Assembly: GCA_965214605.1 (NCBI GenBank)
Contig: OZ243961.1
Location: 3,840,001 to 3,904,000 of the forward strand
Length of the DNA: 64,000 nucleotides
Source of the DNA: an uncultured Candidatus Binatia bacterium
GTDB taxonomy: Bacteria; Desulfobacterota; Binatia; Bin18
Direction: 5' to 3'
Shown here: positions 1 to 64,000 of the stretch, in pieces
How the letters are laid out: each line of letters begins with the position of its first letter
How positions within the stretch are numbered: the stretch's first letter is position 1
The notes under the pieces: model-generated
What the model was told of the DNA's origin: nothing
What the model saw: the letters and a program-made list of their open reading frames with translations, nothing else
Databases searched by the model: none
Position numbers and translations under genes: made by a program

Positions 1-113
1 GGTTGAATAACGTAGGGAATAATTCTCTCGACCGGCCCCGAAGCACAGCTGACCAGCGGTGCGGTTGAGCCGACGCCAACTAGTTTGAGAAAATTTCGGC
101 GATCAATTCCCAT
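1..113 (-). CDS. N-terminus of Tat-exported molybdopterin-oxidoreductase-like subunit (ActB/QrcB-like), runs off window
   Basis: Manual translation MGIDRRNFLKLVGVGSTAPLVSCASGPVERIIPYVIQP: twin-arginine motif and IIPYV motif; directly follows a pentaheme cytochrome. Confidence 0.7.
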   Translation of the reverse strand, partial: MGIDRRNFLKLVGVGSTAPLVSCASGPVERIIPYVIQ

Positions 114-134
114 ACGCGCAATCCATGTTATGGC

Positions 135-755
135 TCAATAATGGCATACCAGACAGTCTTTATCCGCCTGCTGGGCCTCATGGCACGTCACACACCAGCC
201 CATTTTCAGTGAAGACACCTGCTCGACCCGCTCCATTCGAGTCACCTGGCCGTGACAGCTGTAGCACTCAACGCCGGCTCGAATATGCCGTTTGTGGGTG
301 AAGCGGGTAAAGAGGGGCAGCTTATGCACCCGCAACCAGGGGATGGGTTCTCGGCGTTGCCAGTAGTCCTGCACTTTGAGCAGCTCGGGCTTATCCGTGG
401 CTCTTTTGTGACAGCCGATACATGCCTCGAGCGACGGAAGACCAGCCTGGGGAGAGATGCGGGCGGCGCTGTGGCAGTACAGGCAATCAAGTTTGTACTG
501 GCCGGCGTGCAGGGCATGACTAAAAGCAACCGGCTGGCGAGGAGCCTTGCCCCAACCGGTCAGGCCTAGGTCAATGATGTAAAAATCCCACCAGGCTGCC
601 TTTCCCTCATTCCACACGCCTCGGCTGACCTCCCGACTATGTAAAGCGGTGAGCACGCCGAGCCCAGCGATAATGAGGACAAGGAAGCGGAAGTATGAGC
701 GTGATGTCGGTGTTGACTGCATGACGCTATAGCCCCGACGCTGGGCTGTCCTCAT
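135..755 (-). CDS. Membrane-anchored pentaheme cytochrome c (ActA/QrcA-like)
   Basis: Five CxxCH motifs (CLYCH, CIGCH, CYSCH, CVTCH, CLVCH), QPVAFSH and MGWC motifs, N-terminal TM helix. Confidence 0.85.
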   Translation of the reverse strand: MRTAQRRGYSVMQSTPTSRSYFRFLVLIIAGLGVLTALHSREVSRGVWNEGKAAWWDFYIIDLGLTGWGKAPRQPVAFSHALHAGQYKLDCLYCHSAARISPQAGLPSLEACIGCHKRATDKPELLKVQDYWQRREPIPWLRVHKLPLFTRFTHKRHIRAGVECYSCHGQVTRMERVEQVSSLKMGWCVTCHEAQQADKDCLVCHY

Positions 756-922
756 ATACAGAGGACAAGGACAACGCGCAAGGCTTAACGGCGGTGGACA
801 CCCTGCTTATAACCACCCAAGTGTGAGGATGAGTGGATGAATTCCCCTTGACCCGTTGCGAAAAAGGCAGTACCTTTCGACCGCATTCAGCCGGACTTCT
901 CCGTCCGGAGGAGGAAAAACGT

Positions 923-2944
923 ATGCAATACAGAGGTTTGCAAAAGCTGCTCCGAAGTACGCTCGCTGGAAGCGCGATATTGTTTGTTTTACCAATTGAG
1001 GCATCTGCCGTAGGCGGGAAGTCTGAGACACCTGAATCGACGCCGACAGCCGCAGCAGTCGCTCCGGCCACCCCTGTTGAGTCTCCAAATGGTGGGTCTG
1101 GTAAGAGTCCGGCGGAGACGGCGGGCACCAGGCCATCCCCGGCCGTTGAGCCTCACGACGATGGGTCTGGCGAGAGTCCGGCGGAGACGGCGGAGACTAG
1201 TCCCCCTGAATCGACGCCGACAGCTGCAGCAATCGCTCCGGCCACCCCTGTTGAGTCTCCAACGGAGACGGCGGGCACCAGGCCATCCCCGGCGCCCGTC
1301 AAAAACGGTACGTCCCAGATCGGCGACTTTAAGCCAATTACCCACGATCGTCTGCTCAAAGGCACTAAAGATCCCTCGGCATGGTTGATGTACGGTGGTA
1401 GCTATGACAGCACCCGCTTTAGCCCATTGACCGATATTAACCGTACCAATGTGAAAAAACTCCAGGCGGCCTGGATGTTTCAAACTGGGGTCCCGGCTCA
1501 GTTCCAAGCCTCACCGGTTGTGGCTGACGGCATTATGTATATGACGGCCGCCTTTAACCATGTGTATGCGCTTCATGCCGAAACGGGCGAGATGCTGTGG
1601 CGCTATGATCACCCGCTGCCCAGTGATATGCGGGTGTGCTGCGGCCCAAGCAACCGGGGGGTGGCGATTAGCGGCGATAAGGTCTTTATGGCCACCCTGG
1701 ACGCCCGCCTGATTGCCCTCCAGGCCCAAACCGGCGCTCTAGTCTGGCAGGTCGAGATGGACGATTATCGTAAAGGCTATAGCGCAACAGCCGCGCCCCT
1801 TATCGTTAAGGACAAAGTCATCGTTGGGATCGCCGGTGGTGAGTATGGAATTCGGGGCTATGTCGACGCCTATGATATAGAGACCGGAGAGCGCAAGTGG
1901 CGCCGTTACACCACCCCGGGTGAGGGTGAACCTGGGTCTGAAACCTGGGCTGGCGATTCGTGGAAGATTGGCGGCGGGCCGACCTGGATTACCGGCTCCT
2001 ACGATCCTGAGCAGGACGTGATTTTTTGGGCGACCGGCAACCCGTCTCCTGACTGGAACGGCGACGTCCGTGAGGGAGATAATCTGTATACCGACTCGGT
2101 GTTAGCCTTGGAGCCGGCAACTGGCGCGATTAAGTGGTATTTTCAGTTTACGCCGCACGATATCTGGGACTACGACGGCAATACCGATCTGTTTCTGATT
2201 GATGTTGAACGGGGCGGGAAGACCATCAAAGCTTTGGCTCAACCTAATCGCAACGGCTATCTGTATGTACTCGACCGCACCTCGGGCGAGTTTCTGCATG
2301 GCTCGCAGTATGTGGAAAAGCTCAACTGGGCCAAAGGGCTCGACGAACAGGGCCGCCCTATTGTGGACCCTGAATATGTGCCGACCAAGGAGGCCGGAAA
2401 GTTTATCTGCCCCGGCTCGGTTGGCGGAAAAAACGGCTCGTGGACCGCTGCCTATAGTCCGGTCACCAAGTATATGTATCTGCCGGTGGTCGAGAGTTGC
2501 TGGCAGATGACCAAAGGGGCAGCAACTTTTATTCAGGGGATCCCTTTCTGGGGGGGAGGACCCGGCAAGACGCAGGCTGACGACCAGTCGTCCTACGGTC
2601 ATCTGTCCGCGATTGACGTGTCGAGCGGAGCGGTGAAGTGGCGTTACAAAGACGACTATCCCTTGGTCGGCGGCACTATGGCCACGGCGGGAGGCTTGGT
2701 GTTTAGTGGCGATCAAAAGGGCTATGCGCTGGCGTTTGACGACACAACAGGAGAACTACTGTGGAAGTTCCAGACCGGCTCGACCGTACGTGGCCAGCCG
2801 GCGACCTACAAGGTCAACGGCCGTCAATACGTGGCGATTCCGAGTGGTGGTGGAGGCTTGGCTGTGTCTCTGGTCGGCGAAAACCCGCTCGCGTCCAAAG
2901 GTAGTGCTCTGTTTGTGTTTGCCCTACCCGAAGGTGAAGAATGA
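923..2944 (+). CDS. PQQ-dependent alcohol dehydrogenase (methanol/ethanol family), probably lanthanide type
   Basis: Vicinal CC (VCCGPSNRG), GGEYGIRG, WDYDG, Trp-docking repeats; GGAGGA RBS before ATG 923; signal peptide. Confidence 0.92.
   Translation: MQYRGLQKLLRSTLAGSAILFVLPIEASAVGGKSETPESTPTAAAVAPATPVESPNGGSGKSPAETAGTRPSPAVEPHDDGSGESPAETAETSPPESTPTAAAIAPATPVESPTETAGTRPSPAPVKNGTSQIGDFKPITHDRLLKGTKDPSAWLMYGGSYDSTRFSPLTDINRTNVKKLQAAWMFQTGVPAQFQASPVVADGIMYMTAAFNHVYALHAETGEMLWRYDHPLPSDMRVCCGPSNRGVAISGDKVFMATLDARLIALQAQTGALVWQVEMDDYRKGYSATAAPLIVKDKVIVGIAGGEYGIRGYVDAYDIETGERKWRRYTTPGEGEPGSETWAGDSWKIGGGPTWITGSYDPEQDVIFWATGNPSPDWNGDVREGDNLYTDSVLALEPATGAIKWYFQFTPHDIWDYDGNTDLFLIDVERGGKTIKALAQPNRNGYLYVLDRTSGEFLHGSQYVEKLNWAKGLDEQGRPIVDPEYVPTKEAGKFICPGSVGGKNGSWTAAYSPVTKYMYLPVVESCWQMTKGAATFIQGIPFWGGGPGKTQADDQSSYGHLSAIDVSSGAVKWRYKDDYPLVGGTMATAGGLVFSGDQKGYALAFDDTTGELLWKFQTGSTVRGQPATYKVNGRQYVAIPSGGGGLAVSLVGENPLASKGSALFVFALPEGEE
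1032..1293 (+). repeat. Intragenic duplications encoding a Pro/Ala/Thr/Glu-rich N-terminal linker
   Basis: PESTPTAAA(V/I)APATPVESP and ETAGTRPSPA each occur twice with near-identical DNA. Confidence 0.85.
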
Positions 2945-3840
2945 TGATCGCTGATAGAAAATGGCTGCGGAGCGCGTTTGGACGAATCCCCCGCTCGCCT
3001 CTAGTGAGGCTTTTCAGCGCTGGCTGGATTGCAATCCTGAGTGTTTGTGCGGTGTTTGGCCAAGACGGCGCGGTTTTCCGGGCGTGTTTACTGGCCAACA
3101 ATCCGCCTTATTCGTGGCAGGCCGACGAGAGCGGATTTGACTTTGAGACCGCCCAGGCGGTTGCCAAGTCAATGGGGCGCAGGTTTGAGCCAGTATGGGT
3201 CACCCACGATACCCAAATCACAGAGATTGACGAGACCGATCTGCCCTTCTTTCGGCTGTCACGCGGTCAGTGTGACGCGATTTTCAGCGTGCCGGGCCAA
3301 GAGGCGCTCAGCGAAGCTCCAGCGCTGGCGGTTGGCGCGCCCTACTACGGGGCTGGCTTTGAGCTAGTTGGGTCGACTGACACCCCCCCCCGCAGTCTGG
3401 ACGAGATCGGAGACGGGCCGGTTGCGGTTCGAGCTCAAACCATTGCCAATTTCATGCTGAGCGCCCGAAGAATTCGGACGTTTACCACTTTTTCTCTCGA
3501 AGAGGCGTTGGACGCGATCAGCAGTGGCAAAGCGGCCGCCGCCCTGCTGTGGGGGCCAAAAGCGGGATGGCATTTGCGTACCCATCCTGAGTTGTCATTA
3601 GAACTTGTCGATACGCTTAAACCGCCCAGCGTAGTGCGCTGGAACGAATCGGTCGCCACCCGTAAAGATGATGCCGAGCTGCGCCAAGCCATTGACGCCG
3701 CACTCAGCGGACTGACTGAAACCGGCACCCTCATCCGTTTGCTTGAAAAATATGGTATTCCCGTTCACCGTCCTTTTACTACCACGTACAGCTTTGCCGA
3801 GATGCAGCAGCTGATGTTCCACTCACTGAGCAATAGATAA
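2941..3840 (+). CDS. Periplasmic substrate-binding protein, MxaJ/XoxJ-like
   Basis: NNPPYS..GFDFE, ALLWGPKAG, LLEKYGIP motifs; overlaps ADH stop. Confidence 0.8.
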   Translation: MMIADRKWLRSAFGRIPRSPLVRLFSAGWIAILSVCAVFGQDGAVFRACLLANNPPYSWQADESGFDFETAQAVAKSMGRRFEPVWVTHDTQITEIDETDLPFFRLSRGQCDAIFSVPGQEALSEAPALAVGAPYYGAGFELVGSTDTPPRSLDEIGDGPVAVRAQTIANFMLSARRIRTFTTFSLEEALDAISSGKAAAALLWGPKAGWHLRTHPELSLELVDTLKPPSVVRWNESVATRKDDAELRQAIDAALSGLTETGTLIRLLEKYGIPVHRPFTTTYSFAEMQQLMFHSLSNR

Positions 3841-3854
3841 CTTTAGGGATACGT

Positions 3855-4268
3855 ATGAGTCGTCTGGTGACCGGTTTCTCCTTTTTTGTCTTCAGTCTTT
3901 TAGGTATCGCAGGGCAAGCCGTGGGCCAGGATACCAATCCATTTGCCGGTGATGCGGCTGCCATTGCCGAGGGCGAGCTGCTGTTTCAGGCCGTGTGCAC
4001 CGGCTACTGCCATGTTGCCCCGGACACCCAGCGCGACGCCAAATGTCCAGACCTGTTTGACTGTGAGTGGAAGAATGGTGGCAGCGACAAGGAAATGTTT
4101 CAAATCCTGCTCGACGGCGTGCCCAACACCGAAATGGTGCCCTTCAGAGGCCAGCTGCCCGACGACATGCTATGGCAAATTTTGGCCTACGTGAAATCTG
4201 CCTCGCGGTGTCAGGAGGGCAGGGCAGCCACAGGCCCAAAATTCGCCGCTCTGGCAGCGCATGACTAA
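3855..4268 (+). CDS. Cytochrome c (XoxG/PedF-like acceptor) with CxxxCH motif
   Basis: Signal peptide, GELLF..CTGYCH, P-L....W..GGSD, distal Met. Confidence 0.75.
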   Translation: MSRLVTGFSFFVFSLLGIAGQAVGQDTNPFAGDAAAIAEGELLFQAVCTGYCHVAPDTQRDAKCPDLFDCEWKNGGSDKEMFQILLDGVPNTEMVPFRGQLPDDMLWQILAYVKSASRCQEGRAATGPKFAALAAHD

Positions 4269-4291
4269 GAAGACGACAGTAGGGGAGAGTA

Positions 4292-5266
4292 ATGATGCGA
4301 CTAACGAGACGGACACCTTTCTCACTTGTATCCTTTGCCCTTGGCCTTTTGACGATCGCCTTTTCTTCTTCGGCCATTGCCCAGCCCTTTGCCTATGTGA
4401 GTCACGAAAAGTCGAACGACGTCTGGGTCATCAATACCCAGACTGACGAGGTAGTGGCCAAAGTCGCGGTTGGCGAGCGGCCGCGTGGGCTCGTCGTGTC
4501 GGCGGACGGGAAACGGGTGTATGCTGCCAATGGTAATTCCAACGATATTTCGGTCATTGACGCCGAAACGAACACCGTTGTGGAAACCTTTGGGGTCGGT
4601 ATTGACCCAGAAGGCATTGATCTCAGCAACGATGAAAGCCTGCTCTTTGTGGTCAATGAGAACGAGGGCGTGATGCGCGTCGTCGAGCTGGCGACCAAGA
4701 ACGTACTCGCCACCGTTCAAGCTGGCATAGAGCCGGAAACGGTAGTGGTATCGCCGGACGGCCAGCGGGCCTTTGTGCCAAATGAAACATCCCATGATGT
4801 GACCGTCATTGATACCCAGACCCACAAGGTTCTGACCTCAATCAAGGTCGGTGAGAACCCGCGCGGAGTCGCGTTTCTGCCCGACGGCAAAACCGCCTAT
4901 GTGAGCAGTGAGCGCAGCAACACCGTCTCAGTCATTGATGTGGAAAAGCTGGCCGTGACCGACACGATCGCCATGGGCGAACGACCAGTCGGTATCTCAG
5001 TGCTCCCAGACGGCTCAAAAGTCTATGTGGTGCACGGCCGTGCCAACGACGTGCGGGTGATAGATCCAAAGACCAACCGGGTGATTAAGACCGTTCCCTT
5101 AGGTGGCACCCGCTGCTGGTGGTCAGCGCTGACCCCGGACGGTAAGAAGCTCTACGCTACAATGGGTCGATCTGACGGCCTGGCCGTAATCGATACGACG
5201 ACCGATACCCTGATCAAGACGATTGCGGTCGGCAATACTCCCTGGGGGGTGGCGGTCACGCCTTAA
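4292..5266 (+). CDS. YVTN-family beta-propeller protein (PQQ catabolism associated)
   Basis: Seven VG..P.G...SPDG..YV repeats; signal peptide. Confidence 0.88.
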   Translation: MMRLTRRTPFSLVSFALGLLTIAFSSSAIAQPFAYVSHEKSNDVWVINTQTDEVVAKVAVGERPRGLVVSADGKRVYAANGNSNDISVIDAETNTVVETFGVGIDPEGIDLSNDESLLFVVNENEGVMRVVELATKNVLATVQAGIEPETVVVSPDGQRAFVPNETSHDVTVIDTQTHKVLTSIKVGENPRGVAFLPDGKTAYVSSERSNTVSVIDVEKLAVTDTIAMGERPVGISVLPDGSKVYVVHGRANDVRVIDPKTNRVIKTVPLGGTRCWWSALTPDGKKLYATMGRSDGLAVIDTTTDTLIKTIAVGNTPWGVAVTP

Positions 5267-6070
5267 TCAGAAGCGCCAGACCAGGAGGAACTGAGGAACC
5301 TTCTCGTCGTTTTCCGTGCCCAGCTTGTTCATCCAGTACTGGTACTCCAGGCCGATAAAGATCCGGTTGGCCACTCCCAGCAGCGCCTCGCCCAGATCCA
5401 GCCGGAGCTGGGGCTGAGCCAGAATCCAGCTTTTGACCCGGTTGCCGAACTCGTTGGTCCGACCGTCTATATATTCGGCGTGGCCCTCAATCGAGAAAGA
5501 CAGACCGCCCATACTGAAGGGGTAGGCCCAGTTGATATCGAATATGAAGCTGTCGCTCTCTTTGGGAGCACCACCCTTGGAGACGCCCCGGCTATCGTCA
5601 ATATAGGCGGTCAGGTCGGTATTCAGAAACGCAAAACCCGCCAGCTCCCAGGAGGCGCGCATACCGGGCAGATATTTGAAGACCTTGGCGTCTACTCCGA
5701 CGTTGAGGCCGAAGATCAACGAGATGTCTTTAAGCGGGCCGATGCTGCTCTTCTTCCGTGTCAGCTTGCCCAAGCTCAGACTGGGATACAACTCGAAGTA
5801 CAAGTCGGTATCGTTGAAGTCGTCATTCTTATTGTCATTGATGAAATCGGCAAAGAAGAAATTCTCACCATATTTCCAACCTAGAGCGTTTTGCAAGGTG
5901 AGAATGAAAGTATCCTTGTTGACGTCCGAGAACGGATTTTCGAGATGCCCATACTGAAAGTGCAGCTCGGTCGTACTCCAGTCCACAATGGCGGCTCGGG
6001 CCGGCGAAGTGGTCAGCAAGAGTGCTAGGAGCGCCGCAGCACAGAGAAAGAGTCGGGGAGGATGGGGCAT
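5267..6070 (-). CDS. Tsx-like outer-membrane channel protein
   Basis: Signal peptide, GWKYGENFFFAD, GLEYQYW.NKLG, C-terminal Phe. Confidence 0.75.
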   Translation of the reverse strand: MPHPPRLFLCAAALLALLLTTSPARAAIVDWSTTELHFQYGHLENPFSDVNKDTFILTLQNALGWKYGENFFFADFINDNKNDDFNDTDLYFELYPSLSLGKLTRKKSSIGPLKDISLIFGLNVGVDAKVFKYLPGMRASWELAGFAFLNTDLTAYIDDSRGVSKGGAPKESDSFIFDINWAYPFSMGGLSFSIEGHAEYIDGRTNEFGNRVKSWILAQPQLRLDLGEALLGVANRIFIGLEYQYWMNKLGTENDEKVPQFLLVWRF

Positions 6071-6439
6071 TCGGAGTCTCCTCCGTTCAGGGCTGTAGGA
6101 GAAGCATGAGGATGCAGGGGGTTAGGAGGTCGTGAAGGTAAGGCAGGAGCTGAGACTCAGACCGGGGGCTGAGACAACGGAGGTGTTGGCGTACAGCCCC
6201 ATTCCCAGGGTGCTGAGTGCTGATGGTCGAGACAAGGACCGCGGCCGTCAGGAGGGCCGAAAAAAGCTCTGCTTGCCCCCAGGATGGAGGCAACCTGATT
6301 CTCGGGATGCGAGAGGCGACTTAGCCTAGGAATAAGGTGAGGCGCCCTTAGCTGCGTACCTCCCATGCATTTATACAAACGCCTTCGCGTTCAGGAATTC
6401 AAGCCCGAGAGCTATGCAGAACAATTTTACAACGCCGGC

Positions 6440-6769
6440 TTAGCCTTCGTCTTCAATAGCCGCCCGCACGATTGGCCCAAGCTCGCCGCTTTGGTGCATC
6501 TCTTGGATAATATCGCACCCGCCAATGAACTCGCCTTTGACGTACACCTGCGGAATCGTCGGCCAGTTCGAATAGCGTTTGATGCCCTCCCGAACGGCTG
6601 GATTCTGGAGGACATCAACCGTTTCATAGGGGACGCCGAGCGAATCAAAGATTTGAATCGTGGCGGCCGAGAAGCCACACATGGGGAACTGCGGGTTGCC
6701 TTTCATGAATATGAGGATTGGGGTATCTTTGACATGCTGACCGATTTGGCTGAGAATATCGTCTGCCAT
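6440..6769 (-). CDS. grxD: Monothiol glutaredoxin Grx4
   Basis: [23 protein letters not shown]. Confidence 0.95.
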
Positions 6770-6829
6770 ACACAGTACTCCTTCAGTATGGTGGGTGGAT
6801 GAAAAGAGTCTCAATTGAGACTCGCCAAA

Positions 6830-7123
6830 TTACGGGGTTTTAGCCGGCTGTATGGTCAGGACGCTGGCCGCTTCGGCCTGCGCCTCTTCCGGGGTGAGGG
6901 TGCTGAGCTTCAAGGCATGAATGCGTTCCACCATGGCGTCTTGCAGTGCCCCATACACCATCCGGTGACGGGTAACTTTCATTTTGCCGCTAAACGACGC
7001 AGAGATGACGAGCGCTTCGTAGTGATCCCCCCCACCGGTGAGATCCTGGATTTTGACCTTGGCATCAGGAATCCCTTGGATAATGAGTTGGCTGATTTCC
7101 TCAGCCGTTATCGGTTCAGGCAT
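6830..7123 (-). CDS. BolA/IbaG family protein
   Basis: GGGDHY, RHRMVY, IHAL; adjacent to grxD. Confidence 0.92.
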   Translation of the reverse strand: MPEPITAEEISQLIIQGIPDAKVKIQDLTGGGDHYEALVISASFSGKMKVTRHRMVYGALQDAMVERIHALKLSTLTPEEAQAEAASVLTIQPAKTP

Positions 7124-7316
7124 ACAATAATCACCTCATCTGGACAACCCGTCTTAGATCTTATCAGTTCATCTATGGTGCGCCATAATAGCCATCAAGC
7201 TGCTACAAACCGGCTTTTTCAAGAGCTGGACAAGATCTCAAGAAGGCCCATCTGCTCTTAGCCTTAAGCCAAGTGCTGCGACGACAAGCCGAACTCCAAG
7301 CAGGGACAAGGCAGAA

Positions 7317-7433
7317 TTATTTCTTCTGCATTGCTTCCCCACAGCACTTCACGGTGCCGTCTCCACCTTTGGTGACAATGATCTGGCCGCCACACTTTCC
7401 ACACAGGTACATTTTTCCGAGTTGGTTGGCCAT
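7317..7433 (-). CDS. Desulforedoxin-like small metal-binding protein (38 aa, below ORF-track cutoff)
   Basis: MANQLGKMYLCGKCGGQIIVTKGGDGTVKCCGEAMQKK; AGGAGG RBS. Confidence 0.8.
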   Translation of the reverse strand: MANQLGKMYLCGKCGGQIIVTKGGDGTVKCCGEAMQKK

Positions 7434-7481
7434 GAACTATCCTCCTGTTCAAAATATATGCCGCCTTATTGTGCGGGGTTT

Positions 7482-8246
7482 TTAGTTTCCCGTAAAGACC
7501 GGCTTGCGTTTTGCCAAGAAGGCGGAGACGCCCTCGGCTCTGTCTTGGGTCGTTTGGAGTAAGACGTACAGGTCTTCCTCAAGGCGGGTGCCCTGATCCA
7601 AGCTCAGATCCATGGCCTTGAGCACGGCCTCTTTGCCAAGGCGCAGGGCAAGGGGGCCTTTCTCCAGCAGACCGCTGAGGACCTCATCAACCCGGGTGGC
7701 AAAACGGTCTGGCTCGATCGTCTCTGTCACAAGACCAATCTGTTGCGCCTGGCTCGCATCAATACGCTTGGCGGTCAGAATCAGCTCTAGCGCCTTGGCC
7801 TGGCCGATAATGCGAGGCAGGCGTTGGGTGCCGCCGCAAAACGGGATCAGGCCCTCGGTCAGCTGTGGGAGAGCGAGCTGCGCGCCGGCTTTTGCCAGAC
7901 GCAGGTCACAGGCCAACGCTAGTTCTAGGCCGACCCCTATGGCGTCACCGTTTAGTACGGCGATGGCCGGCTTGGTGAGGGCTCCCACCTGCTCGACACA
8001 CGCCAGCGAACCAAACTGCTGACGAATGCTATGGGCGGTCGTTTCGGGCGGATACTCAAGACCGGTGCAGAACGCCTCGCCTTGACCGGTCAGCAGCAGG
8101 ATTTCGACCTCGTCGTCGTTTTCAACCGCTTCGCACGCCGCGGCTAGATCCTGGGCCATAGCCGGAGTGAGTCGGTTGCCGTTGTCAGGTCGATTCAAAC
8201 CCAACCAGGCAAAACGCCCGTGGGTGGTGTAGGTGAGGTCTGACAT
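7482..8246 (-). CDS. Enoyl-CoA hydratase/isomerase family
   Basis: LNRP, AFCTG, G.GLELALACD, GGTQRLPR. Confidence 0.92.
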   Translation of the reverse strand: MSDLTYTTHGRFAWLGLNRPDNGNRLTPAMAQDLAAACEAVENDDEVEILLLTGQGEAFCTGLEYPPETTAHSIRQQFGSLACVEQVGALTKPAIAVLNGDAIGVGLELALACDLRLAKAGAQLALPQLTEGLIPFCGGTQRLPRIIGQAKALELILTAKRIDASQAQQIGLVTETIEPDRFATRVDEVLSGLLEKGPLALRLGKEAVLKAMDLSLDQGTRLEEDLYVLLQTTQDRAEGVSAFLAKRKPVFTGN

Positions 8247-8263
8247 AGCCGGCCAGAAAAATC

Positions 8264-9820
8264 TTAGCCTCCGTACCCGGCGCGGAGTTCCTTTTTCAGG
8301 ATCTTGCCCATATGGTTTTTGGGCAATTCGTCCATGAAGTGGATATCTTCGGGTTTCTTAAAGCTCGACAGCCGTTCGCGGCAGAACTCTCCTAACTCGT
8401 CTTCGGTCACTGTTTGGCCCGAACGAACCGCGACAAAGGCGGCAATCTTTTGCCCCCACTGTTCGTCAGGTACCCCGATAATGGCTGCTTCATCAACCGC
8501 GGGATGGGCGTGCAACACGGCTTCGATTTCGGCCGGAGCTATATTTTCGCCGCCCCGAATAATGATGTCGTCTTTGCGACCGACCAGGTAAATATAGCCG
8601 TCCTGATCAAGATAGCCCATGTCTCGGGTATGGAGCCACCCCTCATTATCGAACAGCGCCGCGGTTGCACTCTCCTGGCCGGCGTAGCCTTTCATGGCGC
8701 GCGGGGTACGAATCACGACCTCACCGATCTCGTCGGCTGGCAGTGGTTTGTTGTCGTCGTCAAGGATGGCGACCTCGACGTCGGGCAGCGGTTTGCCAAC
8801 AGAGGTGAGCCGCTTGAGGTTGCGCTCGATTTCTTCCTGACTGCCGTTAAGCTTATGGTCCTCTGGGCCAAGCACCGATAGGGTCGAGTTCGTCTCGGTC
8901 TGGCCGAAGGCATTGACAAAGCCGGTGCTATCGGGAAACAGCTCGATCGCCTTGCGAATGACCGGAAAGGGCATGGGCGCGCCCCCGTAGGACAGGTTTT
9001 CAAGGCTCGACAGATCGTAGTTGGAAAATTCCGGATGATCGATCAGCTGTTTCATCATGGTCGGCACAACAAAGGCGTGAGTGGCTTTTTCGTTTTGTAC
9101 CGCAGCGAGCCACTCTTGGGCATCAAACTGACGCAAAATGACGATTTTACGGCCGGACCACATGGCGGTCATGATATTCATCGTGCCCGCGATATGATAC
9201 AGCGGGGCGCACAGCAGCGAGGTGCCGCGTGGGGTGCCGTCGGCCATTTCGACCGTTCCGACAACATAGTTGGTAAAACCACCGTAGGTCAGCATCACGC
9301 CCTTTGGCAGCGAGGTGGTTCCGCTGGTGTACATTAGAATCGACAGGTCTTCTTCGTCCACTTCGGCGTCTTCAATCTCGGGCGAGCCCGTGGCAATCAG
9401 GTCCTCGTGGAGGTGCATGCCGGGTTGACCGCTCTCCATTGCCACGTAGTGCTGAATCATCGGAAACTTTGGTTTCAGCTGCTGAAGCAGGGGCAGATAG
9501 CGATCACCGATAAACAAAACTTTCACATCTGCGGCGGTGATCATATGCTCTAGTTCGGGCGGTTTGGCCCGGTAGTTGAGCGGGACAAAGGTCGCGCCTA
9601 GGGTCGCGGTCGCGTAATACGCTTCAATGTACTGATTGGAGTTGGTCTGGAGGGCGGCGACTCGGTCGCCGGGGCCCACGCCAAACTCTTGCAGACTACT
9701 GGCCAGCCGGCGAACACGCTCAAGCGTTTCGCCGTAGGTCTGTCGTTTGTCCTCAAAAACGAGGATTTCCTGATCGGCCAGCATCATACCGGGAAGACTG
9801 AGAAAATTCGCAGTGTTCAT
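8264..9820 (-). CDS. Acyl-CoA synthetase (AMP-binding)
   Basis: YTSGTTSLPKG, FGQTE, GRKDDIIIRGGENI. Confidence 0.93.
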   Translation of the reverse strand: MNTANFLSLPGMMLADQEILVFEDKRQTYGETLERVRRLASSLQEFGVGPGDRVAALQTNSNQYIEAYYATATLGATFVPLNYRAKPPELEHMITAADVKVLFIGDRYLPLLQQLKPKFPMIQHYVAMESGQPGMHLHEDLIATGSPEIEDAEVDEEDLSILMYTSGTTSLPKGVMLTYGGFTNYVVGTVEMADGTPRGTSLLCAPLYHIAGTMNIMTAMWSGRKIVILRQFDAQEWLAAVQNEKATHAFVVPTMMKQLIDHPEFSNYDLSSLENLSYGGAPMPFPVIRKAIELFPDSTGFVNAFGQTETNSTLSVLGPEDHKLNGSQEEIERNLKRLTSVGKPLPDVEVAILDDDNKPLPADEIGEVVIRTPRAMKGYAGQESATAALFDNEGWLHTRDMGYLDQDGYIYLVGRKDDIIIRGGENIAPAEIEAVLHAHPAVDEAAIIGVPDEQWGQKIAAFVAVRSGQTVTEDELGEFCRERLSSFKKPEDIHFMDELPKNHMGKILKKELRAGYGG

Positions 9821-9911
9821 AGTTACTCCTCTTGCATAGTAACGGTACAGCCGTTTCAGCTATCAGCCTTGAACCAAGATGACAAGATACGGTGCTGCTG
9901 CGACGCACACG

Positions 9912-10613
9912 CTAGAGGCGGGAAAACAGGCGCTGTTCCAGTCTGAGACCCTCGCCTAAGGGGAGATCTAGGCTCTGTCGAACCGCGCGCTTGGCCAGGG
10001 ATACGAGCTGCGGGTCGTGTTGGGCCAGGCTGGTGGCTAGCGTTTTTGCCGCTGCTAACAGGTCCCCGCGCGGCACGACTCGGTTGGTCAGGCCGATCTG
10101 AAGCGCCTGATCGGCGCTCACCCGCTTGCCCGTCAGAACCATATCAAGAGCACGTCCAAGGCCGATTGCCCGGGGCGCGGTCTGCGTACCGGCAACGCCT
10201 GGAATCATCCCCAGCCCGGTTTCCGGCAAAAAGAAAACCGTGTCGTCAGCGGCAATACACAGGTCACACAACAGGGCCATTTCCATGCCACCGCCCACGG
10301 TAAAGCCGTGCACCGCTGCAATCGTTGGCTGGGGGAGGCGAAGCAGCGTGCCCCACACGTCGCGTTGCCAGCGTATGGCACGCGCCCCGATCGGAGAGGG
10401 GGCCGAGCCAAACTCCGATACATCCCCGCCGGTTGAAAAGGCTGGGCCCTCACCACGCAGAATCATCACCCGCACCTCAGGGTCCTCACCGACAGCTTGG
10501 AGTACCTCGTACAGACCGTCGCGCATTTCCACGTTGTAGGCGTTGAACACCGTGGGGCGGTTTAACGACACAATGGCCAGACTGTCTTCTTTTTGGTAGA
10601 TGACGGCCGCCAT
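9912..10613 (-). CDS. Enoyl-CoA hydratase/isomerase family
   Basis: AFSTGGD, GGGMEMALLCD, PETGLG. Confidence 0.9.
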   Translation of the reverse strand: MAAVIYQKEDSLAIVSLNRPTVFNAYNVEMRDGLYEVLQAVGEDPEVRVMILRGEGPAFSTGGDVSEFGSAPSPIGARAIRWQRDVWGTLLRLPQPTIAAVHGFTVGGGMEMALLCDLCIAADDTVFFLPETGLGMIPGVAGTQTAPRAIGLGRALDMVLTGKRVSADQALQIGLTNRVVPRGDLLAAAKTLATSLAQHDPQLVSLAKRAVRQSLDLPLGEGLRLEQRLFSRL

Positions 10614-10655
10614 ACCTAGTCAGTAACGGGTCGGGAGTGTTGAGTAAAGAGTCAT

Positions 10656-12206
10656 CTACGTCCCCTGCCATACGACTTTGCCACCGACAAGTGTTGTCGT
10701 CACCGATAACGAACCGATGGCGGACTCGGGAAGTGCGGTCATATCACCGCTAAGGATTACCAAGTCTGCCAGCATTCCCGGAACGATTCTGCCCTTCTTC
10801 TCTTCTTCAAAGCCTACCCAGGCGGCCGCGCTCGTGAAAAGACCCAGGGCTTGGGCCAGGCTCACCCGCTCCGCCGCATTCACTTCCCGGCCGCCCTCAG
10901 ACTGTCTAGTGCAGGCCACAGCTATGCTTGCCAGCGGTGCCAGCGGTCCAATAGGACAGTCTGAGCTGCCCGCCACCGGGATGTGGTGATCGATCAAGCT
11001 GCTCGTCCTATACAGCCAGGAGTGGACTTCGGGAGCAACCTCGGCCGTGTATCTTTCTCCATACCAACGCACAAATGCGGGCTGAGTGACAACCGCGCAG
11101 CCGCTTGCTTTCAGCTGCTCAAGAAACGGTGGGGGACACAGCGAACAGTGTTCGATCCGGTGTCGGTGATCTGACCGCCACAGACGGTGCTGCGCCTGTT
11201 CAACTGCATCAAGAGCCAGGCCGATCGTCGCTTCCTCGACGGCGTGGAAGGCCAGCTGAAAGCCATGTTGATGGGCACGCCAGACCATTTCTCTGAGCGT
11301 CTGTGGCTGTGGATGGAGCGCCCCCCGGCTCTCGTGCAGCATAATTTTGATACTGCCCAGGCGGACCTGATCGTCCCCGCTAAAAGGCCTCAGCCGCGCT
11401 TCGAGGAGCTGCTCCAAGGCGTCAATGCCGATCATGACCGTGGCCCGCGAAGTCAGCAAGCCGTCTGTGGTTAGCTGTTGAAAGACAGATACATCCTCAA
11501 GAGTATTGCCCGCGCTAGCATCGTGGAATGAGGTCACGCCTAGGCGCAGTAACTCTTGCCCAGCTCGTTTTATGCCGGCCCGAAAGTCGGCCGCAGGCAG
11601 GCGAGGAATAACGGTCCGCAGAAAGGGTTCAAGCTCGTACACCACGCCTGTTGGTCGGCCGCTGGGGTCACGTTCGGCGTGTCCTCCGTGGCGGTCGCTA
11701 AAGGAGGGGCCGATTCCGGCTTGGTTGAGGCCTACGCTGTTGAGCACGGCGGCATGGCCGGACCGATGGCGGATCACAACCGGTCTCTCACGACACACCG
11801 CGTCAAGATCGTACCGGGTTGGATGGCGTTTTTCGGTTAGCAGAAATTCGTCGTACCCGTAGCCACGCAGCCATCCTCCGGGTTGGAGTCCGGGCAAACC
11901 AAGCGCCAGAGTGCGGCGCAGTTCGGCAAAAGACCGAACTTGGCTGAGATCCGCACCACAAAACCGGCTTGCCCAAGAGAAGAGGTGTAGATGCGGATCA
12001 ATGAAGCCGGGCAGGACGGTCTGCCCATGACAGTCCAGCAGTCGGGTTTGCCGCGAAATATAGGGCCGCAGCTCGGCCGCTCTCCCAACCGCTACGACTC
12101 GATCTCCTGCGATGGCGAGGGCTTCAGCGGTTGGGCGGTTTGGATCTTGGCTGAGAATCCTTCCTCCATACACCACAAGGTCGGCTGGAGAGGCGGGCAA
12201 AGACAT
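10656..12206 (-). CDS. Amidohydrolase family 3 (YtcJ-like)
   Basis: PGFIDPHLH, RIEHC, GSSDCP, G.LADLVIL. Confidence 0.88.
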   Translation of the reverse strand: MSLPASPADLVVYGGRILSQDPNRPTAEALAIAGDRVVAVGRAAELRPYISRQTRLLDCHGQTVLPGFIDPHLHLFSWASRFCGADLSQVRSFAELRRTLALGLPGLQPGGWLRGYGYDEFLLTEKRHPTRYDLDAVCRERPVVIRHRSGHAAVLNSVGLNQAGIGPSFSDRHGGHAERDPSGRPTGVVYELEPFLRTVIPRLPAADFRAGIKRAGQELLRLGVTSFHDASAGNTLEDVSVFQQLTTDGLLTSRATVMIGIDALEQLLEARLRPFSGDDQVRLGSIKIMLHESRGALHPQPQTLREMVWRAHQHGFQLAFHAVEEATIGLALDAVEQAQHRLWRSDHRHRIEHCSLCPPPFLEQLKASGCAVVTQPAFVRWYGERYTAEVAPEVHSWLYRTSSLIDHHIPVAGSSDCPIGPLAPLASIAVACTRQSEGGREVNAAERVSLAQALGLFTSAAAWVGFEEEKKGRIVPGMLADLVILSGDMTALPESAIGSLSVTTTLVGGKVVWQGT

Positions 12207-12218
12207 GGAGTCTGAGAG

Positions 12219-12250
12219 CAAAAAGGGCGATGCTACGCATCGCCCTTTTG
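12219..12250 (-). terminator. Intrinsic terminator after the small Cys-rich gene
   Basis: aaaagggcgatgc-tac-gcatcgccctttt hairpin with T-run on the minus strand. Confidence 0.75.
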
Positions 12251-12276
12251 AGCTGATAATGAGGCGCAGTGCACTC

Positions 12277-12417
12277 TTAGTCCGATGACGGCAGAGGTTT
12301 TGCCTCTTTGAGCGGCATATCTGTATTGCAACAGTTCAGAGTGCCGTCACCAGGTTTATTGCACAGGACCTCAGTACCACAGGTTTCACACATATAGCGT
12401 TTTCCAAGCTGAGCCAT
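12277..12417 (-). CDS. Desulforedoxin-like small metal-binding protein (46 aa, below ORF-track cutoff)
   Basis: MAQLGKRYMCETCGTEVLCNKPGDGTLNCCNTDMPLKEAKPLPSSD; GAGGAG RBS. Confidence 0.82.
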   Translation of the reverse strand: MAQLGKRYMCETCGTEVLCNKPGDGTLNCCNTDMPLKEAKPLPSSD

Positions 12418-12450
12418 GTTACCCTCCTCGCGTATATGATGCTTGCCTTC

Positions 12451-13533
12451 TCACTCCCGAAAGAATGGGAGAACACCCACCTCCGCTATCACGGACGTCC
12501 CGTTTCTGTCAATCCGCAGCTGGGTGCCCGGCTCAAGATGCTCGCGGCGGACATAGCCCAGGGCAATTGGGCAGCCCAAACGGGGAGACATGACGGCACT
12601 CGTGATCCAGCCGACCTCCTTGGTGTCGGAGAACAGCTTATCTCCGCTCTGGGGCGTTATCGTCCCCTGAACCAACAGGCCGCTCAGTTTCCGATTCACC
12701 CGTCCACGAGCCGAAGCCCGTTCAACCACCTCCTGGCCAAGATAACAGCCTTTCTTGAAGCTGATCGCGTGGTCGAGGCCGACTTCCAGAACGATGCGGT
12801 CTTCATCCATGTCAAGACCGTACCACGGAATTCCGGCCTCAATCCGTAGGGTGTTGAGCGTACTTAAACCGACCGGGCGCGCCCCGAGCGGCTGTCCGGC
12901 CTCCACCAGGGCCTGCCACACGGCCTCAGCCCGCGGCAGTGGAACCAGGAGTTCGTAGCCGTCCAGGCCCGTATCAGGCGTCCGAACGATACGGACGGTC
13001 GTCTCGCCCAGCCATGCTTCCACGTGTTGGCAGGCGTCGGTCAGATTGAGCGACACTCCGGCTGCGGCCAACAGACGTGAGGCCAATGGCCCCAGGACAG
13101 CAAGCGTGCTCTGGTGTTGGCTGAGGTCCTCCAGCTCTACGTCATCGGCGATGATGAAGCGCTCTAGCGCGCTGACCGTCTTGTCTTTGATACGGGCGTC
13201 AAGGTCGAGCATGAAGCTGTCTTCGAGCGCGTACACCCGCAGGTCGGCAACAATCCGACCTTGGGCTGTCAACAGGGTTGCCGGGCAGCCCTGGCCGGGC
13301 TGCAAGGACCCGACATCGTTCGATACCATGCCCTGTAGAAATGAGACGCGATCTTCTCCGCTCATATCGACCTGGACCCGGAAGGATACATCGACGATCC
13401 CGGCCGTGTCGCGGACGGCCCGGTACTCCCGGCTAACATCCGTAAAGCGCTCTGGCAGGACAATCCCCCGATTATCGGACAGCACCGCCCCGTGGGCGGT
13501 GTGCCATGCCGCTAGTGGTGATTGCATACACAC
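12451..13533 (-). CDS. GcvT/YgfZ-like folate-binding aminomethyltransferase family
   Basis: KGCYLGQE, LRIEAG, FLQGMVSND. Confidence 0.9.
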   Translation of the reverse strand: MCMQSPLAAWHTAHGAVLSDNRGIVLPERFTDVSREYRAVRDTAGIVDVSFRVQVDMSGEDRVSFLQGMVSNDVGSLQPGQGCPATLLTAQGRIVADLRVYALEDSFMLDLDARIKDKTVSALERFIIADDVELEDLSQHQSTLAVLGPLASRLLAAAGVSLNLTDACQHVEAWLGETTVRIVRTPDTGLDGYELLVPLPRAEAVWQALVEAGQPLGARPVGLSTLNTLRIEAGIPWYGLDMDEDRIVLEVGLDHAISFKKGCYLGQEVVERASARGRVNRKLSGLLVQGTITPQSGDKLFSDTKEVGWITSAVMSPRLGCPIALGYVRREHLEPGTQLRIDRNGTSVIAEVGVLPFFRE

Positions 13534-13544
13534 CTCTGTTAACG

Positions 13545-14627
13545 CTAGGAGGGGGCGGCGTTCATGCGGCGCAATGCCCGCACCGCCCGGATGCGCTCCT
13601 GGGCCAAGGTGACCGCCAAACGATGGGGGCGCATGTTGCGTTGCTTAGCCTCAGCAAACAGCGTCTTCAGCGTCGTATAAATTGTTTCGGTTTTGGCCTG
13701 GGCCCGCTCACGACGGTAGCCACCGGGGCCAAGCTCATCGGCAACATTGATCAGGCCGCCGGCGTTAATGGCAAAATCGGGCGCGTAGAGAATGCCCCGG
13801 TCGTACAGCGCATCGCCGTCCTCATCGCTCACGAGCTGGTTGTTGGCTCCACCGCCAATAATCCGGCAGCGCAGGTGGGGAATGGTCTGGCTGTGAAACA
13901 GTTCGCCCGCGGCGCACGGGGCCAAGATATCACACTCTTGTGTGTAAATGTCCTGGGGGCTGACCACCTGAGCCTGGAATTCTGCCGCAGCTTGCCGCGT
14001 GCGGCTTTCGTCTACATCGGCCACAATGAGCCGTGCCCCAGCTTCGTGCACATAGCGGGCCAGCGGATAGCCAACCTTTCCCAGCCCAGGCACGGCCACT
14101 GTCTTGCCATGGAAGTCGGCCGCGCCATCCATCTCTTCCAGACAGGCCCGCTGTCCACAAAAAATACCCCAGGCCGTCATCTGAGATGGGTCACCGCCGC
14201 CGCCAAAGACTTCTTCCCGTCCGACACCAAAGCGGCTCTCTTTGCGCACCCGTTCGATATCCGCCGTTGAGGTCCCCATGTCTTCGGTTGGAATATAATG
14301 CCCGGCCAGCGATTCAATCGATCGACCCAGGGCGCGGAACAGCATCTCCCGCTGCGCGGCGGCGTGATCACCAATCACCACGGCCTTGCCACCGCCGTAA
14401 TCCAGCCCTGCCAGTGCGGCCTTATACGTCATTGCCTGAGCTAGACGCAGAGCGTCGCTGACCGCCTCGCCCTCAGTCGCATAGGCCCGCATACGGATAC
14501 CGCCCAGCGCCGGTCCCAGGGTTGTGTCGTGGATAGCGATGACCGCCTTCAGCCCGGCTGAGCGGTCAGCACAGAAGACCACCTGTTCGTAGTCTTCTGC
14601 GTGCATGGTGTCAAACAGCGCAGTCAT
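13545..14627 (-). CDS. Glu/Leu/Phe/Val dehydrogenase (leucine dehydrogenase-like)
   Basis: GPALGG, MTYK, GGGK, EDMGT, GLGKVG, ANNQL. Confidence 0.92.
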   Translation of the reverse strand: MTALFDTMHAEDYEQVVFCADRSAGLKAVIAIHDTTLGPALGGIRMRAYATEGEAVSDALRLAQAMTYKAALAGLDYGGGKAVVIGDHAAAQREMLFRALGRSIESLAGHYIPTEDMGTSTADIERVRKESRFGVGREEVFGGGGDPSQMTAWGIFCGQRACLEEMDGAADFHGKTVAVPGLGKVGYPLARYVHEAGARLIVADVDESRTRQAAAEFQAQVVSPQDIYTQECDILAPCAAGELFHSQTIPHLRCRIIGGGANNQLVSDEDGDALYDRGILYAPDFAINAGGLINVADELGPGGYRRERAQAKTETIYTTLKTLFAEAKQRNMRPHRLAVTLAQERIRAVRALRRMNAAPS

Positions 14628-14644
14628 GACGGTGTTCGTCCTTG

Positions 14645-14950
14645 CTAAAGCTCAACCAGAATATCGTCGCCGTCGACTTTGACAGTATAGGTGTCCTGTT
14701 TGACGTCCGGGTCGTCAAGGTTCTCGCCGGTCGTCACATCGTATTCCCAGCCGTGCCAGGGGCAGATTATCGTCGAGCCGTCGAGGTCGCCCTCATCGAG
14801 TGGACCGCCCTGGTGGGGGCAGATATTGTCGATCGCGTAATATTGACCGTCAACCTGAAAGAGCGCAATCTGCTTATCCTCAACCTCAACACACCTCCCC
14901 CCGCCGTCTGGGATCTCACTCTTTTGGGCGACTTTGACAAAATCTCCCAT
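14645..14950 (-). CDS. Rieske ferredoxin (NirD-like)
   Basis: CPHQGG...CPWHG. Confidence 0.92.
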   Translation of the reverse strand: MGDFVKVAQKSEIPDGGGRCVEVEDKQIALFQVDGQYYAIDNICPHQGGPLDEGDLDGSTIICPWHGWEYDVTTGENLDDPDVKQDTYTVKVDGDDILVEL

Positions 14951-15035
14951 GTTTTCCTCCTCAACATGCAAAAAAGCCCCTCTGTCAGATTGGGCAGAGA
15001 CAGAGAGGCCAAGGAATCTCAGGGGATGGACGGCT

Positions 15036-15536
15036 TTAGCCGCCGTAGAAAACCTTTTCGCCTAGATCGGCCATAACCAGGGTGGCGGCGTCAGCCCGGC
15101 CCTCTGACTGCTTCTGGACAACCGCGTCAACCACCTTGCCGATAAAGATAGAGTGGTCGCCGTTCTCAACGGTCTGTTCCAAAGAGCACTCGACATAGGC
15201 CGGCACGCTCTCTAGCACGGGTGAACCGGTGCTACCGGCTTTGTACGCTTCGCCATTAATCGTGTTGCCGTCCTTCTCGACCGGTTTGAAGAAGGCAAAG
15301 GCCGGACCCTGTTGTCCCTTGCCCAGGATGTTCAGGGCAAAACAGCCGGCTTTTTTCACGATCTCATGCGCCGTTGAGTCACCCTTCACCCCGACCACCA
15401 CTAACGGCGGCTCAAAGGCGGTCTGCGTCACCCAGTTGACGGTTGCCGCAGCAATCTCGCCGTCTTTTTCAGCGGTCAGGACATACAAGCCATACGGAAT
15501 CATGCGTAAGGCGGTTTTTTTGGCGTCTGCATCCAT
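15036..15536 (-). CDS. Flavin reductase-like protein
   Basis: LRMIPYGLYV, FEPPLV, GDHSIF. Confidence 0.9.
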   Translation of the reverse strand: MDADAKKTALRMIPYGLYVLTAEKDGEIAAATVNWVTQTAFEPPLVVVGVKGDSTAHEIVKKAGCFALNILGKGQQGPAFAFFKPVEKDGNTINGEAYKAGSTGSPVLESVPAYVECSLEQTVENGDHSIFIGKVVDAVVQKQSEGRADAATLVMADLGEKVFYGG

Positions 15537-15607
15537 ACTCGTTCTCCCTCGTACAGTATATCTTGTTCCCGGCCTTGTATCTGGCCTGTCTGTTGCGTGC
15601 AAGGTCC

Positions 15608-16531
15608 TCAGTCTGGCTCCCGTCGCGGAATCTCAAAGATATCCAGCGTCCCCGAACAGCCGGCAGTGTCCTGCCATATTCCGGGGCACTCTTCTTCATA
15701 CAGGCCGCCGTGAAAGACGCCGGCAAAGTGGCCGTCGACTGTCCATTGACCGATGTAGAAACCGTTGTCAGCGCAGACCTCGCCAGAAATCCGGATCCGT
15801 CCATGGGGGCGCGCGCGGGTAGAGGCGTGAAGTTTTCCTTCGCGTATCGTCCCTTGTGTCGTCCCTCTTATGGCACTACAGGTTCTATCATCGAAGTTCC
15901 GATCATGCTCGAATTGAATATACCACCCCTCGCCGTCGAACGCTCCTTGACGGTCCCTTGGACATGGCAAGGGGGGCGGCAGGAGCAGGGGCGTCTCTAT
16001 CGCCGCTACCGGGACTTGCTCAGGCATCAGCTGGCAGACATCCCCAATCTCAACCGTGTCGGTTATCTGCATGCTCTGAGTGTTTTCGTTCCACTCGAGC
16101 CATGTCACATCACCATCCCTTGGAAAGTCCGAGGCCCTCACGCGGGCCCTGGCTCCCTCCAGAAACTCTACTCCGGTTGATGCGACGGTAAACGTGCTTC
16201 TGTCGAACTCCACGCCATTATCGTAGGCGACTGCGGTGTGTTGCCCATCCGCGAGCAGCGACCAGTTCCAGATGGCCAGAAAGCCGTTGTTCACATCCCC
16301 GCACACTCCGTAGGTATCTCCCCGGTCACTCCCATACACCATTCGCTGGGGGGGACCGCCGTCGAATCTGACTGTAATCTCCCCGGTGGCTTCACACTTC
16401 CAGCCAGAAATCACCCCGATACCAGACAAGCCATCTCCGTTACCGGGAATCTCCAGACTGCTTCGGGCTTGGGCGTAAGCCAGAGCCGGGGTCAGGAGAA
16501 TGAGTCCAAGACCTAGACGCAGTAGGAACAC
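15608..16531 (-). CDS. Secreted protein, conserved N-terminal domain (SGIGVISGWKC family) with variable C-terminus
   Basis: Signal peptide; ~150-aa domain shared with 16572-17555 and 40867-41412; GTG start after GAGGAG. Confidence 0.7.
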   Translation of the reverse strand: MFLLRLGLGLILLTPALAYAQARSSLEIPGNGDGLSGIGVISGWKCEATGEITVRFDGGPPQRMVYGSDRGDTYGVCGDVNNGFLAIWNWSLLADGQHTAVAYDNGVEFDRSTFTVASTGVEFLEGARARVRASDFPRDGDVTWLEWNENTQSMQITDTVEIGDVCQLMPEQVPVAAIETPLLLPPPLPCPRDRQGAFDGEGWYIQFEHDRNFDDRTCSAIRGTTQGTIREGKLHASTRARPHGRIRISGEVCADNGFYIGQWTVDGHFAGVFHGGLYEEECPGIWQDTAGCSGTLDIFEIPRREPD

Positions 16532-16571
16532 GATCAAACTCTCCTCACACGCCCGCTTCAAGTGTTGCCTC

Positions 16572-17555
16572 TTATGGGAGGGTACGAATAGTCCAACTCC
16601 CATCGTCATTTCTGCTGCCAGAAGCACCGAGCAGATCTATATCGGAGGCATAACACTGATTCACCAGAGCACTCTCCACACAGCCTTGTCCGTTCGTATC
16701 AACGAAAAAAGTAAAGGAGGTACCAAGTATGGATCCACTGCACGATTCTCCCTGAGCCACAGTGAGGCCAACCGTACAGCTACCGAGATCAACCCGAACC
16801 GGATCCTCGGCGATACTAATCGTCCAGCTTCCATCGGGGTTTTTGATGGCAGTCACGCCGAGCTGCTCGTTCACAGCGTCGGGCAGACTCGTGAAACACC
16901 CATTAATCGACCCGATGTTGAAGGAGGTGGAGATGCACGCCTGGCCGTCCATATCAACGGTAAAAGTGTAACTGCCCCTAGTCCCGCCGATGCTGACGGT
17001 GCCGCTACACTGCTCTTCTGTACCCACCGTCAGCGCTTCTACACACGTCCCGAGGTCGGTAGGCTGTGTCCACATGGTCATCTCTAGATGTTGGGTGCTG
17101 CGGTTCCACTGAAACGTTGTGGTTTCGCCTGGGGCGGGAAAGTCCGGGACGCGGATAGGTTTGTCCGAGGCATTGGTCAGAAACTCCTTGCCGGCCCGCG
17201 TGACCGTGACGGTGTTCTCGGCAAACTCTACGCCGTTGTCGTAAGCTCTGACTGTGTGCTCGCCGTCTGGGAGCGTTGCCCAGTTGAAGTAAGTGACAAA
17301 GCCGTTATCGCCGTCATCTCCACACACCGAGCTGGTGTCTCCGCGGGCAAGTCCGTACAGGGTGGGCAATGGGGCCGCCTCACCGACTTGGACCGTAATG
17401 TCACCCGCAGCCTCACACTTCCAGCCGGAGATGACCCCAATACCCGACAGTTGGTCTCCATTGCTGGGAATCTCAAGCACACTACTAAGTTGAGCGTTAG
17501 CCACAGCAGGAACCAGGATAAGCAGCCCAAGGCACAGACGCAGTAGAAAAGACAT
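16572..17555 (-). CDS. Secreted protein, same N-terminal domain plus two Cys-containing C-terminal repeats
   Basis: Paralog of neighbour; DLG.C...LTV..G..CSG...NxDGSWTI twice. Confidence 0.7.
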   Translation of the reverse strand: MSFLLRLCLGLLILVPAVANAQLSSVLEIPSNGDQLSGIGVISGWKCEAAGDITVQVGEAAPLPTLYGLARGDTSSVCGDDGDNGFVTYFNWATLPDGEHTVRAYDNGVEFAENTVTVTRAGKEFLTNASDKPIRVPDFPAPGETTTFQWNRSTQHLEMTMWTQPTDLGTCVEALTVGTEEQCSGTVSIGGTRGSYTFTVDMDGQACISTSFNIGSINGCFTSLPDAVNEQLGVTAIKNPDGSWTISIAEDPVRVDLGSCTVGLTVAQGESCSGSILGTSFTFFVDTNGQGCVESALVNQCYASDIDLLGASGSRNDDGSWTIRTLP

Positions 17556-17742
17556 CACGCCCTCCCCATATGTATGGAATCGCCCGCGAGGGTATCGTTT
17601 TCGGGCAGGGGGCGCAAGTCTCAATGCGCCAGGCCGCCATTCGCCTCATCCCGCCCAGAGAAAATTTTTCCGCGTTCGAAGGATTTCACAAATCGACCGC
17701 TGAGCCCTCTCGACGCTCTTGGGTCACTCTTTCATGCAAGCT

Positions 17743-18229
17743 CCGTCACCCAGCCGTGCGGGTCTGGTCTGAGACCACGCTGGATGCCGGAAATCTCGTC
17801 AAACAGCCGTTGGGCCATCCGACCGACGCGGCCATTGTTGATCGTGATACGGCGTCCTCTATAGAACAGGCGCCGACGGGTGAGATCACTGCCGCCGTTC
17901 CCGTCCCAAAGACTTCCCGGAGATGGCCGTTGCCCGCTGCGGTTAGGATCTCATCAATCGTGATGGGGCGCTCTACAACCGGCATACCCCAGTCGGTTGC
18001 CAGCTGAAGCACGGTGTCGCGGGTAATTCCGGCTAGAATGTTGCCGTTGAGGGGTGGGGTCGAGCGACAGCGGGCCGTACGGCACGATGCGCGGACTGTG
18101 CCAGCCCCGGTCAACAGAGCCATCCATCACAAACATGTGATCGGTAAAAATCTCTCCAAACCTCAGCTGGCCGTCGCACGGCTTTAGCTTTGGCCGTGTA
18201 GTGTGGGTCACGGGAATGGCTGGCGGCAT
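17743..18229 (-). pseudogene. ilvE: Branched-chain amino acid aminotransferase remnant with internal deletion
   Basis: FGEIFTDHMF..PYGPLSLDP joined out of frame to TPPLNGNILAGITR..EVFGTGTAAVISPVG. Confidence 0.8.
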
Positions 18230-18642
18230 ATTCGTGCTGGCTCCTTGATACTGGAATTTCGGCTGGTTTCGGATGAAGTTGCCTCGCGTTGCGGCCCAGG
18301 GCAAGGCCGGTTTTCTCGTTCACTTCTATGCATCTTCGGAGATGGTCTTCTCGCTCCTCAAGGCGATATGCCCTGGCTGCAGTTCGCTTATAAGTGGCCG
18401 ACGGCCCAATTATCTTCCAACCAGTACTCAAGGTGAACGGTGCTGCTAGGCCTGGAACACCTCTCAAGACCGTCTGCCTCTAACCGAGCGCCGTCCAAAC
18501 TATCCTTCGACGGGTGGGGGCTGGAAAAGCTTGGACGTGTCTGGGCTTGCGTTGACTTTTTGACCTCTCCGGGGCTAGGGTCGGGGCTGCACTACTGCGA
18601 AGAGAGGAGGTCCTGGGGGGCGCGTTGCCAAGATTGATACTG

Positions 18643-19011
18643 CTAGTCGTCCGTACAGTAGATACGGGGCACGCGCCAGCGCTCAAGCAGACCGACTTTG
18701 TCCTGTGCCGTGGTTTTGAGGTGCTCGGCATGCTTGTCCATATCGGTATAGAGCCGGGCCACGTTGATTCCGTGATGGCTAGGACGATAGTTTTCAAGGC
18801 GCATGAGTCCCTGGGTCAATAAATTAATCGTGCCCTGTGAGGCTCCGCGGTTGAAGCGCAGGTGGAGACCAGTGGCAAAACGGATCAGGGCTTCGTAAAA
18901 AGCCTGGTCTTCGGCCGCGATTTCGGTCCACGCCTCTTCCAAGACTTGGTGACAGCTGAAATACTCGCGCCGGTTGAAAAGATGAACGGCTTCGCGCAAT
19001 TTTGGATGCAT
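18643..19011 (-). CDS. DUF309 protein
   Basis: LFNRREYFSCHQVLEEAW pattern. Confidence 0.8.
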   Translation of the reverse strand: MHPKLREAVHLFNRREYFSCHQVLEEAWTEIAAEDQAFYEALIRFATGLHLRFNRGASQGTINLLTQGLMRLENYRPSHHGINVARLYTDMDKHAEHLKTTAQDKVGLLERWRVPRIYCTDD

Positions 19012-19080
19012 AAGAGAAACCTAAAACGGGAAATCTGAAACGTAAAGACAGGCGATGAAAAGAAAGTAAGGAAGAAGCTC

Positions 19081-20526
19081 ATGCCTATTCGTACCGTTGA
19101 GCAGTATAAAGACAGCCTCAAAGACGATCGTGTCGTGTATCTCCGTGGCCGGCGGGTGACCAATGTGACGGAGCATCCGCTGATTCAAAAGGCGATTGAT
19201 CACGAGGCTACCGACTATCGTTTGATGCACGATCCCGAATTCCGCGCTTTGGCCGTCGTGCGCCATCCGACTAGCGGTGAGGAGATGAGTCGCTATTTTC
19301 TGCCGCCTAGTAACGCCCAAGAACTGCTCAAGCGTAGTGAGCTGATTGAAACGGCGTGTCGGGAGGGCGGTACGCTGGTGGTGCTGGCCAAGGTGGTCGG
19401 CAGCGATGCCCTGTTTGGGCTGACACGGACCTGTCAAAAGGTCGATGCGGCCCTGAGCACGACCTATGCCCAGAATGTTAAGGCCTTCTATGAGTCGTGC
19501 TGGAAGAACGATGTAAGCTTTGCCCTGGCCCAGACCGACGTCAAGGGCGACCGCTCGCTGCGCCCTTCGGAGCAAGAAGACCCGGACCTGTATCTGCGCA
19601 TTGTTGAGGAGCGGCCCGATGGCATTGTCGTACGCGGGGCAAAAACCCACACCTCCAACACGACCCACGCCAACGAAATGATCGTGCTGCCGACCCGAGC
19701 GATGGGTGAGGCCGATAAGGACTATGCGGTGTCCTTTGCTATTCCGCTGAACACGCCGGGACTCAAACTGCTGATGAGCGGTTATGGCTCATATACTGAG
19801 CGCAACGAGTTCGACCATCCGGTCAGTTCGGGCCTGAAGATGACCGAAACCCTGACGGTCTTTGATAACGTGTTTGTGCCCAACAAGCGGATATTCCTCA
19901 AGGGTGAATGGCAGTTTGCCGGCCCACTGGCCCTGTCGTTCGTAGAGTACCACCGGCTGACTGCTATTTCGTATAAACTGCCGTTTCTTGACCTGTTAGC
20001 CGGGGCAGGTCGGCTGATGGCCGAATACAACGGAGTCGAAAAGGCCGCCCATATCAAAGAGAAGCTGTTCTGGCTGGCCAGTTATGCGGAAACGACCCGC
20101 TCGCTGACCCATATGGCGTGTATGAAAGCCGTGCCGAGCGACTCTGGTATGGTCATTCCTGACCCGACAACGGTCAATATCGCCAAGCACCATTTTGCGG
20201 CTAATTTCCACCAAGCCCTGTCCCATGTCCAGGACATTGCGGGCGGTATTCTCGTCACCGCCCCGTCCGTCGAAGATCTGCACAGCGAGGAGACCGGACC
20301 GCTGATTGAGAAATACCTCAAGGGCAGAAAGGGCACCTCGGGCCGGGAGCGTTTACAGCTGATCAACCTGATTCAAGACATCACCGCGTCCGACTTTGGC
20401 GGCTACCAAGCCGTGTTGGCGCTGCACGCCGAGGGCTCAATGGAGGCCGAGAAGATGCAGCTATACCGCGAGTACGACTGGCCTAGAGTCAGCGATTTCG
20501 CCCGCCGTATGGCCCGTATGGGGTAA
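19081..20526 (+). CDS. 4-hydroxyphenylacetate 3-hydroxylase / 4-hydroxybutyryl-CoA dehydratase family flavoprotein
   Basis: AQTDVKGDRS, VRGAKTH, VFDNVFVP..RIF. Confidence 0.88.
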   Translation: MPIRTVEQYKDSLKDDRVVYLRGRRVTNVTEHPLIQKAIDHEATDYRLMHDPEFRALAVVRHPTSGEEMSRYFLPPSNAQELLKRSELIETACREGGTLVVLAKVVGSDALFGLTRTCQKVDAALSTTYAQNVKAFYESCWKNDVSFALAQTDVKGDRSLRPSEQEDPDLYLRIVEERPDGIVVRGAKTHTSNTTHANEMIVLPTRAMGEADKDYAVSFAIPLNTPGLKLLMSGYGSYTERNEFDHPVSSGLKMTETLTVFDNVFVPNKRIFLKGEWQFAGPLALSFVEYHRLTAISYKLPFLDLLAGAGRLMAEYNGVEKAAHIKEKLFWLASYAETTRSLTHMACMKAVPSDSGMVIPDPTTVNIAKHHFAANFHQALSHVQDIAGGILVTAPSVEDLHSEETGPLIEKYLKGRKGTSGRERLQLINLIQDITASDFGGYQAVLALHAEGSMEAEKMQLYREYDWPRVSDFARRMARMG

Positions 20527-20540
20527 AACAAGGAGGGAAT

Positions 20541-21338
20541 ATGGGGTATGACTCTTTAGTCTACGAAAAGCAGGGGAGTATCGCGACGGTTACCATCAAT
20601 CGTCCCCACAAACGTAACGCCTGGACCACTCAGCTGTCTGAAGAAGTCATCGCTGTCTTTGGCGCCATGGAAAACGATCCCGAGGTCTTGGTCACGGTGT
20701 TCACCGGGGCGGGCAACAAGGCGTTTTCGGCAGGCGCTGACCTGGGCAATGAGAAAACCCATAAAGTGACCTCGGTCGGTGCCCATCTGGCAACGATCAG
20801 CCCGCGCGGCTTTGCCGTGTTCAACGCCGTAGCCGACTATCCCAAGCCGGTCGTGGCCGCGATTAACGGCTATGCGGTCGGTATCGGCTGCTTAATAACG
20901 CTGTGTTGCGATATTCTGCTGGCGTCCGACAATGCCGAACTCGGTCTGCCGCAGGTACCGCTCGGCATTATTCCGGCCTATGGCGGGGCGGTACGTTTGG
21001 CCCGCTATATTGGCCGGGGCAAGGCGATGGAGATGGTGTTGCTGGGCGAGCGGATCAGCGCCGCAGAAGGCTATCGGGTCGGTCTGCTCAACCGCGTCGT
21101 GCCATTGCCGGAACTGATGCCCTTAGCGTACGATTATGCCGCACGTCTGGCCGCCCTGCCGCCGCTGGCCGCCAAAATGGCCAAGGAGTCGCTGAACAAA
21201 GGGCTGGATATTGCCTCGCTTAAAGAGGCCGCCCAGACCGATATTTATCGGTTCATGCTGCTCGGTCAGACCGAAGACAGTCACGAGGCCCACAGAGCCT
21301 GGCGGGAGCGCAGAAAGCCGCAGTTTAAGGGCCGCTAA
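20541..21338 (+). CDS. Enoyl-CoA hydratase/isomerase family
   Basis: AFSAGADL, AINGYAVG. Confidence 0.9.
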   Translation: MGYDSLVYEKQGSIATVTINRPHKRNAWTTQLSEEVIAVFGAMENDPEVLVTVFTGAGNKAFSAGADLGNEKTHKVTSVGAHLATISPRGFAVFNAVADYPKPVVAAINGYAVGIGCLITLCCDILLASDNAELGLPQVPLGIIPAYGGAVRLARYIGRGKAMEMVLLGERISAAEGYRVGLLNRVVPLPELMPLAYDYAARLAALPPLAAKMAKESLNKGLDIASLKEAAQTDIYRFMLLGQTEDSHEAHRAWRERRKPQFKGR

Positions 21339-21371
21339 GAATCAAGTCCAAGTTTTGAAGGAGGAAGAACC

Positions 21372-22958
21372 ATGAGTCGATATACTGGAGCGGCCGCACC
21401 CCAAGCCGCGGAGGGGTGGCAGTTGTCGCGTTTGACCCCATCAAGTGAGCTGTTTGGAGCCAACGGCATGCGGTTTGGCCCGGACGGCAGAATCTATGTT
21501 GTCCAGGCCTTTGGCAGTCAGATCAGCGCGCTTGATCCGACCACTGGAGCCAAGGAAACCATCTCGCCGGTCGGTGCAGAGATTGTGGCGCCGGACGACA
21601 TCGCCTTTGATTCGCACGGCACAATGTACGTGACCGAGGTCATGAGCGCCCGGGTCAGTTCGCGGACGCCAAACGGTGAAGTCAAGGTCATTGCCGATAA
21701 CGTGCCGGGCGCCAACGGTATCGTGGCCTATCAAGACCGTTTGTTCATGGACGAGTGTCGTCCGGGCGGACGTTTGTGGGAGCTCTACCCGGACGGCCGG
21801 TCACCGCGGCTGATGGCTGACAATCTGCCCTTGCCCAACGCGTTGATGGTCGGTCCGGACGGCAAAATTTATTTTCCCCAAATCGCCGCCGGCGAGATTT
21901 GGCGCTGCGCGCTCGAAGGCGGCACCCCTGAGAAGTTTGTCGACGGCTTAGCCGTGCCTACAGCGGTCAAGTTCGACAAGAAGGGTCTGCTGACCACCAC
22001 CCAGGCGGGGAGCGGCGAGATCACCAAGATCGACATCCAGAACGGAGCCAAAACGCAGGTTGCCAGAGTCCGCCCGGGGATCGATAACTTTGTCATTGAT
22101 GATGACCGACTGTTCATTTCCCACTTTGTGGACGGGGGGGTGGCGGAGATCATGAGCGACGGCACAGAGCGGATTTTGATCAGCGCCGGTATGCTCGGCC
22201 CGTTTGGTTTGTCGGTCGGCAACGGAACGCTGTTCGCGGCCGACGGCATGAGTCTGATTGAGCTAACGGCCAACGGCCAGCAGAGCCGCCCGGCTCAGTT
22301 CCCCCAGGAAGGCTTTCCGGGTTTTCTGCGTGGGATAGCGGTCGGTCCGTCTGACAATGTGTATGCCAATATCTCGGCCGGTAATGTAGTGTCCTACGAT
22401 CTGAATGCTCATGAGACCAGCGTTATCACCGAGGGTCTGAACGAACTCTACGGCCTAGCGGTTACCCCTGACGGGTCGCTGGTTGTGGCCGAGGGTGGAG
22501 CCGGTCGGGTGCTGAGCGTGACGCCGGGTGGAGAGGTCTCGACCGTGGCGAGGGGCTTGGGCTGTCCGATGGGTATTGTGGTGGCCAGTGACGGAAGCTG
22601 TTACGTGAGCGATAGGGATCGGGGTCAGGTCGTGCATATCAACGGCGGCACCTCGACCGTTCTTGACGGACTCCAAAAGCCACACGGAGTAACGCTGTCG
22701 GGAGATCAACTGTTCGTCATTGATGCGGGCAGCAAAGAACTCATTGCCTACTCGCTGTCAACTCGACAGCGCCAGACCGTGGTTAGCAATCTGCCGGTCG
22801 GCGCTCCTCCGGGTATCACACCCAAGGCGCTACCGGGCATCGCCGAGCTCATTCCGGGACCGCTTACGCCGTTCTCCGATCTGGCCACCGGCAGTGACGG
22901 AACCGTCTATATTGCCGCGGACGGAGACGGCAGCGTGATGGCTGTCAAACGCACCTAA
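21372..22958 (+). CDS. SMP-30/gluconolactonase-like double beta-propeller
   Basis: Repeated P/NG....PDG blades over 528 aa. Confidence 0.8.
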   Translation: MSRYTGAAAPQAAEGWQLSRLTPSSELFGANGMRFGPDGRIYVVQAFGSQISALDPTTGAKETISPVGAEIVAPDDIAFDSHGTMYVTEVMSARVSSRTPNGEVKVIADNVPGANGIVAYQDRLFMDECRPGGRLWELYPDGRSPRLMADNLPLPNALMVGPDGKIYFPQIAAGEIWRCALEGGTPEKFVDGLAVPTAVKFDKKGLLTTTQAGSGEITKIDIQNGAKTQVARVRPGIDNFVIDDDRLFISHFVDGGVAEIMSDGTERILISAGMLGPFGLSVGNGTLFAADGMSLIELTANGQQSRPAQFPQEGFPGFLRGIAVGPSDNVYANISAGNVVSYDLNAHETSVITEGLNELYGLAVTPDGSLVVAEGGAGRVLSVTPGGEVSTVARGLGCPMGIVVASDGSCYVSDRDRGQVVHINGGTSTVLDGLQKPHGVTLSGDQLFVIDAGSKELIAYSLSTRQRQTVVSNLPVGAPPGITPKALPGIAELIPGPLTPFSDLATGSDGTVYIAADGDGSVMAVKRT

Positions 22959-23069
22959 TCGTGGGGGCAGTCCTGTGTGGCTGTCCCGTTGTCAGAGTCC
23001 TGGGATGCGCTTGGGCACAGCACCGGTCTGAACGGACTGGTGAGAATGAAAACGAGGCTATATTCCCCT

Positions 23070-23747
23070 ATGTCAAACTCTGCTTCTCCTACCCCGTCTG
23101 CAACCGTCATCGTTCTGCGCGATACCCCCACTGGTCTTGAAACCCTGCTGTTGCGCCGCAATTCCCGGCTGGCCTTCCACGGTGGGGCCTGGGTCTTTCC
23201 GGGCGGGCATATTGACGCCGTGGACCATGTGAACGGGGCTGAGGAGGATATGTTGACCGCGGCCCGAAACGCGGCCGTGCGCGAGGCTCAAGAAGAGGCC
23301 AACTTGGTGATCGGGACCGAAAAACTGGTCTTCTTCTCTCATTGGACGACGCCTATCGTCCGGCCCAAACGCTTCTCAACCTGGTTCTTTGTTGCTCCGG
23401 CCGGACAAGGGGCGGTTGCGGTCGACGGGGACGAGATCCACGACCACAGCTGGATGCGACCGCAAAAAGCCTTAGCCGCCCAACAAGCCGGAGAGATCGA
23501 GCTGCCGCCCCCGACTTTTGTTTCGATCACAAAATTGTCTGTTTTCCACACGATCGACCAAGTCCTGACCGGCTTGGCCGACCGTGAGCCAGAGATCTTT
23601 TTTCCCCGGATTCAGACAGTAACGGGTGGGGCGTGTTGCCTGTATCAAGGCGACGCCGGCTATGAGACCGAGAACGTTGACGCGCCGGGCGCTCGGCACC
23701 GGCTGTGGATGCTCAAAAGCGGCTGGCGCTATGAACAGGAGCCGTAA
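23070..23747 (+). CDS. NUDIX hydrolase
   Basis: VFPGG, AAVREAQEEANL, HWTTP..RF.TWFF. Confidence 0.9.
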   Translation: MSNSASPTPSATVIVLRDTPTGLETLLLRRNSRLAFHGGAWVFPGGHIDAVDHVNGAEEDMLTAARNAAVREAQEEANLVIGTEKLVFFSHWTTPIVRPKRFSTWFFVAPAGQGAVAVDGDEIHDHSWMRPQKALAAQQAGEIELPPPTFVSITKLSVFHTIDQVLTGLADREPEIFFPRIQTVTGGACCLYQGDAGYETENVDAPGARHRLWMLKSGWRYEQEP

Positions 23748-24553
23748 CCTCTCGGTGTCTAGCGGAACGCTTTCCTCTAGCAAAAGCGTTCGCCGTCCAT
23801 AGTTGATGCCGGTGACAAAGACTGTCCGGCGGAGCCAAACCTCCTGAGTCTCTGCATGGTCGCGGGGCCTTGCCGCAGATATCAATCGCTTGCCCTGGAT
23901 CGTGAGAGCGTTCTCCCGGCGGTGCAACGTCGCTTCGCCAAGCCCGGTTAGCGGTGTAAAGACGGGATGCGTCATCCTTTGATTTTTCCTGATCTGTCGT
24001 ATTTCGGTGAGGCCAGGAACCCCAAAATGTTGACAGACCGCGTCGTGTTTCAGCCGCTTAGCTTTGTCATCAAGAATTTACACGAGTCACGACGGCGCAC
24101 CGGCAGGGCTACGGGAGCTGAACGTGCGACGATACCTCAATGTGGTCACTGCCTCGTTGTTGCACTGTGGGCATATGTCCTTAGCTCTCTGACCCGAGGA
24201 GGGCGCTGAGCGATGCCGTATGTCATCTCCCTAGTCTCCGCGGCTTGGGGGCGCGAAGGCTGCGCCCCCGGATCTTCCCAGACTCGGTTTGAGCTTAGGG
24301 ACGGGAGCACCCGGCTTCCCAATCGCTTTTCATAGACGTAAGCTGTGGCTCCCGGCGGCTTGCGCAGGGGCATTGTCTCTCCATCGTGTCCGCCCTCAAG
24401 CGTAAAGGCGCTCGGTTCCCACGCCGCCGCGTCTAATGAAGTGGGTACCTCAAACGGATTGCGAACACCTGTGGCTTCCCTACTTGGGCAGGAGCGAACT
24501 CAATCACACGAATGGGGGGCTCCGCCTCGCAAGGATAGCGAGGTGGCATCGTA

Positions 24554-24722
24554 TCGAAAGGGACTTATAGACCTGTGTACCAAAATCAACCCGATTGCCG
24601 CGTCCGTGTCCGCCCCGTCGCGGCCTCATAATCCCAGTGGTTCTTAGACTTTACGCCAAGTACGACTTCCGCTAGCCGCTCCGGTGCGGCGTCGCTCCGC
24701 TCCGGCATAGAGTACTTGGTGG
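24554..24722 (+). repeat. Left ~170-bp inverted repeat of the island
   Basis: Reverse complement of 52973-53141 with 3 mismatches by manual alignment. Confidence 0.93.
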
Positions 24723-24749
24723 GGCGGCCCTTTGGTTTCTTCGGTTTCA

Positions 24750-25564
24750 TGCCAGTGCTCCTTCTTTCCCTTCACATACCCCCAGGTTCTTATTCTCTCG
24801 GCGTAACCCGCTCAGCGTAACCTGCTTGCTCTTGAGCTTATTGCACGGCCCACACAACAAGATACGGTTTGAAATATGATTCAATCCGCCGTCCGACCGT
24901 GGGTGTTATGATCCAACTCCAGGTAGCGCGGATCGTCAAACACGCGATTGCAGCCTTGACAGCGTGAGCCATGCTGTTCCAGGAGAAACTGCACCATCTT
25001 GGCCCGTGACATTTTCTGCCCTTTGGGGGCGTCCACTTTCAGTTTGGTTTTGAGGAACGGAACGGCCTCCTGTCCGTCGTCTGTCCGCTGGGGCGGTTCG
25101 GTCGCATAGTGGATTTCTCCCACATGGAAGAATTTCCCGTCTGGCTGACCAGCTGGGGCGAGTAAGTCTTCCTTGCGCAAACGTTCAACAACTGCGTCTT
25201 GCGCCTTGTTCCAGATGTCAATGCCAGTCCAACGGCGCTCAAGACGTTCTGCCGCTATCAGCGTCGTGGCACACCCACAAAAGGGGTCCAGCACCATATC
25301 CCCTGTATTACTGCTGGCCTTGATAATACGCTCGTACAACGTAAGGGGCTTTTGAGTCGGGTAGCTAAAACGCTCTTTTGCAGTTGGACTCAAAATGGGT
25401 TGGATGTCAGTCCACCGGTCATTTTCAACAGCTCCCTCTTCTTTTAATTCATAGTCTTCGTTTAGGTTCTTCTTGAACTGTGTTAAGCCGCGCTGGATTG
25501 TTCCAGCAGAATAGGGTCGATATTGAGTGTGGAAGGTGTACTTTTTCGACTTTACATAACGCAA
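24750..25564 (-). pseudogene. DNA methyltransferase-HNH fusion, 5'-truncated and frameshifted
   Basis: YPTQKP, VLDPFCGCATT; CQGC..LELDH then shifted NHISNRILLCGPCNKLK. Confidence 0.8.
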
Positions 25565-26785
25565 TACACCGATAGGGGCTGAACGCCCTCTTCGTGTTTG
25601 GGTAGGATAGTCCTCTCAAAACAAGGAGTGATCCCTGAACCTCCTCCCCCTTTGCCCCGGCTTTCCGTCGCACGCGGCCGGCCTGGCGCGCGTGGGGGCG
25701 GGCCGCCGCGGGGGCCCCCCGCCGCCCCCCCCCCCCCCGGTGACCGTGAGGGGGTGGCAAGAACGTCTGATGGGCACCGGGGCGGGCGGTGGCACGGCCC
25801 GGCGTGCCCGGCCCGTTTCACCGGGCTCGCCAAGCCGAGCCGGCCGCCGCCGACGCTTCCCGTGCCGCAGGGGGTTCTGGCGAGTGGGCGGATGGTGCAC
25901 GCCAAGCCGAGCCGGTCCAGCTCGCCGCTTTCCCGGGCCCGGGCCGGCCCCCCGCCGTCGGCCTGGTCGAGGCCGCAACGGCGGCGGCGCGCACGGGCGG
26001 CGAACCAAGCCCTGGGGCGCAGGGAGCTAGTGGTCGCCGCCGCCACCTCGGTCGGCGGGCAGCCGCGGCAGCGCACCCAACGGGCGGAGTCACACGCCCC
26101 CTGGCGCGGGGGGCTGGCGGCGGCTCAAACGGGCCGGGGCGGGCGCCCTCCTGCACTCCCGCAAGGACGTCCTGGCACGGGAGGTGGCAGAAGCCGGCGG
26201 GACGTCGAATCACCGGAACGAGACGCGGGCGTTTGACGCGTTCTTGGCGGCGGGGGCCGGGGGGCCCAGGCCCCCCGGTTAGCCCATCTAACCCAGGCGT
26301 TGCCGGCCTGGGTGCCCGGTCTGGAGAATGACGGTTACGCCCTTAACTGTGTATTGCGTTCAGGGGAGACAGGCTCCAAAGCAGGGTATTCATTAATTAA
26401 GGGGAGAATACGGGTTAACGCAAAGGTAACAACGGGTAAAAGTTTGTTCTTCCGCTCGAAAACGATACACCACTGATTGCGCGTTCGTCCCCACTCATCA
26501 AGGATTTTTTTTCGAGTTCCGATAGCCATTGCCCCGGCCTTTTCGAGGACTTTTAGGACATCTAGCCCTGCCCCCTCATCCAGTTCGATGGGAGTAGCGT
26601 TGAAGAGGTTAGACCAATGCCGGGACGAGCGGTATAATTGATTTTCACTCTCGCCTGCCGCAACACACAGAAGAGGTTGTCCCTGCTTTTATAGCGACCT
26701 TTCTCAACGCTGCTGGCGCTGCGTGTTCCAGTAGGGCGATTTGCGCTTGGGGCAGTGGTTCGGCTCCAGCTCACCTAGTGCTCTG

Positions 26786-27170
26786 TCAGTTTGGAATTGA
26801 GGGATAAAGATGGCTCATTCTGCGACGGGCATCTTGACAGGTAAATTGCCAGTGTACAATGGCCCCCGCGGCGTTGCGCTCCGTCGCCAGGGCCACAGTC
26901 TCCCGCCGGAGCGGCGCGGCGTCCGGGATGCGGCGGGACAGGCACTGCCGGCTGAACACCCCGATTTCAATCTCCGCCATATTGAGCCAGCTACCATGCT
27001 TGGGCGTATAGTGGAACTCCAGTCGGCGCAGCACCCGCCGGGCCTCGGCCGGCGCGAAGGCTTGGTACAAGGCGGCCGGTCGGTGAGTGTTGAGGTTGTC
27101 CAAAACCACCCGAACCACCTCGGCCTCTGGGTAAGCCTAGTCCACCAGCCACCGCATCTGCTGTTCCCAT
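26786..27170 (-). mobile_element. IS630-family transposase C-terminal remnant
   Basis: VLDNLNTH, HYTPKHGSWLNMAEIE. Confidence 0.9.
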
Positions 27171-27197
27171 AATGCCTCCCGGCGTGCCGTCACTATT

Positions 27198-28462
27198 TCA
27201 GCATATCAGCTTTTTGAATAATGCTTCGTAGGCATCCGCAGCCCGCTGCTCCGAGAAGTCAGCGGCTCGGCGACGCAGCATTTCCTCCGGCGGCCGGTCG
27301 CCTTGCAGCGTCTCCACCATCGCCTGCGCCAAGGCCGGGGCGTCCCCCACCGGCGTCAGCTTGCCCCATTTGCCATCCTCAAGGATTTCCCGCGGGCCGT
27401 GGGGCGTGTCGGTGCTCACCACCGGTGTGCCGCAGGCCAGGGCTTCCAGCAGCACGTTGGGCAGCCCCTCCCAATGCGAGGAAAGCGCCAACAGCCCGGC
27501 CCGGCCCATATAGGGAAAGGGGTTCTCGTCAAAGTCCACAAACCCCAAGTCTGCTTCCACCCCGTAGTTGCGGGCCTGGGTAATCAGCCCGGCCCGGTAC
27601 GGCTCCGAAAGTTGGCCCATTAGGACCAGCCGCGCGTTGACGCGGCGGCGGGCCAGACCGAAGGCTTCGAGCAGCGTGGGGTAGTCCTTGGCGGGCCCCT
27701 CTCTGCCCACGTTCAGAATGACCGGCGGTTGGCCGTCGGCAAACTGGGGGGGGGGGGGGGGGAGACCATCTCCTCTTGCGCCGCCCGCCATATCGCGTCA
27801 CACGGTATGGGATTGTGGATGGTGTAGACACGCTCAGCGTTTATCCCCAAAACTGCTCTACACTGGCCGGACACGCCTTTTGAGACGGCAACTACCGCCT
27901 CCGCCTTGGGATAGAGCGCCCTTGCCTCGGGCAGCCAGTCTCCAGTGTAGCCCAAGACGACATTAGAGTGCTCCGAAACAACCACGGGAACGGAACGGTT
28001 CGCCAGCTCCGTCGCACCTAAGATGGCGGGGATGTTGGAATGACCCGGCGCAGACATCAGCAGCTGGGGGCGCGCCCGGCGAATGTAGCGGGCGATTACC
28101 CAGGCAAAGACTGCCTGGTTCCACCCGACACGCACACCGGGATACTTCCACCTGAGATTATGCCAAGCCCAAGCTAGGCCCATCGGGTTGATGGTCAGCG
28201 CGTTCACCTCGATGCTGCGCCGGAGGCGGTGACGGAGCAGCTTCCGGTCCAAACCCGGCAGCCTCGGATGGTACAGCCGTACCCCCTGCGGAATGCCAGC
28301 CCGGTACACTCCCCTGACGCGCGCCCCCACCAAGTCTATCCTGTGGCCGCGCTCGATGAGCGACGAGGCCAGAGTGAGCCCAACCCGCTCCGCCCCGCCA
28401 CTCCCCAGGCCGGGAAACACGAACCCGATATGCAGCTTACCCGGCGCGGTCATTTGTATCAC
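27198..28462 (-). pseudogene. Glycosyltransferase family 4, split at a homopolymer tract
   Basis: GGAERV in 27713-28462; EGLPNVLLEALACG in 27198-27791; G17 run at 27746-27762. Confidence 0.85.
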
Positions 28463-28559
28463 GCTGCGGATCGCCTTCAGAGCGTTCCGCTACGACCTCA
28501 TTGACCTCGACCATAATCTGCGGGCCAAAGATGGGCCTCCATCAAGTCATGGTCGTCGT

Positions 28560-28804
28560 GTTCCATGAAGGGCTCGACCTGGGCCAAGGTGAGGGCCTGC
28601 GCCTCACACCAGTCCGCGAAGCGGTAGGCCGCCGTGACGTAGGCCAGCCGGGTATTGGCAGTGCGGATGTGCGCCCCAAAGAACTCCCAAAACCGCTGCT
28701 GGCCCTGGCGCGTCTCGGCAAAGAGCTGGGGGGTGAACCCGCCCAGCAATCCGGGCCGGCATCGGCGGGCCACCCGGCCCTCTTGCCGCGATGTGCATCG
28801 TCAT
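28560..28804 (-). pseudogene. Tyrosine recombinase N-terminal remnant (copy 1)
   Basis: RFWEFFGAHIRTANTRLAYVTAAYRFADWCEA, near identical to 46250-46400. Confidence 0.85.
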
Positions 28805-28823
28805 CCCTCCCTCCTTGCTGGAT

Positions 28824-28850
28824 GTGACTCATAACAGGATTATGAACCCC
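28824..28850. other. dif/Xer-like recombination site (degenerate)
   Basis: ctcataa-cagga-ttatgaacccc just upstream of recombinase copy 1. Confidence 0.5.
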
Positions 28851-29041
28851 TCACACCCCCCCGCTTCGCCTCCTCCTGGCCGGAGGCCGGGCGTATGTGT
28901 CGAGCGGGTTGCGGCCGGGTGTCCCTCGGTGGGAAGGATAAAGAAGGGCTGATGATTTGTGTTGACTGCCTGAGCAATGTCCGCTCCTTGATTGGGCGCA
29001 GGTGGCATCTTCGACGGCGGTCTCTGTTAAGCCACCCGCCG

Positions 29042-31322
29042 TCATTCATCATCTCCGACAGCGGGTGTTTTCACCAAGCTTTCCATCGCTTCAAAATGTT
29101 CGAGGTCCTGCGTCTTCATAAAGTCGAGGATACTCTGAAGCACTGGACGCGCTTCTGCAAGTGACGACAGGTCATGCTCCGGCTCACCGATGAAATCGCT
29201 GTGGGAATACGTGTGTACGAACCGTATAATTCGCGTTTTCGCAGCTTCGTCGAATTTTATATCTTTCAGCTTGTTCCACAACTCGCCAGACGCTCGGGGC
29301 TGGCGGAACGCAAGAAACCCTTCCAAAAGGCGACGGGCCATATTTGGCAGTATGTAGTTCTCCTCAAGTGCTATTGGTGACGTGGCTTGCGCTTCCAAGT
29401 AGATACGGGAGAATAGATAGTGGTACTCCGACTCGTATCGCTCAAGAAGTCGATCAAGAGGACACAATTCCGAGAAACGCCGGGCTCCGTTGAATCGCCA
29501 ATCAAGCATGTAAAACCGCGCCGGCCTTACATTGACATCCCGCTTCCTTTGCCCCTTCAGATGGTGAAACCAGTTCTTTACATGTCTGAAGAAGGTAAAG
29601 TTGTGAGTGAGAATGAAAAGTTGCGCCACATCTTGTGTGCGCTGTTGTATATAACCGAAGGCTAAAAAGAGCGCATTAGCGTCAAGGCTAGAGACAGGGT
29701 CGTCTAGCACTACTACGCCCTTGGACGAGTCAAAGCCCCGGTCTTGCAGGGACTTCAAAAAGTAGAGCAAGGCGATCGCCGTGTTTTCCCCCTCGCTCAG
29801 GGCCTGCGCCTGTTTGCCATTTCGCATGATCGCATATCCAGTGTCCTTGACAGCAAGCTGGAGCTCACCATGTCCTAGATATCTGTGTAGATCCTGATTG
29901 AGTTCTTCGGCCGGCCTCTGATGCTCGGTAATATCGCGCTCAAGCTCCTTGATCTGCTCCACAAAATGCTTGACATCTCTGTCTGCTCGTGCAACATCCA
30001 ACTGGGCATTGTTCTCATCGTTCACCAGTCGATTGAAGTCCTCCAGGGTTTCCGCGACTGAATTAGCCTCCAGGCGTTCTCTTGCCCGTTTGACTTGTGT
30101 CTCGAACTCGTCGCAAGCGCTATTATGTTTCCGTACCGCTTGATTCACACTTTCGAGGATTTCCGGCGGCATCTCTGGTACAGGCGTGTCGAGCATGTAA
30201 CTTTCGAAGGCTCGCCCCTTCTTTCGTTTCACTTCTTCCACCAACGCATCGAGTAAGGCTTTCCCAGTCTTCGACGCTTCAATAAGCTTACCCTTAGCGG
30301 TCTCATATTCCCCGGAGAGTTCTTCGTGGAAGTCGCTGGAATACGGTAACTCCATTAGTTCCGACTGCTTCGCCGCCTTCTCCAACATTTCAAGTTGGTT
30401 GTCCAAGCTTTTGAGAAATTGCTCATACTCGTCGCTAAAGTGGGCCTCAAGGTCTCGCATACGGTCTCTCGGCAACGCTTGGTCACAGAAGAGGCAGCGG
30501 TCCGTATGACGCTCCTGGTGCAAGCCGCGTCCTTGATATACCCATAAAGAGAGGGCCTGGCCGTCCTTCAGTGGTTGGATCACAGCGGACACGACGGTCG
30601 TCTCAAGCAGACGCGAGACTTCCTTTGCGTGCGTTGACAGCACGGGAAGCTGATAAGCGATCTCAGAAATTTTTGCTTTTGGTGTTGACCGATGATGCTG
30701 CCGGAGAAGCTTCTCGCGCTCACTATCGCTGAGACGAGAGCTTGTCGCAGCACCCGAGCTCACCATCTTCTCTGCGCACTTCTGATAATGGGACTTATTA
30801 TAGTTATTGTACCGACTTGAAGCAGACGATCTCAGCATATCCTTAATCGCCTTTGCTCGGTCGATGCAATGCTGGTCTTAAAGCCTTGGCGGCAGCGTCA
30901 TTGGCTGACCGAGCTTCTTGCAGCGTAGCTTCCGCAACTGCGCGGTTCTCCTTGAGACGCTCTATTGCCTGTTGCTTCTCAACACTATCCTTGCCGAGGA
31001 CCAAAATCTGAGCCATATCACCGCCCCCAGCCGGGAAGACATTGTCCGACACAAAGTCCCGATTGAACACGCGAACTGGTGTGTTTATTTGCTCGAAATC
31101 GGAACCCTTGACATTCCTTCCCTTGATGGAGAGATCAACATCAAACTCCACGGGCTTCCTCATCTCCAGAGCCTGAAAGAGTCTGCTGATTGTTGTCTTG
31201 CCAGACCCATTCCAGCCATAGATTAAATTGTAGCGCCCAAAGCTAGCCATGTCTGTTGGCCACCGGAAATTGCGAAGCATTCCAGGGTACTCCAATTTCT
31301 GAATCTTTTCTATCAGGACCAT
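29042..31322 (-). pseudogene. rloC: RloC-like AAA_13 ABC ATPase/HEPN anticodon nuclease, one frameshift near 30880
   Basis: GWNGSGKTT, CLFC zinc hook in coiled coil, LSEGE, VVLDDPVSSLD, LTHN, RRLLE and RFVHTYSH; removing one base gives a ~759-aa ORF. Confidence 0.82.
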
Positions 31323-31606
31323 GTGACTTCTCCTTTACCCTTCGAGGTATTCCAGGGTTTAACTTTTGGTTGACGCAATGGGCGGGGGCTCCCGCCCCGC
31401 CGAATATTATTAGGCGGCGGAGTGTCCGGAACTCCGCCGCGGGGCCTGGATCAGGCCGGGTCGCGCCCAGGACGCCGACGTCCTGGCAGCCCCCCACCTT
31501 AAATCATTAGGCAAAAGGCGCGCCAGCCCGAACGGGGGTTTTGGGGAGCCCTGGCCAGCCTGGGCGGGCGGTCAGGAGGTTAAGACAGATTCCATCGTAC
31601 AATGTG

Positions 31607-32425
31607 CTAGCCGAAGAATCCGTCTGATGTGCGCACCCAGTCGATGAATGGCTTCCAATCAATATCAATCACCTTCTGAAAATCGAATTTCGCGTCTTCA
31701 AGTGCTCTGCATAAACCTTTATACTTTTGACGATAAATTTCCCATGTCGTCTGATATTTCATTCGAACGGACGGCGGTAACGATGTATCGTGGCCATGGT
31801 CGAATAGACGTTTGAGGTAGAATAGATCGTATGCCAGAAGCCAGTCGCCATCGGTGCCACTGATGTATTCTGGGACGTGTGAGAAGTCAGTTCCTTTCCC
31901 TTCCCAAAAACTGGTCCTCAGAAACCTTGTCGTATCTACGAACCAGATGGCTCTTTCTTGGTCATAAAGATGCGTCTTGAAAATATTCATGTGTGGCTGG
32001 ACCGTCTTATCAACAAACAACCCAACCGCCTGGATATTCTTTTCAGCATTATAGGCAGCCACGAGGCTTTTCCCCCAAAATGCTCGGATATTCTGATAGT
32101 TTGAGTCGGGGGCAGGCCCAGTATCTTCAAATTGTCCGTATGTGAGCAATCCACGTAGGAAGGTATCTCGGCCGAGCAGCCTGAACTGAATCTCCTGTGC
32201 AAATTCACAGAGATACATTGCACAATAAGATTTGTCGCTATTGGAAACGGCTGGTACTCCGTTGAATACGAGCAACGTGTCCGAAAATTGAATGACTCTG
32301 AAATCTCCGTGGTTATGTGCGTTGGACTTGTCCAATACACGGAATAGATCAGGGAGAATTTCTGGCTTCGTATATACAAGCTCAGAAAATCCTAAGAGGT
32401 CGATATAAAGAAGAAAGCGGTCCAT
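31607..32425 (-). CDS. Hypothetical protein, class III nucleotidyl-cyclase-like fold
   Basis: YIDLLGFS, QFSDT, FLRG..YG, LVAAY.AE; low GC. Confidence 0.6.
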   Translation of the reverse strand: MDRFLLYIDLLGFSELVYTKPEILPDLFRVLDKSNAHNHGDFRVIQFSDTLLVFNGVPAVSNSDKSYCAMYLCEFAQEIQFRLLGRDTFLRGLLTYGQFEDTGPAPDSNYQNIRAFWGKSLVAAYNAEKNIQAVGLFVDKTVQPHMNIFKTHLYDQERAIWFVDTTRFLRTSFWEGKGTDFSHVPEYISGTDGDWLLAYDLFYLKRLFDHGHDTSLPPSVRMKYQTTWEIYRQKYKGLCRALEDAKFDFQKVIDIDWKPFIDWVRTSDGFFG

Positions 32426-32886
32426 TATTTATCCTCCCCCGATAAGGCAAGAGCGGGTAACGCGGATGGGCTTCTGGATAAAGGACAGTACTTCAGCCAT
32501 CAAGAGTGGTGGCTCAATTCATCCTCGCCACCGACCCTGCCCACCCCGCCGCCCTGGGCACTGCTCGGCCTGGTCGCTGGGCGCTAGTCTGTCTTTTGCG
32601 TTCCCCCCCGCCTTGGTAAAGCTGCTCGAAAATCCAGAACAATACGTCCGGCTCAAAGAGTTGCTTGCGGCTAAGAACTGAATGATTTATCTCCGGCTGC
32701 GCCGCCCACCTAGTGGCGGTTTCTTCGGACCTGGCCGCCCCACAAAGGCGGCCTTCCTCCGCATCCCGCTCCGGCCCGGTAGGGGTGGCTTGGTGTCACC
32801 TTGGACACGAAGCCGGGGGCGGCCTGCTCCTGGAGGCCTGCGCGTCCAGGAGCGCGGCGGCTACCGGCGGAAACCCCAAAATTAGG

Positions 32887-32994
32887 CGCGGCGGCAGGAC
32901 TTGAACCTGCGACCTTCTCGCCCATACAATGTCGGTTGTCACTCTACATCGTATGTCGAAAACGAGATGCTCTATCCGTCTGAGCTACGCCGCG
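32887..32994 (-). ncRNA. tRNA-like RNA with extended anticodon arm (copy 1)
   Basis: Acceptor CGCGGCG/CGCCGCG, D arm GCTC-AGACGGATA-GAGC, stem TCTCG/CGAGA, inserted 10-bp hairpin, T arm GCAGG-TTCAAGT-CCTGC; no encoded CCA. Confidence 0.8.
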
Positions 32995-33009
32995 AGGGAG
33001 CGCGGATTA

Positions 33010-33501
33010 TTATTTCACTGCCTTTAACCGAGGAATCCGAGGTTTGCCTTTACGGCTCCGTGTGGCCTCGTCCTCCTGTTTCCGCTGCTCACGTTGCTCC
33101 AGCTTTTCCGCAGCGTACCCGGAGGCTTCTTTAATGAGGCCATCGAGGTGATAAATATTCGTCCGACTCCCTCTCCCGGGTATTCGCCGTTCTTCACGCC
33201 GAATCAAGCCGTCCTGCTCCATGCTGGCAATCCGCCGCTGAATAGTTCGCGGCGTGACCCCCATCGCGTCAGCGATGGTTTTTTTTGACGGATACGGCTT
33301 TTGGTCCTTGGTCCACCAATAATCTGCGAGGTGCAGCAGGATGTTCAGGTCAAGAGCATCAAGGCCCAGTGCCTGCTGGCGTTCAACAAACACGGACGGA
33401 AACCCTATCCAGCCCGCGTCCATGAGTGGTTTGGTCCATTTCTCTTCGTTCACTTTGAGGTTTTCCCTCGGCTGTTTTGCTGCGGAATTTTGATTCTTCA
33501 T
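33010..33501 (-). CDS. Winged helix-turn-helix protein (HTH_36-like)
   Basis: YPSKKTIADAMGVTPRTIQRRIASMEQDGLIRR...NIY. Confidence 0.75.
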   Translation of the reverse strand: MKNQNSAAKQPRENLKVNEEKWTKPLMDAGWIGFPSVFVERQQALGLDALDLNILLHLADYWWTKDQKPYPSKKTIADAMGVTPRTIQRRIASMEQDGLIRREERRIPGRGSRTNIYHLDGLIKEASGYAAEKLEQREQRKQEDEATRSRKGKPRIPRLKAVK

Positions 33502-33686
33502 GGTTTTGATCTTCCACACAATTTCGGGTCGTGTAAATACTTCAGAGAGTCTACCCAGGAGACACAAAGGTCGCGGGGATATGGGTCCTGTGTGTGTAGC
33601 CTTCTCCGTCTGGCTTAGCCTTCGTCTTGTTTGCCTGTATACTATTTTGGTGGACATCCCTGACTGGGAGGAGGAAGACTAGAGAA

Positions 33687-33722
33687 TCTCCCAGGGGAGA
33701 TTTTAGAAACTCCCCTGGGAGA
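33687..33722. promoter_or_regulatory. Perfect 13-bp inverted repeat upstream of the HTH gene
   Basis: tctcccaggggag-N10-ctcccctgggaga. Confidence 0.5.
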
Positions 33723-33852
33723 CCTTACTGTCTGGGGAAGGCCGGTGATCTGATTCGTTGACTGGGCAAAGACCGTTCTCCCGCCAGTGGGCTGATTCGG
33801 GGGGGGATGCTGCCAGTTGCAAGCGGGTCACGTTTGCGGGGCGGCGGGCGGA

Positions 33853-34071
33853 TCAGCCAGGTTTGACGGGGGTTTCCGCCGGTGGGTCGAGCGGGATGCA
33901 GGAGCGCCGTAGCAGCTCGGCTAAGACTTCGCCTTGTCGCTCAAGCGCGTCCCCTTGGCGGCGCTGGGCGGCCTCCATCGCGTCCAGTTGGCGGTTGCGC
34001 TCCTGGGAGGACACCCGCAGCTGCCACAAGCCCCAGGCAATCAAGAGCAGTTGCCCGCCAACAAGGGCCAA
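33853..34071 (-). CDS. Small TM/coiled-coil peptide family member
   Basis: TM segment then ALERQGEVLAELLRRS; start uncertain. Confidence 0.6.
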   Translation of the reverse strand: MALVGGQLLLIAWGLWQLRVSSQERNRQLDAMEAAQRRQGDALERQGEVLAELLRRSCIPLDPPAETPVKPG

Positions 34072-34170
34072 GGTGCGCGGGCGGGCGGGCCGTTCGGATT
34101 GGGGATTTTTAAGGATGTCATAAGATCGCGCCGCGTCCCCCGCTCTCGCGGGGGCGCATAATAAAGGCGG

Positions 34171-35067
34171 CTATTTCTCGTCCTGGCTGTCCATGCCGAG
34201 AATATAATCGGCTGCCCGTTGGGCCTGGGAAGCGGCCTGCACAAGCAGCCGCGGGTCATCGCGCAACCTTTTCAACCAGCCGCGGATATAGCTCACGCTG
34301 GTGTCCGTCGTCCGGTTGTCAATCCCAGCCACCCCACACAGGAAGGCCGCCCCCATTTCCGCCACCAGCTCTTCTTTGCTGTAGTTGGTATCGCCGAAGC
34401 GGCCCGCGTCCACCACCCCCGGCCGATTCAACCGCCCGGCATGGCCGGTCGCATGGGTCAGCTCGTGAAAGAGGACGGAATAATACAGCTCCGGGGCCTC
34501 GAAGCTGGACGCCTCCGGCATGGTCACCTGGTCCACGCTCGGCCGGTAGAAAGCCGAGTCTCCCCCGTGCGTAATCGCCGGCCTCCCTGGCATGTCTGCA
34601 ACGATCTTTTCGCAAGCGCCAATTTTCAGGACGGGGTCAATGGCCCGCTGCTCCACCTTCGCCCGCTCCGCCCACGCCGGGGGCAGTTCGCATTGGGTAG
34701 CGTTGAACACCGTATAGGCGCGCGCCACAACCTACCCTCTCCGCGCCGCCCGTTCCTCGCCGGCGTCCTGCTGCTCGTCCTGCGCGCCCCCCTTCCGGGC
34801 CATGTATTTCCAGAACATAACGCCGGTGCCTTTCGCGCCTTTTTTGACGTACCCGCCAATCTGCCCGGCTTGCCGGTAGGTCAACCAGAACGGGGAGCCC
34901 CCTTGCCCGGCCAGCAACCACACATTCAGCCCCCGGTACGGCTTCCCGCTGATGAGAGTGCGCGGCGCGCCCTCGGCCGCGGTCCACGGGCGATGCCCCG
35001 GCACCACCCCGGCTTTGAGGGCGGAAACGATCCGGTCAGTAATTGTCGTGTACACGTCCGGGCTCAT
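34171..35067 (-). pseudogene. ardC: ArdC-like antirestriction protein (DUF1738 + zincin-like), frameshifted (copy 1)
   Basis: SGKPYRGLN, WLTYRQA..GG.VKKG.KG, FHELTHATGH..RLNR, YSKEELVAEMGAA. Confidence 0.88.
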
Positions 35068-35084
35068 TTGGGCCTCCTGCTCTC

Positions 35085-35580
35085 CTTGAAAAAACAAATG
35101 ATTTTTTCGGTTCTCACCACCTGCTCGGACCGAAAAAAATCAGAGAGTGGCCCGCAGGGCGCAGGGGTGCGTCCGCCGGCGGCCATTCAGCGAGGCGTGA
35201 CAGGTTCGCGGAGCGGGGCTGGCGCGTATTGCGGCCGGTAGGCGGCGCGCGGTCTTAGTCCTGGCAAGTGGCTGCCAGGGCCTTTTGTGGTGGCCTCTTG
35301 CCCGGTCTTTGGGGGGGGGGCGGTGTGGCCCTCTACACGGACCCCCCCGCCCAGCCGGGGACGGGGTGGCTCTGTGGGTTCGTCCCACTGAGCTGGCGGC
35401 GTGGCCAGGGCAATCCGGGGAGGTAGGGAAAGAGTGACCGCCGTGAACACTCCCTCAAGGGAGGTGTGGAGGGGAAAAGAATCGCCCAGGGCGACCTTGC
35501 TCAACGCCCCGCTCGGTTGCGCGCGGGGCCATCCGTATCCGGTTGGGCCGGGCGTGACCCCGCCCGGCGGGGGATTTGGA
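35085..35580 (-). repeat. Conserved non-coding leader upstream of ardC (copy 1)
   Basis: Long blocks shared with 43300-44000. Confidence 0.8.
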
Positions 35581-35584
35581 GGGG

Positions 35585-35855
35585 TTAGGCGGTGCGGCGG
35601 AGCAGCTCGGCCAAGACTTCGCCCCGGCGTTCGAGCGCCGCGCCGGTCGGCCGCCTCCCCCTGTTTTCTGAACGCCCCCGCCCGCTCATCAATTTCCCGG
35701 GCGCGCCGGGGGCCGGCTTCCCCCATCCGCTTCAATCCCACCAGGATCGCAAAGCGCCCCCCACCACTGACCGCAAGCTGGGCAATCTCTACCCAGCGCG
35801 GCCCCTGGAGCGCCTCGGCCGCCGCCTGCGTCACCCGTAACAATTCAGCGTCCAT
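35585..35855 (-). pseudogene. Small TM/coiled-coil peptide family member, frameshifted
   Basis: MDAELLRV..ALQGPRWVEIAQL, then shifted ALERRGEVLAELLRRTA. Confidence 0.65.
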
Positions 35856-36052
35856 CCTGGCCTGCTGCCGGACGAAATTTGCGCGCCCGGAAAGCAAAAA
35901 CAGCGGCGCCGCAGTCCAGGGCGGCGGAGCGGCGAAGCGCAGCGGAGTGGACCCTTGACGGTGGATTCTTTTTGCTCCGCTGACAAGCGCCAGGCAGGAA
36001 GGCAGAAAAAAAAGGGCGCGGGGCCTGGCCCGCCGCCTTCCCGCCCCCCGCC

Positions 36053-37023
36053 CTAGATATGAATCCGCTCGATTTCATCCAGCGAGACTTCGTTCGGCAA
36101 GCGGTTGTAGAGCTGCGTCGTGCGAGTCGATTCATGCCCGGCAATGCGCGCCGCCGTCTCCAACGTCCCGCCCGCCCGCAGATATTCGGTAATGCCCGTG
36201 CCCCGGAAGCTGTGGGCGCATATCTTCGCCGGCAACCCCGCGCGGCGCGTGCGCCGCTTAATCATCTTCAACGCGTCGGCCCGGTCCATCGGCCGGCTGG
36301 TAAGCCGGCCCCCCGCGCCCGGCCGACGGAAACAACGGGCCTTGCGGATTGGCCGCCAGGCCTGCGCGGTCTATGTAGTCATCCGTCCAGGCTTGCGCCA
36401 TGTGGTGCGCGGGAAGGACCAGATACTTGCCGCCCTTCTCGTGCAGCCGAAAAAAGGACCGCTTGCCCTGGGTGTAATAGTCCGCCACCCGCATCGCCAG
36501 CGCCGCGCTGATGCGCGCGAAGCCGTACACCATCAGACCCAGCAGCGCCCGGTCCCGCAACCCGATCAGCGGGGCGGGGTCGATACGGTCAAGCAGGCCC
36601 CGCGCTTCTTCCGCCGTCAACACGGGGGTCTTGCCCGTTTTGACGACCTGTTTCGGCCCGCGGACCGCCCCGGCCGGATTACTCCGCAGGACCTGGCCCA
36701 CGACGAGCCAGGCAAAGAGCTGGCGCAAGGCGGCCAGATTTTGCTTGACCGTGGCCGGCGCATACGCCCGCCCGAGCTGCTTGATGTAGCGGGTCACATG
36801 CAAGGGCTCGACCTGGGCCAAGCGGAGCGCCTGGGCCTCGCACCAATCCGCGAAGCGGAAGGCGGCCGTGACATACGCCATCCGAGTATTGGGATTGCGA
36901 ATGTTGGCCCCAAAACCGCCGCGCGTCCTCGCGCGTCTCGACAAAGAGCGCCGGCGCACGCCCGGCCGCAATCCGCCGCCGAATCGCCGCGGAAGGCGGC
37001 CGCTCCGCTATTGATGTGTCCAT
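36053..37023 (-). pseudogene. XerC/D-like tyrosine recombinase, frameshifted (copy 2)
   Basis: R (GFARIS), K (HEKGGK), HSFR, AGH, TQLY catalytic residues. Confidence 0.9.
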
Positions 37024-37240
37024 ATCCCCTTCCTGTGTTACATATCCCTCATAAACCCTGTTTTTATGCCCTATTTTCCAGCCCCCCCCCCCCCCCCGCC
37101 GGGGCAGCACGAATGCGCTACTGGCTGGATTTCTTCGACCATTAGCGACTTGCCGCGTAGCTAGAGAAGGCGGCCAGGGTGGGGTGGGGCAAGACGCCGC
37201 CCCGGGGCCGACCTGGACGGAGCGCGGGCGAGGGCACCCC

Positions 37241-37678
37241 CTAAGCCGCCGTATCAACGGTCAGGGAGAGCCGTGCGCCGAGCCGCCGTAACACTGCGTC
37301 GATGGTGGCGGCCTTCGTGGCATGGTCGGGGTTCAACATCCGCCGCACCTCGTTTTCCGCAATGTTCAGCTCGCGGGCGAGGCGCCGGTGCGAGATGTTG
37401 GCGAGGCGATAGGCTTCGTAGAGGGCCGCTTTCAGCGCGATCTGCAACGGCGGAATGACCAACGGCCGCCGCTTACTGGCGCGCGACGGCTCGGGTAAGG
37501 CGCGGCTCTTGCGCATCGTCGTAGTGATCAACTCCCGCAGTAAGTCCTTCGCCTCGTCCAGCGCTTCCTCGCGGGTTGCTCCATCTGTCGCCCCCCACCC
37601 GAAGTCGGGAAACGTGACGACAAACCGACCGTCTTCGTCTCGTTCGATCTCCGCAGGATAGTTGAAAGTTTCAGGCAT
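37241..37678 (-). CDS. hicB: HicB-family antitoxin with C-terminal HTH
   Basis: YPA.IERDEDG.FVVTFPDF..AT.G.T.EEA. Confidence 0.9.
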   Translation of the reverse strand: MPETFNYPAEIERDEDGRFVVTFPDFGWGATDGATREEALDEAKDLLRELITTTMRKSRALPEPSRASKRRPLVIPPLQIALKAALYEAYRLANISHRRLARELNIAENEVRRMLNPDHATKAATIDAVLRRLGARLSLTVDTAA

Positions 37679-37961
37679 GGGGCGCACCTCTCCTTAATTA
37701 AAATTAGGAAGTTGGTCAATGCACCTGAAACCTTAGTAAACTGTAATTTTGGGCGAAGCTCTCCTAGCCCCACCGGAATGGGGGGGAGAGCTCGTCCGCT
37801 TGTATGCGGCTCTGCACTCGAATGCCAGCTCGGTGCAGACCCCCTGTTCCTTGCTGGACTGCTGGATAGTCCCGTTTCCCGCCCTGTCAGGGTTGCGCTC
37901 TAGGGCGGCGGCTGTGGGAAGCCCCCTGGTAGCCGCGGTTCCTCCTCACGCTGCCAGCGTC

Positions 37962-38192
37962 TTACCGCCCAGCGCGAAGGAATTCGTTCTTGTCAATGCC
38001 GAGGTCGGCGAGCATCTTGTTGAGTAGACCCTTCCCGATTTCTTTTTTCCGATCCTTCACCGTGGTTTCCTGATCGCCTACAAATAGCGTCCCATGCGAC
38101 CCCCGCCCCTTTTTGGCTATGAATTCAGGACGGGCCAGATCCTTGTCTTTAGCCCACTGCCGTACCCGCTTTATGAATTGCGCGCCGGTCAT
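37962..38192 (-). CDS. hicA: HicA-family toxin
   Basis: GRGSH, KEIGKGLLNKMLADLGI. Confidence 0.85.
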   Translation of the reverse strand: MTGAQFIKRVRQWAKDKDLARPEFIAKKGRGSHGTLFVGDQETTVKDRKKEIGKGLLNKMLADLGIDKNEFLRAGR

Positions 38193-38536
38193 GCCGTCCG
38201 CCCCATCGTCCGATGTATTGCGCCATAGATAATGCCTCCTTCTCCTTAAAATTTAGGATAATGATCTCCAATCATGCGCACAAAAATGAGTGCACTTCAA
38301 GAGGGAGTGCCCCCCCGAGAGGCGACATCGGGCATTATCGGAAGGAATGAAGCCCCTGGCTGGAACTCGGCCCTGGCGGACATCGGGGACCTGAATCAGC
38401 CCTATCCAGTGTCGGACGCGGAATCAACATGGAAACAGCGGGCTTGAACGGCCGTGAGCGCGAAGCCGGAACGACTTGGCGACTGAAGCACAAGGAACGG
38501 CCGGCGCCGACAGCCCGCCGCAAGGTGTGGAACCTA

Positions 38537-39030
38537 ATGAGTATCAAAGTCAACTTCAGCGATTTTTGGTCCAAAGACGTCTCTCACAATCCCATTTTCC
38601 AGCTCATATCAAAACGATTCGATCTGGAAATTTCGCAACACCCCGATTACTTGTTTTCCGGGCCGTTCGGCAAAGACTACCGCGCGTACAATTGTGTGCG
38701 GATCTTCTGCACCGCAGAGAACATTCGTCCCGAATTTAGGGAATACGACTACGCCTTCAGTTTCGATTACCCCATAACCAATCGTAACTATCGACTACTC
38801 AGTTATCGATGGGGGGATAGGTACGGATACCACGCACTGAAGAAGGCGAGAGATGTAGATTCGCTGTTGGCGAACAAGAAGGGATTTTGCAACTCCATAC
38901 ACAGCAATCCGTACCCGACGGCAAGGAATCTATTCTTCGATGAACTATCCAGATATAAGCGCGTAGATAGCGCTGGCGGCTTTCGCCCAAATATCGGCTA
39001 TAGCTTGGATGAGGATGTGAGAAGCGCCCC
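38537..39030 (+). pseudogene. Alpha-1,3-fucosyltransferase (GT10) N-terminal fragment
   Basis: IKVNFSDFW, ENIRP..DYAFSFD, FCN...SN, LSRYKRVDSAG; homology stops abruptly. Confidence 0.78.
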
Positions 39031-39479
39031 CCGAGGTTCCGCGGCCCCGATTCAGATGAACCCATTGCCCAGGCCTATGTCGCCCTCGGCTGAGCGTACT
39101 TTGTGATTTTTTCGGCAACATTTCCACCGTTATAACCATGAAACAAAAACACCACACCCCCACACAGAACAGCCGCGCCTCCCAAAATACCTAAAGAAAT
39201 CAGGACATATCGGGGGATTTTAAGAGTTACCAATTTCGCCATACCCTCCCTCCTTTCCACCGATCAAAACCGGCAGTAAACCCAATCACCACCAGTGCAG
39301 CCTAGACGACCAGAATTCACCGCCGCGGGTCCGCATGAAACCGACGAGGGTGTATTTGGTCGGCTTCCCGTAATTCCCCAATAAGAATATATTGTTTCAC
39401 CCGGCTTGTTTCCGCTCCTAATTGATTCTGCCCGTCATATCGACTCTCATCCCCTCCGGAAGACTGATGCCGAGGGCCT

Positions 39480-40031
39480 CTAGGCTCGGCGGCCGCCGCT
39501 CTTCGCCCTGGGCACGACGCTACGCCACCCGGTATGGATCACACGCTCCCCGCGCCCCCCTCCACCCCCCCGCTCCTCCCGCCGCCGGAAATACTCTTGC
39601 TCTGCCCCCCAGTACGCCTCATAGTTTGGAAAATCCGTCCGTTTGGGCTTAGGGTTCGCGGGGTCAGACGGCGGGTTGAACCAGTCGCCACCCAGCTGCT
39701 CTTGGCACTGCTGAATGGCCTCATATTTCGCCTGCATCTGATCCCAAAAGACCGGCCGCTGGAGATGGGCCGCCTTTACGCCAGCCACCCCATTATGTTC
39801 CAGATAGGCCGCTATCTTGACCATGCTTTCCGGGCAAACTTTTGAGAGATCGCCCCGGTTAATGGTTTTCCACCGGGGATGATCCGGATCACGGTAATAA
39901 TGGGCGCATCCGTCTCCCCCCGGCCCAATCCCCCCGGCGCTTATCAACACCCACAGTCGGTCTTGATCGTAGGTTTCAAGCGGATTTGTGGGGCTGGTCA
40001 ACGACTCCCCACCACACCCCAAGCAGACCAT
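39480..40031 (-). CDS. Hypothetical protein (possible lipoprotein)
   Basis: 183-aa ORF with LGCGG lipobox-like start; C-terminus runs into G/C tracts. Confidence 0.4.
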   Translation of the reverse strand: MVCLGCGGESLTSPTNPLETYDQDRLWVLISAGGIGPGGDGCAHYYRDPDHPRWKTINRGDLSKVCPESMVKIAAYLEHNGVAGVKAAHLQRPVFWDQMQAKYEAIQQCQEQLGGDWFNPPSDPANPKPKRTDFPNYEAYWGAEQEYFRRREERGGGGGRGERVIHTGWRSVVPRAKSGGRRA

Positions 40032-40088
40032 CAGCCCCGCTGCGAAAATATTGTTCCATCCTCTCCCCTCCTCTCTGTCTGTTTGGGC

Positions 40089-41412
40089 CTAGTATTCAAT
40101 ATTAGCCCGGTCAATGAAAACCGGGTATGAATAGCTCTGCGTTGCCCCGTTTCGTAGCGTGACGTTGCGAATCTCGGCCTCATATAGGGTGTCATATGCC
40201 CAGGCCTTCGACCTGCCAACTCAGGAGGTTGGGCACGCCGAACCCCTCGCTGTCTGTATAGGGGTTAGTGATTACCAGACTCGCGTCGTCGGATGTGCGG
40301 ATAACGCTAATGCTCGCGTGCTCGAAGTAAGGATATTGGTTGCCCCATATATTATGCTTGTCTTCGATCACGCTGAAGCTCTACGGTGTGCCCTCCCCTA
40401 CCAGATGAAAGGGGTAGGTCTCATACGGAAAGGCGACATAATCGACCTCGACCCGAGGGCTGACAACAGGTTCATCATGGAAACTATGGACCTTTTACAC
40501 GGCATAGCCGTTTACCTGCCCATAACTCATGTAGGTTGCGAAGGGGTTGAGCAGCCAGCGGCGGTGGCCGACTGCGGCTATTAGGCTGCGGTTTCTCGCA
40601 TCATTGGCCCAGCCGATCATATCCCGCCGGGGTCTTTCTCCCTCGCCCCCCCAGAAAGGTTGCTCGATGCGCTGCCTGCTGCACCTGATTGTCATAGCGC
40701 AGGCTGTATTGCACAGGCTCCAGGCCGTGCAAGGCCCGAATCTGGTTCATGGCATCTAGGGCACGGCCCCTCGCGGCCTGTGTCAGCCTCCCCGCTCCAC
40801 AGGTGTCAAGGTCGGGCTGCGCGTCATACAAAAACCTGGCGGTCTGATAAGTACCCTCGAACAAGTCTATAGACAGTTGCCGCCAGTACGCCTAGTCATA
40901 TTCCCCCCCATCGGGCTCTCTAACATCCCCCGGATTTCAAAATGCTGGGTGCTCTCGTTCCATTCAAGCACCGTGGTTTCTCCAGGGGCCGGGAAGTTCT
41001 CAAGCAGATGCTGGCGCTCAGCGCCTTTCAAGAACTCCTCCCCGGTCGATCCCACGGTAAACGTCGCCCGGTCAAACTCCACCCCATTGTCGTAGGCCAC
41101 GTCCTCATGCTCCCCATCACCGAGCCGCGCCCAATTCCAGATGGCCACAAACCCCGCGCGGTCATGGTTACAGGCCCCCGCCTCTAGTACGTCGGGGCGT
41201 TGACTGCCGTACACCAGGGGAATCGGCTTCCCACCATTGAAGCGGACGGTGAGGGCCCCATCTGCTTCACACTTCCAGCCAGATATGACGCCAATGCCCG
41301 AATAGAGCCGCCCGTTACCGGGATTTCCCAGCAGCGCCGCCCAGCTCGGAGCGGCGGCAAGAACGCCGAGGTACAGAACGGTCCCTAGACCCACCCATCT
41401 AGTTCTCGTCAT
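40089..41412 (-). pseudogene. Secreted SGIGVISGWKC-domain protein fused to a CAP/SCP domain, multiply disrupted
   Basis: Shared N-domain, then MNQIRALHGL and VGHRRWLLNP in different frames; 3' end approximate. Confidence 0.65.
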
Positions 41413-41681
41413 CGGGGTGCCGTCCGTTCGATGAGGACCCGCAGCGCGTCCCCCTGCTGATGCAGCGCGGTCATGGTCTCTTCGTGCTGCTGCCGAGCCT
41501 CCTCGCGCCGCTGTTCGGTGCCCAGGCGCATCAGCCGAAAGCCGTAGAGCACCAAGCCACTGGAGACGGCCAACGTCAGGGCGCTCAAGACGGTCTGCCA
41601 CGTCGCCAGGGCCAGACTCCCTTGCTGGATAGCCAGACTGGCATTTTGGTAGGCGATGGTGGCCGCTTCAAACTCAGTCAT
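41409..41681 (-). CDS. Small TM/coiled-coil peptide (MTEFEAAT type)
   Basis: TM helix then QQGDALRVLIERTA; GGAGGA RBS. Confidence 0.65.
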   Translation of the reverse strand: MTEFEAATIAYQNASLAIQQGSLALATWQTVLSALTLAVSSGLVLYGFRLMRLGTEQRREEARQQHEETMTALHQQGDALRVLIERTAPR

Positions 41682-41690
41682 GGCTTCCTC

Positions 41691-41838
41691 CTACTGCCGA
41701 GCTATCGCCGCCTTCCCCCGCGCTTGAAAGAGCATATCAAGGGCCTCGGCTACCAGCTCCTGTACGGTCGTGTCCTCCTCGGCCGCCAGGGCCTTTATCT
41801 GCCGCGCTACCGCTGGATCGAAGTAGCCGCCGATACCC
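41691..41838 (-). pseudogene. Ribbon-helix-helix (ParG-like) remnant joined to a second MTEFEAAT start
   Basis: Manual translation IGGYFDPAVARQIKALAAEEDTTVQELVAEALDMLFQARGK. Confidence 0.6.
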
Positions 41839-42382
41839 AGCCTGGACATACGTCGCCCACAGGCCGGCCCGGCTTATTTCCAGTGAAGCACTTTGAAAAG
41901 CAGTAGTCGCGGCTTCAAATTCCGTCATGGTTTCGTTTTCTCCTATCCCTCGTCTTTCGTCAAGATTGCCGGGCTATCGCCGGTCGAGGGGGTCGAGCCG
42001 GGCGAGTCCCAGCGGGTGTCCCTCGGGGTCTCTGCTCTGCGTGGCCCTCAGCGCGCCGCTGCTTTTTGCAAGCGGCCCAAGTCGCGGCTTTGCCGGCCCT
42101 GCTCAAAACGCCAGATTCGGCAGGGTCGAGCGAGCTTCTGCATCGGGCCTAGGCCGCGGCCCGCGGGCAATGCGGCCACCGCTAACAGTAGCAAGCAGCC
42201 GTCCCCGCTCCTTTTCAGACCCGGTTTCACCGCCCGCCCAAGAGCGGATTGTCCGGCTACGCCGCCCACCTAAAGGCGGTAGGAGACTTCGGGGGCGGGG
42301 CCGTTCGGATTGGGGACTTTTAAGGATGTCATACGATCGCCCCTTCTCCCCCGCTCTCGCGGGGGGCGGGTCATAAAGCCGG

Positions 42383-43283
42383 CTATTCCTCGGCCTGGCT
42401 GTCCAGGCCGAGCATATAATCGGCGGCCCGCTGGGCCTGGGAAGCGGCCTGCACCAGCCGCCGCGGGTCATGGCGCAACTTCTCCAGCCACCCGTGGATA
42501 TAGCCGGCGCTGGTGTCCGTCGTGCGGTTTTCAATCCCCGCTACCCCACACAGCACCGCCGCGCCCATCTCGGCGACCAGCTCCTCTTTGCTGTAGTGGG
42601 TATCCCCGAAGCGGAGCGCGTCAACCAGCGTCGCGCGATTCAGCCGCCCGGCGTGGCCGGTGGAATGGGTCAGCTCATGAAAAAGGGTCGAATAGTACCG
42701 CTCCGGGGCCTCGAAGCTGCCCGCCGCCGGCATCGTCACCTGGTCAACGCGCTGCCTGTAAAAAGCAGCATCCCCCCCGTGCGTGATAGCCGGTCGGCCT
42801 GGCATCTCCGCCACGATCTTTTCACACGCGGCGATTTTTTGGGCGGGGGGCCATGTCCGGCACACCCACCTGCGCTCGCTCTGCCCACGCCTCGGGCAAT
42901 GCGCATTGGGCGGCGTTGAACACGGTATACGCACGGGCCACGGCATAGCCGCCCCGCTCTTTGCGGCCCTCCTCGCCGTCCTGGCGGCCGTCCAGCTCGC
43001 CACCCTTGCGGGCGAGGAATTTCCAGAATATGACGGGGTGGCCTTTTGCCCCTTTTTTGACGTGGCCGCCTATCTGCGCGGCGTGCCGGTAGGTCAACCA
43101 GAACGGCGACCCCTCGTGCTGATGCGCCAGCAGCCAGACATTGACGCCCCGGTACGGCTTGCCGCTGATGAGATTGCGCGGCCGGCCCTGGGCGGCGGTC
43201 CACGGGCGATGCCACGGCACCACCCCCTCGCGGAGGGCGGATACGATGCGAGCGGTGATGCTCGCGTACACGTCCGGGCTCAT
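42383..43283 (-). pseudogene. ardC: ArdC-like antirestriction protein, frameshifted (copy 2)
   Basis: VPWHRPW, SGKPYRGVN, FHELTHSTGH, YSKEELVAEMGAA. Confidence 0.88.
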
Positions 43284-43299
43284 TTGGGCCTCCTGCTCT

Positions 43300-44000
43300 C
43301 CTTCACAACACAGATGCTTGTTTTCGGTTCTCACCACTGCCCGGACCGAAAACAATCGGAGAGCAGCCCGTAGGGCGCACGAAACCGAGTCCGCCGCCGG
43401 CCGGCGCATCCGTGCCAGGTTCGCGGAGCGGGGCCGGCGTGCGATGCGGCCGGCCGGCGCGCCATACTGGAGCCGAGGCCATCAGCTAGGTGTGCTAGGT
43501 TCGCGGAGCGGGGCTGGCGCCGCTTGGCGGCCGGGAGGCGGCGCGCTGTCTTGGGCGTGGCAAGGGGCGACCAGAGCCTGCTGTGGTCGCCCCTTGCTCG
43601 GTCTTCGGGGGGGGGTGCTCGGTGTGGCCCTCTACACGGAGCGGCGGGCAGCGCGGGCGGGCGGGCCGCGGACCTGGGCACCAGCGCGCCCGCCCGCGCG
43701 GCAGGTCCTGGGGGGGGGCCCCGGCGCTTCTCCTGGCTTGGGCGGGCTCTGTGGGTTCGTCCCACTGAGCTGGGGGCGCTGGCCCGCGTGGTCGGTGATG
43801 CGGACCTGGGCACGCCGGCGACGTGGGCCAGCGCAATCCTGGGAGGGAGGGAAAGAGTGACCGCCTTGAACGCGCCCTCAAGGGAGGTGTGGAGGGGAAA
43901 AGAATCGCCCTGGGCGACCTTGCGAAGCGCCCCGCTCGGTTGCGCGCGGGGCCATCAGGACACGGCTGTACCAGGCCTGACCCCGCCCGGCTGGGGGACA
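43300..44000 (-). repeat. Conserved non-coding leader upstream of ardC (copy 2)
   Basis: Matches 35085-35580; aggttcgcggagcggggc internally duplicated. Confidence 0.8.
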
Positions 44001-44004
44001 GGGC

Positions 44005-44238
44005 CTAGGCGGTGCGCCGTAACAGCTCGGCGAACACTTCCCCCTGGCGTTCGAGCGCCTTGCCCAGCACGTCAATTTCCTTGTTGCGACGTTCGCCCGC
44101 GGCCTGCATCTGGAAGAGCCCCCAGACAATGCAGCCCAAGCCTACGCCGCTGACGAGAAGCTGGGCGATCTCTACCCCGCGCGGCCCCTGCAGCGCGGCG
44201 GCCGCCGCCCGCGCCAACGGTAAAAATTCAGTTTCCAT
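44005..44238 (-). CDS. Small TM/coiled-coil peptide family member
   Basis: VSGVGLGCIVWGLFQMQAAG..ALERQGEVFAELLRRTA; GGAGGA RBS. Confidence 0.7.
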   Translation of the reverse strand: METEFLPLARAAAAALQGPRGVEIAQLLVSGVGLGCIVWGLFQMQAAGERRNKEIDVLGKALERQGEVFAELLRRTA

Positions 44239-44413
44239 ACCGTCCTCCTGCCGGACACACAAAGGCAGGAAGCATCTGCCCTAAAGAATAGCGCCCAAAG
44301 GGCGAACCTTACAGGCCGGTTTTCCGGCCGCGCCTAAAGTGTGCTTTTGGAGATGGAGGAAGCGGGGGACACGTAATTCTCATCCTAGCTATGTTGTTAG
44401 GAACCGAGAATCA

Positions 44414-44734
44414 ATGGTACTGAAGCCAGTGTTTGTTGAGACAATCCCGCACTTACCCGAAATGGAAGAGGGTACACTTTACGTCAGCATGAGGTTCGCC
44501 ACCCTTTCCCATTTATGTCCATGCGGGTGTGGTCGTTTGGTCGACGTGACGCTGGACCCTGCGACTCGTAGTCTGACCTACGATGGTGAGTATCTAACCC
44601 TAAAACCTTCGATCGGGGTCAAGTTCCCATGCAGAAGCCATTACTCGATTATTCGGAATGCGATCATGTGGTACCCGCCGATCTCGAAATCGGAAGGCAG
44701 GTGGTACAACCGTGTTTGGGAGAGATGGAGCTAG
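44414..44734 (+). CDS. DUF6527-like protein
   Basis: GTLYVS, HLCPCGCG, TLKPSIG..CRSHY.I. Confidence 0.75.
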   Translation: MVLKPVFVETIPHLPEMEEGTLYVSMRFATLSHLCPCGCGRLVDVTLDPATRSLTYDGEYLTLKPSIGVKFPCRSHYSIIRNAIMWYPPISKSEGRWYNRVWERWS

Positions 44735-44768
44735 ACAAAGACATCGGTCAAGAAACGAAGCGCGAGAT

Positions 44769-44878
44769 CGCGGCGTAGCTCAGACGGATAGAGCACCTCG
44801 TTTTCGACATGCAATGTGAGGGATGACAACCCGCATTGTATGGGCGGGGAGGTCGCAGGTTCAAGTCCTGCCGCCGCG
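44769..44878 (+). ncRNA. tRNA-like RNA with extended anticodon arm (copy 2)
   Basis: Acceptor, D and T arms identical to copy 1; stem CCTCG/CGGGG; inserted hairpin CATGCAATGTG/CGCATTGTATG. Confidence 0.8.
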
Positions 44879-45026
44879 TCCCCACCGAAAGTGCAAACAT
44901 TTCTTCGTAACGGTGATACCGCGTTGTTCTTCTGCCATGGGACTCCTCCTTGGGGGGTGGGGGGCGGATACATCAGGAAACCGCTGTGCCGGGCGTGACC
45001 CCGCCCGGCTGGGGGACGGGGAGGGG

Positions 45027-45302
45027 CTAGGCGCTACGCCGTAACAGCTCGGCTAAGACTTCGCCTTGCTGGGTGAACGCTTTGGTCATGGCTTCGCCTT
45101 GCTGGGTGAGGGCCTTGGTCATGGCTTCGCCCTGGCGTTCGAGCGCTTGCCCCTGCTGCTGGAGGCCCTTCCCCAGCTCATCAATTTCCCGGTCGCGGCG
45201 TTTACCGGCCGCCTGCATCTGGAACAACCCCCAGACAATACACCCTAAGCCTACCACGCTACTGAGCGTCTGCACCCACATCGCCACGATTTCGTGGTCC
45301 AT
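45027..45302 (-). CDS. Small TM/coiled-coil peptide with 11-aa tandem repeats
   Basis: QGEAMTKALTQ/QGEAMTKAFTQ then QGEVLAELLRRSA. Confidence 0.72.
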   Translation of the reverse strand: MDHEIVAMWVQTLSSVVGLGCIVWGLFQMQAAGKRRDREIDELGKGLQQQGQALERQGEAMTKALTQQGEAMTKAFTQQGEVLAELLRRSA

Positions 45303-45485
45303 ACCGTCCTCCTTCCGGACAACATGTGCGCACCCGGAAAGCAAAAAAAGAGGCGCCGCAGTCACGGGCGGCGGAGCCGTGCATTTTCCCCTTGACTGTG
45401 GCGTCTTTTTGCTACGCTGGAAAGAGCCAGGCAGCAAGGCAGAAAAAAGAGCGGGGGGGCGTAGCGGAGCCCTGGGCCGCAGGCC

Positions 45486-46473
45486 CTAGATATGAATCCG
45501 CTCGATCTCATCCAGCGAGACCTCCTCCGGCAAGCGGTTGTAGAGTTGCGTCGTGCGGGTCAAGGCATGGCCCGCGATACGTGCCGCCGTCTCCAGCGTG
45601 CCCCCCGCCCGGAGATATTCGGTAATACCGGTGCCCCGGAAGCTGTGCGCGCAGACCTCAGCCGGCAACCCGGCACTCTTCGCACGCCGCTTAATCATCT
45701 TCAAGGCGTCGGTCCGGTCCATCGGCCGGCTGCTGAGGCGGTCAATACCCCGCTGTGTGCCAGCAGAGGGAAACAAGGGGCCTTTCGGGTCGGCCGCCAG
45801 GCCTGCGCGGTCTATGTAGTCATCCGTCCAGGCCTGCGCCCTATGGTGCGCGGGAAGGACCGGATACTTGCCGCCCTTCTCATGCAGCCGGAAGTAGGAC
45901 CGCTTGCCCTGGGTATAATAGTCGGCCACCCGCATCGCCAGCGCCGCGCTCACCCGCGCAAAGCCGTACACCATCAGGCCCAGCAACGCCCGATCCCGCA
46001 GCCCGATCAGCGTGGACGGGTCGATACGGTCAAGCAGGCCCCGCGCTTCTTCCGCCGTCAACACGGGGGTCTTGCCCGTTTTGATGATCTGTTTCGGACC
46101 ACGGACCGCCCCGGCCGGATTACTGCGCAGGACCTGGCCCACGACGAGCCAGGCAAAGAGCTGGCGCAAGGCGGCCAGATTTTGCTTCACCGTGGACGGC
46201 GCATACAGCCGCCCGAGCTGCTCGATGTAGCGGGCGACATGCAAGGGCTCGACCTGGGCCAAGGTGAGGGCTTGCGCCTCGCACCAGTCCGCGAAGCGGT
46301 AGGCCGCCGTGACGTAGGCCAGCCGGGTATTGGCATTGCGGATGTTCGCCCCAAAGAACTCCCAAAACCGCCGCTGGCCCTGGCGTGTCTCGGCAAAGAG
46401 CGCCGGGGCGCCCCCCCCCGCAATCCGGGCCGAAATCGGCGGGCGGCCCGCTTTCCACGATGTGCATCGTCAT
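45486..46473 (-). pseudogene. XerC/D-like tyrosine recombinase (copy 3); catalytic domain intact, N-terminal frameshift
   Basis: R-K-HxxR-H-Y residues in ORF 45486-46262; N-terminus in another frame. Confidence 0.9.
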
Positions 46474-46488
46474 CCCTCCCTGCTATAT

Positions 46489-46516
46489 GTTCCTCATAAC
46501 AGTGTTTATGAACCCC
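46489..46516. other. dif/Xer-like recombination site
   Basis: gttcctcataa-cagtgt-ttatgaacccc, 11-6-11 layout with CATAA/TTATG core. Confidence 0.65.
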
Positions 46517-46557
46517 TCACAGCCCCCCCAAAGGGACAGCACACCACGGCTGCGTTG

Positions 46558-46589
46558 GTTTCAATCCACGCGCCCGTGAAGGGCGCGAT
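46558..46589 (-). CRISPR. Solitary type I-C-like CRISPR repeat (no array, no cas)
   Basis: ATCGCGCCCTTCACGGGCGCGTGGATTGAAAC, 32 nt, CGCGCCC/GGGCGCG stem, ATTGAAAC end. Confidence 0.8.
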
Positions 46590-46792
46590 TCGGCCAGCTC
46601 CTGGAGGCCTGCCCGTCCAGGAGGAACAATAGGCAGGACTCTTTTCCGCTCTGGCCGCTCGGGCCGGAAGGTGGACGGGCGACACCGGGGGAGGGTCGGC
46701 CAGGCTCGAGTGTCCCATGCTCACCGGCTTCGATGCTCTGTTCCCCTCAAGACTTTAGATTGTTCAGTCCGGGGGGGGGCCGAGCGGGGCGG

Positions 46793-47075
46793 CTACGCGG
46801 AGTGCCGCAACAGCTCGGCTAAGACTTGGCCCTGCCGCTCAAGCGCTTGGCCTTGCTGTGTGAACGCCTGGGTCATGGCCTCGCCCTGGCGGCGGAACGC
46901 CGCGGCCAGCTCATCAATTTCGCGATCCCGCCGCTGGCCGGATTCCTTCATGCACGCCAACCCGATCAGGATCGCCGCAAGCCCCGTGCCGCTGATGCCA
47001 AGCTGGACCACCTCGACCCAGTTCGTGCCCCCTGCGGCCACGGCCTGCAACTGTAAGGCGGTGACCGCCTCCCGT
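46793..47075 (-). pseudogene. Small TM/coiled-coil peptide family member, 5' end cut by IS remnant
   Basis: WVEVVQL..RQGEAMTQAFTQQGQALERQGQVLAELLRHSA. Confidence 0.65.
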
Positions 47076-47330
47076 GCCAAGGGACCCGCTGAGCGCGCAG
47101 CAGATTGGGCAGGCCGGGGCGACCCTCCGGTTTCTCCCCCCATACAGTCCTGACCTCAATCCGATTGAGCTAGTCTTTGCCAAGCTCAAAGCGCTGGCGC
47201 GCGGCGGCGCCCACCGGGCCCGTGAGGACCTCTGGACATACCTTGGCTCCGTTGTATCGTGCTTCTCCCTAGGAGAATGTCAGCAGTACTTCCACCATTG
47301 TGGCTACACTGCATCGTGAAATGCTCTAGC
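47074..47330 (+). mobile_element. IS630-family transposase C-terminal remnant
   Basis: FLPPYSPDLNPIELVFAKLK, YFHHCGY. Confidence 0.9.
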
Positions 47331-47381
47331 GGGCCAAAGCCCCCCGGCGGTTTCGATGGATCTGTTGGCCTATGTGCGGTA

Positions 47382-47735
47382 TCAGTCCTGCGCCCAGTGC
47401 CACCGGACGCGACCGCGCCTGAACCAGAAATGCGATCCGCAACCTTTCTTGCGCCAAACTGAGGGATAAAGTGTCGCCGTCCCGTCGTCATGCCGTATTA
47501 GGCACCAGCAGGGAAGCTCATCAGGGAGCAGATTCATATGAAGCACTCGCCAGCAGCCGCACGGGCATAGCATCGCAGCCTGCTCATTGAAGCCGTCCTC
47601 TTGCACGATGTAGAGAGTACGTCGCCTGAGCTGGTCTGGTAGTGCTTCCTTGACGAGGACAGTCTGGTAGGTGGGGACGAACCAGTAGAAGAGCCGCTCT
47701 CAGACACGTCTAATGAGTCGGCGCAACCAGATCAC
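47382..47735 (-). pseudogene. DUF6527-like protein of the ubiquitin-like operon, early nonsense codon
   Basis: MLCPCGC, TLYPSVW..GCGSHFW; in-frame TGA near 47700. Confidence 0.72.
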
Positions 47736-49144
47736 ACTGACTGCCTTTCCGCCAGTGCTAGGAGCCCGAGAGGTGGGGTGCTATCGCCCTTGCCGACATT
47801 GTCGGCTAAAATCTCGCAGAGCCCGTCTTCGGCATCATATATTAGCTCCATGCTCGTGAGGCTGAAGGTAACAGAGGCGTAGTTGTGATTCGGTCCTTCA
47901 CGGAACGGATGAAGTCGCGCTAGGAACTCGTTGACTGCGAGTGAGGCTGCGAACATGTTGACACTAATGACCGCGGGACGGTGTGCGGCCACTCCGGAAA
48001 TATAGCCGTCCTTCCTCTACTGTTCGTGTGCGGTCGGATCGTTGCGTCGCAGGCCCGCGGCAGCCACATCGCTCATAGTGAACAGGCCCCGACTCATCAG
48101 GCTTGATCGCCCAGGCTGCAGGTAGTGAATCGTGCCGCAAATTTCGTGAATATCCGCTTTATCAGTACCTCGCGGCATAGGTTTAAGCCGAACCCCGAGG
48201 TCGAAATACGGCAAGGTGTAATGCGTGGCGAGAACATTCAGCAGATAGCGGCCGTCGATGGTATCCATGCAACCGAATATGACGTCGCACTGCGCCACGG
48301 CACGCACAACTTCCGGATCCCAGAGATTCCGATTCATGCGGATGACCCGCGTCCCTAGACCCATACGTTCAATGGCGTCGGCCAGTACATCGACCTTGGC
48401 ACGGTTTTGCGCTATGTCTTTCAGTGTTGAGTTCAGAATGCGATTGACGTTGCGGTCTTCCATATGATCCTCATCGACGATTACGATCTCCCCGACGCCA
48501 AGCCGTACAAGTTGCTCGATAACAGGGCTCCCCGTACCCGAAGCGCCAATTACGGCAATCGATAAGCGCCGCAAGCGCTGAATAGTACCTTCATCGAATA
48601 TCTGGGCGTGTGAGGCTACGAAACTCGGTATGGCCACATCACCAGCAGCGCGTACCAGAAATGCAGATCATCGCCTGCGACGCTGATACACTCGACTGGT
48701 TCGAGAACGTTGCCGGAGCGAAGCACGCGCCCAAACATCTGCCCGTCGGGCAGTATAATGGCACTCCCGTGCAGGATATCGGCTTCGATACAGTCACGGA
48801 TCATCGGTATCAGCCGGGCATCGCCCTCATCGTCTGTTGCTGAAAAAGCGGGATAACCGGTCGGATGGCTATGTATCTTGATAATCGAAAAGCCTTCCTC
48901 GGTTGAACGGTCCGGTACGGACGCGATGCAGTCGGGCGACCATGTCACGAGCGTCGGGGTTCTTCTTGAGCATTGATTATAGGGGATGCAGTGGATGTCG
49001 CGAACGGTCAGACGATGACGACGCTCACCAGCGCGGCTGGCGCAGAGGAGCAGGGCAACAGCCTCTTTACCATCACCAGGGAAAAAAACTTGTCAGACGT
49101 TCATACTGATCACCTGATAATGCAAGGGTTACCGGCGCGGTCAT
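47732..49144 (-). pseudogene. JAB peptidase-E1 (ThiF) fusion, BubCD-like
   Basis: HSHP..FS..DD JAB motif; GASGTGS, NVNRI, GCMD ThiF motifs; TAG at 48017 and frameshifts. Confidence 0.82.
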
Positions 49145-49515
49145 TTCTCGAACTCTCGTTCTAACCAGTCCTCAATCAACATGATATGCGTTCCCAGGTG
49201 GTCCTGGCCGATTTTCCACGAATTCTGCGGCGTGCGATGACGAGACCAACGCTGGTAGCTCTTCCCATCGATTTTCTGTGCTGCGTTAGTTGCACCTATT
49301 GGTTTGCCGTCTTTCCGTGCCAGAGCCGGGAAGAAGTAGACCATGTTCAGCTCCGTATTGGGGTAGCCGGTTTCCATGCGGATTGCCGCTGTAACAAGCG
49401 GATGGTTGTATCCTTCGTGTGTCTGGAACTCGTGAATCAGCACCCACTGAGAGCCATCGATAATGGTCTCCCAGTGGGTGCCATATTCGTCGAGAAACTC
49501 ACGGTCCTGTGAGGG
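49141..49515 (-). pseudogene. Prokaryotic E2-like protein (BubB-like), 5'-truncated
   Basis: GYN, GYP...MVYFFP.L.R.DG, YQRWSRHR...W; ATGA overlap with E1 gene. Confidence 0.78.
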
Positions 49516-49981
49516 AGATATCTTCTCACGACAGGCCGCAGATTCCGCTTTGGATATCAAGACTCCGCTCAAGCTCGCGAAAAAGTTCGGTGCCTCGCTC
49601 TATGCGTCGATACGCGAATTCGTCCGGACCAACCACAGGGCATGTGCTGTCTATGTCCTGGAGCCACTCAAATTTGTCGAAGGAGCGGGCGCACAGGCAG
49701 TGGTTCGGCGTATTGAAACTTCATCCGCGTTCATCACGCAGTTCGGGCAGCCTGCCGATACTGTGGTCACACCCGCCCATTCTCTGTGGCCGGTGATACC
49801 GATCAAACGCAAGATGGTCCGGCCCGTTTCGCTCTCTATTACCGACAAAAACGGTGAAGCCCACGAATGTGTCGCCGAGGCGTTCGACACCACCTATAAT
49901 GTCCTCATTTTACTCTATCCTGAAAAAGCACTCACGTCCAAGACGATTACACTCTCGCCGAGGTCAAGAGCCGGTTACTGA
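49512..49981 (+). pseudogene. C-terminal half of CapP/IrrE-like regulator
   Basis: LAKKFGASLYASIREFV helix-turn-helix then GAF-like region; HEXXH part missing. Confidence 0.6.
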
Positions 49982-49988
49982 CGGCCGA

Positions 49989-51122
49989 TTATCCAGTTAG
50001 ACGGGGGTTACCGATATCTCGTTCCCACGTGGCGTATTCGCGGGGCTGTTGCCAGAAGGATTGCCACGCCTCGTTGAGGGTACCACCGACGGACAATTCT
50101 GGGGCCGATCCATCAAAGACAGTGCAGCCGATAGCGGTAGCTCCTTGTGTGGCATGTCCCGCAATGGCGTCAAGGACATGCGAGGGATAACGCCGGTCGT
50201 ACTCAGGAATGGCCTGGACACCAAGATGGTGGAGCACTGTCGCCCACTTATCACGGATGGTGGCTGCCACCGACCCGTGTCCAATGTGCTCCAGTACCCG
50301 CAGCATAACTCCCATTCGAGCTGCATCCGCCGGATGGGTAGACGCCATATAGCGGGGCACGAGGTACGGGTCCTCGGTAAATCCAGCGCAGAGATGTAGA
50401 TGTGACCAGGCGAACGCTGGCCCAAGTGTATAGGTTGCGAACACGTCACAGAAGAACTCCGTCAACCAACTCTCCCATGAGCCGCTCCAAGCCGTGAGAT
50501 AACGTTGGTAGCTCTGCGGCCTACTCCCACGGTTCTCTTTATCCAATTCCGCGCTGACATACTGAAGGACGTGAGAGAGAGCAATGTGAAAAGCGCGTTG
50601 CCACGCCTCTACCCGTGGGTCATGGCGCGCGTCGAACAGTAAGTGAGCCAATTCATGATAGAGGTCCGGAAAATGCAGCAGAAAGCGCCCTTCTGCAAGG
50701 GGAATGACAATCAGGTTCCACGGAGTGTACGTGTGATAATAAGCGCCCCGAGGCGATGTGCAGGAAACGACTGGAACCGGGAGTGGAAAGTTGATCTCTT
50801 GGCAAATCTTTCCGGCTAATCGATTTGCCTGGGTATCAATGTCGCTCCACCGATGAAGTGCGGCGACGACGACGGACTCCTGAATTTCGAGATCTTCAAC
50901 TGCGCGACGATAGCGACGCAGTCTCAAGGCCTGGGTCTCTCCTGTCGCAAACCCTGTATGCTCGACAAGAAATTCGAGACGGACCTGGAGATCAGTCAGC
51001 TCCTCTTGGCACTTCATGATGAGAATATCAAGGTCGCGCCCTTGATCTCTGGGAACCATGTCGAGGAGATGGTTCGCTCGGGCCTGGAGATGTGATATGG
51101 CGCCGTCCAAATATTCCTTCAT
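49989..51122 (-). CDS. Argonaute-associated HEXXH metallopeptidase-like protein (377 aa)
   Basis: YHELAH, EFFCD..A....GPAF, THP...R; N-terminal helical region. Confidence 0.65.
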   Translation of the reverse strand: MKEYLDGAISHLQARANHLLDMVPRDQGRDLDILIMKCQEELTDLQVRLEFLVEHTGFATGETQALRLRRYRRAVEDLEIQESVVVAALHRWSDIDTQANRLAGKICQEINFPLPVPVVSCTSPRGAYYHTYTPWNLIVIPLAEGRFLLHFPDLYHELAHLLFDARHDPRVEAWQRAFHIALSHVLQYVSAELDKENRGSRPQSYQRYLTAWSGSWESWLTEFFCDVFATYTLGPAFAWSHLHLCAGFTEDPYLVPRYMASTHPADAARMGVMLRVLEHIGHGSVAATIRDKWATVLHHLGVQAIPEYDRRYPSHVLDAIAGHATQGATAIGCTVFDGSAPELSVGGTLNEAWQSFWQQPREYATWERDIGNPRLTG

Positions 51123-51481
51123 CGAAGAGCCGCGCTTCTCATCTTCAGAGCCATATCCGACAAGTCTCTGTCCAAGTCTCGGGCTAAGGACTCTAGTTCG
51201 GCCTTCACATCTTCACTGTCTTTTGCATCGCGAAGTTTACAGGCTATCCTTCGCCACGCGCCCTCATCTACACTACGCCTGAGAAGGCCTCTGACCTGGA
51301 TGTCAGCAAGGTCGGGATCGGCATTATCCGCGAGCCGATCTAGCTCGTCGGCGAGCTTCTGGATGTCTTCCTGGTAGTTTCCTTCACCTTCCGTCAAGAG
51401 TCCCAGCAGGACGTTGTCAAGAAGATCACTAAACTCTCGCACATGTGCATATCGACTCGCATAGATTCCTGTATCGCTCAT
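51119..51481 (-). CDS. Argonaute-associated small acidic helical protein (120 aa)
   Basis: ATGA overlaps with both neighbours; amphipathic helical pattern. Confidence 0.7.
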   Translation of the reverse strand: MSDTGIYASRYAHVREFSDLLDNVLLGLLTEGEGNYQEDIQKLADELDRLADNADPDLADIQVRGLLRRSVDEGAWRRIACKLRDAKDSEDVKAELESLARDLDRDLSDMALKMRSAALR

Positions 51482-52979
51482 CCTGTTTCCTCCTCAATAG
51501 TGTACTCGGCGGGGACGAAGGCCGCCGGATCAAATTCACCAGCGTCACGCCGGAGAAGGCGATCATTCATCCGCAACGTGATTGGTTGTCGGCTGCACGT
51601 CCCTGGTTGGGTCCAAGCAAGACAGGACAGGAAAAAACATCCTCCGCAATTGTGTCCATTTCTCCATTACCGACAATTCTTTGGATATGTAAAGGATTCG
51701 CCGTTCCGTGGAATGAGAATGGCCACCCCGTTGTCGCGAGGTATCCTTCATTGTTGTCGGTCTGTAGCCAAGTGCCGATAGCGGGATTTACTATTCTAGA
51801 TTGATCGTTTCCATGGCGGAGTTCCGCATACAGGCGCATCGGTACCATGTTGTGTTTGCCAATCTCGACAACGGAGACATCTGCGGTGTCGGTGAGTAGG
51901 TCTTGCGACTTGAGAAAGTCTACCGCCTTGAGAATCCCACGACGTTCGCTATCAAACAAACGGCCATCGCGGTGAATCGTAACGGACTGTATCGCATGGT
52001 GTTGTGACGCGGACTCGGAACGCACGATCTCGACGAGGGAATGGGCCGCTTCTTCAGGCATGAGCTTTTCTGTCTGCCGAATACTCTGGGTCTCGAATCG
52101 GACCTGTGTCCCATATCCGCTGATAGCAAGCAGGCCGCAGAGCCCATTCTTCACATCAATACCGACGATCATTTCAGTATGGGTCGGGTCTGATAGGACA
52201 AACGGCCAGTGTCCGTTGTTGAGGAAGATGTGGTTCAGGGCAACATTCCGCAGATAGCCACGGCGTTTTCCGCGCCTACGTTCATCTGCTCTGTAGCGCC
52301 AGGTGCCATCGTTGTCCTTTTCCGCTCGATAACAAGGACGAGTCGACTCAGCATGAATCACGGCTGCATACAGCTCGAACTCGTCACGGAGTTGCCGAGT
52401 CAGGTAGGCAGCCAATGGATCTTCCTTTCGAGCCTCTCTACCGGGGCTCTCATGAACCATAACAAGAGCGTGGGCCGGCTCTGGTTTTGCTTGTCTGATG
52501 GCTTCTAGGATATATTCAGCCTGGCGCGCGAGACGCCTATTCCCTGTGTCATCGTAGACAATAATCTCCGGCCGATAGCCGTGATGGCCGGCGTACAGAC
52601 GACGGACTTGGTGATCCAGATTCTCGATAAACTGTTCGCCGTAGGTGTCCATAACACTGTGCGGCAATATAGCATACTGCCGCGCTAACGGATCATTGCT
52701 GTAGATTCCCGCTTCTCTGGACTCCAGCATCCGGATTCGCTGTTGCCCCCATTCTGGGAACTGACAGAAGTGCGAGGCGGAATCCCGTCGTACGGAGAGA
52801 GTCTTGTTTTGTCCAAAACGGAGATCAGGTACCAGAAACCTACGTGTTCGCCCCCGGACCCCCTGGTCCGCTAGCAAGAGCCGCACCCCATCAATTTCGA
52901 GACGATTGAGGTAACGTGAAACAGCCGCCCGACTCCGCCCCAGCCGCTCCTCTGGTTCAATGAGCGTGGCCGCCACCAA
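51478..52979 (-). pseudogene. Prokaryotic Argonaute (L2-MID-PIWI), 5'-truncated, one frameshift at A6 51632-51637
   Basis: IVGIDV, QTEKL, IHRDGR, GTANPL; shifted tail LSCLAWTQPGTCSRQPITLRMNDRLL. Confidence 0.88.
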
Positions 52980-53141
52980 GTACTCTATGCCGGAGCGGAT
53001 CGACGCCGCACCGGAGCGGCTAGCGGAAGTCGTACTTGGCGTAAAGCCTAAGAACCACTGGGATTATGAGGCCGCGACGGGGCGGACACGGACGCGGCAA
53101 TCGGGTTGATTTTGGTACACAGGTCTATAATTCCCTTTCGA
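52973..53141 (-). repeat. Right ~170-bp inverted repeat of the island
   Basis: Reverse complement of 24554-24722. Confidence 0.93.
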
Positions 53142-53152
53142 AAAGTCCTGGC

Positions 53153-54157
53153 TCATGAGCCAGGACGCCGGGCGACTTCCGGAACCTCTAGTATAATCTT
53201 GCCGAAATTCCGGTTGTCTTCCATGTACCGGTGAGCCTCGGCAGCTTGGGCTAGTGGAAAAACCGTATCAATAATCGGTTTGATTTTTCCCGCTGTGAGC
53301 AGCGGCAGCCAGTTTTGCTTAAAGCGCTTGGTGATTGCAATTTTCTCCTCAAGTGTGCGGCTGCGCAGCACCGAGCCGAAGATCTGGAGTCGTTTGGTCA
53401 GAATCAGACCTAGATTGGTCTCAACTTTCACCCCGCCCATCACCCCGACCAACACCAAACGGCCGCCGATCTTCAAGCTGCGCAGGTTCTTGTCCCAATA
53501 CGCCGCGCCGATGAAGTCCTCAATGACGTCCACGCCTTGTCCCTGAGTCAGCCCGCGGACCCACTCGGCAAAATCCTGGTCTTTATAGTTGCAGCCTACC
53601 TCCGCGCCGAGTTCGACACAGCGCCGAATTTTATCCGCAGATCCGGCGGTAATCAGAATCCGCGCGCCCCTCTCCCGAGCCATCTGGATGCCGGCCGTCC
53701 CCACCCCGCTCGCTCCAGCGTGGATCAGAATGGTCTCACCGGCGTTGAGACCGCCTAGGGTAAAGATCGTTTCTTGGGCGGTGAGGTAGACCTCGGGCAC
53801 TGCGGCGGCTTGGCTAAAGCTCCAGCCGTCCGGGATAGGTATGGCCATCCGCGCGTCAATGACGGCCTTCTCGGCATAACCGCCGCTCCCAACCAGACCA
53901 AAAACACGGTCGCCTAGCCCAAAGTCGTGCACGGCTGAACCGACCGCTTCCACCTCACCGGCCAGTTCCAGACCTAGGATGTCTGATTCTCCGGGTGGTG
54001 GCGGGTAGGCGCCGATACGCTGCATGGTATCGGCACGGTTGAGGGCAGAGGCGCGGACCCGAACGAGCAGTTGATTTGGGCTCGGGGCCGGGTCGGCGAC
54101 ATCGGTAAGCCCTAAGACCTCAGGTCCACCGGGTTTTGTAAAAGTGATAGCTTTCAT
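53153..54157 (-). CDS. NAD(P)H-quinone oxidoreductase, PIG3 family
   Basis: LNRADTMQR.G.YPPP, HAGASGVG, NFGKIIL. Confidence 0.92.
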   Translation of the reverse strand: MKAITFTKPGGPEVLGLTDVADPAPSPNQLLVRVRASALNRADTMQRIGAYPPPPGESDILGLELAGEVEAVGSAVHDFGLGDRVFGLVGSGGYAEKAVIDARMAIPIPDGWSFSQAAAVPEVYLTAQETIFTLGGLNAGETILIHAGASGVGTAGIQMARERGARILITAGSADKIRRCVELGAEVGCNYKDQDFAEWVRGLTQGQGVDVIEDFIGAAYWDKNLRSLKIGGRLVLVGVMGGVKVETNLGLILTKRLQIFGSVLRSRTLEEKIAITKRFKQNWLPLLTAGKIKPIIDTVFPLAQAAEAHRYMEDNRNFGKIILEVPEVARRPGS

Positions 54158-54165
54158 AGCTGGGG

Positions 54166-54957
54166 CTACTTTCCCTTAAAGGTCGGCTTACGTTTTTCCA
54201 TAAACGCCCTCACCCCCTCGGCAAAATCGGGTGACTGGGCCGAGATCGTAATGGAGCGCGCTTCGTTGTGGAGCTGTTCTTGGAAAGAACTGCCAAAGCT
54301 CTGGTTTAACAGCAGCTTGGTCCGACCAAACGCCGCGGTCGGTCCTTGGGCCAACTCATCGGCTAGGCGCATGGCCTCCTCCAAGACGTTTGCGGGAGGG
54401 ACGACCGTGGTGGCCAAGCCGAGATCGAGCGCTTCCTGGGCCGATACCGAGGTGTTGCGCATAAACAGTTCCGTGGCCTTTCCCATACCGACAAAACGGG
54501 GCAAAAAGAAGGTCGAGCTGGAGTCTGGACTGGCCCCAATGCCGAGAAAAGCGGTGACGAGGCTGGCCTTGGCAGACATAATCCGAAAATCGCAGGCCAG
54601 GGCTAAGCCTAGCCCCCCGCCTGCCGCCACGCCGTTCAGCGCGGCAATCACCGGCTTTTGAATCTCGCGGACCAGAGAAATCGCCGCGTGCAGCATAGGC
54701 ATCATCTTTTCAAAGCTGGGTCCGATCGTTTGGGTTTTGAGCTCACTGACAAAAAACTTGATATCTCCCCCACCGCTAAAAGCCCGACCGTTGCCGGTCA
54801 GAATAACCGCCCGGACATCCGTCTCATCGGCGCACTCCTGGAGAGACCGGCGTAAGTCAATCGACAGGGCGGCGTTCATGACGTTGAACTGCTCGGGGCG
54901 GTTGAGGGTAATGGTGGCAACATGACCTTGGCGTTCTAACAGGACGGCATCTCCCAT
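54166..54957 (-). CDS. Enoyl-CoA hydratase/isomerase (PaaG-like)
   Basis: AFSGGGD, AAGGG.GLALACD, SPD..STFFLPR. Confidence 0.9.
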   Translation of the reverse strand: MGDAVLLERQGHVATITLNRPEQFNVMNAALSIDLRRSLQECADETDVRAVILTGNGRAFSGGGDIKFFVSELKTQTIGPSFEKMMPMLHAAISLVREIQKPVIAALNGVAAGGGLGLALACDFRIMSAKASLVTAFLGIGASPDSSSTFFLPRFVGMGKATELFMRNTSVSAQEALDLGLATTVVPPANVLEEAMRLADELAQGPTAAFGRTKLLLNQSFGSSFQEQLHNEARSITISAQSPDFAEGVRAFMEKRKPTFKGK

Positions 54958-55087
54958 CGTGTTCTCCTTCTCGTGCATCGGTGGTCCTGCCGCTTACCCG
55001 CTTGACTGGGCGGACAGGATCATCGAACATATTCCAGCTCTGACCCCATATAAAATTCTCGTCGCTAGCGAAAGAGAGGAGCCGTGT

Positions 55088-55537
55088 ATGCCGGTCAAAC
55101 AAACCACCCCGCCCCAAGCCTATCAGACCCTGAGCACTGATCCGTCGGTCATCTATCTCGACGTGCGGACCGAGGCCGAATTTACCGCTGGTCATCCTGA
55201 AGGGGCAATTAATATTCCGGTCGTCTTTTTTGATCTGACTACCCGACAGCCGAGCCCGAATCCAAATTTTCAGGCGATTGTCGAGGCGAATATTGCCAAA
55301 GGGGTGGCGGTGATTGTCGGCTGCCAGGCGGGTGGACGCTCCCAACGCGCGGCCGAGATCATGGAGCAGGCCGGCTATAGCAATGTCACAAATATGCAGG
55401 GCGGGTTTGGTGGCGGGCAGAACCCGGCCGGTCGGGTGGTGGCGGGATGGCGCGATGCCGGGCTGCCGATCGGTACCGATAACGGCAACGGGGTCAGCTA
55501 CGCCTCCCTGGCTGCCAAAGCGGGGCTCGAGGGATAG
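55088..55537 (+). CDS. Rhodanese-like protein
   Basis: LDVRT..EF..GH..GA.NIP, CQAGGRS. Confidence 0.9.
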   Translation: MPVKQTTPPQAYQTLSTDPSVIYLDVRTEAEFTAGHPEGAINIPVVFFDLTTRQPSPNPNFQAIVEANIAKGVAVIVGCQAGGRSQRAAEIMEQAGYSNVTNMQGGFGGGQNPAGRVVAGWRDAGLPIGTDNGNGVSYASLAAKAGLEG

Positions 55538-55953
55538 TCTGCGAAAACCGACTCGACCCGGCTTCGATTGACTGCCAGGCGTGAGGATGCTTGGGTAATT
55601 CGGATACAAGCACGGCACCTCTCCCATCCGAGACACACGCTTTCGTGCAAGAGTTGACCTCGCTCTGTTGGAAGCGCGGGCCACAGGGCCCGCGCGTTCA
55701 CCGGCGACCCTGATTCGGTGACAAATGCCGACAAAACAAGACCTCAGTGAGAAGCCCGCCTCAGCGGCGATGTGAGAGAGCTAGGGGTGCGCCTCAAGCC
55801 TCACTCAACACCGCACGGCTCGGGGCTTGATGACGGTAGCGGCTGTCGGCGTTGTCGCCGCGTGGCTGCTAATGAGTGTGAGTATTGCAGACCGCTCCGA
55901 GGGTTCTTGATGCGGTTCCCCTTCACCTTTTCGACGATTGCGGCGCGGGTCCG

Positions 55954-56964
55954 CTACTCGGCCAGACACTCCTTAATCGCCCGGTCAATAAAATCGGTGT
56001 CAACCGGATTAATACCAGCCCCACAGAAGTGGCCCCAGATGGACGGTACGGCCTTCAAGATCGCGTTCGGCATGCACGCCACCTCTGCCTCGCTATCCTC
56101 GGGTGGAAAATACAAATCGGTCTGGCCCGGCATAACGACCGCACGGGCGGTGATGGAGGCCAGCGCTTTCTTGTGGTCGCCGCCAAATCCGGGCGTATCC
56201 CCGACATTGTGCGTTTGCCAGGTCTTGGCCTGAGACAATAGATCGTTGGCATCGCACTGTAGAAAGAAGGTCTCCCAAAAGCGGACCAGAAAATCTTCGA
56301 CGCTCGGATGTCCAATCTGTTTGTTTAACTCCTGCCGATACCAGGCCTGAGAGAACCCCCAGCCGGCATACACCCGAGCCATAGCGCGCAGCCCGCGGTC
56401 CGGGGCGGCCTCATACGCGCCGCCGTTCCAGGCGGCGTCGGCTTTTAAGGCCGAGGTAAAGCCCTCGATAAAAACGTGGGTGTGGGGCGTGGTTCGCGCC
56501 GCACCGCACAGCGGCACTATCCGTTCCACCATAGCCGGATGGCTCACCGCCCACTGAAAGGTTTGCTGGGCGCCCATAGAGAAGCCAGCAACGAGGGCCA
56601 GCCTCTCTATGCCGAGCTGGTTGTGGACTAGGCGGTATTGGGCCGCGACGTTGTCCCGGATGGTAATTGCCGGAAAGTGTGGACCGTTCAGCGGCGAGGG
56701 AGTGGTACTGGGCGATGAGGACAGCCCGTTGGCAAACATGTTGACGGCAATAATGCAGTAGCGGCTTGGGTCGAGACAGCGACCCGGCTGAATGAGAAAC
56801 TCATAGCCGGTGTGGTCGCCGCTATACCAGGACGGAATCAGGATGGCGTTGCTCTTTTGACCGTTCAACTCGCCATGTATCCTGTAGGCCAACTTCGCAT
56901 CGGGCAGTATCTGGCCGCATTCCAAAGGAAAGTGTCCGAGCGAAAAAAGATCATGGTCTGGCAT
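55954..56964 (-). CDS. Homoserine O-acetyltransferase-like alpha/beta hydrolase
   Basis: GFSMGA, DLYFPP, SIWGH. Confidence 0.85.
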   Translation of the reverse strand: MPDHDLFSLGHFPLECGQILPDAKLAYRIHGELNGQKSNAILIPSWYSGDHTGYEFLIQPGRCLDPSRYCIIAVNMFANGLSSSPSTTPSPLNGPHFPAITIRDNVAAQYRLVHNQLGIERLALVAGFSMGAQQTFQWAVSHPAMVERIVPLCGAARTTPHTHVFIEGFTSALKADAAWNGGAYEAAPDRGLRAMARVYAGWGFSQAWYRQELNKQIGHPSVEDFLVRFWETFFLQCDANDLLSQAKTWQTHNVGDTPGFGGDHKKALASITARAVVMPGQTDLYFPPEDSEAEVACMPNAILKAVPSIWGHFCGAGINPVDTDFIDRAIKECLAE

Positions 56965-57706
56965 TTGTATCCCTCTGTGTGTCTTCCAACACTTTCAAGT
57001 AGGCCTGGACCGCATTCTCTAGTCCCATGTCCAAGGCATCACAAATCAAGGCATGCCCAATCGACACTTCGAGCAGGTTTGGGATGTGCTGCACAAAATA
57101 GGGGAGATTGTCCAGATTCAAATCGTGTCCGGCATTGAGTCCCAGATCAACCGCCTGGGCCGTCAGGGCGGCCTGATGATAGGGGTGAAAGCCATGCTCT
57201 CGTTCCGGGCTGCCGAACAGACGCGCGTAGCGTTCGGTGTACAGCTCGATCCGCTCCGCGCCGAGGTCTTTTGCCCGTCGGACTTGGTCGGGGTCGGGAT
57301 CAAGGAACAGGCTGGTCCGAATACCGTTGTTGCTCAGTCGCTTCAGGATAGCACTCAACCATTGCGTATCACCGTCCAAATTCCAGCCCTGATCTGAGGT
57401 CAAGACATCAGGACCATCCGGGACCAGGGTACACTGAGTCGGACGCACCTCGCATACCAAGTTCAGCAGTTCGGGCGAAGGGTAGCCTTCGATGTTGAAC
57501 TCCGCCTCTTGTTCGGCCAGCATGCCCCCCAAGTCGTACACGTCCTGGTACCGAATATGGCGTGCGTCAGGGCGTGGATGCACAGTAATGCCGTGGCAGC
57601 CGGCCTTGATACACGTTTGGGCGGCTTGGGCAACGTTTGGTCGGGCGCCTCCCCGGGCGTTGCGCAGCGTGGCGATTTTGTTGACGTTGACGCTGAGTTG
57701 CACCAT
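56951..57706 (-). CDS. pdxJ: Pyridoxine 5'-phosphate synthase
   Basis: LSVNVNKIATLRNAR, ITVHPRPD.RHI, NAGHDL, EVSIGH. Confidence 0.96.
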   Translation of the reverse strand: MVQLSVNVNKIATLRNARGGARPNVAQAAQTCIKAGCHGITVHPRPDARHIRYQDVYDLGGMLAEQEAEFNIEGYPSPELLNLVCEVRPTQCTLVPDGPDVLTSDQGWNLDGDTQWLSAILKRLSNNGIRTSLFLDPDPDQVRRAKDLGAERIELYTERYARLFGSPEREHGFHPYHQAALTAQAVDLGLNAGHDLNLDNLPYFVQHIPNLLEVSIGHALICDALDMGLENAVQAYLKVLEDTQRDTNARP

Positions 57707-57811
57707 TGTCTGACCCCGAATGAGCTCCTTGTTGTGACGGCTTGTGGGAAGAGCGGGCGTTTGGTGTATTATGTCCTTCTACCCCCGATATGCAAAGGGG
57801 AGGGAGAACGC

Positions 57812-59005
57812 ATGGACTCATATCTCCACGAACTCACACGGCGCCTGATCGCCTACAATACGGTCAGTCTCAACACCAATGCTCCAGCCATGGATTATCT
57901 TGGTGAACAACTGGAAGGGCACGGTTTTCGGGTGGTACTGCAACGGACCGAGGTGGGCGGTGCGCAAAAAGTCAACCTGACCGCTTGTGCCGGGCCGCCC
58001 GAACCGGATGGGCTGATTATTTCCGGCCATGTGGACACGGTTCCCTTTGCAGACCAGCCGGGCTGGACCCGCGATCCCCTGCGGCTTGGGATTGAAGACG
58101 ACCGGGTATACGGCCGGGGAACCTCGGACATGAAAGCGTTTATCGCTCAGTGTGTGGATGCGGCAGCCCAGCTTGAGCTGAGCACGCTCGCCCGCCCACT
58201 GGTGTTTGTGTTTACCGCAGATGAAGAAGTCGGGATGCTCGGCGCCGAGCGGCTGCTGCCGGACTTACCGCTGGCCCTGCGTGACCTTCCCCGGCCCCGC
58301 TTGGCCTGGATCGGCGAGCCGACCTCGGATCAGGTGTTTCATACTCACAAAGGCGTTGCTCTGGTGACGATCACAGTGCATGGCCGAGGCGGCCACAGCA
58401 GTGTGCCGGAAAAAGGAGCGAACGCGATTGCAGTGGCCGGTAGGGTTATTGAGGCGATCGGTCGCTACCAGGCTGAGCTGCGGACCCAAGCCTCGGCCGA
58501 ATTTGCCACTCTGTTTCCCGAGGCACCCTACACCAGCCTCAATTTCGGTTTGATTCGAGGGGGCACCGCAGCCAACATGATTGCCGAACAATGCACCCTG
58601 CTGCTCAGCTACCGCCCGCTACCGCGAACCGATCCCACCGAGCTCTATGAGGAGATCGTCCGCCGCGTTCGAGCTGTCGATACTCGCGATTACGGCTCTG
58701 AGCTGCGGCCGACCATCGAGGTGGGCGACCCCTTTATTGCCCCGCCCCTCTTATCGCCGCGCCACACTCCGCTGGAACGGGTATTGTTTGCCGAATTCGA
58801 CACCACAACAAGCGGCGGTGCGCCGTTTGGCACCGACGGCTGCCAGTTCGCCCGAGCCGGGATTGATTCCCTGATTTGCGGACCCGGTGATCTCGACCAG
58901 GCTCATCAGCCAAACGAGAGCATCCGGCGCGAGGCTTTTGAGGCCGGCTCGCAGCATATTCTGTCGATTATTCATAAGATGTGTGTGGTGCAACAGCCTC
59001 TCTGA
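57812..59005 (+). CDS. argE: Acetylornithine deacetylase-like M20 hydrolase
   Basis: SGHVDTVP, GRGTSDMK, DEEVG, GEPT, AHQPNE. Confidence 0.8.
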   Translation: MDSYLHELTRRLIAYNTVSLNTNAPAMDYLGEQLEGHGFRVVLQRTEVGGAQKVNLTACAGPPEPDGLIISGHVDTVPFADQPGWTRDPLRLGIEDDRVYGRGTSDMKAFIAQCVDAAAQLELSTLARPLVFVFTADEEVGMLGAERLLPDLPLALRDLPRPRLAWIGEPTSDQVFHTHKGVALVTITVHGRGGHSSVPEKGANAIAVAGRVIEAIGRYQAELRTQASAEFATLFPEAPYTSLNFGLIRGGTAANMIAEQCTLLLSYRPLPRTDPTELYEEIVRRVRAVDTRDYGSELRPTIEVGDPFIAPPLLSPRHTPLERVLFAEFDTTTSGGAPFGTDGCQFARAGIDSLICGPGDLDQAHQPNESIRREAFEAGSQHILSIIHKMCVVQQPL

Positions 59006-59015
59006 GGAGGGCGGT

Positions 59016-60107
59016 ATGAAAGCGAACGTTGCCATCTTTGGCGGGGCCAGGAAGGCCATGGAATTTCGGGAATATCCCCTCCCGGACGTGGGTCCGGAAG
59101 ATATGCTGGTCAAAATCCACCGCGCAAATATTTGTGGATCCGATCTCCACCTGTGGCGTGGCGCTGGTCCGGGTATGCCGAGAGGTCGGGCGGTTGTGTC
59201 TGGGCACGAAATGGTCGGCACGCTCTCCCGTCTGGGCAGAGCCGTCCGGCGAGATTGTTTGAGCCAGCCTTTGGCTGAGGGCGACCGGGTGGCCTATACC
59301 TACTTTATTCCGTGCGGTACTTGCCCGGCCTGTCTGCACGGCTCCTCGGCCTGCCCCAACCGCTACCGTCACTGGATGCGTGACGCAGATGAGCCACCGC
59401 ATTTTCGTGGCGCCTACGGCGAGTATTATTATCTGCGCAAGGGCCAGACCGTGTGCAAAGTCCCGCCCGAGCTGAGTGACGCAGCGGTTTCGCCGGTCAA
59501 CTGTGCGTTGTGCGAATCCTTGTACGGCCTCGATCAGATCGGCCTGCAACTCGGCGATACGATTGTGATTCAGGGGGCTGGCGGATTGGGCCTGTACGCG
59601 GCGGCTCTGGCCAAAGACATGGGGGCCGCTCAGGTCATCATCTTTGACCGTCTGCCCGACCGCTTAGCCCTAGCCAAAGAGTTTGGTGCCGATATCGCGG
59701 TCAACATCGATGAGGTCGACCAAAAGGTGCGCCGTGAGCTGGTATTTGATCATACCCGGGGGCATGGTGCCGACGTGGTGGCGGAGTTCGTCGGCGCCCC
59801 GCACGCCGTAGACGAGGGGGTCCGGCTGTTGCGTCAGGCCGGTCGCTACTTTTGGGTGGGGAATATTACGCCCGGCCCGCAGTCCAGCCTTGATCCCGGG
59901 ACTGTTGTGCGGGGTGGCCAAACGATTCGGGGCGTGACGGTCTATGAGCCGTGGGTGCTCCCGCGCGCCCTCGACTGGCTGGCGCGGCGTAAAGACGCCT
60001 ATCCATTTGACCGGATTATTTCGCACACCTTCCCCTTTGTCGAGATTAACCAGGCGTTTCTGTTTGCCGATGACGGCAGAGCGATCCGGGTGTCGTTAGA
60101 GATGTAA
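59016..60107 (+). CDS. Zinc-binding alcohol dehydrogenase
   Basis: CGSD, GHE, CxxCxxC..C, GAGGLG. Confidence 0.92.
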   Translation: MKANVAIFGGARKAMEFREYPLPDVGPEDMLVKIHRANICGSDLHLWRGAGPGMPRGRAVVSGHEMVGTLSRLGRAVRRDCLSQPLAEGDRVAYTYFIPCGTCPACLHGSSACPNRYRHWMRDADEPPHFRGAYGEYYYLRKGQTVCKVPPELSDAAVSPVNCALCESLYGLDQIGLQLGDTIVIQGAGGLGLYAAALAKDMGAAQVIIFDRLPDRLALAKEFGADIAVNIDEVDQKVRRELVFDHTRGHGADVVAEFVGAPHAVDEGVRLLRQAGRYFWVGNITPGPQSSLDPGTVVRGGQTIRGVTVYEPWVLPRALDWLARRKDAYPFDRIISHTFPFVEINQAFLFADDGRAIRVSLEM

Positions 60108-60231
60108 AGACCCTCGCCCTTGATAACGGATCTGTGCTAGGGTGCTGGGTTTTATAGAAGAACCAACTCCATTGCTCGCGTGCTGGGGGCGAACGCCACG
60201 ACCGCGTGATTTGCCCCAGGAGGCTATAAGT

Positions 60232-60834
60232 ATGTCCACAGCCGCTCCCTTCGCACCGATGGCCCTTTTCCACCGCCAGCTGCGGCCTGTCCTCAATGTG
60301 GACGAATTTTTTGTATTCCGTCGGCTTCATCTGGACCTGCGCCTTGAGAGGACAGCAGAAGGAGAGTGAGTGATGATGTCCTCAACCGCAGGAGAGGCGG
60401 GGAACCGAAAGGCACGTCTTAGCACCGCTCTCACGCTGTGGGCTCTGACCGATGGCAGCAGAGAACCTGTTCTCTCCTCTATCGGCTTCATCCTTGGAGC
60501 GCCGTACTCGCCAGGCGCCGCCTGGGTGAAATGCTCCTGCCTGGCCGGGCTGAGGCCTGAGCAGAAAAAAAAGTTTCTGGCGCTGCGTCCCGATTTCCCG
60601 ATTGAACTCCATTTGCCGTTGGACAACGTAGGGGCGCTCCAAGAAAAAATACGGGAGTATCCGGCCAATGGCCGACGCTTGAGATGGTTGCTCGACCCGT
60701 TTGACCACCGCGTTTCCGTCCACTGTTCTGTCGTGGGGTGTTTAGAGAATCCACTTCCACCTTGGGCAATCCAGAACTCCCAGGGCGCATTTTCGATCTC
60801 ACCCGTATCTGGGAGGAGAATTTCTGAGGCATAA
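60232..60834 (+). pseudogene. Uma2-family endonuclease remnant
   Basis: LRLERTAEGE then stop; PDF.IEL, LQEK..EY..NG.RL.WLLDP. Confidence 0.75.
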
Positions 60835-60849
60835 TTGAGGAGGACAACA

Positions 60850-61737
60850 ATGAAGTTTGCACTGATGGGGGTTGGCAGTGGTTCAACGGCCCGCCCCGAT
60901 ATTCTCGTCCAGGTTGCCCAAAAGGGCGAAGAGCTGGGCTTTGAGTCGGCCTGGATTCCGGAACACTTGGCCGTGCCGGTGGAGATGAAGGCTCGCTACC
61001 CAGGCTCGGCCGATGGCAAGTTTCCCGGCGGGTCCGGCGTGGCGCTGCACGACCCGTTTGTGGCCCTGTCGTTTGTGGCGGCTCAGACTACGACGCTCAA
61101 GCTTGGTACCGGCGTTTTTGTCCTGCCGCTGCGCAACACAATCAGCGTGGCCAAAGCGGTTGCGAGTTTGGACGTGCTGTCGCGGGGACGGGTTATTTTT
61201 GGTATCGGCGTCGGCTGGTGTGAAGAGGAGTTTGACGCCGTTGGTATGCCGTTTAAGAACCGGGCTGGCCGGACTCGGGAAGCGGTGAGCGTGATGCGGG
61301 CGCTGTGGACCGAAGAAACGCCACAATTTGCCGGCACTCATCATCGTTTTCAGCCGGTCGGCTTTAACCCCAAACCGGTCCAGAAACCGCATCCCCCCGT
61401 AGTCTTTGGCGGCGACAGTCGAGCGGCCCTCAAGCGCACGGCCGAACTGGCCGATGGCTGGTGCGGCCTGCGCTATACGCCGGACAGCGTCAGGCCCTAT
61501 CTGGCGACCCTCAAGGAACTGACCGAGCAGGCCGGCCGTGACTTTGCTCAGCTTGAAATCACGGTCGGACTCGATCCAAGTGTCGAGCTGAGGCTCGACA
61601 CCGTGAAACGCTTTGAGGACGCCGGAGTGCACCGGCTGTTTGCTTTTTCTCCGGGTTGGATACGCCGGTCGCGTTTTGACACCGACCTGTACCCGTCCAT
61701 GGAACGCTTTGCCAATCAGGTGATGGCCCGCACATAA
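60850..61737 (+). CDS. LLM-class, probably F420-dependent oxidoreductase (Rv2161c-like)
   Basis: GFESAWIPEH, GIGVGW..EEF, PKPVQ.PHPP. Confidence 0.88.
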   Translation: MKFALMGVGSGSTARPDILVQVAQKGEELGFESAWIPEHLAVPVEMKARYPGSADGKFPGGSGVALHDPFVALSFVAAQTTTLKLGTGVFVLPLRNTISVAKAVASLDVLSRGRVIFGIGVGWCEEEFDAVGMPFKNRAGRTREAVSVMRALWTEETPQFAGTHHRFQPVGFNPKPVQKPHPPVVFGGDSRAALKRTAELADGWCGLRYTPDSVRPYLATLKELTEQAGRDFAQLEITVGLDPSVELRLDTVKRFEDAGVHRLFAFSPGWIRRSRFDTDLYPSMERFANQVMART

Positions 61738-61747
61738 GGAGCAGCGG

Positions 61748-62722
61748 ATGAGCAGAGTCCCTATCCCCCGTCGACATTTTCTGAAGAATGCAGGCCGGCT
61801 GGCCGCGCTGGCCGCCTTTGCCGGACGTTGGTCTCTCCCAAAGGCCGAGGCTGCCTCGCATAGCCCGCTCAGCTTCGGTATTCAAACCCCTCCGCAGAAT
61901 GTGACCTATAGTGAGCTACAGCAGACCTGGCTGGAGGCCGATGAGCTTGGCTACGATAGCGCGTTTGGTTTCGATCATTTTTTCCCTATCGTCACCGACC
62001 CCACCGGTCCGTGTCTAGAGGGCTGGACCCTACTGTCGGCCCTGGCCGCCCAGACCAAGCGGCTCAAGGTCGGCCTGCTGGTGACCGGCAATACCTACCG
62101 TAACCCGGCCGTGCTGGCCAAAATGGCGGCGACCGTGGATCACGTCAGCAACGGCCGGCTGATTCTCGGTCTGGGTGCGGGCTGGTTTGAGCTGGAGCAC
62201 CGGGCCTTCGATATCCCGTACTATACGGCTGGCCAGCGCGCCCGGCGCCTGGTCGAAGCGGTCGAGCTGATCAAGCTGTTGTTCACCCAAGAAAGGACAA
62301 CCTACAACGGCAAACACTACACGATCACTGACGCGCCGTTTGAACCCAAGCCGATCCAGAAGCCCCATCCCCCGCTTCTCATTGGTGGAATGGGCCCCAG
62401 AGTCATTCAGCCGCTGGCCGCCCGTCACGCCGATATCTGGCATTTCTTTGTGCGCGACGGCGGGGTGGAGGCGGTGCGAAAAACCTGTGCCGACTTTGAT
62501 ACCGTGTGTCAACAAGTCGGCCGCAATCCCGCCGCGGTGCAGAAGTCCGTCTCTCTACGCCCTCCGCTCCTTGAGCGACCGTCTGCCGAGATCATTCAGC
62601 AGGTCAAAGACTTGCAACAGGCCGGAGTGCAGTATTTCATTCTCTCATTGTTTGAGAATCTGGACCGCCAGCTGATACGGCGCTTTGCCACGGAGGTGCT
62701 GCCCGAATTCCGGCAGGCCTGA
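61748..62722 (+). CDS. LLM-class, probably F420-dependent oxidoreductase (Rv1855c-like) with Tat-like leader
   Basis: FDHF, LVTGNTYRNP..LAKMAATVD, GLGAGW; N-terminal PRRHFLK. Confidence 0.88.
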   Translation: MSRVPIPRRHFLKNAGRLAALAAFAGRWSLPKAEAASHSPLSFGIQTPPQNVTYSELQQTWLEADELGYDSAFGFDHFFPIVTDPTGPCLEGWTLLSALAAQTKRLKVGLLVTGNTYRNPAVLAKMAATVDHVSNGRLILGLGAGWFELEHRAFDIPYYTAGQRARRLVEAVELIKLLFTQERTTYNGKHYTITDAPFEPKPIQKPHPPLLIGGMGPRVIQPLAARHADIWHFFVRDGGVEAVRKTCADFDTVCQQVGRNPAAVQKSVSLRPPLLERPSAEIIQQVKDLQQAGVQYFILSLFENLDRQLIRRFATEVLPEFRQA

Positions 62723-62741
62723 ACAGAGACAGGAGTGGACG

Positions 62742-63935
62742 ATGCAGCACAGGGTCCCTGCGGTATTCATGCGTGGCGGCACGAGCCGGGCGGTCTGCTT
62801 TCGGGAAGACGACTTAGCAGGCTACGACCACCCGACGCGCGAGCGAATTATCCTGGCCGCCTTGGGCAGTCCCGATAGATACGGCCGCCAGGTCGATGGG
62901 CTCGGCGGTGGTATTTCCTCCCTCAGCAAGGTGGCGATCATCGGGAAAAGCACCCGCAGTGACGCTGATGTCACGTTCACCTTTGGGCAGGTCGACGTGC
63001 GTACCCCGACGATTGATTGGCGGATCACCTGCGGCAATATTTCGGCTGCAGTTGGTCCGTTTGCCATTGACGAGGGCTTGGTACCCGCGGTTGAGCCGTT
63101 CACCCGCGTCCGGGTTTTGGCGACCAATACCGGTAAACATTACATCGCCCAGGTGCCGGTTCGTCACGGCCAGGCCGCAGTTGAGGGGGAGTACACGATT
63201 GACGGCGTGCCAGCTCCCGGGGCATGTATCCGGCTTGAATACCTAGATCCCGGAGGGTCTCTGGGGGGTGCGGTGCTGCCAACCGGCCGGCCCTGCCAAG
63301 CGCTGAGCTTAGCCGGCGGTCGGCGCGTTACCATTTCGGTGGTCGACGCCGCCGTTCCGACCGTTTTCGTCTTGGCTGAAGAGTTGGCGGTTGATGCCCG
63401 GCTCCTGGCGTCTGAGCTTGATAGCGACCACGGTTTGCAGACCACCCTTGAAGAAATACGCTGCCGGGCGGCCGTTCTGCTAGGTGTGGCTGACAGCCCC
63501 GAAGACGCTCACCACTACAGTCCGGCCTCGCCAAAGATCACCCTCCTTGCCCCGTCGGCCTCCTATACCAGCAGCGACGGTAAAGAGGTGGGAGCCGACC
63601 AGATTGATGTGCTGGGTCGGGCGATTTCTATGGGCAACACCCACCGAACCTTTCCCGCCACGGTGTCAATGTGTACGGCTGTAGCGGTGGCGGTGGAAGG
63701 TACGGTCGCCCAGCAGGTAGCCCGGACGGGCTCGGCCGAGAAACTCCGCATCGGTCATCCAGCCGGCATTATGGAGGTCGGAGCCAAGGTGAAATGCTGC
63801 GGGTCAGAGTGGCGGGCCGAGAGTGTCTTTACCCGGCGTACCGCCCGCCGAATTATGGAAGGGCATATTCTTGTTCCTCAACACTATGTGAATGGAACCC
63901 CGTGGTTTGCCGACGAAGATCCTAGGTCGGTTTAG
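62742..63935 (+). CDS. PrpF family isomerase
   Basis: MRGGTSR, DGLGGG.SSLSK, CGN, HPAG, RTARRIMEG. Confidence 0.9.
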   Translation: MQHRVPAVFMRGGTSRAVCFREDDLAGYDHPTRERIILAALGSPDRYGRQVDGLGGGISSLSKVAIIGKSTRSDADVTFTFGQVDVRTPTIDWRITCGNISAAVGPFAIDEGLVPAVEPFTRVRVLATNTGKHYIAQVPVRHGQAAVEGEYTIDGVPAPGACIRLEYLDPGGSLGGAVLPTGRPCQALSLAGGRRVTISVVDAAVPTVFVLAEELAVDARLLASELDSDHGLQTTLEEIRCRAAVLLGVADSPEDAHHYSPASPKITLLAPSASYTSSDGKEVGADQIDVLGRAISMGNTHRTFPATVSMCTAVAVAVEGTVAQQVARTGSAEKLRIGHPAGIMEVGAKVKCCGSEWRAESVFTRRTARRIMEGHILVPQHYVNGTPWFADEDPRSV

Positions 63936-64000
63936 TGGCGCCTGAGCCGACACTGTTCTACGCCTCAGCGGCTGTACTTGACAGCAAAACCCTCCAATTC

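Follow-up and report, generated by a model that had tools for sequence, protein, structure and literature searches.

A bacterial family of tRNA-shaped RNAs with a conserved bulged hairpin in the anticodon loop

Viral RNAs, tmRNA, Y RNAs and mascRNA all provide known examples of tRNA mimicry. YrlA and the other bacterial Y RNAs combine a tRNA-like module with a long helical arm, have a permuted segment order and are partnered by the Ro (TROVE) protein. The mascRNA is excised by tRNA-processing enzymes, and the RNase P step of this excision at the same time generates the 3′ terminus of the RNA upstream. The regulatory CI RNA of P4 and C4 RNA of P1 and P7, all of them phage-plasmids, are small structured RNAs that RNase P cuts from operon transcripts of mobile elements, and they act via loops that are complementary to nearby target sites. 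In tRNA genes themselves, a study of Lak megaphages describes “enigmatic” short introns (Devoto et al., 2019; PMC6784885).

Here, we describe two tRNA-shaped RNAs encoded in a 64,000-nt stretch of DNA (the window) from an uncultured Candidatus Binatia bacterium, and the family to which they belong. In the full-text literature outside subscription journals, we found no description of this RNA, or of any bacterial family whose members are complete tRNAs with a tertiary fold, retained ends and CCA but have a conserved bulged hairpin set into the anticodon loop.

Two tRNA-shaped RNAs in the window

The original prediction was a tRNA-shaped RNA with a hairpin grafted into the anticodon loop, in two copies at 32887–32994 and 44769–44878. 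These ends leave out the discriminator base. With this base included, copy 1 spans 32886–32994 on the minus strand (109 nt) and copy 2 spans 44769–44879 on the plus strand (111 nt). Both copies match the Rfam tRNA family (RF00005, gathering score 29) over model positions 1–71, with 54.9 bits for copy 1 and 50.2 bits for copy 2. Their scores with the covariance model R1 are 134.8 and 138.2 bits, respectively, and the predicted folds, together with alignments for copy 1, are in agreement. The Rfam model leaves 38 bases of copy 1 and 40 bases of copy 2 unaligned in the anticodon loop. Formally the RNA therefore does belong to a known Rfam family, but the match concerns the tRNA body only and the insert is not covered. 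No other Rfam family, and no intron family, was found at either copy even at a loose threshold. ARAGORN in default mode called no tRNA in the window; when introns were allowed, it called both copies as tRNA-Glu(ttc) with an “intron” of 35 nt and 37 nt, respectively, at position 39.

Each copy alone folds to a cloverleaf plus a hairpin (z = −3.7). Copy 1 has acceptor, D and T arms and an anticodon stem that is extended to 7 bp. On this stem follow a 5-nt bulge (TTCGA, 32956–32960), a hairpin of 10 bp with a 13-nt loop (32923–32955) and the dinucleotide GG (32921–32922). The layout of copy 2 is the same, with the bulge TTCGA at 44803–44807, the hairpin at 44808–44842 and GG at 44843–44844. The bases of the 7-by-2 internal loop that had been proposed are present in both copies, but they are better drawn as a 7-bp stem with a 5-nt bulge (NNCKA), as Y32 and U33 pair with the conserved GG and complete the 7-bp anticodon stem. 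We also found TTTTCGA, GG and TGACAACC in both copies, as described before, and CCA is encoded in neither.

The acceptor, D, variable and T arms are indeed identical between the two copies. The remaining stems differ at six positions in five pairs, all five of which are still paired, so that the claim of pairing kept despite the differences is confirmed. In the anticodon stem, pair 27-43 is changed on both sides, from T-A in copy 1 to C-G in copy 2, and pair 29-41 from T-A to T.G. In the inserted hairpin, three pairs are altered on one side only, via G.T. Covariation between the two window copies alone is weak, and the strong evidence comes from the 28–29 relatives presented below.

Among the 49 Rfam tRNA matches of the host genome (4.37 Mb, 99.99% complete), only the two window copies exceed 90 nt. 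An ordinary tRNA-Glu(UUC) is already present in this genome according to ARAGORN. In one metatranscriptome that shares a small part of its words with the stretch, 0 contigs mapped to it, and four other runs behave as DNA of the same organism.

Members and structure of the family

A sensitive BLAST search of PLSDB detected full-length relatives of 101–107 nt on five proteobacterial plasmids, carried by Caulobacter sp. FWC26 (p1), Acidisoma sp. PAMC 29798, Xanthobacter dioxanivorans, Methylocaldum szegediense and Spongiibacter sp. IMCC21906. In addition, one genome per species was scanned for the D-arm and T-loop words at a distance exceeding that in ordinary tRNAs. At least 117 stretches matched, and 80 of these were scored with R1. 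The scores split cleanly into 28 RNAs at 63–138 bits and archaeal intron-bearing tRNAs at 58.5 bits or below. Besides the two window copies, the 28 RNAs comprise the five from plasmids and 21 from 19 genome loci. A covariance-model search of genomes had been proposed as a check of the original prediction; the 28 RNAs recovered at 63 bits or more, and the covariation of their insert, bear it out. Because the scan accepted only exact matches to the D-arm and T-loop words, their invariance at the 19 genome loci follows from the way in which these were selected. The same words are also present in the five plasmid relatives, which were found by BLAST without a word filter.

Among the matches listed, all members of the set from outside the window belong to Alpha- or Gammaproteobacteria. 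Elioraea tepidiphila DSM 17972 and Aminobacter ciceronei DSM 15910 are cultured carriers, as are Caulobacter sp. FWC26, X. dioxanivorans YN2 and M. szegediense. Four further relatives lie beyond the set of 28, including L259 and L230 on two IMG/VR viral contigs; a strict pattern gave 0 matches on viral contigs. In random samples the RNA was rare, being present in three of 101 Rhodobacteraceae genomes and in one of 150 further genomes of the same class, in each of which only 25 candidates were scored. BLAST found no full-length match in 60 relatives of the host, R1 found only ordinary tRNAs of 71–77 nt in 150 genomes of the host's class (including the unpublished genome G114), and the E. coli genome collection gave no match.

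Other tRNA-like genes with inserts were seen along the way. A generic pattern matched at least 117 viral stretches in IMG/VR and, apart from L259 and L230, these were of other kinds among the matches listed. Several of the phage clusters have inserts of 40–50 nt after the D arm with the common word ACAGCAA. Bacterial tRNA-like genes of 118–127 nt with different inserts (L100, L083, L094, L117, L127, L081, L076) were found in Capsulimonas, Armatimonas, Nostoc (two in tandem), Deinococcus, Chloroflexia and Tenacibaculum (two copies), and some of them share an insert resembling CCTTGCC...GGCCGA...GGTTATCG.

The RNA had been predicted to be structurally selected, and the family alignments show that it is. 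In the alignment of the 28 sequences, which was fitted to the model, 97.7% of the cells contain standard pairs, and 23 of the 31 pairs change on both sides, including all 10 pairs of the inserted hairpin. None of 500 shuffles (0/500) reached the observed values, and sliding the partners by 1–3 columns reduced pairing to 35–51%. A second alignment of 29 sequences was made with MAFFT and fitted to no structure. From this alignment RNAalifold recovered the cloverleaf with the anticodon stem extended to 7 bp and missed the inserted hairpin, the variable sequence of which MAFFT had left unaligned. Here, the Levitt pair 15-48 is G-C in 19 sequences and A-U in 10, with 0 mismatches, a covariation that is hard to explain other than by the L-shaped fold of a tRNA. 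Within the hairpin G.U pairs are common (in one pair, AU occurs in 11 and GU in 8 of the 28 sequences), indicating that the sense strand is the one under selection. The RNA thus displays the hallmarks of a tRNA, namely the cloverleaf (97–98% of the cells paired), the 15-48 pair, the GG of the D loop and the T loop.

The rebuilt arm consists of a 7-bp stem, one 5-nt bulge (consensus UUCKA) and a hairpin of 8–12 bp, and the folds contain no bulge-helix-bulge, as had been stated. C36 is found in 28 of the 28 RNAs, U33 in 27 and A38 in 24, and the two bases of the conserved GG in 28 and 27, respectively. Position 37 is G in 14/28 and U in 14/28. Some 21 of the 28 RNAs have the triplet UUC at positions 34–36 (T25, T21 and C28 by column); the others present UCC, GGC, AUC, GUC, UAC or UGC on the same tRNA-Pro-like body. 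The acceptor stem is nearly constant while the triplet varies, and the discriminator base varies too. A pyrimidine at position 37 and a varying triplet on one body are untypical of decoding tRNAs. The loop of the hairpin has a loose motif, YGRCANC. CCA is encoded exactly in 15/28 RNAs and with one base off in another 6/28. The nearest ordinary tRNAs are tRNA-Pro(CGG) in all 6 of the 6 top matches checked, which fits with the C1-G72 pair.

Genomic settings

Copy 1 lies behind a gene for a winged-helix protein resembling the DnaD N-domain and lambda O, which is on the same strand (minus, 33010–33501) and ends 15 nt before the RNA. The mechanically called ORF reaches 33657, and homology to relatives begins near 33501. 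The protein matches Pfam HTH_36 (7.6e-11) and DnaD_N (2.7e-07) as well as the PHROG “replication initiation O-like” (2.6e-12). Searching with a profile built from 12 homologues also gave the DnaD N-domain structures 2vn2 (1.2e-10), 2v79 and 8ojj. It has ∼165 residues and is named only “helix-turn-helix domain-containing protein” in the Atlas; some members of its family also match Pfam RP-C. The winged-helix proteins (alignment A8) have a basic C-terminal tail with a recurring P-K-L-x-L-V-like motif which, judged from the alignment, might serve as a peptide for docking to a protein of the host.

Across the family, the RNA begins 0–68 nt past the stop codon of a gene on the same strand. In 17/28 cases this gene directly upstream is the winged-helix gene, and a further two RNAs occupy the second place of a tandem pair in modules of this kind, so that 19/28 RNAs lie in a module headed by this gene. 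The viral contig of L259 has the same order of winged-helix gene and RNA. L102 and L139 share a winged-helix gene and two RNAs, and their homology stops 6 nt after the RNA. The other 9/28 RNAs have other neighbours, such as a MerR gene, DUF6527 (copy 2) or unnamed ORFs, and one of the winged-helix homologues is not followed by the RNA. The linkage is frequent but not obligatory. The placement behind the winged-helix gene is of note since the listed genes of the two smallest carrier plasmids, those of Spongiibacter (12.7 kb) and Acidisoma (13.3 kb), include no other replication initiator. We found no iteron arrays and no recurrent DnaA boxes, and the GC skew of two small plasmids was uninformative. 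A sigma-70-like promoter in the sense direction was not found before copy 1, copy 2 or L064, the three loci scanned.

Six Rhodobacteraceae genomes (L112/L182/L306, L089, L086, L183/L319, L184 and L316) have the RNA on its own, with a divergent DUF1489 gene on one side and a ribonucleotide reductase (RNR) gene on the other. In L182 the 3′ end of the RNA is ∼25 nt ahead of the reductase start codon. The RNA was present at 3/30 sampled reductase loci. The original prediction that the RNA is carried by mobile DNA is largely supported by the plasmids, the islands with integrase or resolvase genes and the viral contigs, but does not apply to the fixed chromosomal site before the RNR gene of these six genomes. 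Skipped locus tags, for example between QP803_RS23845 and QP803_RS23855, suggest that annotation pipelines call an RNA gene there, perhaps under the name of a tRNA. With a dedicated model, the present family would be kept apart from both real tRNAs and archaeal-type introns.

The window contains two islands that are related and decayed, with 80–84% identity in self-BLAST. Island A (34083–36983) has a fragmented ArdC-type metallopeptidase gene at 34171–34728 and integrase fragments at 36258–36971, and island B (42293–46434) has an ArdC-type gene at 42383–43003 and an integrase at 45486–46262 (Pfam MPTase-PolyVal and Phage_integrase). Compared with island A, island B contains an extra piece of ∼1 kb (44256–45297) made up of DUF6527 and RNA copy 2. 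Copy 2 has no winged-helix gene; its upstream neighbour is the DUF6527 ORF (44339–44734, plus strand; Pfam 2.9e-16), which ends 34 nt before the RNA, and the integrase is 600 bp away.

Several other features of the window were observed near the two copies. A repeat of ∼100 bp with the common sequence CGCCGTAACAGCTCGGCTAAGACTTCGCC occurs in five copies (33860–33975, 35530–35640, 43940–44060, 44960–45080 and 46755–46900), two of which lie on either side of the extra piece of island B. A perfect 15-nt inverted repeat (32863–32877 and 33869–33883) brackets the winged-helix gene and copy 1; two matches of this kind arise in 6/100 shuffles, and no similar repeat was found around other loci of the family. 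At 29042–31322 on the minus strand, 1.5 kb downstream of copy 1, an AAA_13 ATPase gene is broken into two neighbouring ORFs that differ in frame and match profile positions 6–125 and 152–712. Beside island B, a cluster encoding ThiF (E1-like), JAB and prokaryotic E2 family E proteins (48017–49572, minus strand) appears from its domains to be a ubiquitin-like conjugation set.

We found no partner of the hairpin. Its loop is not enriched in complementarity to the 900 nt upstream or the 800 nt downstream, where z centres on 0 and averages +0.24, respectively, and exact complements of 7–8 bases share no position. As a separate observation, the loop of the Elioraea-type loci L108, L115 and L080 is complementary to the codons of a conserved VPS motif in the upstream gene, and one pair of this complement varies as U.G, U-A and C-G. 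A general target at VPS codons was rejected, as other loci have no match at that site.

Possible function and relation to known systems

Several known classes of RNA were considered and do not fit. The insert of 35–40 nt is, as had been claimed, too short for a group I intron, which has some 200 nt or more with a P1–P9 core, and Rfam shows only tRNA there. A pre-tRNA spliced by proteins as in archaea and eukaryotes does not agree with the lack of a bulge-helix-bulge or with the host, in whose genome tRNA_int_endo (PF01974) and RtcB (PF01139) gave 0 matches each while control genomes matched. Neither a splicing endonuclease nor RtcB is among the listed genes of the 12–13 kb carrier plasmids. 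For a Y RNA of the YrlA type bound by Ro60, the segments follow one another as in a tRNA according to the Rfam alignment and are not permuted, and TROVE has 0 matches in the whole host genome, which extends the absence already noted for the window. A tmRNA was dismissed as ARAGORN calls none in the window and the D and anticodon stems are intact. A canonical decoding tRNA does not have 35–40 nt inserted after position 38; in addition, position 37 is not always a purine and the triplet varies against one tRNA-Pro-like body.

The explanation that we favor, and to which we give an even chance, is that the RNA is a non-decoding mimic derived from tRNA-Pro that is excised from operon transcripts by the enzymes that process tRNA ends, and that it represents an undescribed family. 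We infer a mimic rather than a spliced decoding tRNA from the missing bulge-helix-bulge, the host without endonuclease and RtcB, U37 in 14/28 members and the varying triplet on a nearly constant acceptor stem. The core would fold as a normal L-shaped tRNA with the anticodon loop rebuilt as a bulged hairpin arm. The gene, placed within operons of plasmids and integrative elements, would be co-transcribed with its neighbours, and RNase P would cut at the 5′ end of the RNA and thereby also fix the 3′ terminus of the mRNA upstream. At its own 3′ end, the RNA would be trimmed to CCA or extended with it. The freed, stable RNA of ∼105 nt could then not decode, and its bulged arm may serve as a binding module for a partner, probably in the control of the replication or maintenance genes of the element. 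Some observations speak against this mimic. The winged-helix gene is not an obligatory neighbour (9/28 members have others, and six Rhodobacteraceae genomes have the RNA alone before the RNR gene), and the UUC triplet is mostly kept, which fits a spliced tRNA-Glu or a decoy too.

A decoy, or spare substrate, by which mobile elements protect themselves against nucleases or other enzymes that attack anticodon arms would make the RNA an anti-defence or anti-toxin RNA. The carriers are mobile and the window copies lie beside ArdC-type genes, which are anti-restriction-like, but the chromosomal copies before the RNR gene of Rhodobacteraceae do not fit this role. The split gene of AAA_13, the PrrC family, is at a distance of 1.5 kb from copy 1, and Abi, Gabija-like and toxin-antitoxin genes are found near other loci; still, no defence or toxin gene is linked consistently, the winged-helix gene being the only recurrent neighbour. 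The UUCKA bulge retains letters of the anticodon loop, but the bulged helix does not offer the 7-nt loop of a real anticodon arm. We consider the decoy unlikely.

A real intron-containing tRNA, in most cases tRNA-Glu(UUC), would require an unknown bacterial route that removes the hairpin together with the GG and leaves the loop YUUUCKA. It is true that this removal would leave exactly 7 loop bases, and the intron call of ARAGORN at position 39 as tRNA-Glu(ttc) points the same way, as do UUC in ∼21/28 members, C36 in 28/28 and the encoded CCA in 15/28. Unexplained short introns have also been published for tRNA genes of Lak phages (PMC6784885). However, the arm is a single 5-nt bulge on a 10-bp helix and not a bulge-helix-bulge, the host lacks tRNA_int_endo and RtcB and none is listed on the 12–13 kb carrier plasmids, and an insert of 35–40 nt that matches no Rfam intron family is far below group I size. 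Furthermore, half of the members (14/28) have U37, other triplets occur on the same tRNA-Pro-like body without, for example, G3.U70, and the host already owns a tRNA-Glu(UUC). Taken together, a spliced tRNA appears quite improbable.

We are equally doubtful about a role at the level of DNA, either as a recombination or attachment site or as an antisense promoter that drives a counter-transcript into the upstream gene. A consensus scan shows a promoter-like site antisense to copy 1 (32901–32930, plus strand), with a −35 element TTGAAC, a spacer of 18 nt and a −10 element TACAAT; this is a consensus match only. The −35 element is the complement of the T loop and the −10 element that of the 3′ base of the hairpin. 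The promoter-like site could account for part of the conserved letters at the hairpin base. The same site is present in copy 2 (44864–44835, minus strand) and in L064. TTGAAC-N16-19-TAnnnT was found antisense to 16/28 members and to 0/17 ordinary tRNAs of the host, but these 17 controls have no insert and the comparison is weak. In Rhodobacteraceae the antisense direction aims at the divergent DUF1489 gene. An attachment site would agree with the homology of L102 and L139, which ends 6 nt beyond the RNA, and with the integrase 600 bp from copy 2, but an integrase is found within 3 kb at only ∼4/30 loci and the window contains no partial att-type repeat of the RNA 3′ end. The covariation with its frequent G.U pairs selects for the fold of the sense-strand RNA, and the tertiary covariation of pair 15-48 would be meaningless in DNA.

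A long shot at best is replication-linked punctuation, in which a 3′-OH made by RNase P on the transcript of the DnaD/O-like initiator gene would prime or license DNA synthesis of the element, with the same cleavage timing the RNR mRNA in Rhodobacteraceae and the freed CCA-tailed mimic informing the control of replication about the state of tRNA processing in the host; if true, it would define an RNA-primed or RNA-gated type of replicon that uses the tRNA maturation machinery.

Returning to the tRNA-Pro-derived mimic, its placement behind winged-helix genes and before the RNR gene points to a link between tRNA processing and the control of replication genes in mobile DNA, and the known systems resemble it to different degrees. 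Like YrlA, the present RNA joins a tRNA-like part to a long arm, but its segments are in tRNA order and its genome lacks TROVE. With the CI and C4 RNAs it shares the character of a small structured RNA of mobile elements, but a complement of its loop was found neither in the 900 nt upstream nor in the 800 nt downstream. With the pre-tRNAs that are matured by EndA and RtcB in archaea and eukaryotes it shares an insert in the region of the anticodon loop of an otherwise normal tRNA, and archaeal intron-bearing tRNAs are caught by the same DNA pattern, yet these score at most 58.5 bits compared with at least 63 bits for the family, which does not have their motif of a 3-nt bulge, a 4-bp helix and a 3-nt bulge. 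The inserts of Lak phages are similar in being short, not of group I and located in tRNA genes of bacterial mobile genomes with no known splicing route (PMC6784885). They come from Prevotella phages and affect several tRNAs, and the available text reports neither a conserved bulged hairpin nor a linked gene (PMC6784885). The phage inserts that we examined in IMG/VR are of other kinds than this family.

The mascRNA at the 3′ end of MALAT1 is likewise a non-decoding, tRNA-like RNA that ends a longer transcript (10.64898/2026.01.19.700226), and the present RNA may be processed in the same manner. The mascRNA differs in being eukaryotic, 58 nt long and without a long anticodon arm. The closest resemblance in sequence is to bacterial tRNA-Pro (RF00005). 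In contrast to tRNA-Pro, the present RNA has 35–40 extra bases after position 38, lacks G35 and G36, has G or U at position 37, varies in the discriminator base and is not called by ARAGORN in default mode. What it has in common with tRNA-Pro is the cloverleaf with C1-G72, the 9-nt D loop, the variable loop AGGUC, the T loop TTCAAGT, the covarying 15-48 pair and a CCA end that is often encoded.
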